Source: Lytechinus pictus (taxonomy: Eukaryota). From it: a stretch of DNA of 64,000 bases. Shown piece after piece: positions 1 to 64,000 of the stretch. Made by a program: the position numbers and the translations under genes. Below the pieces are notes generated by a model. The model was not told the origin of the DNA. It did not search any database and saw only the letters and a list, made by a program, of their open reading frames with translations. Numbering within the stretch: the first letter of the stretch is position 1; every line of letters begins with the position of its first letter. The stretch lies in contig NC_087245.1 of NCBI RefSeq assembly GCF_037042905.1, forward strand, positions 14,882,001 through 14,946,000, written 5' to 3'.

Positions 1-104
1 AACCACACATGAAGATGAGAGGTTGTATCAACTTGCATGACAGATGGTCTCTCCCACTTCTGTGTGGGAACAAATTTCAAATAATGTTGGAGAGGAAAAG
101 TTGT

Positions 105-420
105 AGGCCCGTGTTCTGAAGTCAGGTTTAACTTTATAGACCATGGTCTAACTCTGCGCTGAAATTATGTGAAGCCATAAGTGTCAAATTTTTTATCAAG
201 TTGTATGTTTCTTATGTTTACTGTGCTCTTTCCTGATTCATCGATGGTGAAGACGATCATCTTTTTATACTTCCTAGACAATTATGAATGATTTGAGAGC
301 CAAATGAGCTGAAATATAATATCTCTACCGTTAGTGATTTATGTAACAATTGGCTATCCATACTTAAACCACAACTTTAAACTTGAGTTTAAGTTAAACC
401 CGACTTCAGAATACGGGCCT
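105..420. mobile_element. Non-autonomous TIR element (PIF/Harbinger-like MITE)
   Basis: ~27-bp TIRs GGCCCGTGTTCTGAAGTCAGGTTTAAC / GTTAAACCCGACTTCAGAATACGGGCC; no clean TSD; superfamily inferred from GG..CC termini only. Confidence 0.7.
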
Positions 421-3400
421 GAGAGTCTACATTATTTTCATTTTCACTGGGCGCCTTAGAGTCTACAATATTTTCACTTTTAATGGGCGAGTTTTATTGT
501 GGTGCTATCCCGGTGCTATACAAAGGCTCTGTGGCAGATCCCGGAGTGGATGTCAATACTCATCCCACTGTTATGATGACTGTGTATCATGAATAATAGA
601 TTGAGCTACCAATTAATCAGAATGTGTTATTACATGTACTGTATTCAGATGAATCCATCACCATCCAAACAATTAACAATTCCAATTTTATAACAAACCC
701 AGAGTCCATGTTAGACAACAATATGTCCTCCTAGTTAATTTTACAGTATATTGATACATTTACGAGCCACATCATTTCATTTCATAATTGCATAATTTTT
801 TTCTGCCTTTTTTTTTTGGGGGGGGGGGGGAATATGTTTGTTTTTTCATTCTTTTTTTTCTGAGGACTGTATGATTACCTGTAAATATTGTAACTGCTTT
901 TGATACATTATTTTATGTTTATATTTTGTTCTTGTTGACCAAAAAACAAAGAATATAAAGATAAATTAAATCCAAGAAACATAAAAAGGATTCAATATGA
1001 ACCCTCCTCCCCCCCCCCCCAAAAAAAAGAATACATTCATGTACATAATGTTATTGCTACCCTTAAATTGACTAGCTACTGTACATGTACACACATGCAA
1101 CAAAACCAATCACACCAAATTTCCTACTTTATCAAGCAATTACAATGCCCTTTTGCTGTAAAAATTATTTAACTAAATCACTCTCAAACCCTTAAGTTTA
1201 TCGCAGATTAGCATTGAGGTTTCCTCTTATGTCCAGTACATGTATGATCCTTGTAACCTGCCATGAGAGCCAACTCTCATCCTTTATAAACTTGACCACA
1301 AGAGGGTGCTGTGCCATGAATAATTTGAGGAAACATACATGTACATGTACAGGTTCGCTTGCCTCTTACAGATAGAATAAGTGAATACATTGCACCTTGA
1401 ATTATTCACAACAAATGCATATGATTGTGTTAATGTAGATCATTAACACCCCCCCCCCCCCCCCCCCGCCCCACCAACTAATGTTTTTAAGCCTGGAATA
1501 CTACAAAATAATAGTACAGAATGCCAATTACATGTATAATGATTCTGCAATTAGCAATGTTAATAAAATTCAAAGTTTTTACTATGTACAGCAAAATCAA
1601 TTTTAAATTTCAATATACAGATAAAATTTATTTCAGTCATTATTACCATTTTTTCTCCTCAGGTTGACTAATTTGACTAATTGACTTTGTCTGAAAAAAC
1701 CTTATTTCTGACTAGAATCATGACAATACATGGGTACATGTAGAAATACATACATGTACATGTAATACACTGATACGTAGAGGCACCAAATTGAGGTCAT
1801 TTAATAGCTATGCCATTTTTTTGGTTCTTGCACATTATTGCTATTAAAACAATGTTTCAAATTTGATGTGACATAAATAAACTTTAGGATGATTTCATCC
1901 AGTTCATCGACTTAAATGACTTTGACAGTATGATAACCATACACTGAGTATAATACATGTACATGTGTACATGACCTTTAAAAGTTATTGGCAAGAAGCA
2001 CGCTAGCAAAACAAACTGTGACTTCAAAAAATAACAAACCTCTGCCTGCTTCAATAGAGTGAAAAATTTGCCATGCATCTGACAATATTTATGAAGTCGT
2101 CTGCTTGTCTGGTTCATGCATATTTTCAAGGTTGAGAAAAAAATTTACAGTTCAAGATCTTCATGTACCACTATATCATGAAGCATTCATTGTATATTCA
2201 TATTTAAATTGTAGCTGACTGCTGACATAACAAACAAATAGGCCTACATTGATGTATGTATATTACCGGTTACCGACATGCATTTTCAAAATTTAAGCCC
2301 GAGTCGATTCTGCACTTACATGTAAATACCATTCCTTGGTTGCCAAGCCCAGTGCCATTTTGGCTCTAAGGATTCATGAACATGTAACTCATGCCATGAT
2401 ATCATAATCCTTAGTAATTCCTCACTACAATTTTATTCATCCATGTGTATGTCTAGAAAATCATACAAGCTTAAACAATGTGAGAAATAAAGAATAGGCA
2501 TAATTATAGAGAGATTGGAGGTGGAACAAGTCTGAATACTGTGATTTTTTATGACACAAGATGGTGGTTATTTACTAGAATTCATGCGAAAACTACTGTT
2601 GTTGAGATCTGTTGCTGAGTTTGTGGGAACAAAACTGTTACAACAGAAACCAAAGGTCTATTCCCATTAACTGAATATTATTTCACTCTGGTATAAATGG
2701 ACCTTTAATAAGTGCAACATACAAATACAGCAGCTGGTCTAGCTATGGGCTAAACATTGATTCATTTGATCATAATTGCTTCCAGGGATCACTGAATGTT
2801 TCATCCTGTCCCAGGGGAAATCACAGTGGAATAAAGCATGAATAAGGTGTCACAGCTCTGCTTCAGATCCCTGACCCCTTTCAGATTACTAGAATCAGTG
2901 TACAGAACCAGTAGCCACATTCCCTTCCATTAATATTTCTAGTCTGAAACACAGGCCGGCTTCATCAAAGACCTGTTCAAGATAGAAACTGTGCCAATAC
3001 TACATACAGTATAGCAGGGCCACCAAAGAAACAACCTTCACCTGGAAGCTAAAAGATACACTGCATTTCTTTCCTTGAATATCACAAGCATACAAACTCT
3101 ATGACTCTGAAGTCTGGATGGAAATAAAGCATACCTCTGGGACCAAGTCTCTATTGTCAATCAGTCAAAAAGTGTGATTGTGTGAATGGACTTTCAATTC
3201 TGGAGTCAATACTCAATAGGCCTATATAAAATACAAGGAAAATGATTGGGGTTTTTTCTGTTTGTTTGAACGGCCCGAAATAACTTGACACTAATCTCGG
3301 ATTTACAAACCTATCAGAGTCCGCAAACTTCAAATCACAAATCAAGGCCATCTGGAAAGCAAAGGCAAAAATGTTGATGCAAAATAAGCCTGGCTTTGAG

Positions 3401-3499
3401 CCTAAAGATTTCTCCTCAATGTTAAGTTGAGGTGATCATCACCCCATTTATGTTTTCATTCAGTGACATGAGGATTGTGTGGGGAATAAAAATCGGTTT

Positions 3500-3915
3500 A
3501 TTTTCAATTGGTCTAATGTCAATTCATTCAATGAAATGACCAACTCGTCTACTATCATTCGCTCTACCATCAGTCGTCCACTATCCACAGGGCCTAATTG
3601 CCATTTCATCCATCCATCATTTCATCTAATAACCAGTTTGTCAAATGGCCATTTAGTCCATATACATGTATATGTCCCATTTGGTCTAATTGAACTAAGT
3701 GTTAATTGGGGGAAATGAATGAAAAGAAAATGGGTATTAGACCAACAGGTTATGATACAAAATGGTCATAGACGAACTAGTGAAAAGATGCAGTGATTAT
3801 TGGACCAAATGGTTGAATTAAATGAAATATTGATGGACGGAAAGGCATTTTAGATTAATTAAGGGTAGACCATGAGATGTGTGGACGAGTTGGCGGATAA
3901 ATTGACAATTTACTT
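3500..3915. repeat. Degenerate repeat rich in TAGACC/GGTCTA motifs; partial second copy at ~4685-4790
   Basis: AATGGGTATTAGACCAACAGGTTATGA..CAAAATGGTCATAGA occurs at ~3729 and ~4689; similar motifs at ~31210-31360. Confidence 0.55.
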
Positions 3916-4974
3916 CTTACTAAAAATCAACCAAAGGCTAATTACAGTGACATAAAATCCAGTTCCTGTATTTTGATACTAGTTTTCTTTATTCCAAAGT
4001 AAAATTTGAAATACATGTACATAGACACTGTGTTGTGGCTGAGAGCCCAGGGATTGCTCCGACAATGACATCATACTCTGCTGAGCCGAATTGCACAGAT
4101 TCTTCATATCAGGAGAGCCTTTGATGGATGACCAGCACGTGTGTGATGGACTTTACATCACATACAATCAGCTGATGACAGGGAAATACATGAACTTGTG
4201 CAGCAACGTCTTCAGTCACACCAATGAAACCGACTCCAGACCGACAGATGATATGCCATTTGCAATAACGTAATAGCTTTGATCGGTCTTGAGTTGAATT
4301 CATCTGTGTGACTGTAGCATACATGTAAGGGTGCATTCAAGCGATTTTCTTAAACTAGAAAGTCATTAATTAAGGAATAAAAACATAAACATACACTGTA
4401 ACAATAACCACCATAAGTGAAAGACACAGGCAGGCAAGTAAAGATCACAATCACTTGCCCGATTTGATTGGGAAGCGATGAGTTGAGTGCAGGACTTCCA
4501 TGTTTTTTACAATACATGTATTTCACCTTACAAACGCAATAACACAAATTCAACAACAAATATGTCACTACCAACTCTTGAGAAAACATTATCAAACATT
4601 TGAAACCAAGTCCTCAAAACTTCTGATAAAGAGCGAGTTTGTCTAGTGTGCAGACTTATTGTAATATTTATAGGCCCCTAGTTGACAAAATGGGTATTAG
4701 ACCAACAGGTTATGAGACAAAATGGTCATAGATGAACTAGTAAAAAAGTGCAGTGATTATTGGACCAAATGGTTGTTGAATGAAATATAAATTCAGTAAA
4801 AAACTTCCCCTATCTTTTCAGATGAATAACATGCCACTGCGCAGTTAATTCAGGGGAGCATTTCATTTCACTGACCATGCAATGTTTTATAAGCTACCAA
4901 AATCCTTGCATCTGATGGACCCTGATCAAACTAGATATATCACTGAAGGTGATTATTAATACCGTCGTCCTATG

Positions 4975-5660
4975 CTGTTACCATGGCAATGCAGTTTCAA
5001 ACACACTTGGAAAATTAAAATTGCATGTCGACCTTTACCCAAGATGTATGCGTGTGTAAAGTTTCAAGAGTAATAGGTAAACAAAAATCTGGAAGTAGTT
5101 TTCCTAGGTTTTTGCCAATAACATGTTGTTACAATGGCCACACAATTTCAAACATATTTGGAAAAGGGAATTTTAAATTATTATGTTTTTACCCAAAGAC
5201 CAATGTTGTTGCCAACTCTCATGAGCACTGGCCATAAACTGGGAAAGTATTTTGGTCTGCAGTGAGTTTTCCTGGGTATTTGGCGATAATATGCAGTTAC
5301 CATGACATGATTTTCAGCACATGCAAAACTATGTCTTGCACATCTTTACCTCAAACCCAATGTGTGATGTGTGGGCTAAATTTCATGAGAATTGGTGGAG
5401 AACTGATGAGGTATTTTTAACCACAAGATTTTTACTTAATTTTGATGTAACGTACCATTACCATGGCAACACAATTCAAACCTATGCGAAAAAAGTGTCT
5501 TGCACATCTTTACCCTAATAAAGACCAATGTGTCTTCCAAATTTCATGAGAATTGTTTACTACTTGAGGAAGTAGTTCGAAGCGCAAAATCGGCAACGCA
5601 CCGACCGACCGTACGCTGATTCCTATATAACCCCCTTCAAACTTCGTTTGGCAGGGTGTA
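4975..5660 (+). mobile_element. Helentron-associated (DINE/pearl-like) non-autonomous element
   Basis: Internal degenerate tandem units (GTTACCATGGCAA...AAATTTCATGAGAATTG), CCGA microsatellite at ~5601, and 3' end ATTCCTATATAACCCCCTTCAAACTTCGTTTGGCAGGGTGTA, an architecture typical of these elements. Confidence 0.55.
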
Positions 5661-6741
5661 GTCAGTGATAATCAATTCGATACATAGTTCATGAATTAGG
5701 CCACAATAAGATCATACGTGTAGAATCATCATTGACATATACATGTATGCATATTTCAAGCAATTTCTAACAACCATGGATCTTTAAGTTTATATTACTT
5801 CTAAACCCAGAGAAAAATCATTTAAATACAACCCACTTTTGAACTAAAACTTATTTTAAAAAGTGTGTTGAATATGAAACAATATTATGTAGGATGGATT
5901 ATGATTTTTTTTCACAGTTGCACTTGCATTGACCCCTGTGTCAGGAGGTTTACTTCAGTTACTTCAATCAAGGGTGAAGTAATCAGTCCTCAAAAAATAA
6001 GTTTGAATATACATGTAAGACTCTTGCCTCCCACCCCCCCCCCACGCTAAATGAGAAATTAATTAAGAATTACCTGTACACATAATTTTGTCTCATTTTT
6101 TGTTTATTATATCTGATTCAAATTAAAAGAGGTCTGATCATATATGCATCAATAACAACAACAACAAAATCCTTATGTATGTTCACATTACTGGTATATG
6201 TTAGAGAAAAAATTATCTGCAATCATTCCATTTCAAATACATCACTTCCCTAGTGTGAAGTCACTCCTGTGTGTATTTCTGGAATTGAAATTCTCACATG
6301 GTGGATTTATGTAGGGGATATGTAATGGAATTTGAAAACTGGAAAACAGATGTACCTTGGCATTGCCATCGGAATGGCTTCCACCCACGTCTTAATCTAC
6401 CTCACCTTCACTCGAAACTGAACACAATGCAGTAAACATGCCTGAGAATATCACCACTCAGATAATGTGTTTTTTTATACTTTTACCTCAAAACATATAT
6501 ATAATTGATAGGCCCACATGTATACCCAGAATACCCATTCTCAATGAACAGGTGAGTTCCACTGACTTTTCCCTTCTACCTTCAACTACATGTAACATCA
6601 ACAAGGACTCATTTATGTCGACTAAAACGCACATGTATGTATTATTTATTTCATTCATGATTTAATCCTGGGCCCGTCTTACAAAGAGTTGAGATTGATC
6701 CAATCAATCACAAATATGGAAAGTCATCATGTTTATTTAAA

Positions 6742-9428
6742 ACAAGTGGAGCGCCTCTGGCAGTCTCACCTGCATCACGCAATTCAATATAGCAGCAGTG
6801 CTGACTTTGAAAACTACTATAAAATAATTATTCACAAAAAACACCATTCATATATTGATACTATACTACGTTCATTGACAATAAATGACATTGGACCTTA
6901 ATCATGCGACCTAAGACTTGTCAGTGATACTTGATTACCCCTATATCCACATTTTATAAACTACCGGTATATCTACAGTGCGTCCCAAAAAAAACTATTC
7001 ACTTTTGAAATGGCTACCAAACAAAAAATATGTCACTCTGGGGGAAAACACTTATATATATGAAAGCCAATAGTCAATTTTCAGATGACACAAAAAAGTT
7101 GGAAAACTATTCATGCTTGAGTGAGCACTACCCACTTAAACAAAGGGTATGGAAATTAAGCTGGGCAGGAATTAGCCTTCCAATTTCTTTCAGTTTTTGA
7201 GATGCGAGTCCCTTGGAACTTGCAAAGTTAAGGGTGTTTTGATAAATCAATGATCAAGCATTATCAATTTAGGTTTTTAAAGCAAATTTCAAGAATGATT
7301 AAATTGAAATTTAATGCATGAGTGAACATGAAATACAATTCTTAACTTTTTCGAACACTTAACCCCCCCCCCCTCCCTCTCTCCCCCTTTCTCCCCTCCT
7401 GAGAGACTAGCCTTTGCTAGGGTGTGCAGGAATTAGCCTTCAAGTTGTTTTTTTTTAGGTGAGTCCTTTGGAACTTGCAAAGTAAAGGGTGTTATGCTAA
7501 ATTACTGATGAATTGAGATCAGTTTTGGTTTCTTAAGCAAATTTCACGAGTTACTAAATTGAAATGCAATGCATGAGTAAACAGGAATTGTAATTTTAGT
7601 GAAGCATTTTTAGTTTATTATGTGGATCTTATCAAGTGTGCTTGTTAGAGTCAGAGTGATGTGATGGTACCTGTTACATGCAAGGGGGTGAGATAGGGTA
7701 AGACTGGATTAAGGGGGCATTCTTCTTTGTGTTCTCTTACAAATTACAAATCATGTGCTCACCCCTGCCCTCCACCCCCTTTCTTTCTCCTGGATGGTAT
7801 TCAAACTTAAATACCAAATGACTTATGGTTGATGGGTCTTTCTTTTCCATTGAATGATTATAAAGAACTTGACTAATTATGATGATTTATGAAATAATTT
7901 ATTGAAAAAGTTGAATTTTTGATTGATAATTTATTGAAAAAGGTGAATATTTGATTGATCACATTGATTGAGTTGATTTACTAACAAATTGTTGATTGAA
8001 TGATTGATAGGTAAAAGTTGACCTAATTTCAGAATTTATTATCAAATTGACAGTCCGCTCTGGACTTAATGCATACATGTAATAGCAATCAGTCTCAATC
8101 TCAACAGGAGGGGGGAGGGACGGACCTGTAGGAGGGAGACTAAACGTTCTGTTGACCCTTTTCCCATCAGCTTATTTCACCCACTGAAGTCCTATCTTAC
8201 CCCTATTTTCCTGACTCCAATGAACACACTGCTGAGATCCACATTGTAAAGTTAAAATGCTGCACTAAAGATTGCAATTCACGCTCACTCATGCATGAAA
8301 TTTCAATTTAATAATTCTTGAAATTTGCTTTAACAATTTAAATTGATAATGAATGACCATTAATTCATTACAACACCCTAAGTTCGCAAGTTCCAAGGAC
8401 TTGCCTCTCAAAAACTGAAAGAAATCGAAAGGCTAATTCCTGCCCAGCCTTATTTAATTTCCATACCCTTTGTTTAAGTGGGTAGTGCTCACTCAAGCAT
8501 TAATAGTTTTCCAACTTTTTGGTGTCATCTGAAAGTTGACTTCATTGGCTTTCCATATACATATACATAGGTATTTTCCCCCAAAGTGACATATTTTTTG
8601 TTTGGTAGGCCTTTCAAAAGTGTATAGTTTTTTTTAGACGCACTGTATAAACTTTGAAAGTTACGACAGCAATCTAATAATTACCTCCAAAATGGCCAAA
8701 GTTCAATTACCTTAAATGACCTTTGACTTTGGTCATGTGACCTGAAACTCACAAGAGATGTTCAATGATTCTTGATTACTCTTATGTCCAAGTTGTATGA
8801 ACTAGACCAATAAACTTTCAAAGTTATGATGGTAATTCAACAAATACCCCCAACTTGGCCAAAGTTCATTGACCTTAAATGACCTTTGACCTTGATCATG
8901 TGACCTGAAACTCGCACAGGATGTTCAGTGATACTTGATTACTCTTATGTCTAAGTTTCATGAATCAGATTCATAAACTTTCAAAGTTATGTTGGTAACT
9001 CAACAGATACCCTCAATTTGGCCAAAGTTCATTGACCCTAAATGACCTTTGACCTTGGTCATGTGACTCGAAACTCAGGCAGGATGTTTAGTAATACTTG
9101 ATTAACCTTATGTCCAAGTTTCATGAACTAGGTCTATATATTTTTTAAGTTATGATGACATTTCAAAAACTTAACCTTAGGTTAAGATTTTGATGTTGAT
9201 CCCCCCAACATGGTCTAAGTTCATTGACCCTAAATGACCTTTGACCTCGGTCATGTGACCTGAAACTCAGGCAGGATGTTCAGTAATACTTGATTAACCT
9301 TATGGCCAAGTTTCATGAACTAGGTCCATATACTTTCTAAGTTATGCTGTCATTTCAAAAACTTAAACTTCGGTTAAGATTTGGTGTTGACGCCTCCGCC
9401 GCCGTCGGAAAAGCGGCGCCTATAGTCT
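6742..9428 (+). mobile_element. Helentron-like tandem-repeat element, interrupted by a Tc1/mariner MITE
   Basis: 5' ACAAGTGGAGCGCCTCTGGCAGTCTCACCTGCAT; tandem units containing AAATGACCTTTGAC(C/T)T(T/C)G(G/A)TCATGTGAC at 8714, 8877, 9040, 9232; GCC-rich 3' hairpin at ~9395-9420. Confidence 0.6.
6976..8645. mobile_element. Tc1/mariner-type non-autonomous element with long TIRs
   Basis: TA|CAGTGCGTCCCAAAAAAAACTATTCACTTTTGAAA ... TTTCAAAAGTGTATAGTTTTTTTTAGACGCACTG|TA; TA TSD at 6974-75 and 8646-47; imperfect inverted arms of more than 350 bp; no transposase ORF. Confidence 0.88.
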
Positions 9429-9571
9429 TATCATCTGTTAGTAGTCTTCATTTTCGCCTACCACGCTTATATTGTTAAAATATTTTTTTTAATAATCAGC
9501 ATTGAACCTCCAGACAGAATCCTGTAAAAATTTCCACGCTACCCCCTATCTTCTCTCAATCTACGAGTCGA

Positions 9572-10207
9572 AAGGTGTCTTGTTCCCTGGAAACATTGAG
9601 ACATAACCACCACTGATATAACATTTACAAATAAAAACTTGTTTTTATATGGAAAAGAAAAATCAGACAAGTTGATAGGTGAAAGTTTGAACAATATTGG
9701 ACAAACAACAAGAAAGTTATGAATTTTTAAAAGTTGTAAATATTGGTAATCGCTATACCCTTGGAGACTTCAAATTGGCAGCATTTGGGATGTCATTGTG
9801 ATGTAAGGCAAGGACTACTCTTCCATGTACTATAATACATATTATGGCTAAAATGTCATTTTTCCCAAAAGTTTTATTTCAAATTATATTTTTCTTTCAT
9901 GTGAACTTAAAACAATATACTACCTGGGTTATATTTAGATTACTGCCCCAGAGGAATGGGTACTTAGGAGAAAACCACAAATCCCTGATAATAAATTACA
10001 TGGCCTATGGGAAATTGTCCTTGCCCCTTGTCATAATTTACTTACTCAGTTGCCAATTTGAAATCTACATAGTATTAGTGATCTCAATTTTAAAGCAGCT
10101 ATAACTTTCTTATTGCTCGTCCGATTTCTTTCAAACTTTCACCATTCTGTTTAATTTATTTTTCTCCTTCCCAACACAACATTTTATGGCCAAGGCTGGA
10201 TTCCCCT
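9572..10207. mobile_element. Kolobok-like non-autonomous element (degenerate left end)
   Basis: Right end GGATTCCCCT|TTAA; internal inverted AAGAAAGTTAT/ATAACTTTCTT; same layout as 46432-50530; a related decayed copy at ~29366-29780. Confidence 0.5.
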
Positions 10208-10682
10208 TTAACTGAAATCCAGTACCAGGGTACAAAATAATTTTCATATCTTTTAGGGGCTACTTTATTGCCATATAGGTCCAATGGCTGAACTTTGGGG
10301 GCTATTTCTTAAATTTCAAGGGCTACTTTTTTCCCCAAGTGAGCAATTGTGCTGTAAAAGCACTATTCTAATGTATGTAGAATGTTGATTTTATAAAAGG
10401 ACAAGTCCACCCAAAGGGAACAAAAGGAAATAGTGAAAGAGAGACATCATCGAATCTCTCATTTACATGTCACTGAATTGTGCACATTTTTTTGGTGAAA
10501 ATAAATAAAACTTTTTAAAATGTCATAACTTTCTTATTTTATATTGCAGCAACTTAAGAAAAGATGGTTGGTCCAAAGCTTTCTATTTTTGCAAGTTTTA
10601 GGGCAATTTTGACTGTCATGAGGGCGAAATCCCCTGTCGCCTTCATACATTTTCTACAATGTGCAATTGCAGGGTGGTATAA

Positions 10683-11879
10683 CATACCTGCCAACATTTG
10701 GAAACCCAAAATCTGGACAACCACCGGCCGGGGGTCCATGGGGCCGCCTAGGCCCCTGGCGGGGTCCAGGGGCAGCGCCCTTTGCTGAAGCTGTTGGATT
10801 TTAGCAACTTTAAAGACCAAGGGAAAACAATTTTCATACTTGAAATGAATGTATTGAAGGTTGCAAAATCTTTTGAAATACACTGAAATACAAGTGGGCT
10901 TGTACATTTTTATCATTTGTAATTTATTTGTAATTTATTGTAATACAACAGCAAGTCTCTTAATTTTGATGTCACCCAACATTTTGCACTATTTACACTA
11001 GACATATACCTACCTTTCAACTGAACTTTTATTCTGTGGAACTTGAGTAATGTCTACGTTTTAGACCAAAAGCTTCAGTCTCTGTATTTTGATTGTTCCG
11101 CTGAACTGCGTTGGCTCACTCACCAATACATAGACTGAAGAGCTTGGAGGCCCGTACGTACATACAACGTATTAGCAGTAACGTTAGATCTAACATTCGG
11201 CGGAAACCCAATTTTCCGATCGTTTTTTTAACATAAAATGTCACATTATGGAAAAAAAATTTCATTCATATTGACGAAAAAATGTATAAAATTCAGAAAT
11301 ATCCTACCTTGGACCGCAGTTACCGCTAATTCCTTTCAAATGATGATCGAAACATCGTCATCTTCGATCCTTTCGTTGGTCAACGTATTAAAGTTGCCTT
11401 CTTGGATGACGTCATCATCCTTACAGACGTATTTACCAGTCGCTATATATCGCGATTTGTGCCGCTGCTTTGCATTTGTAGATGTGCGTGCGTTCGGAAC
11501 TTGTCACTCGCATTGATTCGCCATGATATCGAAAATTAATCGGAAAGCCTTGATAAAAGCACAACTCATTGAACGTAGAGGGCAGCAACACACGGCTGAC
11601 ATTTTTTCATCTCCGGCATGTATTACCTACATGTATTACGCACTGCTGAACGCTAAACTGCAGAGTGCATACTGTACACACGCTGTGTGAATCGCAGTAC
11701 GTAGCATAACATGAAAACAAATATGCCGGTAATATGATGACGCCCTCTTTCGGTTAAGTTTACAATATCTTTTTTTTCTCACATGAAATTTCAAAAATCG
11801 GGACGTCCCGATTTTTGGCCATTTTTTTAAGTTGTAAATCGGGACGATCCCGATAAAATCGGGACAGTTGGCAGGTCTG
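10683..11879. mobile_element. hAT-like non-autonomous element carrying an exon-like cargo
   Basis: TIRs CATACCTGCCAAC / GTTGGCAGGTCTG; subterminal AAATCGGGAC repeats; flanked by GTATAA duplication (10677-82, 11880-85). Confidence 0.8.
11308..11524 (-). pseudogene. Decayed first-exon-like fragment inside the MITE
   Basis: ATG at 11524 to AAG|GTAGGA donor in one frame: MANQCE*QVPNARTSTNAKQRHKSRYIATGKYVCKDDDVIQEGNFNTLTNERIEDDDVSIII*KELAVTAVQ, two in-frame TGA. Confidence 0.4.
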
Positions 11880-12118
11880 GTATAATACTAAAAATTATTT
11901 ATAATTACGTAATAAATTTAAGTATAAATTTGTGAAATAATAATTTTTATCTATAAATTGTTCTTCAAGACGGCATTGCTAGCCGGAAGTACGTCATACA
12001 TATGCGGTTCAAGGGTTGACGCTATATTGACTATTGTATTTCCGTTGTTTACATGTGGATCGAGGGGTCAGGTCTACGTGGCATCAGTTAGGTAAGAAAC
12101 CTTTATTTTTTTCATGAT

Positions 12119-12578
12119 GGTGGGCCCCAAGTCTGCGCACCTAACAATTTGAGTAAAGATTTAACATGAATTTCTTCATATTTCACAAAATCTTTCAGTT
12201 ATAATGTTCCTTATATTATCATGAGTAAGTGTACCAAATTTCTCATTAAAAAATGAAAGAAAATATAGTATTTACTTGAAAAAACCTCGGGCAGTCATTT
12301 TCAGATTGAAAAAAAAAATGGTACCCCATGTCTGCACACTCATTCACTTTGCACACGATTCAGGAATTTTGATGAGAAAGGCTGCATTTTGAGGTCGCAA
12401 CATGAAATGCCCTAAATTTATAATTTTTCCACCATTTTGAGTCGGATTTTTTAATGAATACCTGTCTATGCATTGCATGTGTAAAGTTCATGCTCGTTGC
12501 ATATCTTCTTTAACTAGAATCGCGCAGATACGCCTGTGCGCAGACAAGGGGGAATGCGCAGACTTGGAGGAACTTGCC
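12119..12578. mobile_element. Small TIR element
   Basis: CCAAGTCTGCGCA (~12127) is inverted against TGCGCAGACTTGG (~12556); exact ends uncertain. Confidence 0.5.
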
Positions 12579-13091
12579 ATACATTTTTATCTAACATTTT
12601 TTAAAACCTTCCTACGCATTAGGCGTAGCCGTAGGAAGGTGTAGAAATGAATAAAATAAACGTATTTCACGCGATTCTGTTATGAAAAGATGGATTTCCT
12701 AGGGAAATCCATCTTTGTTTACTTTGTTCTCTTACAGTTACATGTCTATGAAGGCCTGTTCAAGACGTCAATGATGAAGAAGTATATGACAGGATTTTAA
12801 ATTTAAAAGTCATCATCATTGCGTCCTCAAGACTATCTGATCCCCGCCCCTTTTTACCGCCCATGGTCCGGGCGTGCGGAGAGGAACAACGACATGTACG
12901 AGTTCATGCCGGGTCGGCCCTGCCTTTGGCTTCGCTCAAAACTGTCTAATGCCTGGCAATGCACTCTGCAGCTGCATCTGCTCAGCTCAGCAGCTCATAC
13001 ACCACACCACATCACACGTACGGTACTGTACCGGTATCGTTGCACTGAGTGCACACGCATTAAAAACATGGTGAAAATGCAAGTTCCTTAC

Positions 13092-13100
13092 CTCATCCAT
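13092..13100 (-). CDS. Probable first coding exon (Met-Asp-Glu) of an unidentified gene running left out of the window
   Basis: Minus strand TCAACA-ATG GAT GAG|GTAAGG: good Kozak context, strong donor, in a CpG-rich region; no downstream coding exon identified with confidence. Confidence 0.55.
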
Positions 13101-14322
13101 TGTTGAAAGAAGAATTCCGTCCTTTGGAAAATATTGAACCAGATGAATTGGACCTGCAGCCGTATCTCGTAGTCGTATCACTTCTCACAAGATTCACTTG
13201 CGTCAAACTCCGCTTCTTTCTCCGTCTCACTCTCAGACTCAGTCAGACCAGAGTCTCAGAACTCACGATCACGAGCGAGCATGTACACACGAACAACGTA
13301 AACCGCGTCTAGTTTATCATTTTGTTGACATTTATACACACGAGGGAACTCTTCCTCTTTTGCTTTGAGGTCGCCGAAAGTATCTAACTGTTATGGTACA
13401 CCCAACGTGATTGGTTTATTATCTTTAAGAATGTGAGGAATTTCAGGACAATTGCCCAGATTTATCTATTTATTCCATTTCATTTCCAGGAACACAATTA
13501 CACTCATAACTGTAGTAAATTTCAGTAAACTGAAAATAATCATCGTACAATATTCAAATTACAATATCAGAACGAAAGCCTAAAAAAAAACACAATAGGC
13601 CTATATGAGGATCAGTAATATAACACCATATCTATTATTATGCATTGGGATTATCAAAAGAAATCAAACTTCTGCATCTTCTCATTATTTATAGGATAGC
13701 TATATAATGATAAAAAGAACTTTAACATTAAAATACAGTTCAACATAATATTAACAGCTAACAAATATAGGCCTATAATTTGAAAACATAATTCGCAAAT
13801 GCAGGGTACACTTTATAAAAAGGAGGAAAGAAAAAGAAAGGTAAGCATACGTTAGAAAGAAAGAAAGAAAGCCGGATAAACTGAAAAGGGAGAATTAAAT
13901 GGTGAAAGCAAAGTATACGGAGAGAGCTAGGGTGACAGTTTGAATGTAAAAAGAGAGAGATAAAATGTGAAAGAGGGGGAAAGGGGAAAAGACAGCTAGG
14001 ATTTCAGAGTTTTCCTAGCAATCCGTGATATTTCAATAAAATGTCCTCGGTAAACAAATGACACTACTCAAATATATATTGAATTACGTAATTACGAATC
14101 AAATCAGCAATGCCACAGAAACAGCCGTGGACATTCAACAACGCACCGTGGTATGTGTCTGAACATTACAACTACATATTTCAATCAAGGAATCAGCCAA
14201 TCAGCAGCTACGTTACATAGAATAACTTACCGTACGGAGGGTTCCTATCGTACAATTGTCTGCTTTGACCCGAACGATCAACGAGTTGCATTGAAAATAC
14301 TTATTTTCCGAATAGTTGCAAG
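13101..14322. promoter_or_regulatory. Putative bidirectional promoter and 5' UTRs between the MDE gene (-) and TMEM18 (+)
   Basis: Divergent ATGs 1.2 kb apart; CpG-rich ends; CCAAT boxes AGCCAATCAG (~14195, +) and TGATTGGTT (~13408, -). Confidence 0.5.
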
Positions 14323-14394
14323 ATGGAGAAAGATCAGTTCAAGGATGCTATTCGTGTTGGAGAGATCGATGGAATGTGGTCATTTTTGTCTCAC
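14323..14394 (+). CDS. TMEM18: TMEM18 coding exon 1
   Basis: CAAG-ATG, 24 codons, CAC|GTAAGT. Confidence 0.85.
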
Positions 14395-17300
14395 GTAAGT
14401 GTGTGTAATTGCGATTATTTACCCGTCTCTTCGACTTAGCTCTTGTCTCAACTTGGCCACGTCACAATTGATTTGAGCAGGCAGTTGCGAGTAAGCATCG
14501 CCAGAGGTTAGGCGGACAGGGCCTACACTACAGACCTGTGTTAACCACCACCTGCACCTAGCTCGAGCGTGCCCTCCTCTCCGCCTTTTTAATAAAATCC
14601 GGCCCAGGCGGCTTCTTGAGAGTAAAAATAATTTACTAACGTAGGCTTAATCTCAATGAAGCCAGGGAGTCCTTCCTAAGTTCCTAGTAGTAGTACTAGT
14701 AGTCTGAAGCCACACTGAAAAGTGTCAGCATAAAACAGGCTAATTTAGGGGGAAATATGGCACATTTTTTTCGGGGAAGTTCAGGCTACTAGAAAAATGT
14801 GATCTGAATTGATTATTAACTTGTGTTTGGCATGTATGGAAAGAGAAAATTCAGGGGCTTCTTTTGACAGTAAGGACAAGTTTATAGTCCAGTCAATCTA
14901 GCCAGAATAGGAGGGTAACCCACCACTAATTGCAACACGAGATATTCCACTGAAATGCTTTCCAGGAAGGTCCCCTAAACAACATACTAAAAGTCCCAAG
15001 AAATCCAAGCAGTGGAAATTTATGAAATTTGCATATTATGCAAATTAGCCATGAAAATTTAGAAAACGAAGAGAAATAATCCAAAGATTACAAATTAAAT
15101 GTCCAAAACAATTTAATTTGAATGGAAACTCAAGATAAATAACTGAATTCAATGTTTTTATTCAAAAGTGCAAAAATTTCTACCTCATTTGCATATTATG
15201 CAAATAAGCATCCTTATATGGAAAAAATGTCAAGATATTGTGATTTTTCTCATATAAATTGCTTGAAAACATTTCATTAATGTTGACATTAATATGTTAC
15301 TATATCACTAAGCATGAGAATTCATCCCAATGCCTGAAAATTAATTTGCATATTATGCAAATTAGCCATTTGAAAAAATAGAAAATGAGGAAATTAATCC
15401 AAAGATTACAAATTAAATGTCCACAGCAAGTAATTTTGAACAAAAGTTCATGATGACTAAATAAGTTCAATGTCTTTATTTTAAAAAAGCTAGCAAATCT
15501 GCCTCATTTGCATATTATGCAAATAAGTATCCTTATATGGAAAATATCAAGAAATTTTGATTTTTATGACATTGACTGGAGTGAAAACATTTCAGTTTTT
15601 CAAATTAATATGCTGCTATCACTAAGCATTCAAATCTATACCAATATGATTTATATTCAAGGAAAGATACTGGAAATAATGTTCTTTGCTTCCTAAGCCG
15701 CGTTGTTTGTCTGACAAGATGATTTGATTGGCAAGAACAAAGCACGGTATTTGAATTGGTGTGTAGTTTGTTAGAGTTGACAACCCTTTCTTATATGGAT
15801 GGGAACGACTTAAACTTTCTTGAAATTTCACGTTATAAACATGATAAAGGGAGGCCAGGAAAAGCAAACTTATGGCAGGTAAGATCTGATGAGTAGTCTC
15901 ATTAAGAAGTGTAGCAGAGATTCCATCTGTAGTAGCTTCATGCAGGTTGTTTTCTTTAACAATTTCTTCAGTAGTCTGGCTACACCTGCTTGACTAGTAT
16001 CTGGCCATATCTTGGTCAGGACTTGTAGATCAGCGTCATCATCATCATGATCAGTGGTGAATACTAAGACTAAAAATATTTGCCTTCCTTTAATAATGGT
16101 ATTCCAATGTAGTCATAGCTATTGATATTAAGGGCTCCCAACATGCTAATTGTTACAGCCTGGATCATTGTCAATCCGGTCAGCAAATTATGTATTATAG
16201 GCTTGTCTACAAACCCTCTTATGGTCCTCTTTAATGCATTGTAGCAATTCTGAGCTTTACCATACTGATGCTTTTGGAGCTCTAAAATGTGCAAGCCTTC
16301 CTAGCCTTTCTCTAAAACTCTTGACATCTTCCGACACAACTTATGTCCATTGTCTCATTGAGGCAACTTGTGTCGGAAGAAGACACGGTTAACGATGTGT
16401 TCTTGTTGAAGTCCTCTTGATTGGCATTCAGTCTCCTATGCTCGACTTGTCGGATTTCAGTACAGAGAGTTGTATGATTGTCCAAAGTACATCTGCATGA
16501 CACTATTAAAGTCAGCATTCCTCCAGAACATCCTTAGTCTACCATAATTACTAAAAGGTTTATTCCTCTGGATAACCTCTCAATATACCCATGAGTAACA
16601 CATTGTGGCAAACAAATCCTGGAAGTGGTACACCCTGTCTAATCAATGTTGGATGGTATTTGATGGTGATGTTAAGGGTGTTCCATTACATTGTGTCCTC
16701 TTGGTGGAAAGGCAATAATCTGGCTTAGTCCTCCATCTGTTTCGTTCATTGTCTCACTGAAGAATTTATGTTTACCATAAATATCAGGAAATTAATATTA
16801 TTATTTGCATACGACTTACTTAGAAACTATAGCTTTAATATTTGGAGATGGTTGCCATAGGAGATTTATCAAAGAGGAAAGAATAGAAAATGAATGCTCC
16901 ATCATGAAGCAGCAACTGGATTCAGCAAGAACGTCTAATCACGATTCCTGTATCTGAGAAAGATGCCTATAATGCACTTTAAGCCTTCATGAATTTATGA
17001 ATGGCTTTCATGACGCTCGTATAGGCAAATGCCCATTGTTGCTCTTATTAAGCATGCCCAGAGATCCTGTGATCCAAGCAAGTACTCATATTCACCACCA
17101 AGACAAGTGATGATGATGATGACTATGGGTTCTTGTAAAGTGCCAGTATCCGCCCCAGCTGGACGCTCATGGTGCTTGCTCAAAAATAGGAAATATCTCA
17201 CAAATTTCAATGTCTTCAAACAGTGCTTAGGATCATCATTCAGTTCAAGTACTGTCCTAGTAATGCTACAATTGAGTTATTCTTGGGATAACGTTGGAGT

Positions 17301-20300
17301 GGAGAACAGAAATGTCTTCAGGTAAGACTCAAAAGTTGATTGGGTCTCTGCTCTCCTGATAAATTGGGGAAGGCTATTCCACAGCTTTGGTCCAGAGATG
17401 TAGAAGGGTCTGTCACCCCAGGTTGTGTGGCTATTCCCTCAGCAATGCTGATCTGAGACTGCGTGTTGGTCTATGCTGAGATAAGAGCTCTGATATGTAG
17501 GGTGGAGATTTATCGTTAAGCGCTTTAAATACAAGGACCCCAAGTTTATAAGTGTGCTACAAGGACCAAATATTCAAAGCTAATGGGCTTTTGTTTGTTA
17601 GGGTGTGACATCTTGTACTGATCACTTGGCAATCCAGGAGCTTGCTAGCGTGGACTATACTCGCAAGAAACGCAAAGTCTCTACAAAGTCAAGAAGAGAG
17701 CAAGACACTGGATGGAAATGAAGCATTCAAGCAGTGGGATCTATGTAGAATGGACTCATCATTGTACAATATAAGTGGGGTAACTGCTTGTGACAAAAGT
17801 CAATATCAACCAAGCAAGAAGTGTAGGGAAGGTCACCATGGTTAATACACATAATCTACATGGAATTTTTATAAAGGAAATTATCACGTATGTGTTTCCT
17901 TAAATATATATAACATGTCGGGTGCTTATTTGCATAATATGCAAATTGCACTTCAGATATTAAGCTGATTGTTAATGTATTTGCCATTCTGAGTGATCAC
18001 ATCATATTGATCTAGACTGAAATGTTTTCATAACAGTTTTTGTGAGAAAATTCAAAATTTCTTGATTTTTTTCATATAAAGATGCTCATGTATATGCAAA
18101 TGAGGTAGATTTATTTACGATTTTATTATTTAGAAAATAAATAAATTTGTAAAACTTATCATGGGCTTCAGTTCAATTCGTATTGTTTTCTGCACTTGAT
18201 TTCCAATATTAGGATTTTTTTTCCTTATTTGTAATTTATTATGGCTAATTTGCATAAAATGCAAATTTTGTGATTTTCCTATATGCTTGTATATTTAAGG
18301 ACTTTTAATATGGTGTTTAGGAAACCTTCCTGTATTAAAAGTATTGCCATATTCCAATTTCAATAGATAATCTACTTGCAATTTTTGAGGGATGTATCAC
18401 CAGTGTGTTTTCTTGAATATTTATAACATGTTAGATACTTTTATTTGCATAATATGCAAATTACACTACATACACTAAGCTGAATACAAATGTATTCAAC
18501 GTCCTTAGTGATAGCAGCATGTAAATTTCAACATTAATGACATTTTCAATCAGTTAATGAGAGAAAAATCACAATACCTTGACATTTTTCCATATAAGGA
18601 TGCTTATTTGCATATTATGCAAATGAGGTAGATTTTTTGGCACTTTTGACAAAAAACATTGAATGCAGTTATTTATCTTGAATTCTCGCTCAAATTAAAT
18701 TGTTTTGGACACTCAATTTGTAATCTTTGGGCTATTTTCCTTATTTTTCTAACTTTTGTATGGCTAATTTGCATAATATGCAAATTTCATAAATTTCCAC
18801 TGCTTGGATTTCTTGGGACTTTTAGTATGTTGTTTAGGGGACCTTTCTTGAAAGCATTGCAGTGGAATATCTCGTGTTGCAATTAGTGGTGGGTCAAACC
18901 CTATATTGACTGGACTATTATATGATCATTTTAAATAAGGATTTAGAGATAAATTGCAAACCCTTATTTTTGTGTGTGTTGAGATTGCCATTTCTCCATG
19001 CGTTTTCTATGGGAAAATGAAATTTCTGTTTTGCACAATTTTTTTCACTTTGTCGCAATTTTTCATTGTGATCTGGTTTCCAAATCTTTATAAAAATCAT
19101 ACTATCAGATAGAGCATAAAAAATCCTATTGGACTCTTTATGGACAAGTTTTTGGCATTAATAAATAAATAATAAATTTATAACAGCTCTCGGAAGCTAA
19201 AAATTTGGATTTGTGTGTGTCCATTTCTTAACTACACAGTCTATGGTAGAGAAATGCTGAAAATTTACCTAATTTCATTCTTCTTTTTTGCAGCCAATAA
19301 TTTGATTTTTTTCAAACATGTTACATTTTTGTCAGTCTGAAGGTTATTTCTCTTCAAATTCACAAAGAAAATGTGATATTTTCTTGAAATAAGAAAAATA
19401 ATTTTTTTCTCCAGACACCCTACGTACTAGTAGTATAGTATTCACCTACACGAAGGACCCCAAAACCTGAAACTTTCACCCCCGAGATTTCTACTTTCCT
19501 TCTAAAAGATCTAGCTCTAAGTCTAAATCATGTACATGGGATAAAACTTCATTTCCGACATTTCTACACTCTCGTTATTTTTAAACAAGAATTCATCAAA
19601 AAAATGAGAAAAATATTGTGAAAAGACGGAAGAGACTTGCCCGATGTTTACGCCGCCATCTTGTTTCTTATTGTACTTCCCCAACGTTACGGACGCGAGC
19701 GAGATGGAAGGCAAGATCGATCCGATCCAAAGTCAAATTCGCTTGACGGAATTAAAAGTATATAGGTCAAGGGTTTCGCTTGTATCGCGATCTCAAAATT
19801 ACATGGCGATCGACTAATCGCACTCGGCTGAAAAAGTGTCATAAAAAAGTGTGACCTTAATTTGCGCATGATCGTTTTGCAAAGCTTTAGAAAAGAAATC
19901 AAGCAGACAAAGGTAAGATAATTATATCAGATGGAGGTTAAAATGCCATAAATTCGGTTGGTATCAAATTTTACTTAGGCCCTACTTATTTATTTGGATA
20001 ACTCTGCTTGCAAACTGGCGATTTTTTATGCTTCATCATCATCTGCTGTAAATCTTCAAAGGGCTCTGCAGCCTATCTCAAAGATGAAATTAGACATGGA
20101 CGCACGTTATGAGGAGGAGTGAGGGAGGGATATTTTCAAGGTGATTTTGCAGGAGCTTTTGGAAGCTGTCAAGCGAGACTGCATTAAGTACTATTTGAAG
20201 AGGGAGTGTATTCCATTCAGGTACAGATCGTTGGGCAAAGGCAAATTTGTCAATATTGCCTCTTGGATGATATGTCTGAAAACACTTATTGTGACTTTTC

Positions 20301-23300
20301 CTATAGTGACAGTGGTGCTTAAAGAAAAGAATTTGTCTTGGGGTATTGCCACAAGGTCTTTCACAATCCTATACACCATGCTGAGTCTGCTTACAGTGCG
20401 TTCTACGGTAATCAGCTAAAACATAGCGAGCCGCTTGCCTTTGGATTCTTTCCAAATTCTGTGTATCCATGATAGAGTGAGGATCCCAAACACTGCAGCA
20501 GTACTCTAAGTGAGGGCGTATAAGGGACTTGTACGCTGCCTCTCTGAATGACTGGGGAAGAAACCTTGTATTACGCCTGACAAAGCCTAGCTGTTGGGTA
20601 GTTTTCTTGCAGATCAGTGAGATATGAGTTGACCATTTGAAGTCGTTGGATAGGGTAATTCCGAGATATTTTCCACACTTACAGAATTGAAAGAGTGCTT
20701 GTCGAAAATTTCACATTTTCTTGGAGCGGACGCAAAAGGAAACAAAATTTGCCGATGTTTTGCCAATATTTTCACAAATTGAAACCTTACTGTAACAAAA
20801 ATTAACCATACTGAGTAATTTAGGGTCGCGTTTTCTGTTGGTGATACCAGTTTTTCAAGATATTAATCAGATATAGAGATATTCGACCGTGCACAAAATT
20901 AGGTAACGCTAATTAAGGTCACACCACCTTACTAGATGAGGATCTTCGAGTCGGGTTACATAGGAGCCATGTTTGACATTTGATGGTTGATTTAATTAAT
21001 GTAGTCTGTTTAGAGTGTTTCTAAACAAGTAAAGTTAACTCGCTTGTAGAAGGAACAACCGACGAAACAGACTGAACTTGAAGCATTCGGACTGGCAGGG
21101 TGCCTGGCCCGGCCCTGGTCCTGAAATTGATAAAGAGAAATGCATGAGTCATATTGAATGTTTTATTGTTCCAGATGAATATTTAATAAAGAGTCTCTGT
21201 TCTTTCTTTTATTCATGAGTTATCAGTTTTTTTTTACTTTCCTTTGTTTCACTGGCTGCATACTGTACTGCACTTTACTGAAGTATTTAGGTATGCAACT
21301 GTGCATGTACTACTATGCATCGAATGCTTAGACCATATTCTAAGAAATCATTTCATCATGAAATACTGACATTTTTCGTTGTTAACCAATTATGGTACCA
21401 AAAAAAAACCACTACATGTACATGTTGTGGTATCATTGTGTAAACTTACTAACATAAATCACATCGATTGTCATGACTCTCTCAAAGTTTAGACAAATAC
21501 CTTTCAAATCTGTGCTCTCTAATTAAAAAAAATAAACCCACAAAGGGATGACTAATTGATAAAGTAATGACTTCCAGTAATAGCTACCCTTACAGTTACA
21601 ACTAGAGGTTGGGAATTCCAGGCTTGCCTCTTTGCCCTGTAAGTTACCAAATGATGATGATGAATATGATGATAAATCTGAGGAGGAGGACGGTGATGCT
21701 GCTGCTGCTGCTGATGATGATGAAGTATCATATTTTTAACTCTCCTGAATCTTTTAATACAGATGTCAAGGTTTTGTGACCCCAGCCCAGAATAGAAGGG
21801 ATAGATCTTGAAAAAGAGTACAGAGTTAGCGTCTTTCGAAATATCTTTTGTATGTTTCATTCCATTTAGATTGACTGGTCTGAACCTTGGCTAATCTCAC
21901 TGATTGCTTTCCATCTATTCTGCCTCATCATCACCATCATCACTAGGAGATATAACAACTTCCAGATCATCCTGTTTCTCATTATGTGTAAGACTTTTAT
22001 TTACTTCTTTAAAGATAGTTCTTACTAAATGACATGACCATAATTTGCCTATTACAGAAGATTGTGAAGTCTTATCACTTTTCTATCTGTGTTGTGTTAC
22101 ATATTTGATTGATTTGTTATTTTTGAACCAAAAGAGATTTCATTAAAAAAAAAATTTTAGGGGAATTAAAAATGCATATTAAAAAATAAAGGTAGATGGT
22201 AATGTAAAAGAGAAATGAAAAAAAAACAAGGCAAAAATAAAAATATATAGTATTAAAATTCAGTACTATAATTGTATGATATGACAGGGCCGTTGTGGAA
22301 AGCAGTTTTGAAACTGACAATGCCACCCTGTATAAATAAAACTATAAATAAAGAAATAAAAGAACAATTTTGAATACATGTAGAGTAGCACCATTTAGGA
22401 TCATTTCCAAGACGGCCATTTTCTCTGGTCACTGGGTAAGTCGACCTACCAAACCAAGTAATTTTCCATACCAGTTCCATGTACTGTACCTGGAAATGTG
22501 AGTAAGTGTAATGTTGAAATGTATTTTACTTTTATTTCCTTTGACAGTATTAATGATCTACCTGTCAGAATATCTGAACCAGTATGCTGCCAAACACTAC
22601 AGGTATGTTGAAATTAATGTTAATTTTATTATATACTCACACTATCAAACTCTAGGATACCCTTTCTAATAGAATTTACTCGAACAAACTTTTTGAAATG
22701 CGTCATTATCAATGGAAATTTTATGTGGCACACAGATCAGGGACAGTTGCCCCCTGATATTTGCAAGCCATTCTGCTTTATCCATTCGGACTTTGCCTTA
22801 TTGCAGTGTGATATACTGTAAGAGTAGCACAAAGTATGTAATTAATACAAGCATTTTTCTTAACATTCATATATATTTCTTTTCTCAAAGTTTATTTTCC
22901 TCCTTTTGCTTCAAATGTCTTTGGATTGAATGAATTAGATTGAACGTGAATGATTGCATTGAATTTAGTTGGGTGCATTGAAAAACGCTGAAAAATACAT
23001 GTAAGCTTATGCAATATTAATCCACCAAAGATATCAGTGCATACCCAAATAAACAAACGCTGTATGGGAAAGGGGACGAAAAGAGATATTAGAGAGTTTA
23101 GGAAAGATAGAGAGAAAACAAAATTAAAGGGAATAGAAAGAGTGTTTGGGAATATGAAAATTTGTCTTGTTATTTTAACAATGCACAACATGTAATAATT
23201 CATTCCTGGGTCTTGTCACTCACATAATAAAATAACATTATATTACAGAGCTGCCAAGAAGTACAGATTTTCTGTATTTAGTACTAAAAAATTAGAAGAA

Positions 23301-24192
23301 TATTGATAGTTTCATGCAAAATACTGATCTCTAAAGTTTCAGTTTTATGTGTTCTATGGTATTTCTTTGAAAATGCTGATTTCTTCACCAATATACTGAT
23401 TTTCAGCTTTAAAAATACTGATTTCCTCACCAAAATACTGAATTTCAGCTTTGAAAATACTGAGATGTTCTTGTTCAGGTTGGCAGCTCTGATATTATCT
23501 CTGCAATTATTGGGAATACCATGGCAACATATAAATAAAAGTATTCATGGTAGCAAAGTAACAAAGTACATGCCACTTTTTAAGCAACCCAACCCAGGTC
23601 TTAGAATAATATGGTAATATTTTTTTAAAAGTCATTGATATTTAAAATAATTTTTTTTTCTTTTTACAGAATGTTCTCTCGACTACAGTATTTTGACTCT
23701 GGAGGCCTCTTCATTTCTGTTGTTTACAATGTTCCTTTACTTATCAATTGTCTTGTTATGATTGTAAGTACCTTTTTTTTTCTTTTCCTTTATACAAATA
23801 TTACTCTTATATTTTGAAGATTTGAATTTTTTTAAATTTCATTTAAATCTCAAATTTGCAAAACTCTCATTAATAAAAATAAAATGTGATTTAAATGTCT
23901 TGAAGTAAAAGTTTCAGATACATGTAAATGGATGTTTTATTTTATGCTTGAAGTGTATTGTCAGGAATTGGGAATGAATAAATGACCATCAACTAATATA
24001 TAATAGAAAAAAAATTATTATATATTTGTATATTTGTTATTTCAGTGTATATGGTTACACACAGCAGCACACATGGTGGTGTCTGTAAAAAGAGGAAAGC
24101 TAAAGGAAAAGGCCAAATCCCAGGAAATGCAGTCCTTAGAAACAGAAGATCAACTGGTTGAGAAGGATGAAGACAGTAAAAAGAAAGACTGA
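14323..24192 (+). CDS. TMEM18: Transmembrane protein 18, 161 aa; join(14323..14394,21870..21987,22548..22602,23670..23763,24046..24192)
   Basis: All junctions are GT-AG and phase-compatible; translation MEKDQFKDAIRVGEIDGMWSFLSH-IDWSEPWLISLIAFHLFCLIITIITRRYNNFQIILFLIM-LLMIYLSEYLNQYAAKHYR-MFSRLQYFDSGGLFISVVYNVPLLINCLVMI-CIWLH...KKKD*; has the TMEM18 signatures DW.EPWL and QYFDS.G.FIS and a basic C-terminus. Confidence 0.95.
14885..18917. mobile_element. Academ-like non-autonomous DNA transposon in TMEM18 intron 1
   Basis: TAGTCCAGTCAAT ... ATTGACTGGACTA termini, 3-bp TSD TTA, inverted arms of several hundred bp with repeated ATTTGCAT(A/T)3ATGCAAAT; TAG ends plus 3-bp TSD fit Academ. Confidence 0.8.
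17108..17555 (-). mobile_element. L2/CR1-group LINE 3' fragment nested in the Academ-like element
   Basis: Minus translation YKLGVLVFKALNDKSPPYISELLSQHRPTRSLRSA / TWGDRPFYISGPKLWNSLPQFIRRAETQSTFESYLKTFLF (typical ORF2 C-terminus, frameshifted), then 3' UTR and (CAT)n tail. Confidence 0.85.
20030..20690 (-). mobile_element. CR1/L2-group LINE reverse transcriptase C-terminal fragment
   Basis: Minus translation KYLGITLSNDFKWSTHISLICKKTTQQLGFVRRNTRFLPQSFREAAYKSLIRPHLEYCCSVWDPH, then disrupted frames; 5'-truncated. Confidence 0.88.
21652..21725. repeat. Mixed trinucleotide microsatellite (GAT/GAG/GCT)
   Basis: Seen directly; explains the poly-H/Q ORF on the minus strand. Confidence 0.8.
21870..21987 (+). 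CDS. TMEM18: TMEM18 coding exon 2
   Basis: TTTAG|ATTGACTGG; IDWSEPWL...; donor GTAAGA, phase 1. Confidence 0.95.
22548..22602 (+). CDS. TMEM18: TMEM18 coding exon 3
   Basis: GACAG| 55 nt |GTATGT; LMIYLSEYLNQYAAKHY. Confidence 0.95.
23246..23491. mobile_element. hAT-like MITE with 6-bp TSD
   Basis: CAGAGCTGCCAA / TTGGCAGCTCTG TIRs; ATATTA on both sides; internal AATACTGA repeats. Confidence 0.8.
23670..23763 (+). CDS. TMEM18: TMEM18 coding exon 4
   Basis: TTACAG| MFSRLQYFDSGGLFISVVYNVPLLINCLVMI |GTAAGT. Confidence 0.95.
24046..24192 (+). CDS. TMEM18: TMEM18 coding exon 5 (TGA at 24190-92)
   Basis: TTTCAG| CIWLHTAAHMVVSVKRGKLKEK...KKKD*. Confidence 0.92.
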   Translation, partial: CIWLHTAAHMVVSVKRGKLKEKAKSQEMQSLETEDQLVEKDEDSKKKD

Positions 24193-25382
24193 AGAGGTAA
24201 CAAATTTTTCTACAGAGATTCACAGATTTGATCTGCAACATAAGCTATAACTAGACAATTGTTTTTTTTAATCACATACAAATTCAATCTGACTACATTT
24301 TTCATTCATATTTGTATTTATTAATGATAATAATTGTACGTATTCGATATCATCTCATTAGTGTTACAATATTTTATAGTATATACATGTATACATAACA
24401 GATGCCATCCTTTTCTTGAAGAATGGCTGCAGCAATGGAAAAAAGTTGAGGAATGTTTCGCATGATTTTCCTACTGTTTTAGAAATGCAGAAGGGTTCAT
24501 AATAAGTGATTTGAAACTTGATCATTTGCCTGGTGATTACATCCTGGAGAAGTAGCAGATTTATAAAGATTAGGAACAAAAAAAATTTGCACAAACAATA
24601 ACGTCCATGAAATGGTATTCTTTCTAACTAATCTAAATCTGTCACTATCGGATCCCATAAGAAGTCTAACACACCATGTGGCACGATAAACATCAGATTT
24701 ACCTTGTATCACCAGTGTATACATATGTTTATTGTAAATTATATAAATCACTTTTACTATGACATAGAAATGCTAATATTGAATGATATTACATGTACAT
24801 GTATGTAGCATTACTTGATTAATAGCAGGGAGATAGAGATTTTATTGGGAAAGAGTTACATCTTTGTCTGAGGGTATGTCCAAAGTCACCCTGGTTGATT
24901 TAAACAGTAGTTAGATATAAAAGAAGAATGTTATTATCAACACATACTAGTATTCATCAATATCAAGTACTACTTATTAGAAGGCATTAACCATACCCTT
25001 TCCATGACCCAACAAACAGTTTTAAAGGTGCGTGGTTCAGAATCTCAGATTCTAACTTGCAGAACATCTCAACTCTAGTAAATTCTTAAATATATCCACA
25101 TTGTCACCTTTTGTCCATTTAGTTAATATCATGAAACTGAATAAAAAATTTTCACAATACGTTTTGTTTTCCCTTTGCGTAATACATTCCTTACCTGACT
25201 GTGTCCAGTATGTTGATTTTGCCTTAAATTTGATTTAATATCTAACATTGCGAACATTGTGCAGTGTGCACTAAAGATAACAGTGCCAGCAATTGTAATG
25301 GACCAGTAATCATTAATATTCTGTCATAAGTGAGCTCCATGATTTATTCAATGATTTTATGTAATTGTGTTGTTTTGTTTAA

Positions 25383-25775
25383 AGCTAAATGAAAGTAGAT
25401 GCAGTAAAACACTGATTTCGTGAGAAAGTCTGTAAAACAAGGTTAAGTATTACAATGTCATCGTGGATCTAGATCTGGTACAGTTACATAAACTGAACTT
25501 TGTGTAATCATAAAATCTAAGCTGAAAAACGATCACACTGAAGATTGCCAACACAGATAGGCACACTTGGGACAGTGTATATTATTATTGCTGGAATAAA
25601 GACCCGACGGAAGTGCCCGAATCCGCGCTTATTTTGCTTATTTCTCAGCAATTACACAATTTCTTCCAGAATCCTTTGGCACATATTTTTTTATTCATAC
25701 AGACACTTGGGTGGTCATTATATTGGACTGTGTAAAAAGTCATTTTGAGATCATTATCACAACTGGCATTTATCT
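25383..25775. mobile_element. Kolobok-like MITE
   Basis: TTAA|AGCTAAATG ... CATTTATCT|TTAA; TTAA TSD with AG..CT termini. Confidence 0.65.
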
Positions 25776-26067
25776 TTAATTACTGCATAAATCCTGAATG
25801 TAACTGGAAAAAATCTTTCTGTATCTTTGTTAGAAAATCATAGATATGTCCATGTAAGTCAGCTGATTACATAGTACTTTTAAATAAAATTTTAGTATTT
25901 TTAAAAATAGTAGTTTTAAATTTAAAAAAATAAATAAACGATGAATTTATGCAATTGAAATACACCACAAGTTCCCCCCCCCCCACATTTTCCTTTTTGT
26001 ACACCAGGTGGGTGTCTGTGAAATTGTTACAATGTACAAGAGATAATAAAGCCTTTGGTTAATTTAA

Positions 26068-26657
26068 CCCTAATAAGACTTGGGAAGATTCAGCCCCCCT
26101 GAAATTGCACAACATTTCATACGTGCATGCAGACCCAAAATTGCTCCAAAATGTGAATTTGTGTACAAATCCAATGCTAATAGTTTTTTTTTGCCAAAAT
26201 TCATAAATATATCATCAGTTCTCCTTTTACTGATTAAAATCAATTAATTTCATCTTGTTTATGGTCAAAATAAAGTCCCCTCCAATTTCCATTGAAAAAA
26301 ACACACAAAAAGAAGAAAAAACAAAGAAGTACATAAGAAATTTAGAAAACAAAAAAATACATAAGTAAATAAATGTAATGTTGAAATTTTTTGTTAAAGT
26401 TCATTTGATCAGACTCCTATAAAGAGTCTATGAACCAAAAAATTAGCATTTTAGGGGCATTATTTAGTTAATTAGAGCAAACTTATTATTTTATGTGTAA
26501 ATCTGCTATTAGCAATGAGATTTTTCACAAGAGTTTTGTAGATTATGCCATGGGTTACACGTGTGCCAATTTTTGTAGTTATCGTGTGATCTACGGCTGA
26601 GATAATTAGGGGGGTTAATCAGTCCCCCCCCCCCATCTTCTAAGGGTCTATTTAGGG
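26068..26657. mobile_element. piggyBac-like MITE
   Basis: TTAA|CCCTAATAAGAC ... GTCTATTTAGGG|TTAA. Confidence 0.75.
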
Positions 26658-26754
26658 TTAAAGCAGTAGAATGCAATAATTCATAATAGGCTTAACAATC
26701 TGAAGATATTCTTCAACTTGTGTTTAATAGGATTTGACAATTTTCTCTTTTCAG

Positions 26755-27700
26755 ATCTGTCTCTCAAATTCTGAATTCCATGCTCGAATGCTTGCTTGGT
26801 GGATTCAGACGCAGGACATCATGGCAGGAATAATCAATCAGTCATGGAAGAAGCTTTCTGGATTTGTGAAGAATTCTCTCAGGCTGGAAACTCAGAAGTT
26901 GAACACTGCCCTCTCTGGTCACCTATCTGTACAACATGAGAGAAACAAGACAATGTCAAAGAAAGAGGATATACATACATGTAGAAAGCTCAAGCAACGA
27001 AATGGCCTTTATTTTTGTAACCATGAAAAGTACTATTTTGTATATTTTGCTAGTGTCGTGGAGAGACATCATGAAGAAAATATTCTCTTTGAATATTTCA
27101 TGCAACACTTGCCATTGTGACAGCTATGACTTTGGCATTCCTTGAAAGTTTATAAGAAGACAAATGGTTTTAATCACCACATTTACAAGCTGTATCATAA
27201 TGATTTATAGAGCTGCTTGAGCCAGAAGTTAAAAAGGTGGTTTTTAAAACCATGGCTTGAGATCAAAGGGCAATCAAGTTGAGTTTAAAACTTACATTCA
27301 GAAGGGGTACATTATTGAAAGAATAGTGTTTTATGAAATTGTGCTAACTTTATGTTTGTTACTTGTTGGTCGTGCACAATTTTGTAAAGAATACCCCATT
27401 TTGTACAATTTTATTTCAATTATGCAGTTGACTCCAACCATAGTCAAGCATTCTTTGACAAAATCATGCACTGATTGTTGGATCCTTAATCAAAGAACAG
27501 AACATAAACCACAGTTTCAAACCATATGTGATTTGGGGCCATAAAGTGCAGTTTAGGATTAATCCACAGAATTCCACTCCCACTGGAAAATCCCAAAATT
27601 AATTTGTCAATGTATGATTTCATTTAAACTCTTTAAGATTTGTATATTTTGCTTATAAATACTGTACACTTACAACAGAATCTTGTTATGGAGAACAACA
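26755..27700 (+). other. TMEM18: Probable non-coding 3' UTR exon of TMEM18 (end approximate)
   Basis: Donor GAG|GTAACA 4 nt after the stop (24197) and strong acceptor TTTTCTCTTTTCAG at 26754; repeat-poor sequence follows. Confidence 0.5.
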
Positions 27701-28234
27701 AAGCTCTATACAGTGAGAAATTAGTGTGAAGTCAATTAATTTATCATGTTATACCAAGAACACCCTCGATGTCAGGTTTAGAATGAAAAGCAGTCTTGTT
27801 ATATCAGGAAGTGGCTTTATTAGTGGGCTTTTTCGCAAAGGATAAGAATTTTGGTAGCATGTGGTATGTAACACAATACATGAATTGGTTAGTAATACCT
27901 ATGATGAGACTGTGTTAATGAATTACATGTATACACAATTACAAGTAATTTATTTCTTTGTGAAGTGATAGGTTTTCCACCGTAAAATAGGGTTCAACAT
28001 TTTTAAGATCACAATGTGGTACCTTAGACTGTCATATAAGAGGTTTTTATGTTCTAGCCCAGTCGTCATTAAATTCCAACTAACATCTGTATTTCATATA
28101 TTTATCATTACTAAGTTATAACATTGAAATAATAGTATTGTGCTGACAGTATTCAGGACAGATGAAACAATGAATATTTTGATTCACTTGACTACAAATC
28201 ACACCAATTTTAATAAAAATATGACATACCAGGT

Positions 28235-28402
28235 GGGTGTTTCATAAAGCTGCTTGTAAAGTTACGCACAACTTTACGAACGACTGGAACATGTTCTTAT
28301 GTCCTAAATGAATGACATAGGGATGAATCATTTAGTACAAGAAGGGGTCACCAGTCATGCGTAAAGTCATTTTTATCTTATGAACAGCTTTATGAAACAC
28401 CC
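28235..28402. mobile_element. Harbinger-like MITE
   Basis: GGGTGTTTCATAAAGCTG / CAGCTTTATGAAACACCC perfect 18-bp TIRs. Confidence 0.75.
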
Positions 28403-29788
28403 ATAGTTTGTTACTGTTCACACCAAAGATGTGATTTTCACTTGGAAGACATCCAACTTCTGTGTATGTTTGTATATGTTCAACAAGTGTTTTTAATTTC
28501 AGACCTAAGAATCATGGGTTTGGCATATGATGATTAAAAACAAAGTTGTGGGTTATAATGGTCATGCAATAATCATGATTGATAGACATTAAGATGATGA
28601 AAGGGTAATTTTATATATGTGTCTCCAGGAATCAATATTGAACATGTTAGAGTCGACCAAAGTCTTTATCATGTTTATGAGTTAACCTTTTATGACAAGA
28701 TTCCATACTTAGTGTCAAAGATGACTTTGGGGATGTAAAGTATCCAAGAAAATGCAAATTTTCAGCAAACTTTGTTTTTTGTTTATTAAAATGACACATG
28801 CTTTTCATAGTCTGGGTTTTAACAAAAAAGTGCTTTAAACTGGTGATTATTCGATTGTGAAAGGTCAACTTTGCAGACCTAATTTTAAATGTACAAAATA
28901 TCCAAATTGTACTCGAACACCATTCATATTGAAGAGTAATTTTACTCTCTTTTTTCAGGTGTACTTATTTTATTTAATTATTTTCATATCCACAATTTCT
29001 TTGTAAGGAGCTATGTTTGTGAACATGGAGTTCATTAATTTATTAAATATGATGTCAATAATTACATCAATATGTTTTCATTTAAATTTCTTTGTCAACT
29101 TTGTGCCATATCCTAATTTTCCTTTTGGGTTAAGGGGATGAATTTCGTGACTGTCGAAATGAGATTAATGGTTCAGATGAGATTTGAGGTGTAATGAATC
29201 TCTTTCTAGTGTATAATCAACAATACAACATTTTAGACAATCTATGACTATCCCAAAGATTTGACATTGTCTGCTAGAAGCATTCTCTATGGTATCTTGA
29301 TAAAAAATTACACATGGCCCTGGTAAATACATAGAGTCCCAGGAAATCCTCATTTACTTTATCATTAAGGCTTATCCAAAGTTGCAGATTTAGGCAGTAG
29401 GTTTAGAAAAGTTGGTTTGTAACCAAAATGAAAGATTGTGTTACTTCTTCAGAAAAAAAATCAAAGGAGCAAGTGAAGTGAAGTTTGAACAAATCGGACA
29501 GAGTAATGATTTCATGAAGTAGTAGAAAGTTGTAATCACTGTACTTATGGGAAGTGGAAATTACATCTGTTTTAAATGAGGATGTAAAACAATATGATAT
29601 CTATGTAAATGTTATACTTTGATTACTGCCCTGAGGTAAAAGATGCTTAGGAGAAAACCAGAGAGTCCTGATTATTATTATGTACATGAATGGGAAAGTT
29701 ATGCTACCATTCGTCACAATCTACCCATCATTTTGCTCATTTGAGATTTGCATAGTCAGGTGATCTAATTCTATTCAAACAGCAATAT

Positions 29789-30287
29789 ACAAATAGCGAA
29801 TAGGCATGAGTGCGATGGTGCGAGATTTCGCATGAGGTGAAAGAAAGATGCTCTATTCAACGAGTTGAATAGAGTGTTTCTTTCTTTCACCGAATGCGAA
29901 ATCTTGCACCATTGCACGAATAAGAATATTCGCTATTTGTGTTGTACAACGCCTCGGAGTTTAGCGAATTTATGAAAAAACTAAGAGTTTTTCCTGCAGT
30001 AATCTATGAAAAGGGAGCAAAAATATGAAAAGCGAAAAGCAAAATCCCACAAGCGAACACCTCGGGCAGCATTGCGCATTTAGCCAGCAGGCTATACGCG
30101 TATTGCACCTGCATTTTTACTGAGCGCAATGAATTGAATCGTATTGTGACGTCACCTCCTAAAGCCGTGCAACGGTACATTATGGACGGTACATTTTGGA
30201 TGGTACGTCTTTTGTGCAACGGTACGAATGTTTGACATTCAGCCTCCCATTTGCTCGCGTACAACAAGCTAAGTAGGCGTTGTACAA
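29789..30287. mobile_element. Double-inverted-repeat non-autonomous element (possibly Crypton-like)
   Basis: ~150-bp palindrome 29789-29940 followed by TTGTACAACGCCT (29942), which is inverted at 30275-30287; CpG-rich against CpG-poor flanks. Confidence 0.6.
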
Positions 30288-30920
30288 TAAATTTTGTATT
30301 CCTTGTCCGATTATTTTCAAATTTCAACCCATTTGTTTTTCTGATAAAACTCTCCCAATTCCTCTCATTTTCCAAAGTGATTGTAATAAATGACTTCCAT
30401 TTTAATATAAATATTTTTAGTTGAACTTGTTATAGAGTAGTTAACTATGAATGAAGTCCCCCGTTTCCCCTTTCTCAAAAGAAATTTCTGTTGTTCATCA
30501 TTCTAAAATTCAAATTATATTTTCTTCAACAAAATGTGCATAGCAATTTTAAATATCAAAATATGTTTTTAAAAATGACATTATACACAAAGCATTCCAA
30601 TCAATTTTGCTTTATATTTTCATGAATGATTTAGTCTCATTCGGTAATAGACATTTTGCCCCCCCCCCAAAAAAAAAAAATGTAGTTCAATATACAATTA
30701 AATTTGGTGTTCCTGCCAAAGTCTGAAGTTTTTCTGTTTTATCATAGAAAACTGGGGACCTAGAATTAAAGTAACCCATTGCTTGTAGAAATTCAATCAT
30801 CACTCAGAAACTTGTTACAATAATATATTTACAATTTTTTAAATCCTATTGACTCCAGGAGCCTGTTTCATAATGAGTTGTTACCATTGTAACTTGGCTT
30901 TTTAGTGGTAATATCACTAA

Positions 30921-31140
30921 GGGGGTGTTGCAAGAAAATATTTGCAATCAATTGCAAATATTCTGTTGCAATTTTACAATTGAATGATCAATATTAGCTG
31001 TAGCAAATCAGATTACACTCCTTTTTTCAAAAAGAAGATTAGCAATCAGTTTGCAAATTTGTAATTAAGTGCATGACATATGATTGATTTAGGGACTGAA
31101 ATTATACTTGCAATTGATCGCAAGTTTCTTGCAAGGCCCC
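30921..31140. mobile_element. Harbinger-like MITE
   Basis: GGGGTGTTGCAAGAAA / TTTCTTGCAAGGCCCC TIRs. Confidence 0.65.
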
Positions 31141-32996
31141 ATTAGTCTGTAAGTTTAAAAGTTGTTTATGAATCATATTTTCATTTAACAAAGTGCAAAA
31201 TAATGTATACAATTAGACCATCTGGCCATTAGAATTATTGAGAATTAGACTAATTGGGTATTAGTAGACCAAGTGAAGTGTGGATTGAATTGGTAGTAGA
31301 CCAAATGACTTTAGCCCATGTGGTTTTAGATGTACCATGTAGACCAAATGCTTGTAAACCATTAAAGGTAATCCTGGGCCCCGTTTCATGAAACTTTATA
31401 TAATGACAAATTTGCAATAATAGTTAACAAGCTTCTGACTGGCTGATAGTGAATAGAAATTGTGCATTTGTCATTATAACAAGTCTTTATGAAATGCGAC
31501 ATTCTTCACATTTATCATGGGGGTTTTGTGCTCACACACTAAGGTTAATATTAAAAGTTGAATGCCTGAGGAATATCTACCAAAAAAAAAGGTTTCGTCA
31601 TAAATGTAGGTATTGTTAGTTTCTAATCCCAAACGTCCCATCCACAATAAGAAGATCTTATATGAATACATCAAATCACTTTATCAATATTTTTCTTCAA
31701 CTAAATGCAACTTTGTAATTTCTTAAATAATCCCCCCCCCCTAAAGAGTATTCAGGGTGTTAAATACCATTCTAAATTTGCAATATATGATTTATGAATC
31801 AGATACCTAATTGGGAATTAAAGAGGCTGTCTTATATACCATAAAGGTCAATGGTGCAACCAGTTAGGAATAGTAAACTTCAAACAATTGCACAAAAATC
31901 ACCCCTAAAAATACATCATTTCTGGTAATATCTTTTCAGCATATCAATGAATTACAACAGACTTATATACTAAACCATGTGTGGTTGAAAATTTTGAAAC
32001 CATAAGAGTTCATGCTTATTTCATTTTGAGAATGATATGACTGGCCCTTATACACACTCACCATTCTTTCAGTGTCAGTCTGTCTACCAAAACCTTCCCA
32101 CTATATGCAAGCAATGCAGGTGGACAAAAAAGGGAGAGAGGAATGCAGAAAGCACCACAAAGTCCATAAGCATTAAAAGTGTAATACAAAAGTTTGTATG
32201 ATACTTTTGAACCAATCACCGTAATAGTCAACAAAAAAGAATTGTTTCATGACAAATTAAAAGAATATAAGCACAGGCTACTAAGAAAACCTGATTAGTT
32301 TGCATGGGAAAGCGATTTCTGCAGAGAAAGCACAATGAGTGACATAATTGTTATAGATAAAAGTTTGAATTATGATTTTGAAATACATTACAAGAAAATG
32401 AAAAAATAATTTTATATAACCTGTGGATCATTCGGAATTATAGACACGACTATATACCAATGGGAGAAAGTTATGTGATAGGAACGTACAGAAAATGCTT
32501 TAGAAATTGTATACTGATACAATGTTTTATGCAGCAGTATGCCCCATTTAAATTGAATTAATATATCTGTTAACATTTTTTGTGAGTCTTGACTAAGATC
32601 CAGCACTTTCCTGCGGCCTATGATAGTTCATTAACTGCTGGTTGTCATCCTTATTGGGCTTATAAAGCATTGAAATTATCTACCTCCGCTCATGAAGATA
32701 TGATAAATTAATTATGACTTCTCATACAGGCACGGATCCAGTAGGCATGTGCACCCCCTCCCCTCCCTGTAGCCCATATCCCCCTGTTTATGACATGTCC
32801 CCCGTTTTGAAAGTGAGAGCCATTTATCTTTCAGGGAACGAAAGCAATATTTTTGAGCTAGTCAGATTTTTTTAGGGGAAAGGAGGCTTTTTATGTGCCC
32901 CCCCCCCCCCCACATTTACGAATTCATGAACAATGTTAACCCATCAGTCTCAACATTGAATGTACAGTCAATGTCTCATATAAATTTTATTATATC

Positions 32997-33082
32997 CTAC
33001 AACCTCGAACGAATAATATACCCGCTATACTTCCTCAAATCCTGGTATATTTGTATAATGTAATTGGAGATGTCGTGCCTGT
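32997..33082 (-). CDS. Probable terminal exon of the uncharacterised membrane protein gene
   Basis: Acceptor CTTTTCTTTCAATGATATAG; phase-1 match to donor AAA A|GTAAAT at 36624; encodes NRHDISNYIIQIYQDLRKYSGYIIRSRL*; AATAAA a few nt after the TAG. Confidence 0.5.
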
Positions 33083-34092
33083 CTATATCATTGAAAGAAA
33101 AGGGTTAAAAATGACGTCCCGATTTTTGGCAAAGTATCATAACTCGGCATGTGGTCGCCATTGCATTCAAATAATAAAAGAAATAGACGGGGATGAATAG
33201 AATTATTGAGGCATAGTCAAATTCGGACCGAAAAATATCATTCATTTCCAATGTTTATTTTGTCTGACAGACATTACATCAAACTCATGTATGAAATTAA
33301 ACCGCTTCTCACGCAGAGAAACATATACATATACTACCCGGGTATATCATCTGAAAAGTATGGTTCCAAAGCTGATAGATTTAGTAGTCAAGGCAATTTA
33401 TTATTTCAAGTTGGTGCCTCGATGATGTTCACTATATTTTTCTTCTAAAATCGGGGGAGAAAGGGGATACGTCCGGGGCAAGCGGAGAAAATCGTCAATT
33501 TATCCACCAATAATAAGAGCGAGCAACTCCCGTTTCACATATAAACAATATTGTTGCCAAAAGAAATGAACAAGAAGGAACAAAAAATTGTAATGCCTTT
33601 TACTCTAATGATCGCGGCGATATAATTAGTTCAGATGTATGTTAATTTTCAAAGGGGAAATTACTATTTATTCAAGATATATCTTTTTCGTTCGTTCTTC
33701 AAATATAATGTTTCTCCAACAAATTATGAATTGGACTGAAAGATATTCTAACGTCAATTATCATATCCCCGGGGCCGTGGCAGGTACTCGGGCAGGTACT
33801 CAGATTTGGTTCTGATGAGGGCGTGCCACCAAAGACACAAAAATCCAAACCATTTTCAGGGATCAATTCAGCGGGAAAAGGTATTACCTGTAATGAAAAA
33901 AAGTTTTTCTGTGCACTTTAGCGACGGAATGGACGAAACTGTCAAGTTCAAACATTAACATTAAAAAATCACACTCGATGTTTAATGCTTAGGGAATCTT
34001 TAATTGTCCGATAACCACATCCTTTGTTCAGAACTTATGGCGAAAAGGTCACCCGCCGAAACAACAGACTCCCGTATATCACGCAGGGTGAG

Positions 34093-36474
34093 CAGGGGCG
34101 GAAATCTCTCCCAAAAGGTAGGGGGGACACAGGGGCGGATCCAGCCTTCGCCAATAAGGGGTGGGCGGAAATTTGTTTCAGCCATATTTTCCCCGATCGG
34201 CAGCTCGAAGATGATTTTTGTTTGTTTCTTTGAAGGGGTAGTCCTCATTAGTCACTTCTTAGCTTTATTCTTATAAATTAATATATAATATCATAATCCT
34301 TATTTATATGGTGCGAGCGCGAAGCGCGAGCTAATTTTTTGGGAAATTTTATGTATTTTTTCCTAAAATTTGATTATTCTGGGCAATGTTTGTTATCCTG
34401 AAAAAATGTGTATGCAACTTAATAATTACTACAAACGCAAAGCGCGAGCAGAAATGAACTGATGGAAAAGATACCTGTTAAAGACTGCGTGCAGTTAGCA
34501 TTTAACAATCAAATATTTTCGAGCGCGAGCTGATTTTTTTTGACATTTTCACCTAAAGAATGGAAATTCTAAGCACTTTTTGTAACTCAAGCAGAATAGG
34601 CATATACGTCAACAATTAATGCGAGCGCGAAGCGCGAGCGGAAAATTTCGAGATTTAGTACTATAATATTTACTGAACGAGACACTCTATTCATGTTTTG
34701 TAAATCCTGAAAAGGATGAGTATTAAGAATGCGAGCGCAAAGCGCGAGCAGAACAATTTTATATACGTTTTGAACTGGTACCAGTTGAAAAGGTACCTGT
34801 GAAGGACTGCTTGCACTTAGCCATGAAGGCGTTACATATTTCAGCAATGAGCGCGAAGCGCGAGCTGAAAATTTTTGAACTTTCTAAAGAAAGAATGGAC
34901 AATTTTAATCAGTTTTTGTAATCGTGAACAGGATAGGAATATCATTTGACGATTGATGCGAGCGCAAAGCGCGAGCTGAAAAAAATTCGAGATTTAGCCC
35001 TAAAAATGGGCCACTCTGTTCATGTTTTGTAAATCATCAAAAGGATGGGTAATATGGGGTCTTCCTACATTAAGAATGCGATCACAAAGCGCGAGCAGAA
35101 AAATTTTGATATTGTGATCTGAAACTGGATAATGATTTGAATTAGAGAACAAGTTGAGTATCTGAATAAACATGCGCGAGCGTGTTTCATATTTAGACCT
35201 AGAATCTAGGCATTCTAAATACAACTTTAATCATGAAAATCATGAAACTTTGATATTCCGATCTGAAAAAAGAGTCAATTTCAGCTTTATATTTCAAGCA
35301 CTTTGTATAAAAATTGTAAGGTGGATATGGATCGCACTTAAAAAAGAGCTGATATTATTATTACTTTGAGTTTTGACATAGGACCGGGACATCCTTACGA
35401 CATGTCATCATATGAAAATGATGACTATCCTCCTATTCCTCTTGCTAAGCGCGAGATGAAACAAAAGGGACAATTTCATTATTAAATTAATATCATATTG
35501 ATCATAATGAGGGCGCGAAATCTGATGATATCATGGCATAAAAACTGGACATTTCACTTTTGTGATTATAAATAGGATGCATCAGTTAATATATTTCTAA
35601 CCATTAATGCGAGCACAAATCGCGAGCTGAAATTTTTGATAAACTGTAATGAAAAGGGGATTTTAAGTAGTTTGTTGTATAATCAATATTGAAACATTTA
35701 TATAACTCGCCAATCAAAATGCGAGCGTGCAGCGCGCTAGCTGATACGTCTTGACAATCAGACCTGAAAAGGGATATTTTGAAAACTTTATTAAATACAC
35801 GAAAATAATAGGTACCTGATAAATCAAAATTTGCGAGCGCGCAGCGCAAGCAGCAAATGTTAACATTCAGACCATAAAACTGACATTTTTACAAAGCACT
35901 TTTTAAAAACCAATTTGTAAATTACACAAAATAATGAATGTTCGATTTCCGAGGTGAAATATGTTTTGTATATTGACTTCCAAACATGATATTCGAACTC
36001 CATATTGAACAAGATATGTTAATCACATAACAGGCAATGCGAGCGCGAAGCTTGAGCGAAAATTTTATATGGTGGCACGAAATATTCTTTTTATTTTCCA
36101 AGTCTTCCCCTCATCTTATTTTAAGCACTCGTCGTCCTTCTCTTCTTTTTCTCCTCTCTTTTCCCTCTTTTTCCTTCTTTCTTTCCCTTTTTTCTTTTTT
36201 TGCTCCGCCAAGAGGGGGGGGGGGGGGCTTCGGCCCCCGGATTCGCCTATGGGGACAAGGGGCGGGAAAATTTGACAAGCAAAAAAAAGGTTATCATCGC
36301 CAAAGTAAGGTCATCTTGTCCCAAAATACATGTTTTATTTCGATTTAGAATGATGTATTTCTTACCATCATAAAAGACCAAAATAGTAGGGGGGACATTT
36401 GATATTGTGTCCCCCCTACTATTTTGAGTAGGGGGGACACGTCCCCCCTGTCCCCCCTGGGATTTCCGCCCATG
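34093..36474. mobile_element. hAT-like MITE (8-bp TSD) hosting a nested 2.1-kb element
   Basis: CAGGGGCGGAAATC / GATTTCCGCCCATG termini; AGGGTGAG at 34085-92 and 36475-82. Confidence 0.85.
34130..36251. mobile_element. Non-autonomous TIR element with periodic GCGAGCGCGAAGCGCGAGC motifs
   Basis: CAGGGGCGGATCC / GGATTCGCCTATG termini; GGGACA duplication; motif recurs about every 115-120 bp in the left half. Confidence 0.8.
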
Positions 36475-36610
36475 AGGGTGAGTATTGCCCCCGTCCCAGG
36501 TCAAATCTTAGGGAATCGTGAAAGGACTGGTATAATTTGCGCCGCCCCCGCCCCCACCCCCCTGCCGTACACCCTAACATACGGTCGGCAAAATCATCCA
36601 GATATGTATA

Positions 36611-38798
36611 CTATCCATATTTACTTTTGGTGACGATGACGAGAGAGATGATGACAGCAGCGACGACGATTAGAAGGATCATGAGAAATGAAATGATGAA
36701 GATCATATTTCTTCGGAACCTTTGCTTCTTTTTAATGACAGCCATGCCTGCGTCGAGGTCAGGATCGACTGGCATTGAAATCTGGGCTTCACCCTCGCCG
36801 TCGACCTGGAAAAAAAAGAGGAAAACTGGTACTGCTACTTCGTAATATATATATTTTTGTGGGGAGATCATCTAAATTATGTAATTACTAAAGTGAGTCA
36901 ATTTCACTGTTGATTTTAATTTAACTACCGCAGTACTTGCGAAAAGGGGTTTGGTTTACTTTCCAAAATACATGCATGGTTAACAAAATAATTTCCAGTT
37001 TTTAAACACAATTTTTTTTCTTTAACCACTCCCCCCCCCCCCCTCCTCGGCTCTCTTTCTTAAGGTGAACGCAAGAAATAATATCTCGTTACTATATAAC
37101 GATGACTATGGAAAATTTTCCAATTCATGAAAATCCAAAGTTATCATAAGACTTATTACCTCCATTTATCAAGGTGATTCTATGGAGAAACGTGGTATGA
37201 TTTCTCTCTCTGAAAATCTATTGAATCAAAAGTCATATTGTAAAAGATACTACCCCTCCCTTCATTCCAGTGGGGCTAAGCCTGAAAAAATGAGGATGGG
37301 TAGCTGGCAAATGGGCCTTCCAAGTTTACTTTATGGAATCACCTCGGTAACCTTAAATATTTGACAGTACTTTAACCGTGCGTATCAACCCTGCCCCCTC
37401 TATCTAAATCACACTCCGTTGCCGTCTCCCTTTTAGGGTTCTCAGCTTTTCAAGAAAAACTAATTCCCTGATAATTTATTTAAACCCATTCCCAGTTTTG
37501 CGTGTTTTCTAAGTTGTTGCAGTGAATTACATGTAATTTCAGTATAAAAACAATAATGTAAAACTAATTAATACTATTACACTGGCATGTAATGGCCTCC
37601 CTTCTCCCCATACAGCCATCCTTTCCTCACCTTCCACAGAAAGAGGCTGATTTAAGGCAAACCTATCATTAAATTACAACAAAGACGCAACTTTGATATG
37701 CAACAAAATATAACAGAGTCTGACTGACTACCGTGCTTTCGACTTTTGGGCCGATGAAAATCCCCTGACTTTTCCCTCATTTGAAGCATTTTCTCCTGAT
37801 TTGATGTTTTTTTTAATCAAATTCCCTGATTTTTCCCTGACAGGAAAAAAAAGTAAAATAGTTTTCCCTGATGGGCTGGGAACCTTGCCTTTAAATAAAA
37901 ATCATACCTCTCCAGGAACCATTGTCGGTTGACCATCTATACTCCTGACGCGAGTCAGAATGATCCCTGAGCCACCTGAGCTGTTGGGTCTGGTGACGAC
38001 ACCATCATTCTCATTCTTCGTCGAGGACGTCGTCGTCTCGTCAACCTCGGAACTATGCTCTGTTTTCCGTATAAGCAGTATCCCATCGTCATCTTTCTTT
38101 TCCGTCCCTGCATATTTCGGACGTGGTGTCGCCGGGATTTCAAGACTTGCATCAAGTCGTGTATGGGTCCTTATTGTTTTCGAATTAGGTCCTGGCCCTT
38201 GAGTCAAGTCTAATTTCTTCGCGATGGACGACCCTGGCAAAGGTGCTTGCCGTTTCGATAGTGGTTGAGGTGAAACTGTTCGGGATCGACCATCGCTTGT
38301 ACTTTCAGACGGATTAAGAATTACATCTGATGTTCTTAATGGTGTTGATGAATGAATACTGGCTTTGTTTTCAGAAATGCATCCCAAAGCATTTTCCGTT
38401 CTGTCATCTTCTGAATGTCGATGATCCAACTCGGCGTAAATAGGATCTCGACCCTGTCCAACAGTTTTGCCATTCGTCAAACCAATGCGACTTGCCGTCC
38501 CTGGAGAAACCATGGAGGATGCCGACGACAACGATTGACCTGTGGCTGGGGTTGATGACGGCGAGTCAACGTCCTCCTCCTCTTCTTCCACAAAGTTAGC
38601 GGCTGGAATCCTAGCATAGGGGCGTGTCTGTATACTACTGTGTCCCTGAGCGGGTAATGCTGATAATGGTGGGGGTCGAGGGGCGTTGAGCTCTTTTTCT
38701 GAGGCTGGGACCAGTGCCGGTTGTTGAAGACCTGGGGTTTCGGCATAGATGTGTAGCCTACGATTATATTCATCGTCGGGTAAATTGCGGTCCCTCAT
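36611..38798 (-). CDS. Uncharacterised single-pass membrane protein; exons 38798..37908 and 36805..36611 (or ..36625 spliced to 33082..32997)
   Basis: 297-codon exon ending GAG|GTATGA, spliced in phase 0 to TTCCAG|GTCGAC; S/P/T/E-rich disordered region, basic patch KKKQRFRRN, then hydrophobic MIFIISFLMILLIVVAAVIISLVIVT; family not recognised. Confidence 0.8.
37434..37887. mobile_element. hAT-like MITE with apparent 5-bp TSD
   Basis: TAGGGTTCTCAGC / GCTGGGAACCTTG imperfect TIRs; CCTTT on both flanks; subterminal TTCCCTGA repeats. Confidence 0.6.
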
Positions 38799-39254
38799 CT
38801 ATATAAAATAAAAAAAGAAAACAAAACTTTATACTATTAATATGTCTATGTATATTTTTTTCCATTTGATATTTCTTTTCAATTTTTGTTCACTTCTGCT
38901 CAGAACTTAAACTATCGCGCAAGTAATGTAAATCATACAATATGCCCAAGTATTAATACAATTTGCCAGGGCTCTAGGATACACTCTGTGAGCCTCGCAA
39001 AAAAAAATATATGCCTACAAACAATCGAAATTGAGACACGAGGTCCTTGTGGTTCAGAAACAGAAACACATTTCGGATAAAAGGCGATAAAATAGTCTAA
39101 AAATAATATTGAACAATACTAATACTGAACAACCTTTTTTTTTCATATTAATAAGTTAGTTCTCTATTTAAAACATTCGTTGTGCTTACATACATACACT
39201 TTGGTAAAATGAATAGTATATCATGCATATGCCTATTTTCATAGATGAAAGGAG

Positions 39255-39439
39255 TATGTGTGTGTGTGTATTTGAGTTTTTGTCAGACGTGTATCAATCA
39301 GATATGATTATTTACGTCTGGGACCGACCTTTTAACGTCACCATCCGAAAGACGTGACCAGGGCTCGAACCTCGAACCTCTGCATCAATTTGTAACTTCC
39401 CCACAGCTTGGATTACAGGCGCACGCCACAACGCCCAGT
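39255..39439 (-). mobile_element. Chimeric SINE with 7SL(Alu-domain)-like head, B box, Deu/Nin-like core, 3' hairpin and (CA)n tail
   Basis: Minus strand ACTGGGCGTTGTGGCGTGCGCCTGTAATCCAAGCTGTGGGGAAG...GGTTCGAGCCC...GTCTTTCGGATGGTGACGTTAAA...CAGACGT(23 nt)ACGTCTG...ACACACACAC. Confidence 0.75.
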
Positions 39440-41544
39440 TGTACATCTTCTCATCTTATCTATATCAAACCATATCATAACCTTGTTATATTACTGGGTA
39501 GACGATGCGGAGTACCACTTCAATGACAAATATCGATCGACAGTTATTTCAGTAACCCAAAATCGATATGGTGATATTTCGAAAAGGCTAACACTTCGAA
39601 ATAATCAGTTTAATTTGTATCGTTTGCGACATTTTAGAGGATGACCACATTTCCAATGTTAGCATGCTTAGATGTAACTTTGATAAGATCATGAAGAAAC
39701 TGGGGTACACACGCCGAGATAGAGTTGTAAGACAGGGGTGTGAGAAGGGGGTGAAAGAAGGGATATACAAATGAGTGATTGGAAAACAAGACTGAAGAAG
39801 AGGAGTGTCGTTGATCTAGTTCCCTTATGAGCACAATCTAAATTTGCTGTTTTAAAGGGACACCATGATCATATATGAGACCAAGTTAATTGAAAGAATC
39901 AATATAGTAACCACATTAACGTATTATTATAGATTTTCATGGGCCACTTCGGATAAACATGTCCTTTACTTTTGATAAACTCACAATATGAACCTGACTT
40001 TGTGAAAATATTTACATAAAGTACCATTGTCGTAATGATAACAATGTTGGTATCTCATATACAATAACAACAATTAATCATGACAATTTATACATTGTAG
40101 TATGAAAACGAGTTCGGGTCATTATGAATTACGTCACACAGGAAGAATTATTTAAAAAAAGAACATGTGCGTGAAAGTTTATTGTCATATATATTCATTT
40201 TCAGTGAAACTTTGGTAAATATGATGGTTACATTCGTAAAACATCATTGATCTCCAAAAAAATGCGCATTATATCTATGCAAGGCTTTTGGCCTTTTGCT
40301 ATTGGATAATTAGGCTCACGGCAAAGGTAATGACCGCTAGAAATAAAATATGAAGTATTGTTCATATTTTCATTGTCATATTTTCAATTGTTATCCGTTG
40401 CCTTTGTACAATATCAAGCTGATTGTCGATCTTTCTAGATATCAGTCATTTTTTACTCATGAAATGTTACTTAAAGAAAAGGGACAGGTTTATCAACTTT
40501 GGAAAACAATTATATAGGTCTAAGTTGGTTATTGGAACCACTACAAACAAACTTTTGACTTTTCTATTTTATTTGGAGTACTCATTTTAATCGCGATATG
40601 ACAGTTTAATTCACAGAACAACCATGGTACCATTAATTATACCCCCCCCCCCTCTTCGGGTCCCCTAAAAGGGAACAGTCAAGTGAGTCATTTCTATTAC
40701 GATGACCATTGAATTGATGTGTGTGCCACTGACTGTGACCAGGTACAATAAACGATTCTATAGGCTAAAGGTCTGATTTCTTTTACAATGACGATTTTAT
40801 GGACAATTACTTACCAAGCATATCGTCATTGTGATTTTGTTGAGTTCCGAAACACAAGTAAATGTTATGACATTTGAAATTTTCCCCAAACATGCACAAG
40901 AGATGTGTATAAAAGAGGGTCCATGATGTCACTCATTCACTGTTTCTTTGCATTTTAGTGTTTGAATTATACAATATTTCATTTTTGAATATCTGACAAT
41001 AATAAGACTCTTCATCAATTAACAATAGATTACAATCGCAATTCCATAATAGTAAGATATAAAACTTTGTGTAACATTGTAATGAGGAGAAAATAAAAAT
41101 ATTCCAAATTCGATAAAGCAAAATGCAAAATAAATAGTGGGTGGGTGATATTATCAGTTGCATACCGACAAGGATGTGCATATAAATTTTTTGTGAAATT
41201 AAGCCCCAAATTAAAATTTAATAACTTTTTCAATTGAGGTCCTATTTCGATAAAAATGTTCATTATTAAACTGGTATGTTTTTTTCTCCCTCTCACTCTC
41301 TTTAATTATCTCATCCTTTTGCTGGGTGAACTTTTCCCTTACAAATAAAGCTTTTTAACAATGTTAGTGGATGCATTGACAGTATTTTAATATTTTGGAC
41401 ATACTCTAACATCACCCAAAATGTCCAAGGGCAGATATTGGATTTACCAGGAGAGAGATGCACTTTGAAAAATGACAATAAAAAAAGAAAAGATTGGGAA
41501 GACGCTATGTACAGTGTATAAGCAGATCTGAAAGCACGAGAGTT

Positions 41545-41925
41545 CGTCATTATCGTCACTTCTTTTCCACCACCACCACCGCCATCATCATCAGTTGCCA
41601 TCGTCGTCACCGCCACAATCATTATCATCATAAGTTATCATCTCCACCATGACCCCATGACTACTACAATTATCATTGTCAACGTCCGTCACCATTTTTG
41701 TCGCTATGCCATCGCAATATCATTATCTTCATTTTGCCAACCATCACCCACGATGATGACCACCTCTATCATCATCATCATCACCACCATAATCACCATC
41801 ACCATCATCATCGCCACCATCACATGCACCACCATCATCTTCAACATCGTCGTCGTCATCATCACCATCAGCAGCAGCAGAGTGTCATCACCGTCACCCT
41901 CATCTTTCGTAACCACCACAACAAT
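41545..41925. repeat. Degenerate (CAT/CAC)n trinucleotide low-complexity tract
   Basis: Seen directly; source of the poly-H, poly-I/T and poly-M/V ORFs. Confidence 0.9.
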
Positions 41926-41945
41926 TCATTAACAACATGATTGAT

Positions 41946-42173
41946 GCAGATCGATGTAGTCCATAATCGTAGAGCAAAACATAATGCCGGAATTGGCACA
42001 TCACGCTCATAATTATTTACAGAACTGTAATTTTCGATTGATGTGTGACAGAATAGACAATGGCAATATTGTGTTAACATTACGTAATATGTCTTCACTC
42101 GTTGATTCATCTTGTTTTCGCTATCTGAATCAAAATAATTAAATCATTATAATACGATTATGGACTACATCTG
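41946..42173. mobile_element. Short TIR element
   Basis: GATGTAGTCCATAATCGTA inverted as TACGATTATGGACTACATC. Confidence 0.65.
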
Positions 42174-42379
42174 CTTAATAAACCTCTTGTTAAACTCTCG
42201 GAAGACTGGTAGAAACAGTGATTTCAACGAAGTAAAGTATGTTCAGATATTTTCATGATTATAACATTACGTTAAAAACACTGACATGGAGAAGATGGCA
42301 TCAACCCTCTGTGTATTATGAAACGGTATGATGAAAAAATACCATATTTGTTAAACATAAACAAAAAGGCGTTACTTAC

Positions 42380-42900
42380 CTTGCATCGTGTATTGAATCT
42401 AGATCTTTGAAAAATAGGCGTGTTCTATCTCGTATTCTACTTTGTAAAGTAACAGAATTGGCCACAGAATTATGTGCTCTTACACCAGGCTCCTGGAATA
42501 TATTATGGAATTTCTCGACGCCTTGAGCTCTATTATCATGCTAACTACGCGGGCATCTTTTTTATGTCTTTCCGAAGGAGCATTGTTAAAACCCTGAACT
42601 CAAGGAGAACAATGGCGTAAATCTCTCTGCAAATATGAATTTTCTTGTAGATCAAGAAAGCGGTTATAACAATACCAGCCTTTGCACAGGACGCATGTAG
42701 TGGCCGGTGGCAGTATGAATGGGAGTGTCGGCGACCGTCTGCCCAAGTGAGTAAAATGAAAGAAAGTATGGATGAATGCCTCCGAAGAACAAAATCGATT
42801 TGAATAAACTCAGGGCGGTGTGTTGTTCCCAAAGTCCTCCAAATTTAGAACCACAACTGACGGGTTTTTTTTTTTGCTGTCTATTCCAATCACTTTCGTG
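42380..42900 (-). other. Candidate upstream (5' UTR) exon and promoter of the membrane protein gene; start approximate
   Basis: Consensus donor CAAG|GTAAGT at 42380/42379; CpG-rich unique sequence upstream; acceptor TTTTATATAG directly precedes ATG 38798. Confidence 0.45.
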
Positions 42901-43143
42901 AATGGGTTTTGGTGTTTAAAGATATATCGTCCGTTAGGTATTACGTAACGACGTACCATCTCCTATTGTTATGGTGAAGAGTTGGTGGTAAGGCTAAAGG
43001 TAGGTCATGAAGGAGCTCGATCGTACTGAATCGTAGGTATACCGATGCCTCGAGGTAAATGGAAACATCGGGAATGGTTGTTAATGACCTTTGAATAAAA
43101 CATTCCTTTCTTCAGGATAACTCGAAGGTCTCGATGCTCTGAT

Positions 43144-43350
43144 TAAAGGTCAAGTCCACCCCAGAAATATGTTGATCTGAATCAATAGAGAACATCAAAC
43201 GAGCATAACACTGAAAATTTCATCAAAATCGGATGTAAAATGATGAAGTTATTACCTTTTAAAGTTTCGTTTATTTTTCACCAAATAGTTCTATGCACAA
43301 CTCATTGATATTCAAATGAGAGAGTCGATGAGGTATCTCACTCACTATTT
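43144..43350 (+). mobile_element. Fragment of an abundant Kolobok-like family (TTAAAGGTCAAGTCCACCCC end)
   Basis: Related fragments at ~10395-10545, ~44090-44600 and ~60590-60845. Confidence 0.55.
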
Positions 43351-44619
43351 CTATTGATATGCAGTCTTGTAAAGAGCTCACAACTTTCTGTTGCAAGCGG
43401 CAAAGATCGTTCAAAGATTAAAAAATAATAACTACAACCTACTCATCTCGACCCTCAATATTTTTTTCTGCGAGATTGCGTTTCTGTTGTGACAGACTTT
43501 AACAGCCCAGAGAGACAATGATGAACTTTTAAAGAAGTTTCAAATCAATTCAGTTTCAATTTAATGCTTCTTTCAATTCCAATTAAAAGGCAATGTAGAG
43601 TAGGCCGGCCCTTTAAATCAGAGTAACAATGATAAGGCAAGCAAGTGCAAGATGGAACGATAGAATAAACAGAGCCCCCTAGCTGCCTCCATATGACAAT
43701 AAAAAGACACAATATTACTAGAATTGAAATAAAGCATGCAAACAACTTAATGAACGTTTATGTCAGACATGGATAGGCACAAAATAGGCAAATAATTTTT
43801 TTTCTCTCCCCCTCTCCTTTTCTCACTCTCTGTCTCTGATTATTATTTATTATTTTGGTATTAAAAATGAATATCACAAATTATGTCAAAGTACCCAGTA
43901 TTATTAACCTATACAAAATAAGCAATAACAACAGAACAAATTACATAATAGTTTTATAGATACAAACGTGGGATTGTATTGATTATAATGATAAAAAATA
44001 AAAACTAATAGAGTGCGCATAATCGGGTAATATTATTTTGATTGCTCTTTTATTAACGTGCATCCATCTCTATTAAACATTATAAATGGTTCAAGTCCAT
44101 CCGAAACAACTACAAGTTAATTCAATTAGATAGAAACAAATAAAACGATTACAACGCAGAAAACCGGATGTGAAATACGAAAGATATGATTTATTCCCTA
44201 TGAAGTTTCGCTTAACATGAACAGGTGCATGAGAGAGTCGATGTCACACTATCACTGTTTCTTTTTGTATTTTATTAACCCTTACTGTACATTTATCGGG
44301 CTATTTTGTGAAGAGAATACCCCGTGAAGTCAGGGCTGAAGATGGATACAGAATATTGTAATTTTTACAGATTTGAAAATAATAAAGCTCTTCATTTCAA
44401 CCGCAATAACAATTCCACACGTTAAAGGAGAAACATACACAGTTCACAAATATTTCATATTGCATACAATCCAGGATGTGATTATGTAGTACGCAAAACT
44501 TTAATGTAATAATTTTCTTATTTTACATCCGATTTTGATGATACTTTCTGTTATATGTTTGTTTTATTTCCTCAATCTTTTCACATTTTTGTTTTGCTGT
44601 CTAATAGCTCATTGTACAT

Positions 44620-46291
44620 TCTTTTTTTGGGGAATAGTTTCAACTATTAAATAATGCGAGCGCAAAGCGCGAGCTGAAAATTATTGACATTCCGACCTAA
44701 AAATTGACGTTCTAAGCACTTTTTGTAACCATGAAGAGGATAGGAAAATAATTAAACAATAATTGATTCGAGCGCGAAGCGTGAGTAGAGAAATTGAGAT
44801 TTCAGCCCTAAAAGCGGGACATTCTATTCACGTTTTGTAAATCATGAAAAAAGAATTGGTAATTTGGTATCTCCCTATTAATAATGCGAGCGCGAAGCAC
44901 CAGCAGAAGTTCTTTACTTATATTCTGATCTGAAAGTGAATAATTTAAGCACGTTTCAAATAAAGAACAAGCCATGCGTATCTCAATATAAAAGCGTGCG
45001 CGTGTTTTAGAGTCAGACAGAATCTGTGCATTCGGCAAACATTTTTTAAATCATGAAAATCAATAATGCGAGCACGAAGCGCGAGCTGAAAATATTTGAT
45101 ATTCCGACCTGAAAAGGGTCAATTTAAACACTATTCGAGCACTGTGAAGGAAAATTGTGAAGTAGATGTGGATCACTCTTGATAAAATTATGCGAGCGCG
45201 AAACTCGATTATTTTGACCTAGGGCCGGGACATTCAATGGAATGTCATCATTATATAACCATCTTTCTATTCCTCTTTCTAAGCGTGAGACACTAGCGTA
45301 CCTAGGGGGGGGGGGGGCAGACTGCCCCCTGACGAGTCACGACCCATGCAAGGGACATATCCCTGCCCCCCTGACGAGTCTTGAAGACCTTAATTTGTGG
45401 TTGAAGACCTTTTTTTTTTTTTTTTTTTTTTTTTTGCTTGTCAATTTTTTTGGCGGACGAGATCCTTTATTTGTAGTTGAAGACCTTTTTTTTTTTTTTT
45501 GGCTTGTCAATTTTTTTGGCGGACGAATTTGCCCCCCCCCCCTGTGGAAAATTCTAGGAACGCCACTGGCGTGAGATGAAACTTGTCGATTCTCCATTCT
45601 GAAAAGGGAACAAGTTAGTTATTAGGAATTCATGAAAATCTTATTATCTTATTTATTAATCTAATAAGCCAATAATGAGAGCTGAAAATTGACATTTTAA
45701 GCACCTTTGTAATTATGAATAGGATGCATGGGTTAATATATTTTTAACAATTAATGCGAGCGCAAATCGCGAGCCGAAATTTTCGATAAACTGTCATAAA
45801 AAAGGGATTTTAAGCACTTCGTTAAAGAATTACCACAAAGATATACATAATAACTCTCAAATTAAAATGCGAGCGCACAGCGCTAGCTCATACTAAACCT
45901 ATGTTTTGACAATCAGACACCTGAAAATATTTTGAAAACTTTATGGAAAGACAATTGGTACCTGGCAAATCAAATAAATGCGAGCGCACAGTGCAAGTTG
46001 AAAATGTTGATATTTAAACCATGAAACGACAATTTTACATAGCACTTAAAAAAATAGATTTGTACATAAAACTAATTATGAAAGCTCGATGTCCGAGCTG
46101 AAATATGTTTTGTATATTGACTTCAAAAATATTTTTTTAAGCTGTATATCAGCCCATTGAGCAAGATCTCATCGAACAGGCAATTCGAGAACGAAACGCG
46201 AGCGAAAACTTTATGTAGTAACACGAAATATTTTTTCCCGCTAATAGCTAGGGGGAGGGGGCCTAGCCCTCGCTCCCTGGATCCGCCTATG
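44620..46291. mobile_element. Second, left-truncated copy of the GCGAGCGCGAAGCGCGAGC element
   Basis: Colinear with ~34850-36250 in the same orientation; ends CTGGATCCGCCTATG. Confidence 0.8.
45291..45568. mobile_element. hAT-like MITE with 8-bp TSD
   Basis: CACTAGCGTACCTAG / CTAGGAACGCCACTG termini; GCGTGAGA duplicated at 45283-90 and 45569-76. Confidence 0.85.
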
Positions 46292-46431
46292 TAGTAATAG
46301 AATCATTGATGTACTTTTGTACCTAATGACTTTTTCCATTGTAATGAGTTTTTAGTTATTGATTCTACTTTCTGTTTCTTGTTATGTTAATCAAGAAAAT
46401 AAAAAAACATTAGTGAAAAATTTTACATTAA

Positions 46432-49400
46432 AGGAGAATGAAACTCTTGGAGCAAGTTAGCTTTTGTGAAAGCAGAAAAATCAAAGAATAAGATCAACAA
46501 CAGTTTGAGTAAAATAGGACTAGCAATAGAAGAGTTATGAGCATTTGAATGTCGAGATCACTAATGCTATGGAGATCCTCCTATTGGCAATGCGACCAAG
46601 ATCTATGGTGTAACAGATGAACAACTCTCCCTTTTTGGACACTGAAAATATATAGACGGGTCAATATATGGTTTGACCCGGAACAAATTGCAACAAATAA
46701 TTTTTCAACTGTTTCTGGTAGTATTTGACCTCAGGAATAACATACTAAAAATCTACCAAAATCCGCATACGGGAAAGTAGTTATTTTCAAGATGGCGTCC
46801 AAGATGGCCGCCATTCACTGAAAATTGATATAACTCAGTCATTATTCACCCGAAAATCCTAATTCGGTTCATATTCCATGGTCGAGTGGGTAAAAGAATT
46901 TATTGATACGAGTCAGAGTGAATATTAGCGCTCCGGGGTACCAGGAAAATCCAAGATGGCGCCCAAAATGGCTGCCGTATGCTAAAAAATCCACAATTCA
47001 TCTATTACTTTCTTAGGTGGCTTTATTTTGGTTTCTATTCAATGGTTTGAATGGTGAAGTAGTACATCGGGACAAGTTACAAGGACAGCCAGTGGTTTGG
47101 TGCGTCCAAAAATCCAAGACGGCTTCCAAAAATTGAGTTTAATATGGCTGTCAATACTTAAAATGGACATAGCTCATATCATATCCACTTGGGAGATATG
47201 ATTTTGGTGTCTAGACCATGGTTTAAATGGTCAAATAATACATTGGAACAAGTTACAAGGACAGTCAGTGGTCCGGTATGTTCAAAAATCCAACATGGCT
47301 CCCAAAAATGGAAAAGAAAATTCTCCTGCTACTAAAAAAAAAAACCCAACATAGTTTGTTCAATATCCGGGAATATGATTTTCGTGTCTATACCATGGTT
47401 AAATGGGTCAAATAATTCATTGGGATAAGTTACAAGGACGATGGGTGGTGAAGTATGTCCAAAAGTCCACGGTGGCTTAAAAAATAGTATGAATTAGCCA
47501 CTGGTATTTAAAAATGGACAAAGTTCATGTAATATCCGTCAAGGGCATATGATTTTGATGTGTATACCATGGTTTTAAAAGTCAGAGAATTAGTAACAAG
47601 GACAGCCAGTGGCCCAGTATCTCGAAAATTCAAGATGGCTTCCAATAAACGGAGTCTAAAATGACTGCTGTTTCTTTGAAAATGGACATAGTTCATTCAA
47701 AATCCACCAAGGAGATGTGATTTCGGTGTCAACACTATGGTTTCATGGTTAAAATAAGACGTTTGCACCGGTTACATTGATATGTAGTTGTCCAGTTTTC
47801 CTAAAAATCCAAGAGGATTTTCAAAAAAGGCATCTTAAACGACTAATATCACTCAATAATGGTCCGAGTTCTACAATTTCTTTCTGTAAGAAATAATGTT
47901 GGTGTCTAAATTGTGGTATGATGGGTCAAATAATACATTCGGACAAGTAACAAAGATGGTTAGTATTACATTTTGTCAAAAAAAAATCCAAAGGGGATTC
48001 TGAAATTTCATCAAAATGGGTACTGTTACCAACTCATGAAACAATATGAAAACTAAATGTAGACACCAAGATTATTTCTCACAGGTCTATAATGTTTGAA
48101 CTATGTCCATTTTTAAGTAACAGCACTCACTTTTGAACCAATTTTTTGAAGCCAACTTGGATTTTAAGGCAAAACGGATAACTGCATATCATGGTATCCA
48201 GTCCCAAAGTATTTTTGACCCTTGAAACCTTAATGTAGACACCAAAATACTATCCCCAAGTAACAAAAGTCATTTAAAACCCCAATTTTTAAAGCCATCT
48301 TCGATTCTTGGACACACCTGACACCTGACTGTCCTTTCAACTTAACCCAATATATTACTTGACCCTTTAAACTCTAGTGTATACACCAAAATCATACCTT
48401 CAATGTGTATTTCTAATAAACTATGTATACTTTCAAGTAACGACTGTCAATTTACACCCCATTTTTGAAGTCACCTTGGATTTTTTAAACATACAGACAA
48501 CTGATCTTGTAACTTACCCTGGTGTATTACCTGACCCTTTAAACCATGGTTTACACACCAAACTCATATTCTCCAGACAGATATTGAACAAACTATGTCA
48601 TTTTATAAGTAACATCAGACTTTTTACTCCTTTTTTGGAAGCCATCTTGGAATTTCTGACATACTAGTCTACTGACTGTCATTGTAACTTGTCCTTATAT
48701 ATTATTTGACCCTTGAAACCATATTTTAGGCACCGAAATCATATCTCACAGGCGAGTATAAAATGAGCTACATGTATGCCACTCTTTATGTATCAGCAGC
48801 CATTTTAGAATCAATTTTCGGAAGCCATATTGGATTTTTGGTCATACCAGACCACTGAATGTCCTTAAAACCTGCCCTAATGTATCATTTTGACCCTTGA
48901 AACCAGTGGTTTAGACGCCAAAATCGCATCTCCCAGGCTGATATGAAATAAACTATGTCCACTTTCAGTAACAGCAGTCAATGTAGAATCAATTTTTGGA
49001 AGCCAACATAGATTATTTGAAATGCCAGGCCTCTGCCTGTCCTTGTAACTAGTCCAAATGTATTAATTGACCCTTGAAACCAGTTGTTTAGACACCAAAA
49101 TCACATCTCCGAGGCCGATATGAAATGAGCTATGTCAGCAACTTATTTTTAAGATCAATTTTTGGAAGCCATCTTCGATTTTTGGACATACCAGACCACT
49201 GACTGTCCTGGTAACTTATCCTAATATATTATTCGACCCTTAAAACCCGTAGTTTAGACATCAAATTCACATCTCCCAGGCCAAAATGATGTCCACTTTA
49301 AGTATTAGCAGCCATTTCAGAATCAATTTTTGGAATCCATCGCGGATTTTTGCACATACCAGGCCACTGACTTTCCTTGTAACTTGCCCCAATGTATTAT

Positions 49401-50530
49401 TTCACCCATTTAACCATGGTATAGACACAATCATATTTCTGGATATTGAGCTAACTATGTCGGTTATTTTTTAAATAGCAACAACAATTTTAGACTCCAT
49501 TTTTGGAAGCCATCTTGGATTTTTTAACATAATATGGACCACTGACTGTCCTTGTCACTTGACCCAATGTCTTATTTGACCATTGAAAACATGGTCAAGA
49601 CACCAAAATCATTATGTCCCAGGTGGATATGAAATTAACTAGGTCCATTTTAATTATCAACAGTCATTTTAAATTCCATTTTTGGAAGCCGTTTTAGATT
49701 TTTGGACACCATCTTAGATTTTTGGACACACCAGATCAATGGTGTCTTTGTAACTTGTTCCTATGTACTACTTCACCCTTAAAACCAATGAATAAAAACC
49801 AAATTATTACCACATAGATGAATTGTGGATTTTCAGCCTACGGCAACCATTTTGGGCGCCATCTTGGATTTGCCAGGTACACTGGAGGGTTTATAATTCA
49901 CTCTAGCTTGTATCAAAAAAATTTTACCCCCTAGACCATGGAATATGAATCGAAATAGGATTCTAGGGTGGATAAAGAGTCATTTTCAGTGAATGGCGGC
50001 CATCTTGGACGCCATCTTGAAAATAACCACTTTCCCGGATGCGGATTTTGGTAGATTTTTAGTATGTTATTTCTGAGGTCAAATAGTACAAAAAGCCATT
50101 GAAAAATCATTTGTTGCAATTAGTTCCGGGTAGGGGTATTTTTGGTCGTAAATTGACCCGTCTAATACCCCAAAACATCTCTTTTTGCTCATTCTAATCA
50201 TATGACAAACGATTCATCAATGATATAATTTTGTGAAACCTCTGTACTTGTCCTCTCATAAAGAGAACACCTCACCTTGTGACAGACTCTATAAAAGTGA
50301 GAATATAAGTGAAATAAGTACTAAAGTAATGAGGGAGTTGTACGTGTGTGACATCACAGATCTTGGTCGCATTGCCAATTGGAGGATCTACATGGCATTA
50401 GTGATCTCAATGTTCAAATGCTCATAACTTTCTTATTATTCATTCAATCTTCCTAAAACTTTCAACAATACGTTTCTTTGATTTTTCTCTTTGATATGGA
50501 TTCAGCTGGTTTCAAGGGTTTCATTTTCCT
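46432..50530. mobile_element. Kolobok-like non-autonomous element split by an Academ-like insertion
   Basis: TTAA|AGGAGAATGAAACTCTTG ... CAAGGGTTTCATTTTCCT|TTAA; inverted arms ~46432-46620 vs ~50345-50530. Confidence 0.82.
46653..50164. mobile_element. Academ-like foldback element with opposed tandem arrays
   Basis: TAGACGGGTCAAT ... ATTGACCCGTCTA termini; 3-bp TSD ATA; degenerate tandem units switch orientation near 48030. Confidence 0.82.
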
Positions 50531-51759
50531 TTAAAAGATATGTGTAAACAATTAATGATTAAATTTCATCATGCATTCTTAAAAATCGTTTCCTTTTTAG
50601 GTTTTATTAAAAAGAGGTATAAAAAAATTAACACATTGATGAGCTGGCTATTTTCAGTGAAAAATAATAATTTCAACAATTTTCTAATGAATTAAAAAAA
50701 CAGTTTGCTAACTTAAATAAATAATTAATTCTACTCATTATTGATATAATTACAGTTATTGTTCATTTACATGTATTTTTACTAAGACAATATTTAATTA
50801 GACAAATGATTCAAAATGATTTGATGCACGTTTTTTAAGCAATCTTCAGTGTCACATGAAAACGTGTCATTGTGCAAAATACAGAGGTCAATTGGCGAAA
50901 TCACCCTCACAACAGCCCAAACCGCCACTATAAAATTTCTAAAATCGCCAAGATCCGCCACAGACAATACCTCCCCCCCCCCCCAAAAAAAAAAAAAAAA
51001 ACGGAATAAAAATATTATTCTACATCAAAACAAAATTATGAGATTTGCTTTGTCAGCATGATTGCTAGTTCAGCCAATTGTATTATTTGATGACGAATAA
51101 TGGGATGAATTCTGCCCCAATCATAAATCGAGAAAAATTATAAAGACATATAAGTCCGGGTAATAAAAGTTTAGCTCCCTCTACGTTTCGTACATGCAAG
51201 GAACAAAATTTACACGACTCATGCCAAAAATCGGTGTCTGAAAAGTTCATTAGGTGAGTAAATTACATTTTTGTATGACTTATGCGAACTATTGATTGAC
51301 TAAAGAGTTGTATTTGAACTATAAGATAAAATTTCAGGTTCACTATGTGACTTTCTTTTGGAAATAATGACTATAATATATGCCTTGCTTCATCGTTGAA
51401 TTTAGATCTTTCACCTCGGTCCCATATGTATACATTTTTGTCGGTTGGCCTATACGGGGAAAATTCTGAATCTGACAATTTCCTGGAGCTGAGCTGAGTG
51501 AACTCCGTGCAGTCGATTTTGAGTTAAAAATGTGGAATTCGCGAGATATTTTCAAAGCAAGTGGCAGCTTAGCTCCAATTTAAGAAGTGGGTCACTGAAA
51601 AAATGCACTAAAATAAAAATGAAGAAATCCGTGGTTTTTGAATTTTGGTTCCGATTTTGCGAATGTTCTCGCCAATAATGTAGATTTTTTATGATCGTAT
51701 ACTATTGCCATTGAAATTGCACAGAAATCAAGTTGACATGCTTGCGGGAGGTGGCACTG

Positions 51760-51910
51760 CGGCAGACCTCCATTTGACATGAAGTCTGGGTCCGAGCGCA
51801 GGAGCTAATGAGTAATGGCCTCTGCAACTTCCGGGTTGCATATCGCATGCTGTGCTCGCATGCATTGACTTTGAACGGAGGAGGGCAGGGCTATCGAATG
51901 GCTGGTGCTA
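51760..51910 (+). promoter_or_regulatory. Candidate PSMD14 core promoter
   Basis: GC/CpG-rich patch 1.3 kb upstream of the ATG exon with an ETS motif ACTTCCGG (~51827) and CGCATGC repeats; TSS not determinable. Confidence 0.4.
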
Positions 51911-52569
51911 AATATTGTGTTTCATATCAAGATTTTATGAAATATTGAGATAGGAGGAGAAAATAAACATTGCATTTGAAAAAAATTGAAACAAACATTG
52001 AGGCATCTTTCATTTTGTGAAAAACCGTTTAGAACAAAATATATTGCAGAAATAAATGTTAAACTCCAGGCAGATTACTCTAGAGTCTGTTGAATTGTGA
52101 GTTGAAATTGGATTTTGCAATTAAGAATAAACAATGTATTGGGGAAATTTTTTGTAAGGAGAGGATTGAACAAATAATACTGCAGTTGAATCTTGGGCAG
52201 ATCAATCTCATGACTCTAGTATTTAGACATGCTAGATAGAAATTAGAAGATAGACAAGACCTTGTATTTCCTGTCTGATAGTACTCAGATTCCCTTCAGA
52301 GAGCTCTGCTATGAGGCAGCAGAGCTTTAGGTAAAGTTAAAGGAAATATGTTCCTGCATTTTTTCATTCATCTTTTAATAGGGAAGATAATAATAAAAAA
52401 ATCAGGAAAATGAGGGGTGTAATCCACCATAACAAGAGGTTAATTGTTGGATTTTTGAAATTTTTTATAAAATTAAATACCTGAATTTCTGAATCTCATG
52501 CCTTTTGCCCAGTTTTATTTGCAGGTTGAATCAAATCTAATTCAATGGAGTAATATGTATGGACGTCTT

Positions 52570-52975
52570 ATGACTTGTCTTGTCTCTCTGTCTTTCCGTT
52601 AATGCCCACAATCATTACATTGATTATTATGGCAAATGAACGTCAAGATTGACTTGACCTGAATTTTGCTTGGACCGGCAGGTGCAATGTACCGGGTGAA
52701 CACCCTACTCTTTGACGAATAGTGTATTGGTTTTAACGTGCATAGTTTGTGACTCTCCTATACACGGACCAACATTTGCGTCCTTTCCGATGGACGGAAT
52801 GTTTTCCAACTGCATTCACACCTGCACTGAATACAGTGGTGAGGCATGCTTACACACAACGCTATAGCATCAGATTTTTTGTTAGACGCGTTTCTGCATG
52901 AGCGGAACTCAAACCCCTCACCTTGAGATCTACGATCTTATCCGAAACATAACCGACTGAGCTACGCTGCCTCCC
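52570..52975 (-). mobile_element. tRNA-derived SINE with Deu/Nin-like core
   Basis: Minus strand GGGAGGCAGCGTAGCTCAGTCGGTT (A box) ... GGTTTGAGTTCC (B-box-like) ... CGTCCATCGGAAAGGACG...GCACGTTAAAA...CACTATTCGTCAAAGAGTAGGGTGTTCACCCGG; 3' end approximate. Confidence 0.78.
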
Positions 52976-53220
52976 ATGAAATTTTGAACTCATGTACATT
53001 TACAGGTATTATTGAAGGTTTGCAACCAGTTTAATCAATATAAGAATGCCAAAACACAGAATGGGATTTTGGTAATATGCCAACTGGCAAAGCAATATTA
53101 AAGTTTGGAGAAAATTTGTACAGGTTGGTGTCATTGAAACTGGGAATAAAAAAAAAACATGATTCTCTTCCAATTTTCTTCGTTATCTTTCAGTTGAAAT
53201 CACCAAGACAGACTCCCACA

Positions 53221-53343
53221 ATGGACAGGTTACTTAGACTAGGAGGAGGTATGCCAGGCCTTGGGCAAGGCACCACACCCAGCGATGGACCCGTTGTTGA
53301 TACTGCAGAACAAGTGTACATATCATCTCTTGCTCTTTTGAAG
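53221..53343 (+). CDS. PSMD14: PSMD14 coding exon 1 (exon begins 53194 after TTTCAG)
   Basis: 41 codons, AAG|GTAAAC. Confidence 0.97.
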
Positions 53344-56300
53344 GTAAACTAAATAGTTATGTTTATCTGGATGAAGAAGTTTGAATTAAACGTTTGCAGT
53401 TTTCTTGTGTTACAATTTTCCTTTGAAATTCTGCAAATTGATATCAAATGCATGGGATTTGATTTGATTGATTTAGCTTGGATGTGATACCCCTTAATAT
53501 ATTACATGCCACCCCTGTTTAAATGCATACAAAAAGAATCCTTGTTCAAATATACTTAAAGTAAGAAAGGATATCCTTTGTTATTCATGAATTAATAAGA
53601 ATGTACTATAAATTTGCAGTCAGCCAAAGGGACATAATTATAATGGTGAAAGTTGTCAGGAGTTGTCCAGAAATTAAAGGAACAAGTGATTACATTTTTT
53701 TTTGTACTGGTACAGTATATCATTACACATGTGTAAGTGCAGTGCATGCAATATAAATGTTTTGTATTATATATAACAGGATTCTTTTCTTTGTGTCGCT
53801 TTTTACCTTGATCTCTCATTGAAAAAGAATATATTTATATCTTAAAACTAAATCTAATATTACTCTGTCACACTTTTTAGATAGTTTGACAAGTAGAGTA
53901 AGAAGTTTAAATAACAGGGTTAGCAAGATCAGACCATTTGTTAAATAGAACTTGATGTGAACTTTTGATAATTTCATTTGATTGATTTGTTTTCTCTTGC
54001 AGATGTTGAAACATGGTAGAGCTGGTGTACCTATGGAAGTTATGGGTCTTATGTTGGGAGAATTTGTTGATGATTACACAGTCAGAGTCATTGATGTCTT
54101 TGCTATGCCACAATCAGGAACAGTAAGTTCGCAATTATATCATGATCCCTCGTCTTCTTTGCAGTGATCCTTAAGAATATTATTCCTTGAAATGCCACTG
54201 CGCTGTAAAAGGCTGCTAAAGCCAGGGTAATAGTATCCAATTATTAAAGCGCATAGGGACGCATTTGGCAGTGATATGCGCTATATAAGCATGTTGGTAT
54301 TATTATTATTATCTGTCAATTTCTGTTGTGTAGCTTTTCATTAAAGAAGTTATACCCTGTTAGTATCCACAGTAATATTTCAAAATACATGTATTTCTGT
54401 AGTCTATTAAACTGGGACTTTAATGCAAGGGCAGCACCAGGGTATTTTGAAAGAGGGGACAAGGGGACCTCCTTTTCAAGATTCTCCTTTCCTTCTCTTC
54501 TTCCCATCAAGTATTATTTTTTGTATTGCTTAGAAAATTGAAAAGGTAGCAGGCAGTTGCTCCACACAATCCCTTCTCTCATTGTGGTGCCGCCTCTGCT
54601 TTGATATTATGAGAAAGTTGGAAGATGTTAGTAGATTTACACTGGTGCTAAAAAGTTAGTGAACCCCACCAGAAAATGAACATACTTAAAAGTTTTCAAG
54701 TTTGGCCATCTTTTAGATATGTAATTGTGAACTCAAGTCAGGTGATAAAATATTACATTCAATAAAGTTTGTTTCTCGAGGCTCACTGGACATTGTAGTG
54801 TTTTTGTCTACATTCAACACTCGGCATGAAGAAGTGCATTTTCTGATGGGGTTCACTAACTTTTTAGCACCACTGTAAATGAAGATGTTAGTGTGTATTA
54901 GATGTTCATGTATCTAAATGACTCTCCTGTGTTTTAGGGAGTGAGCGTAGAAGCAGTAGATCCTGTATTCCAAGCCAAGATGTTGGACATGCTGAAGCAG
55001 ACAGGTCGTCCAGAGATGGTGGTTGGATGGTATCACTCCCATCCCGGGTTTGGATGCTGGTTATCGGGTGTTGACATCAACACACAGCAGAGCTTTGAGG
55101 CCCTATCAGACAGAGCAGTGGCTGTTGTGGTCGATCCCATTCAGAGTGTCAAAGGAAAGGTGAGAAATCAATCCCTTGCCAATGTTGAAGCCACTATTAC
55201 CGTGTTTACACTTAATTGACTCCCGGTTCTGAACCGCGAGCCGATGCAGCATCGGCTTTTCCATAGCGTGTAAACGCGAATAACTTGCATCGGCTCGCGG
55301 TTCAGAACCGGCAATTTGCACCACCAAAGTAGTATGTTCAAAACCGCGAGCCGATGCAGAATCGGCTTTTTTACTACGTGTAAACAGAAAGCCGATTCTG
55401 CTTCGGCAATTTGTGCGCATTTCATTTACTTTACCATTGTGACGTAATTGTAAGCGCACTGATCCAGCGTTGTCTTTATTATGACGTACAATGTATATTG
55501 TTGGTGTGCGTATCATTTCAGGTTTTTGCATCGGCTTGCGGTTCTGAACCGCGAGCTGTAACAACGTGTAAACGCAAACCAAAAGCCGATTCTGCATCGG
55601 CTTTTGGTTCTGAACCAACAACCGATCAAGTGTAAACACGGTAAATGTTACAGCCACTTTGAAATGTGTGATCTCAAGATCTAAATCATCTTATGAAAAT
55701 CTCTCCAGTGATTACTAATTTAACCCTGTATACATGATTTTCTTTCTTTTTGTTTAGTTGAGAATACAAGTGCATCAATCAGAAAACAATATCTTTTACC
55801 AATAACTTGAAACATTAAATCACTTATTAGCCATTTGATATAAGAATTGAATCCAATTATGATAGTTACTTCAACATAGTACTTGATACAATATACCAGG
55901 CTGGTTAATGGTCGATGTAGCACATATATATTGATGCCCTCATATCAAAACTTATGAGTAGAGCATGCAGTATATCGAGTACCTGACGGTTTGTAACCAG
56001 TCTCTTATTATTTTTGTTGCTATCTCAGGTTGTAATAGATGCATTCCGATTGATCAACCCTAACATGATGGTGCTGGGACAGGAGCCTAGGCAGACCACA
56101 TCAAATCTTGGTCATTTACAGAAGCCATCCATTCAAGCCTTGATCCACGGCCTCAACAGACATTACTACTCAATCGCTATCAACTACAGGAAAAATGAAT
56201 TAGAACAAAAGGTAATACCATAATTTTGTTTAAATAAAAGGCAGACAGTATTGAATTGATTTACAAGAAAGGGGGGGATCATTATTTCACTTCTGAACTA

Positions 56301-59300
56301 AGCTTGTAACCGATTTTGCAATCGGCAACCGATTCCATTCGATTTCACAACAATCGGCGATCACTTGCCGATCTTCGATCATGCCCCTTGAAGGAAAAAA
56401 TCGGATATAAAAAATCGGCATACCTGTAGATCTAGTTACAGTGCAGTCAGAACATATTTCAAGATTGTTCTTGCGGAGGTGCTAACTATTTAGAGCTTTT
56501 TAAACAATCGAATAGTTCGAACAATGGAGATTCCTGGAATGTCAGAAATTACTCATAAAAGGTTGACCTACTTATGATGACCTGCCGGTAGCTGCGCTGA
56601 CTGGTATGGTGGGAGTGGAACTTGGAATGAATGTATTGTATAATACAAACAAGGAACATGTACTTGTACTGTGTTTGTCATTTATCCCGCCCATGAGTGC
56701 ACACAATGGCCAATAGCAATGGAGTTTGAGAGCTGTATGTGGCTGCATGGGTGCATGAATGTGTTGTATGCATTATGTAAGCTAGTGCTTATGCTGATAA
56801 ATCCCGCCCATAAGTGAATACAATGGACCAATAACAATGGAGTTTGAGAGCTGTATGTGGCTGCATGGGTGCATGAATGTGTTGTATGCATTATGTATGC
56901 TAGTGCTTATGCTGATAAATCCCGCCCATAAGTGAATACAATGGACCAATAGCAAAGGAGTTTGAGAGCTGTGTGTGTACTGCATGAATATTACATACAT
57001 TATGTATGCTAGTGCTTACACTGATAAATCCCGCCCATGAGTGAATAGAATGGACGAATGACAAGGGAGTTTGAGATCTGTGTGTGCAGGAATGTATTTA
57101 TGTATTACGTATGCTAGTGCTTGCGCTAATTTTTGTCATAATCCCGCCCATGAGTTCACACAATGGACGAATAGCAAGGGAGTTTGAGAAATGTATATGA
57201 ATGCTGGGGTGCATGGATGTGTTGTATATGCTAGTCAATGCCCTGCTTAAATCCCGCCCATAAGTGCACACACGGCCTAGGTACGAATAATAGCAAGGGA
57301 GTTTGAGAGCAGTGTGTATGGATGTGTTGCGTGTTGTATGTATCATGTATGCCATACTTGCAGTGATATATTGTCATTAATCCAGCCAGTGAGCCAACTC
57401 AAAGAATAGCACTGTTAGCAGTGTCAATCAAACCCACCACGTGCACATGCCAAAAGGTAGTGTAAAGAATTTTGCGCTAGCCCGTTGAGTCTGGGCGGTT
57501 CCAGTTCTCGGCTATGCCACAAAACTATCTTGTATTGTGTGAATGCTTGCGCGCATTGCGTAATTCACTGATGTTGTTGAGTGGGTGGGTATACAAAAAG
57601 ATCGATACTGAGGCGTGACTTAACTTTTCCCAGAACTGATTCGGAGAAATGATGTACCAAGTAAGCTATTATAACAAAATGGGTGTACTTTGGAATGGTT
57701 ATTGGGCGTGGCTGTAATCACATATTATAATGAGCGAACCTAGCTGAGCTCAGCTTCACATAAAAATACTTATGATGTCCCGCCGATCGTTCATTGACCT
57801 GTGATCTACGATAATTATTTTCCTTTGCGACTATGCTCGGAAGATGCGTCATTCGTTTATTTTTCTAATATAAATCACTCATTTGATTGTAAAGCAGTTA
57901 AACCTCAAAACCCTTTAAAAGCATGTTCCAAACGATCGCGCATGTCGACGACTTCCATTCCTAAACATTCGTCTTTGTGACTTTGTCAGGAAGATGCGCG
58001 CGACCGCAAACAAAATGTTGATGTATTCCTTTGTTTTTAAACATCGCCGATTCGATTTTCGATTCGATTTCGATTTTAGAAGCTTAACTGCCGATCCGAT
58101 TTTCGATCCGATTTACAACATTATTCTGAACACATGCCTGGAGCAATTTGACAATCACATTTTTCAAATGTTTGCTTTATAAGGGAGTTCATGAAATGGT
58201 GTTTACATCCATATACATGTATGTCCCATCCTGAATTTGTCAAATTGGATGTTAGTTATGCTGGATTCTTTGTAACTGTTAAAAATATCCAGTAAAAATC
58301 TTCTGTTTGCATGTACAAATCTTACACACTGATTATTTGGTATAAAATGTGTTATTTATTTATTTAATTTGTACTCTAAAAACATCCAATAAACAACAAA
58401 ATTGAGACATAAATGTTTTTGTTGTTGTATTAATGACTCTCTCTTATCATTTTTCAATGTAACAGATGCTGTTAAATCTTCATAAAAAGAGCTGGATGGA
58501 TGGATTGACATTGAAAGATTACAATGAACACTGCAAACTGAACGAATCAACAGTCAAAGAGATGTTAAACCTAGCCAAGGTTTATAACAAGGTATGTGAC
58601 TGTGTCCTAACTTAACAATTTTCTTATGATTTATAGAAATCTTCTAAGTCTATGGAAGGCCAGCAATATCATCATACACATTCTTTTATCTTGGTGTATG
58701 TAACAGGGAACCCTCCCCAAATAAAGACCCTCTCCCGGATAAAATTCCAATATGAAAAATCTGTTGAATGAAATTTCCTCAAAAGATCCCCAGGGGGCAA
58801 GTCCTCCCCTGAGGACCTCTTCCACAAATGGACCACTCCATAGAGGAGAACTTGCCAGTCAATGGAAGTTTCCTTAGATTGGACCATGTCAGTTTGCCTA
58901 ACATGTTTCTCTTTGTTTATTAAGGGACAGCATGGACACATGGGAGATGGCGAATTAAGGCCTTGCCCACTTTCCATCATTTACAATCAGTTACTCTATT
59001 TGTGTGCTCAAGCAGGGCCATGTAATTAATGATGTCCAACATTGTGATAAAAAATGTAATATGAATACTCAAAATATGTCGGATGAATTCTTTGTCTCTC
59101 TGTGTTTCTACATTTTCCCTCCTTCATAAGGCTAATATGGATAGACTATTGGAAGTACACAATTGCTAGTTTTTCCAAAAGTTTGATCAGAACCTTCCAA
59201 AACCTCTAAATAGATAAATGTACACAAAAAATAATAAATTTGGTTTATTTATTTGGACAGGCTGTAGAAGAGGAAGACAAAATGACGCAAGAGCAACTCG

Positions 59301-59422
59301 CGGTGAAGAACGTCGGCAAGCTGGACCCTAAGCGCCATCTTGAGGAGAGGGTGGAGGTACTTATGACGTCGAATATCGTTCAGTGCCTTGGTGCTATGCT
59401 GGATACGGTTGTGTTTAAATAG
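53221..59422 (+). CDS. PSMD14: 26S proteasome non-ATPase regulatory subunit 14 (Rpn11/POH1), 311 aa; join(53221..53343,54003..54122,54938..55159,56029..56211,58466..58591,59261..59422)
   Basis: [17 protein letters not shown]...[37 protein letters not shown]...[17 protein letters not shown] (JAMM/MPN+)...[11 protein letters not shown]; five phase-0 GT-AG introns. Confidence 0.98.
54003..54122 (+). CDS. PSMD14: PSMD14 coding exon 2
   Basis: [14 protein letters not shown]...PQSGT |GTAAGT. Confidence 0.97.
54165..54311 (+). mobile_element. SINE/L2-type 3' end fragment
   Basis: AAAGCGCATAGGGACGCATTTGGCAGTGATATGCGCTATATAAG stem-loop followed by (TAT)n tail. Confidence 0.6.
54640..54875. mobile_element. 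Tc1/mariner MITE
   Basis: TA|CACTGGTGCTAAAAAGTTAGTGAACCCCA ... TGGGGTTCACTAACTTTTTAGCACCACTG|TA. Confidence 0.88.
54938..55159 (+). CDS. PSMD14: PSMD14 coding exon 3 (JAMM motif)
   Basis: [17 protein letters not shown]...[14 protein letters not shown]...VKGK |GTGAGA. Confidence 0.97.
55198..55643. mobile_element. Palindromic MITE (Harbinger-like) in PSMD14 intron
   Basis: TACCGTGTTTACACTT / AAGTGTAAACACGGTA TIRs; internal GGTTCTGAACC and GCCGATGCAG repeats; CpG-rich. Confidence 0.78.
56029..56211 (+). CDS. PSMD14: PSMD14 coding exon 4
   Basis: [16 protein letters not shown]...NELEQK |GTAATA. Confidence 0.97.
56684..57360. repeat. Tandem array of ~109-118-bp units (6 copies), probably inside a larger element ~56300-58120
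   Basis: ATCCCGCCCAT(G/A)AGT at 56684, 56801, 56919, 57028, 57141, 57251; CGATT/AATCG-rich degenerate inverted flanks. Confidence 0.85.
58466..58591 (+). CDS. PSMD14: PSMD14 coding exon 5
   Basis: [53 protein letters not shown]; missed by the ORF track. Confidence 0.96.
59261..59422 (+). CDS. PSMD14: PSMD14 coding exon 6
   Basis: [14 protein letters not shown]...DTVVFK TAG. Confidence 0.97.
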
Positions 59423-62400
59423 TATATAACCAACTGCCGTCTCATGTAAATATCTCTTGTAGGCTTGTGAAACTATTATTATTATTATTGATCAGTAAAG
59501 TGTCAGAAAATCTATTTACTACTGGTCATGTTAATGTAACTGATGTTTTTGTGCACCAATGAAATTTGAGGATATTTCACCTGTGGTGATCAGTATCAAT
59601 TATGTAAAGTCCCCAGTTTTCGGTCTTCTGAAATGTAAATTCCATGTTTTCAGTCTTTTTAACATCATAGTTTGTGTTCTCTAATGACAAGTACTGTACA
59701 AAACATGATAAAGCAATTGGAATTCATGAAATCTTAGAAAAGCATAAGTTTCCATTGTAATGTACATGCACTGCATTAAGTAGATAAACAAGGAGATCAC
59801 ATCCTAAAATCTGCAATCAGGTTAGGTTGGCAGATTTTTCAATTATGTACTGTTTTGTTTATTGGGTTATTGCATGATTTTCAATTTTCTGCTTTGTAAT
59901 TCATATTTTTTGCCTAAAAATTGTAAATTCCATGAAATCATTACATTTTGTGTATCATGGAAAACTGGGGACTCTACCTTAAAGGCATGTGATTGTCATG
60001 AAGGGTGATCTGATATATCAGATTGAAAATTGAAACAAATCACATGCTCCAATGTAAGAGATTTAGGTGATGTTACAACGTGGAAGGCAATTTTATTGTT
60101 CAATTGAGATTAAACTCACCGCTAGTGTAAGAGGTTTAAGAATTCATGTAGAATTTGAGTAATATTACAGACACTAGTTTGCATATATATGGTCATGTTT
60201 AAAAGAATTGTCCACAAATTTTTCCTTTGAGTTCAAAAGATTTTTCTGTAGAGTCTTGAAACTCGCAAAACATCACAGAGTTATCTATTAAGTCCAAGTA
60301 GTCACAATACTTACACACTTATTCCAGTTAAAGCTTTTTTTAGCTACAAGAGGAATTGTATGCCAATAACAGACAATACCTATGTTTGTTGTGACTATTG
60401 TGAATCTTCAAAGTTTACCAAAGACACATGTTACATGACTGGTTTCCAGCACATTGCTACTGACTTATCTAATGACAATGATAAGCAGGGCATTGTATTT
60501 CAGAGTAATATAAGCTCATTGCAGGCTTCTGAATGCAGAAAAATGTGTATTCTCGTTAAGAAAACAATAAATAGTGGAAAAGATAGCCAAATTCACACAG
60601 AATATAAGGTTTGACTAAATAGAGAAAAAGTAAGCAAGCATAACGGTGCATATTTCATAAAAATTAAGGTGTAGGCATTTTGAAGTTATACATTATTTCA
60701 TATGATGGTCACGCATATTGAACAATGTTTCATGAAATGTGCATATCGAAAAACTCATATTTTGATGAAATTTTAACTCTTATTCTCATATAAGTTGTCT
60801 TAGTTTTCCCAACTAAACTTCAATTCTGTGAGGAATTGACTTTTGAAGCAGTTAATTGTAAAACTTTTGAATCCCAGACAGCGCTTCTGCAAATTGTCCA
60901 TCTAAGACAAAATCACTTGTAAAGGATTTTGTGGCAATGTTTTCATAAAAAATAACTAATTACATGTATGTTTGTAATGTTTCATTATGTAAAAAATAAA
61001 AGATGTTCATAATGTACAATGTAAAACCTGTTTACTTTTTTTAATTCTTAGTATATAATCTTATTTGATACATTCAGTCATCATTGAGAAAAACAGTAAA
61101 TAAGAATTAACAATAAAATTTACATATAATTTGAATATTGGCATCAAGAAAAAAAAATTACACTCACTTATCTTTTGCTCTCTCATCCCACCTCTCCTTA
61201 TTCATCATTCCTTTCATACTTCCATCTCTCTTCTTTCAATTTCCCTCTCTGTCTGTCTGTCTCTCTCTCTCTTACTCTGTCACTTTTATTATTCCTTCCT
61301 ATTCAACTTTTATTCCTGACATGTAAATGCACTAAGATCTGCTGATAAAGTGGTACTTTGAGCTGAAACCAGAGTAATAATAGTAATACTTTGTATCCTC
61401 TGGTAAAAAGCACTATAAATCCAGCTATTTGATATTCGCCCCTCTTGCTCAATACTTTCACATCCAGTTCTCCATCAATCTTGTCAGATAAGTACTGCAG
61501 CGAAATTATGTTATTATTCACAATAATTCCAATGTTGAAGATGAGAATGAAATAACTTGTAGCTCTTGGAACTTTAATAAAGAAAATTTTAAGAAGACAC
61601 AAATGATAAACGAATATTAAAAACATGTTGACCATTGAATGGAATACAGTCAAACTGTAACAATATTACATGAAATACATTTGTATATTTTACCCCTTGT
61701 GCCTTTGTGGCCTCATAAAAAAATGCAAGTACTGCTGCAAAAACACTTGCCATCAGTGGTAACTTCACCATCAAATGGAAAAGTTTCCATGGATACCATG
61801 TTCTACCAAATTCTAGCTCAAATGAAATGAAGTAAAATTCTGAACTAAAAAAAAAACTGTCAAGAAAAAATAGTTCCAAATACATGCTACTTATTAATAA
61901 AATAGTTTTTTCTAGGCTCTCATTATTGTAGGAATATCATTCTGTTTTCCTGAGGAATTTGACACTATTTGGACATAAATTGAGTAGAACAAGATTTATG
62001 ACCAGAAGACGATATGTAAAGCCACTGGATATTGCCTTATGGCAAATAACATCAGTTTGGTAGAGTTTATTTAATGGATGTACGAGTATCCTACAAATCA
62101 TATTGGCATTTAGTTTACCCATGATTTTTACCTTACTCAATTTAATATACAAATAAATGTTCATTATTGATATTTTCACATGGCTAAAACGTGCTGAAAA
62201 ACATCTCTATGAATATCGCAAAATGGATAAAAATCTTAATTTGGAGATTTTCAAATGGCAACATACATACTCCAAGCCAAATTTTCACAAGGGTTATGTA
62301 TTTTGTGGTGTATAAACTATTATCTATATTATTTGGCTTTTTAGCAGAGCATTAAAACACAGATTTTGGTCTACATGATTTTGCCTGTGTAATATCTGAG

Positions 62401-62451
62401 CATATTGCACAGATTGCCAAAATCTGACAAATTCTCTATAGGCTTACGGTA

Positions 62452-62939
62452 CCCGGGAGGGGGGGGGGGGCACTTACATATATGGGCGGTACGGGGACTT
62501 GCCGCTTTGATGACCCCCCTTTTCAGACCTAATTTTCACTTCTCTAGATACTACGAATGACAAAAGTTCAATTCAGAAGCCGCCCAGCCCCACTCGCAAG
62601 ACCCCCATTACGAGACATCTCAGTTCCCCTGCCCTGCCAAAATTGTCAAGCACGAGCGCGAGTGCTACATGTGAGAGATGCACGTATGGCTTCGCAACTC
62701 CCTCCATATAATTAGAGGCCGCTCTCTGCATGGCTAGCGCATGCCCAGCACTAATGTGCAGTGTACCTACAGTGCCGCGATCCCGTTCCGTAGACCCTGT
62801 TTTTCATGCTGCGCGGTATTTAAGTCCTCACGACCCCGTACTTTACCCTTGTAGTCAGTTCCTTAGACCCCCATTTCAGAATTTCGTGAGGCACACCCCC
62901 ATCAAAAAATAATTTGAGTGAACTCCCCCCCCCCCCCCA
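62452..62939. mobile_element. GC-rich MITE with CCCGG(G)n...(C)n ends
   Basis: CCCGGGAGGGG..GCACTTA left end and TGAGTGAACT(C)n right end; CpG-rich island in CpG-poor flanks; related fragment at ~33767-33960. Confidence 0.6.
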
Positions 62940-64000
62940 CTGTGCCAGAGGTCAGTTTCTAGAAACTCAATCTAAATTAAAGAACATAAAATGGAATGTG
63001 TATTTTAAAATGAAATGTGGCCCCTGTAATTCAAACTCTGTTTGGCACAAGAAGAGGGGGTTATGTTTCACTGATGCCTACATGTCATCCAATATTCATG
63101 ATAGCAATAAACTGTTCTCTTTTACCCAATGTAGCAGTAAGCTGTTGAGCCCACTTGTGAAGTCTGAGGACACAAACCCTATTGAAACTTTAATCAACAA
63201 GTGAGACTTTAGACCATTATAGCATAAATACAACTTTCAACTTCTCAGCAAAAGAAAGCTTCAATAAACACAATTCTCAGTCAGAGATTTTAGATAGCAA
63301 TGCAGACTTTCATAAAAAGAAAGGGTTTTTACAGCAGTCAAGAATTTGAGCTTACTGGGTTGTAAATAGGAAATGTGATGGCATGGTTCCTTGTTTTATA
63401 TTTTCATTTGATAGCTCTTTTCAAGAAGTGATTTTAACAAACTAACTAATAAATACAATGCTAGACATGATTGATTTGGTACAGTGTCTGAATACTCCCA
63501 TAAGGCACTGAGAAGTTAACAATTAGAAATCAATTTCAAATACCTAATAATATATAATAAACTTATCATAATAAATCATAGAAGTAATCCAAACCCTGTC
63601 CAAGTTCCCATATTGATATTCCAGTGCCAAGCTCCCGAGCTAAATCTATTCGCATTGATATTGACTGAAAGAAAAATAAAGAGAAAGACATGAACAATAA
63701 GTATCAAATATTATTCTCAACAAACAAGTTCTAACACCATTGATAATGCAATTTATAATAATTGTTATGTTATAAACTGATACTTTATAATTATGAATTG
63801 ATCATCAAGCCACAAATGATATCTCAATTTTCATCAACCCATTTTGAATGAAATAGATATATATTACAACAATGAGAATTCATTAAACTCTCCCTCCTTT
63901 TTTTTTTTTACAATTCATCGGTTGTTGCAATACTTTATTAACCCTACTGTGTGCATAGTATCAGACATTATCTTGCATGACTGTTTTGATCACTAGAAAT

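What the first reader, a model, noticed from the sequence alone, without database searches (positions are those of the whole stretch)
39255..39439. Candidate 7SL-derived (Alu-headed) chimeric SINE in an invertebrate genome
Seen: the minus strand starts ACTGGGCGTTGTGGCGTGCGCCTGTAATCCAAGCTGTGGGGAAG. By hand alignment to the human 7SL 5' end as I recall it (GCCGGGCGCGGTGGCGCGTGCCTGTAGTCCCAGCT), 27 of 35 nt match, including the UGUA motif bound by SRP9/14. The sequence does not continue as 7SL or Alu. It runs into a tRNA-type B box (GGTTCGAGCCC), a Deu/Nin-like segment (GTCTTTCGGATGGTGACGTTAAA), a 3' stem-loop (CAGACGT...ACGTCTG) and a (CA)n tail. Established: 7SL-derived SINEs are known from Euarchontoglires (Alu, B1) and hagfish, with an Alu-like segment reported in amphioxus. 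Inference: an independent origin of a 7SL-headed SINE by head swap onto a resident tRNA/Deu-type SINE, possibly keeping SRP9/14-mediated ribosome targeting. Only one copy is visible here and I see no clear TSD.
Basis: partly seen in the sequence, partly recalled or inferred. Interest (0 to 1): 0.85.

Follow-up and report, generated by a model that had tools for sequence, protein, structure and literature searches.

The report
Sea-urchin SINE with 7SL head
This is one copy of a young, roughly thousand-copy jumping element in an echinoderm genome whose first 45 or so bases were copied from the animal's own 7SL (signal-recognition-particle) RNA, an origin so far reported only for Alu-type elements of a few vertebrates.

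Summary
Window 39257-39439 (minus strand) is a 183-nt SINE copy with no substitutions against the family majority sequence.

- **Head origin.** SINE nt 1-35 align to nt 1-34 of the host's own 7SL genes with one mismatch and one inserted A. Rfam Metazoa_SRP matches the head (31.6 bits, E 2.2e-6). No tRNA model matches.
- **Shared 5' end.** In 33 of 34 aligned copies the family sequence starts within a base or two of the position matching 7SL nucleotide 1.
- **Copy number.** At least 1,022 dispersed copies keep the head/body junction.
- **Age.** 16 of 34 best-scoring copies have no substitution against the majority sequence.
- **Retroposition marks.** Short target-site duplications are enriched over controls, and 5'-truncated copies exist.
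- **Body.** After the head come a perfect B box, the 5' third of the Nin-DC domain (26 of 33 against a published Nin-SINE), a stable 3' hairpin and a (CA)n tail.
- **Host.** The genome encodes bindin, so it is an echinoderm.

Not shown: a tRNA-headed parent SINE, a partner LINE, transcription, or SRP9/14 binding. Unlike every published 7SL SINE, it keeps only the 5' part of 7SL. Earlier notes of this scan report the same family on other DNA of this genome. I found no report in print.

The parts
39394..39439 (-). 7SL-derived head: the complete 5' domain of the SRP Alu domain (helices 2, 3 and 4 with the UGUAAU turn), SINE nt 1-46
   Evidence: Nt 1-35 align to host 7SL nt 1-34 with 1 mismatch and 1 inserted A. 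45-nt alignment to the 7SL paralogue on C12. Rfam RF00017 model positions 1-45 aligned. Same two-hairpin fold as the host 7SL 5' end.
39379..39393 (-). Spacer (ACAAATTGATGCAGA) between head and B box, origin unknown
   Evidence: Found only behind the 7SL head: 7 exceptions in the genome. All 7 were read; 5 are 5'-truncated copies and 2 are old copies that still carry the head with an internal deletion or insertion.
39361..39378 (-). Duplicated B-box region. GGTTCGAG is a partial copy made by a 7-nt duplication. It is followed by GGTTCGAGCCC, which fits the pol III B-box consensus (recalled motif GGTTCGANNCC).
   Evidence: Two of 34 aligned copies lack the 7-nt duplication (L017_3, L026_2).
39320..39353 (-). 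[quoted passage not shown]
   Evidence: By-eye alignment to Nla_Nin, printed from supplementary file 4 of PMC4758252: 26 of 33 columns identical, 1 gap. Lsa_Nin_1 and Pan_3 show the same stretch. The rest of Nin-DC is absent.
39284..39320 (-). 3' stem-loop (7-bp outer and 6-bp inner stem), presumed recognition site for the partner LINE's reverse transcriptase
   Evidence: -11.5 kcal/mol, z -4.0, 0 of 200 shuffles fold as well. Also present in the centroid fold of the whole element.
39257..39283 (-). Tail ACAAAAACTCAAATA(CA)n. The CA run varies in length between copies.

Best explanation
The element is one copy of a non-autonomous retrotransposon (SINE) family of an echinoderm. The family was founded when the first 45-47 nt of the host's own 7SL RNA became joined to a body. 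That 7SL piece is the whole 5' domain of the SRP Alu domain. The body consists of a B box, the 5' part of a Nin-DC core, a 3' hairpin and a (CA)n tail.

Shown here:
- the 7SL origin of the head
- the shared 5' end at 7SL nucleotide 1
- about a thousand or more dispersed copies
- subfamilies
- copies with no substitution against the majority sequence
- short target-site duplications
- 5' truncations

Inferred mechanism:
- RNA polymerase III starts at nt 1, driven by the 7SL-derived A-box-like stretch and the B box about 58 nt downstream. The family sequence has no TTTT, so it reads through to a T run in the flank.
- A still unidentified 'stringent' LINE recognises the 3' hairpin and (CA)n tail and copies the RNA into a nicked target. 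This gives short variable duplications and 5'-truncated copies.
- The retained Alu 5' domain may bind SRP9/14 and bring the RNA to ribosomes that are making the LINE protein, as proposed for Alu. I put this last step at about 0.35.
For: Head and 7SL:
- Host 7SL genes: 7 full-length matches at 272-283 bits.
- SINE nt 1-35 align to 7SL nt 1-34 with one mismatch (C3 to T) and one inserted A. There is a 45-nt alignment to the paralogue on C12, which itself has ACT...AAGT.
- The C3-to-T change is matched by G-to-A on the other strand of helix 2, so the pair is kept.
- Rfam Metazoa_SRP is the only meaningful Rfam match. No tRNA was found by ARAGORN or by Rfam at E up to 10.
- 18 of the 25 scored RF00017 matches in the genome are sub-threshold stretches of 58-96 nt. 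The three that were cut out and read are SINE heads.

Family:
- 43 scored matches of 92-100% identity on many contigs, with 1,766 first-look candidates.
- 425 copies are within 3 mismatches of the 45-nt head/body junction of the window's subfamily.
- 597 copies are within 1 mismatch of the sister subfamily's 35-nt junction.
- 642 copies are within 3 mismatches of the 49-nt junction-to-B-box stretch.
- All reversed-pattern controls gave 0.
- The 5' boundary is shared by 33 of 34 aligned copies.
- 16 of 34 have no substitution against the majority sequence (median 0.59%; these are the best-scoring copies, so the sample is biased young).
- Old copies of roughly 85-93% identity still carry the head.

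Retroposition:
- Exact flank repeats of 7 nt or more occur in 8 of 29 copies, against 4.3% of 812 mismatched flank pairs. For 6 nt or more the figures are 12 of 29 against 16.1%.
- 10 of 15 inspected loci are 5'-truncated copies with unrelated upstream DNA.

Host: Pfam Bindin matches at 236.7 bits.
Against: - No transcript evidence.
- No LINE with this tail was found.
- No tRNA-headed sibling was found, so how the chimera formed is open.
- Only 45-47 nt of 7SL are present and the 3' part of the Alu domain is missing. Every published 7SL SINE has it (PMC13023118, passages read).
- In the window's subfamily a 2-nt deletion removed one of the two C residues of the helix-4 loop. That loop pairs with the helix-3 loop in SRP (recalled), which may weaken SRP9/14 binding.
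- Thermodynamic folding of the head is no better than shuffles (z +0.9). The same is true of the genuine host 7SL 5' end (z -0.5).
- The whole-element minimum-energy fold does not reproduce the Alu fold.
- Many copies have no clear TSD, this one included.
- Some copies sit in tandem arrays or inside larger repeats, so not every copy arose by retroposition.
Confidence: 0.88

Rival explanations
1. The head serves only as a promoter donor. The 7SL 5' end supplies the transcription start and an A-box-like element for polymerase III. The Alu fold and SRP9/14 play no part in mobility, which depends entirely on the 3' hairpin and tail.
For: The partner is evidently a tail-specific ('stringent') LINE type. 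Such a LINE already recognises the RNA through the 3' hairpin, so ribosome docking may be dispensable. The youngest subfamily has altered the helix-4 loop. The 3' Alu-domain strand is absent.
Against: Nt 1-30 are invariant in all 8 SINE heads aligned except one change in one old copy. That includes old copies whose bodies carry many changes. Helix 2 is kept by a compensatory pair. Kojima (PMC7245038, abstract) argues from Alu and the hagfish SINE that the Alu-domain fold is needed for efficient retrotransposition.
Confidence: 0.45
2. The chimera arose by template switching. A LINE reverse transcriptase copying a resident tRNA-headed Nin/Deu-type SINE RNA jumped to 7SL RNA near nt 46.
For: The architecture (7SL piece, B box, Nin-like core, LINE-type tail) parallels the origin proposed for hagfish SINE1-1_EBu (PMC7245038, Discussion passages). 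Echinoderms are listed as having Nin and Deu SINEs, for example SINE2-3_SP (PMC5804259). Other tRNA-like elements in this genome carry the same GAGGTTCGAGCCCCGG-type B-box context.
Against: No element with the same spacer, B-box-to-core junction, core or tail behind another head was found. Searches gave 9, 7, 47 and 26 hits, and one search gave 160. All that were inspected are truncated or indel variants of this family. The 'not' letters were set one base off, which weakens that one search. The mollusc-type Nin core has 0 matches. A parent more than about 12% diverged would have been missed.
Confidence: 0.4
3. The SINE descends from a 7SL gene locus by internal deletion. The 5' domain would have been fused to the B-box element that lies just downstream of the host's 7SL genes.
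For: 6 of 7 host 7SL genes have GGTTCGAGTC followed by a T run within about 55 nt downstream of the gene end. SINE nt 52-82 align to the first 34 nt downstream of the C10 genes, with 1 of 300 shuffles scoring as well for two of the genes.
Against: Against 20 other B-box contexts from 332 kb of the same genome, the 7SL-downstream elements score 18-25. That is no better than unrelated tRNA-like elements, which score up to 31. The likeness is therefore explained by the B box itself. For the other five genes the share of shuffles scoring at least as well was 0.07 to 0.72. Nothing like the core or tail follows the 7SL genes.
Confidence: 0.07
4. It is not a mobile element but a 7SL pseudogene fragment, a tandem or segmental repeat, or human Alu contamination.
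For: Some copies are in tandem arrays (L017: four units; L039: two) or inside a larger repeated unit (L039 and L040 share their upstream flank). The head is Alu-like enough to trip a likeness filter.
Against: Over a thousand copies are spread over all large contigs, with different flanks, enriched TSDs and 5' truncations. The head matches the host 7SL. The body has nothing of 7SL or Alu beyond nt 46.
Confidence: 0.02

Closest known systems
SINE1-1_EBu (Ebu1-1) of the hagfish Eptatretus burgeri (Kojima 2020, PMC7245038: abstract and passages of Results and Discussion read; copy number from PMC13023118)
   Same: Its 5' end was taken from the host's 7SL RNA, independently of the mammalian families. 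It is a chimera with modules of other SINEs and LINEs. It has a non-L1 partner with a short-repeat tail ((AAC)n there, (CA)n here). It is young, with a copy number in the low thousands (2,363 there; at least 1,022 junction-bearing copies here).
   Different: The hagfish element keeps both the 5' and the 3' region of 7SL around a central deletion. This one keeps only the 5' 45-47 nt. Here a separate B box and a Nin-DC-like core follow. The partner LINE is known there (RTE) and unknown here. The host is an echinoderm, not a vertebrate.
Alu, FLAM, B1 and Tu of Euarchontoglires, and Urop of the shrew mole (Kosushkin et al. 2026, PMC13023118: abstract and passages read)
   Same: 7SL Alu-domain head starting at 7SL nt 1. 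The A-box-like stretch and the B box are at similar distances (the Alu promoter layout is recalled). They share the proposed reliance on the Alu-domain fold.
   Different: Those are made of 7SL sequence throughout (5' and 3' regions, about 183-nt central deletion). They end in poly(A) and use L1. This element is 7SL only in its first quarter and has a stem-loop and (CA)n tail.
Nin-DC / Deu / Inv SINE superfamilies, for example SINE2-3_SP of Strongylocentrotus purpuratus and the Nin-SINEs of molluscs (PMC5804259, PMC4758252 and its supplementary file 4)
   Same: It shares the stretch GTCTTTCGGATG..GACG.TAAA....GGTCCC (26 of 33 against Nla_Nin). That stretch is the 5' part of Nin-DC, said there to equal the Inv domain.
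   Different: Those have tRNA-derived heads and the full domain. Here the head is 7SL and only the first third of the domain is present. The SINE2-3_SP sequence itself could not be seen, so identity with it or with another Repbase entry is not excluded.

Membership tests
SINE (general; SINEBase definitions, PMC3531059 Definitions passage) | Short (under 1 kb) interspersed, non-tandem repeat | tested here: met
   About 180 nt. Copies lie on all large contigs with unrelated flanks. A minority sit in tandem arrays.
SINE (general; SINEBase definitions) | [quoted passage not shown] | tested here: met
   425 + 597 junction-bearing copies.
SINE (general; SINEBase definitions) | At least 60% identity to a tRNA, 5S or 7SL RNA over an overlap of at least 60 nt (exceptions allowed if pol III transcription is shown) | tested here: not met
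   The 7SL overlap is 35 nt with six genes and 45 nt with the C12 paralogue. Beyond nt 46 the Rfam alignment is mostly mismatched. This is a database threshold, not a biological criterion, but the element fails it on length.
SINE (general) | Internal pol III promoter (A and B boxes) and transcription by pol III | tested here: inconclusive
   The B box is a perfect fit to the recalled consensus at nt 69-79. The A-box-like stretch at nt 12-22 fits only in TGGC. The family sequence has no TTTT.
SINE (general) | Marks of LINE-mediated retroposition: target-site duplications and 5' truncation | tested here: met
   TSDs of 7 nt or more in 8 of 29 copies against 4.3% of controls. 10 of 15 inspected loci are 5'-truncated copies.
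SINE (general) | 3' end shared with a partner LINE | tested here: inconclusive
   No other element shares the tail. One candidate cluster on C8 has no reverse-transcriptase frame. Only near-identical tails could be found with these tools.
SINE1 (7SL-derived SINEs, as used by Kojima 2020) | 5' part originated from 7SL RNA | tested here: met
SINE1 as known so far (Kosushkin et al. 2026) | Both 5' and 3' terminal regions of 7SL retained around a central deletion of about 183 nt | tested here: not met
   A local alignment of the whole SINE against the 7 host 7SL genes ends at SINE nt 35-45. The body shows no significant match to the rest of 7SL.
Nin-DC / Deu SINE superfamily | Presence of the conserved central domain | tested here: inconclusive
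   Only the 5' part (about 33 nt) is present, 26 of 33 against Nla_Nin by eye. The mollusc-type core pattern has 0 matches in the genome. No Deu reference sequence was available.

The most novel reading that the evidence does not exclude
This would be an origin of an Alu-type SINE in an invertebrate, independent of the vertebrate families. Only the 45-nt 5' domain of the SRP Alu domain is kept, which from memory is the minimal SRP9/14-binding piece. That piece would still recruit SRP9/14 to dock the RNA at ribosomes, here serving a tail-specific non-L1 LINE. If true, the 5' domain alone is the selected unit in 7SL-derived SINEs, and ribosome hitch-hiking is a general route to SINE success, not a peculiarity of L1 and Alu.
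Probability: 0.3. Interest if true: 0.8.

Novelty: new variant of a known kind. Interest (0 to 1): 0.62.

Why it matters
Independent births of SINEs from 7SL RNA are regarded as extremely rare. A 2026 paper states that they are known only from supraprimates, a hagfish and now a shrew mole (PMC13023118).

An echinoderm family would be the first invertebrate case. It would also be the first that keeps only the 5' domain of the Alu fold.

That makes it a natural experiment on two questions. What does the 7SL piece contribute: a promoter, SRP9/14 docking, or both? And does that advantage hold with a LINE partner that already recognises its template by a 3' hairpin?

The family is young and sea urchins are experimentally tractable, so the question can be tested directly.

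Tried and rejected
- **Laying reads.** Expression, transcript ends and insertion polymorphism therefore stay untested.
- **Sequencing runs.** Runs of six studies labelled organism A and one run labelled organism B hold 0.77-0.94 of 17 sampled words. None was laid, so I draw nothing from them. The small shares (0.12-0.18) in runs labelled as sea-urchin, echinoderm, fish or marine metagenomes are not evidence.
- **Partner LINE.**
  - the tail 22-mer with a non-family core gave 160 hits. All those inspected are truncated or indel variants.
  - the terminal 25-mer with different upstream sequence gave 9 hits, all indel variants.
  - a recurrent C8 context has no reverse-transcriptase frame.
- **tRNA-headed sibling.** Searches found none. 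In one search my excluded-letter sets were one base out of register, so family variants passed; the mollusc-type Nin core has 0 matches.
- **7SL-downstream B-box origin.** It looked promising. It was rejected by the control with 20 other B-box contexts.
- **'Older subfamily without the inserted A'.** This is a single copy, L038, so I do not use it.
- **Thermodynamic z-scores.** For the head and for the whole element they are uninformative.
- **Other look-ups.**
  - Protein Atlas on the neighbouring 298-aa frame gave nothing.
  - The SINEBase supplements could not be read, and file 1 of the PMC4758252 supplements was not searched. Repbase and Dfam are not on hand, so a catalogued entry such as SINE2-3_SP could not be compared.
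  - A search for sequence words of the element in papers found no relevant paper.

Full report
**What is there**

On the minus strand, window 39439 to 39257 reads as follows:
- a 46-nt stretch beginning ACTGGGCGTTGTGGCGTGCGCCTGTAATCC
- a 15-nt spacer
- a duplicated B-box region ending in GGTTCGAGCCC (39371-39361)
- GTCTTTCGGATGGTGACGTTAAAAGGTCGGTCCC (39353-39320)
- a hairpin CAGACGT...ACGTCTG (39320-39284)
- ACAAAAACTCAAATA(CA)n

At Rfam's curated thresholds the whole window has no RNA family, and ARAGORN finds no tRNA. With permissive thresholds on 39000-39700, the best of 7 listed matches is Metazoa_SRP (RF00017). It covers 39347-39439 on the minus strand at 31.6 bits, E 2.2e-6, below the gathering score of 70. 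The first 46 nt are aligned to model positions 1-45 (helices 2, 3, 4), and 34 of 46 positions are identical to the consensus. No tRNA model appears at E up to 10.

**The head comes from the host's own 7SL RNA**

The window's genome (811.7 Mb, 368 contigs) holds seven full-length 7SL genes at 272-283 bits (25 of 6,077 candidates scored). The other 18 scored matches are sub-threshold stretches of 58-96 nt at 31.9-34.9 bits. The three that were cut out and read are heads of this SINE.
- Six genes begin ACCGGGCGTTGTGGCGTGCGCCTGTAATCCAGCT. The SINE differs in nt 1-35 by one mismatch (C3 to T) and one inserted A.
- The seventh gene, on C12, itself begins ACT and has ...GGAAGT. The alignment with it runs over 45 nt.
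- In the Rfam structure, C3 pairs with the G that is A in the SINE. Helix 2 is therefore kept as ACU/AGU instead of ACC/GGU.
- A profile built from 34 SINE copies hits the first 35-42 nt of 7 of 7 7SL genes at E 9e-6 to 6e-5.
- Past nt 46 the SINE shows no significant likeness to the rest of 7SL.
- Folded alone, the head gives the same two hairpins as the host 7SL 5' end. Neither is more stable than shuffles, so energy says nothing either way.

**It is a family, and a young one**

A search with 206 nt returned 43 scored matches of 92-100% identity on many contigs, from 1,766 first-look candidates.

Whole-genome pattern counts, each with a reversed-pattern control of 0:

| Pattern | Mismatches allowed | Copies |
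|---|---|---|
| 45-nt head/body junction of the window's subfamily | 3 | 425 |
| 35-nt junction of a sister subfamily (loop AAGCTAYRTGGGG) | 1 | 597 |
| 49-nt junction-to-B-box stretch | 3 | 642 |

- For the 45-nt junction, the first 100 listed are exact matches.
- The first two sets differ by a 2-nt indel. At least 1,022 copies therefore carry the 7SL head joined to the body.
- The sister loop (CTACGT or CTATGT) is closer to 7SL (CTACTT or CTACAT). The window's form (CT--GT) looks derived.
- A form without the inserted A is a single copy.

In an alignment of 34 copies from 30 loci, 33 copies begin the family sequence within a base or two of the position that matches 7SL nucleotide 1. The sequence upstream of that point is unrelated between loci.

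Sixteen of 34 have no substitution against the majority sequence (median 0.59%). These are the best-scoring copies and so are biased towards the young. The window copy has no substitutions and two single-A insertions.

Copies found by chance in flanks are 85-93% identical and still carry the head. The lineage is therefore not brand new.

**Marks of retroposition**

Of the 34 copies I dropped five: the four units of one tandem array, and one copy whose tail my pattern missed. Results for the other 29:

| Measure | Real flank pairs | 812 mismatched flank pairs |
|---|---|---|
| Exact repeat of 7 nt or more | 8 of 29 | 4.3% |
| Exact repeat of 6 nt or more | 12 of 29 | 16.1% |

- Clear cases are L021 (11 nt), L030 (11 nt, with 15 extra bases before the element), L015, L018 and L022.
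- Many copies, the window's among them, have none.
- A search for the tail behind a non-family core gave 160 places. Of 15 loci read, 10 are 5'-truncated copies with unrelated upstream DNA, 2 share an upstream repeat, and 3 are full copies with indels.
- Truncation points are spread along the element.

**The body**

- The B box fits the recalled consensus GGTTCGANNCC.
- The 7-nt duplication before it is missing in 2 of 34 copies.
- The next segment matches the start of the Nin-DC domain. Against Nla_Nin, printed from supplementary file 4 of PMC4758252, 26 of 33 columns agree with one gap. Lsa_Nin_1 and Pan_3 show the same stretch (aligned by eye).
- The remainder of Nin-DC is absent. That paper and PMC5804259 say the 5' end of Nin corresponds to the Inv domain and that Nin is part of Deu.
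- The 3' hairpin is strongly stable: z -4.0, 0 of 200 shuffles fold as well.
- The family sequence has no TTTT.

**Origin of the chimera: open**

I looked for the same body behind another head, using patterns that forbid the family's own letters next to a fixed family stretch.

| Fixed stretch | Hits |
|---|---|
| Spacer | 7 |
| Core | 47 |
| B-box-to-core junction (my excluded letters were one base off) | 26 |
| Tail | 160 and 9 |

- All hits inspected are truncated or indel variants of this family.
- A mollusc-type Nin core has 0 matches. The core start followed by six different letters also has 0.
- Parents more than roughly 12% diverged would escape these searches.
- The idea that the B box came from the B-box element just downstream of the 7SL genes looked significant against shuffles. 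It failed a control with 20 other B-box contexts from 332 kb of this genome: 18-25 against up to 31.
- No partner LINE was found. A recurrent context on C8 has no reverse-transcriptase frame.

**Host**

The genome has a two-exon match to Pfam Bindin at 236.7 and 53.1 bits, with 0 of 14 control genomes matching. This places it among the echinoderms, most likely the sea urchins. That bindin is a sea-urchin sperm protein is recalled. I did not go further.

**Literature**

- Kojima 2020 (PMC7245038; abstract and passages) describes the hagfish family as the only SINE1 outside Euarchontoglires.
- Kosushkin et al. 2026 (PMC13023118; abstract and passages) add the shrew mole. They state that no others are known and that all keep both ends of 7SL around a central deletion of about 183 nt.
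- Searches for sea urchin or echinoderm together with 7SL and SINE found no report. Neither did a search for sequence words of the element.
- Repbase and Dfam could not be consulted and the SINEBase supplements could not be read. A catalogued but unremarked entry is therefore not excluded.

**Earlier notes of this scan**

Searches show that other agents reached the same reading for at least a dozen other copies in this genome. I used them as leads only. My tests agree on head, copy number and youth. They do not reproduce the statements that a tRNA-type parent and a LINE tail are identified.

**Verdict**

This is a real, multi-copy SINE that was recently active, to judge from its many unchanged copies, with a 7SL-derived head in an echinoderm. 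It works like the hagfish SINE1 and, in its head, like Alu. It is a new variant because only the 5' domain of the Alu fold is retained and the rest is a B box, a Nin-like piece and a stem-loop/(CA)n tail. Transcription, the partner, how the chimera formed and SRP9/14 binding remain to be shown.

Noticed in passing
L031:1291-1459, L035:1295-1463, L036:1316-1463 (G000 contig C10, about 7.91-7.92 Mb): Each of three tandem 7SL genes has an old copy of this same 7SL-headed SINE ending 33 bp before 7SL nucleotide 1. It is inserted between a conserved upstream element (CCCTCAATA.GACAATAA) and the TATA-like box. The insertion predates the tandem duplication of the gene unit.
   Followed up: partly
L031-L036, first 20-55 nt after each 7SL gene end: 6 of 7 7SL genes carry an invariant B-box-like GGTTCGAGTC, then AGGTGTC and a second T run, just after the terminator. 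Around it the flanks differ. It looks like the 3' half of a tRNA and could be a downstream TFIIIC site, as in yeast U6 (recalled). The C12 paralogue lacks it.
   Followed up: partly
L037:1501-1799 (-), G000 contig C12: A divergent 7SL paralogue (272 bits) starts ACT and has GGAAGT, the same compensatory helix-2 pair as the SINE. It could be the source gene, or a gene converted by a SINE copy.
   Followed up: no
L017:1331-2040 (G000 C19:10865242-10865951); L039:1502-1868: Head-to-tail arrays of the SINE (four units and two units) are joined by the same few bases after the CA run. One search shows further pairs at about 190-nt spacing on C2, C4 and C7. This suggests SINE-to-satellite amplification.
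   Followed up: no
L039 and L040, 260 nt upstream of the SINE: The upstream flanks of copies on C18 and C5 are nearly identical. Some copies therefore travel inside a larger repeated unit.
   Followed up: no
window 37902-38798 (-): A 298-aa stop-free frame, rich in Ser, Pro and Thr, that looks like a large exon. The SINE lies about 460 nt upstream of it on the same strand. The Protein Atlas gave no usable hit.
   Followed up: partly
L002, L013, L028 (CGCCACA) and L017 unit 3, L030 (TAGCCCATA), directly before the SINE start: The same extra bases recur between the target-site duplication and nt 1 in unrelated loci. They may come from source copies transcribed from a start a few bases upstream, or from template jumps at the 5' junction.
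   Followed up: no
L071, minus strand, about 1271-1531 of the reversed locus: A SINE copy interrupted between B box and core by about 190 nt with inverted ends (CCCCGGGGGG...CCCCAGGGGAG), like a small DNA-transposon insertion. Its upstream part shows no 7SL head.
   Followed up: no
L042 and L065, 400 nt upstream of a truncated SINE tail: Two loci on different contigs share a repeat of about 400 nt with long inverted repeats. It ends in the same 5'-truncated SINE tail, so it is a composite repeat or a duplicated segment.
   Followed up: no
L007, L030, L045, L055 flanks; L046:2440-2530; L015:395-480: Other abundant repeats were seen. One begins (A)ACTGGGTCTGGAG.AAAGACTAC and, in L007, continues beyond the inserted SINE into an (AAC)n end. 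There are also tRNA-like SINE heads with other bodies.
   Followed up: no
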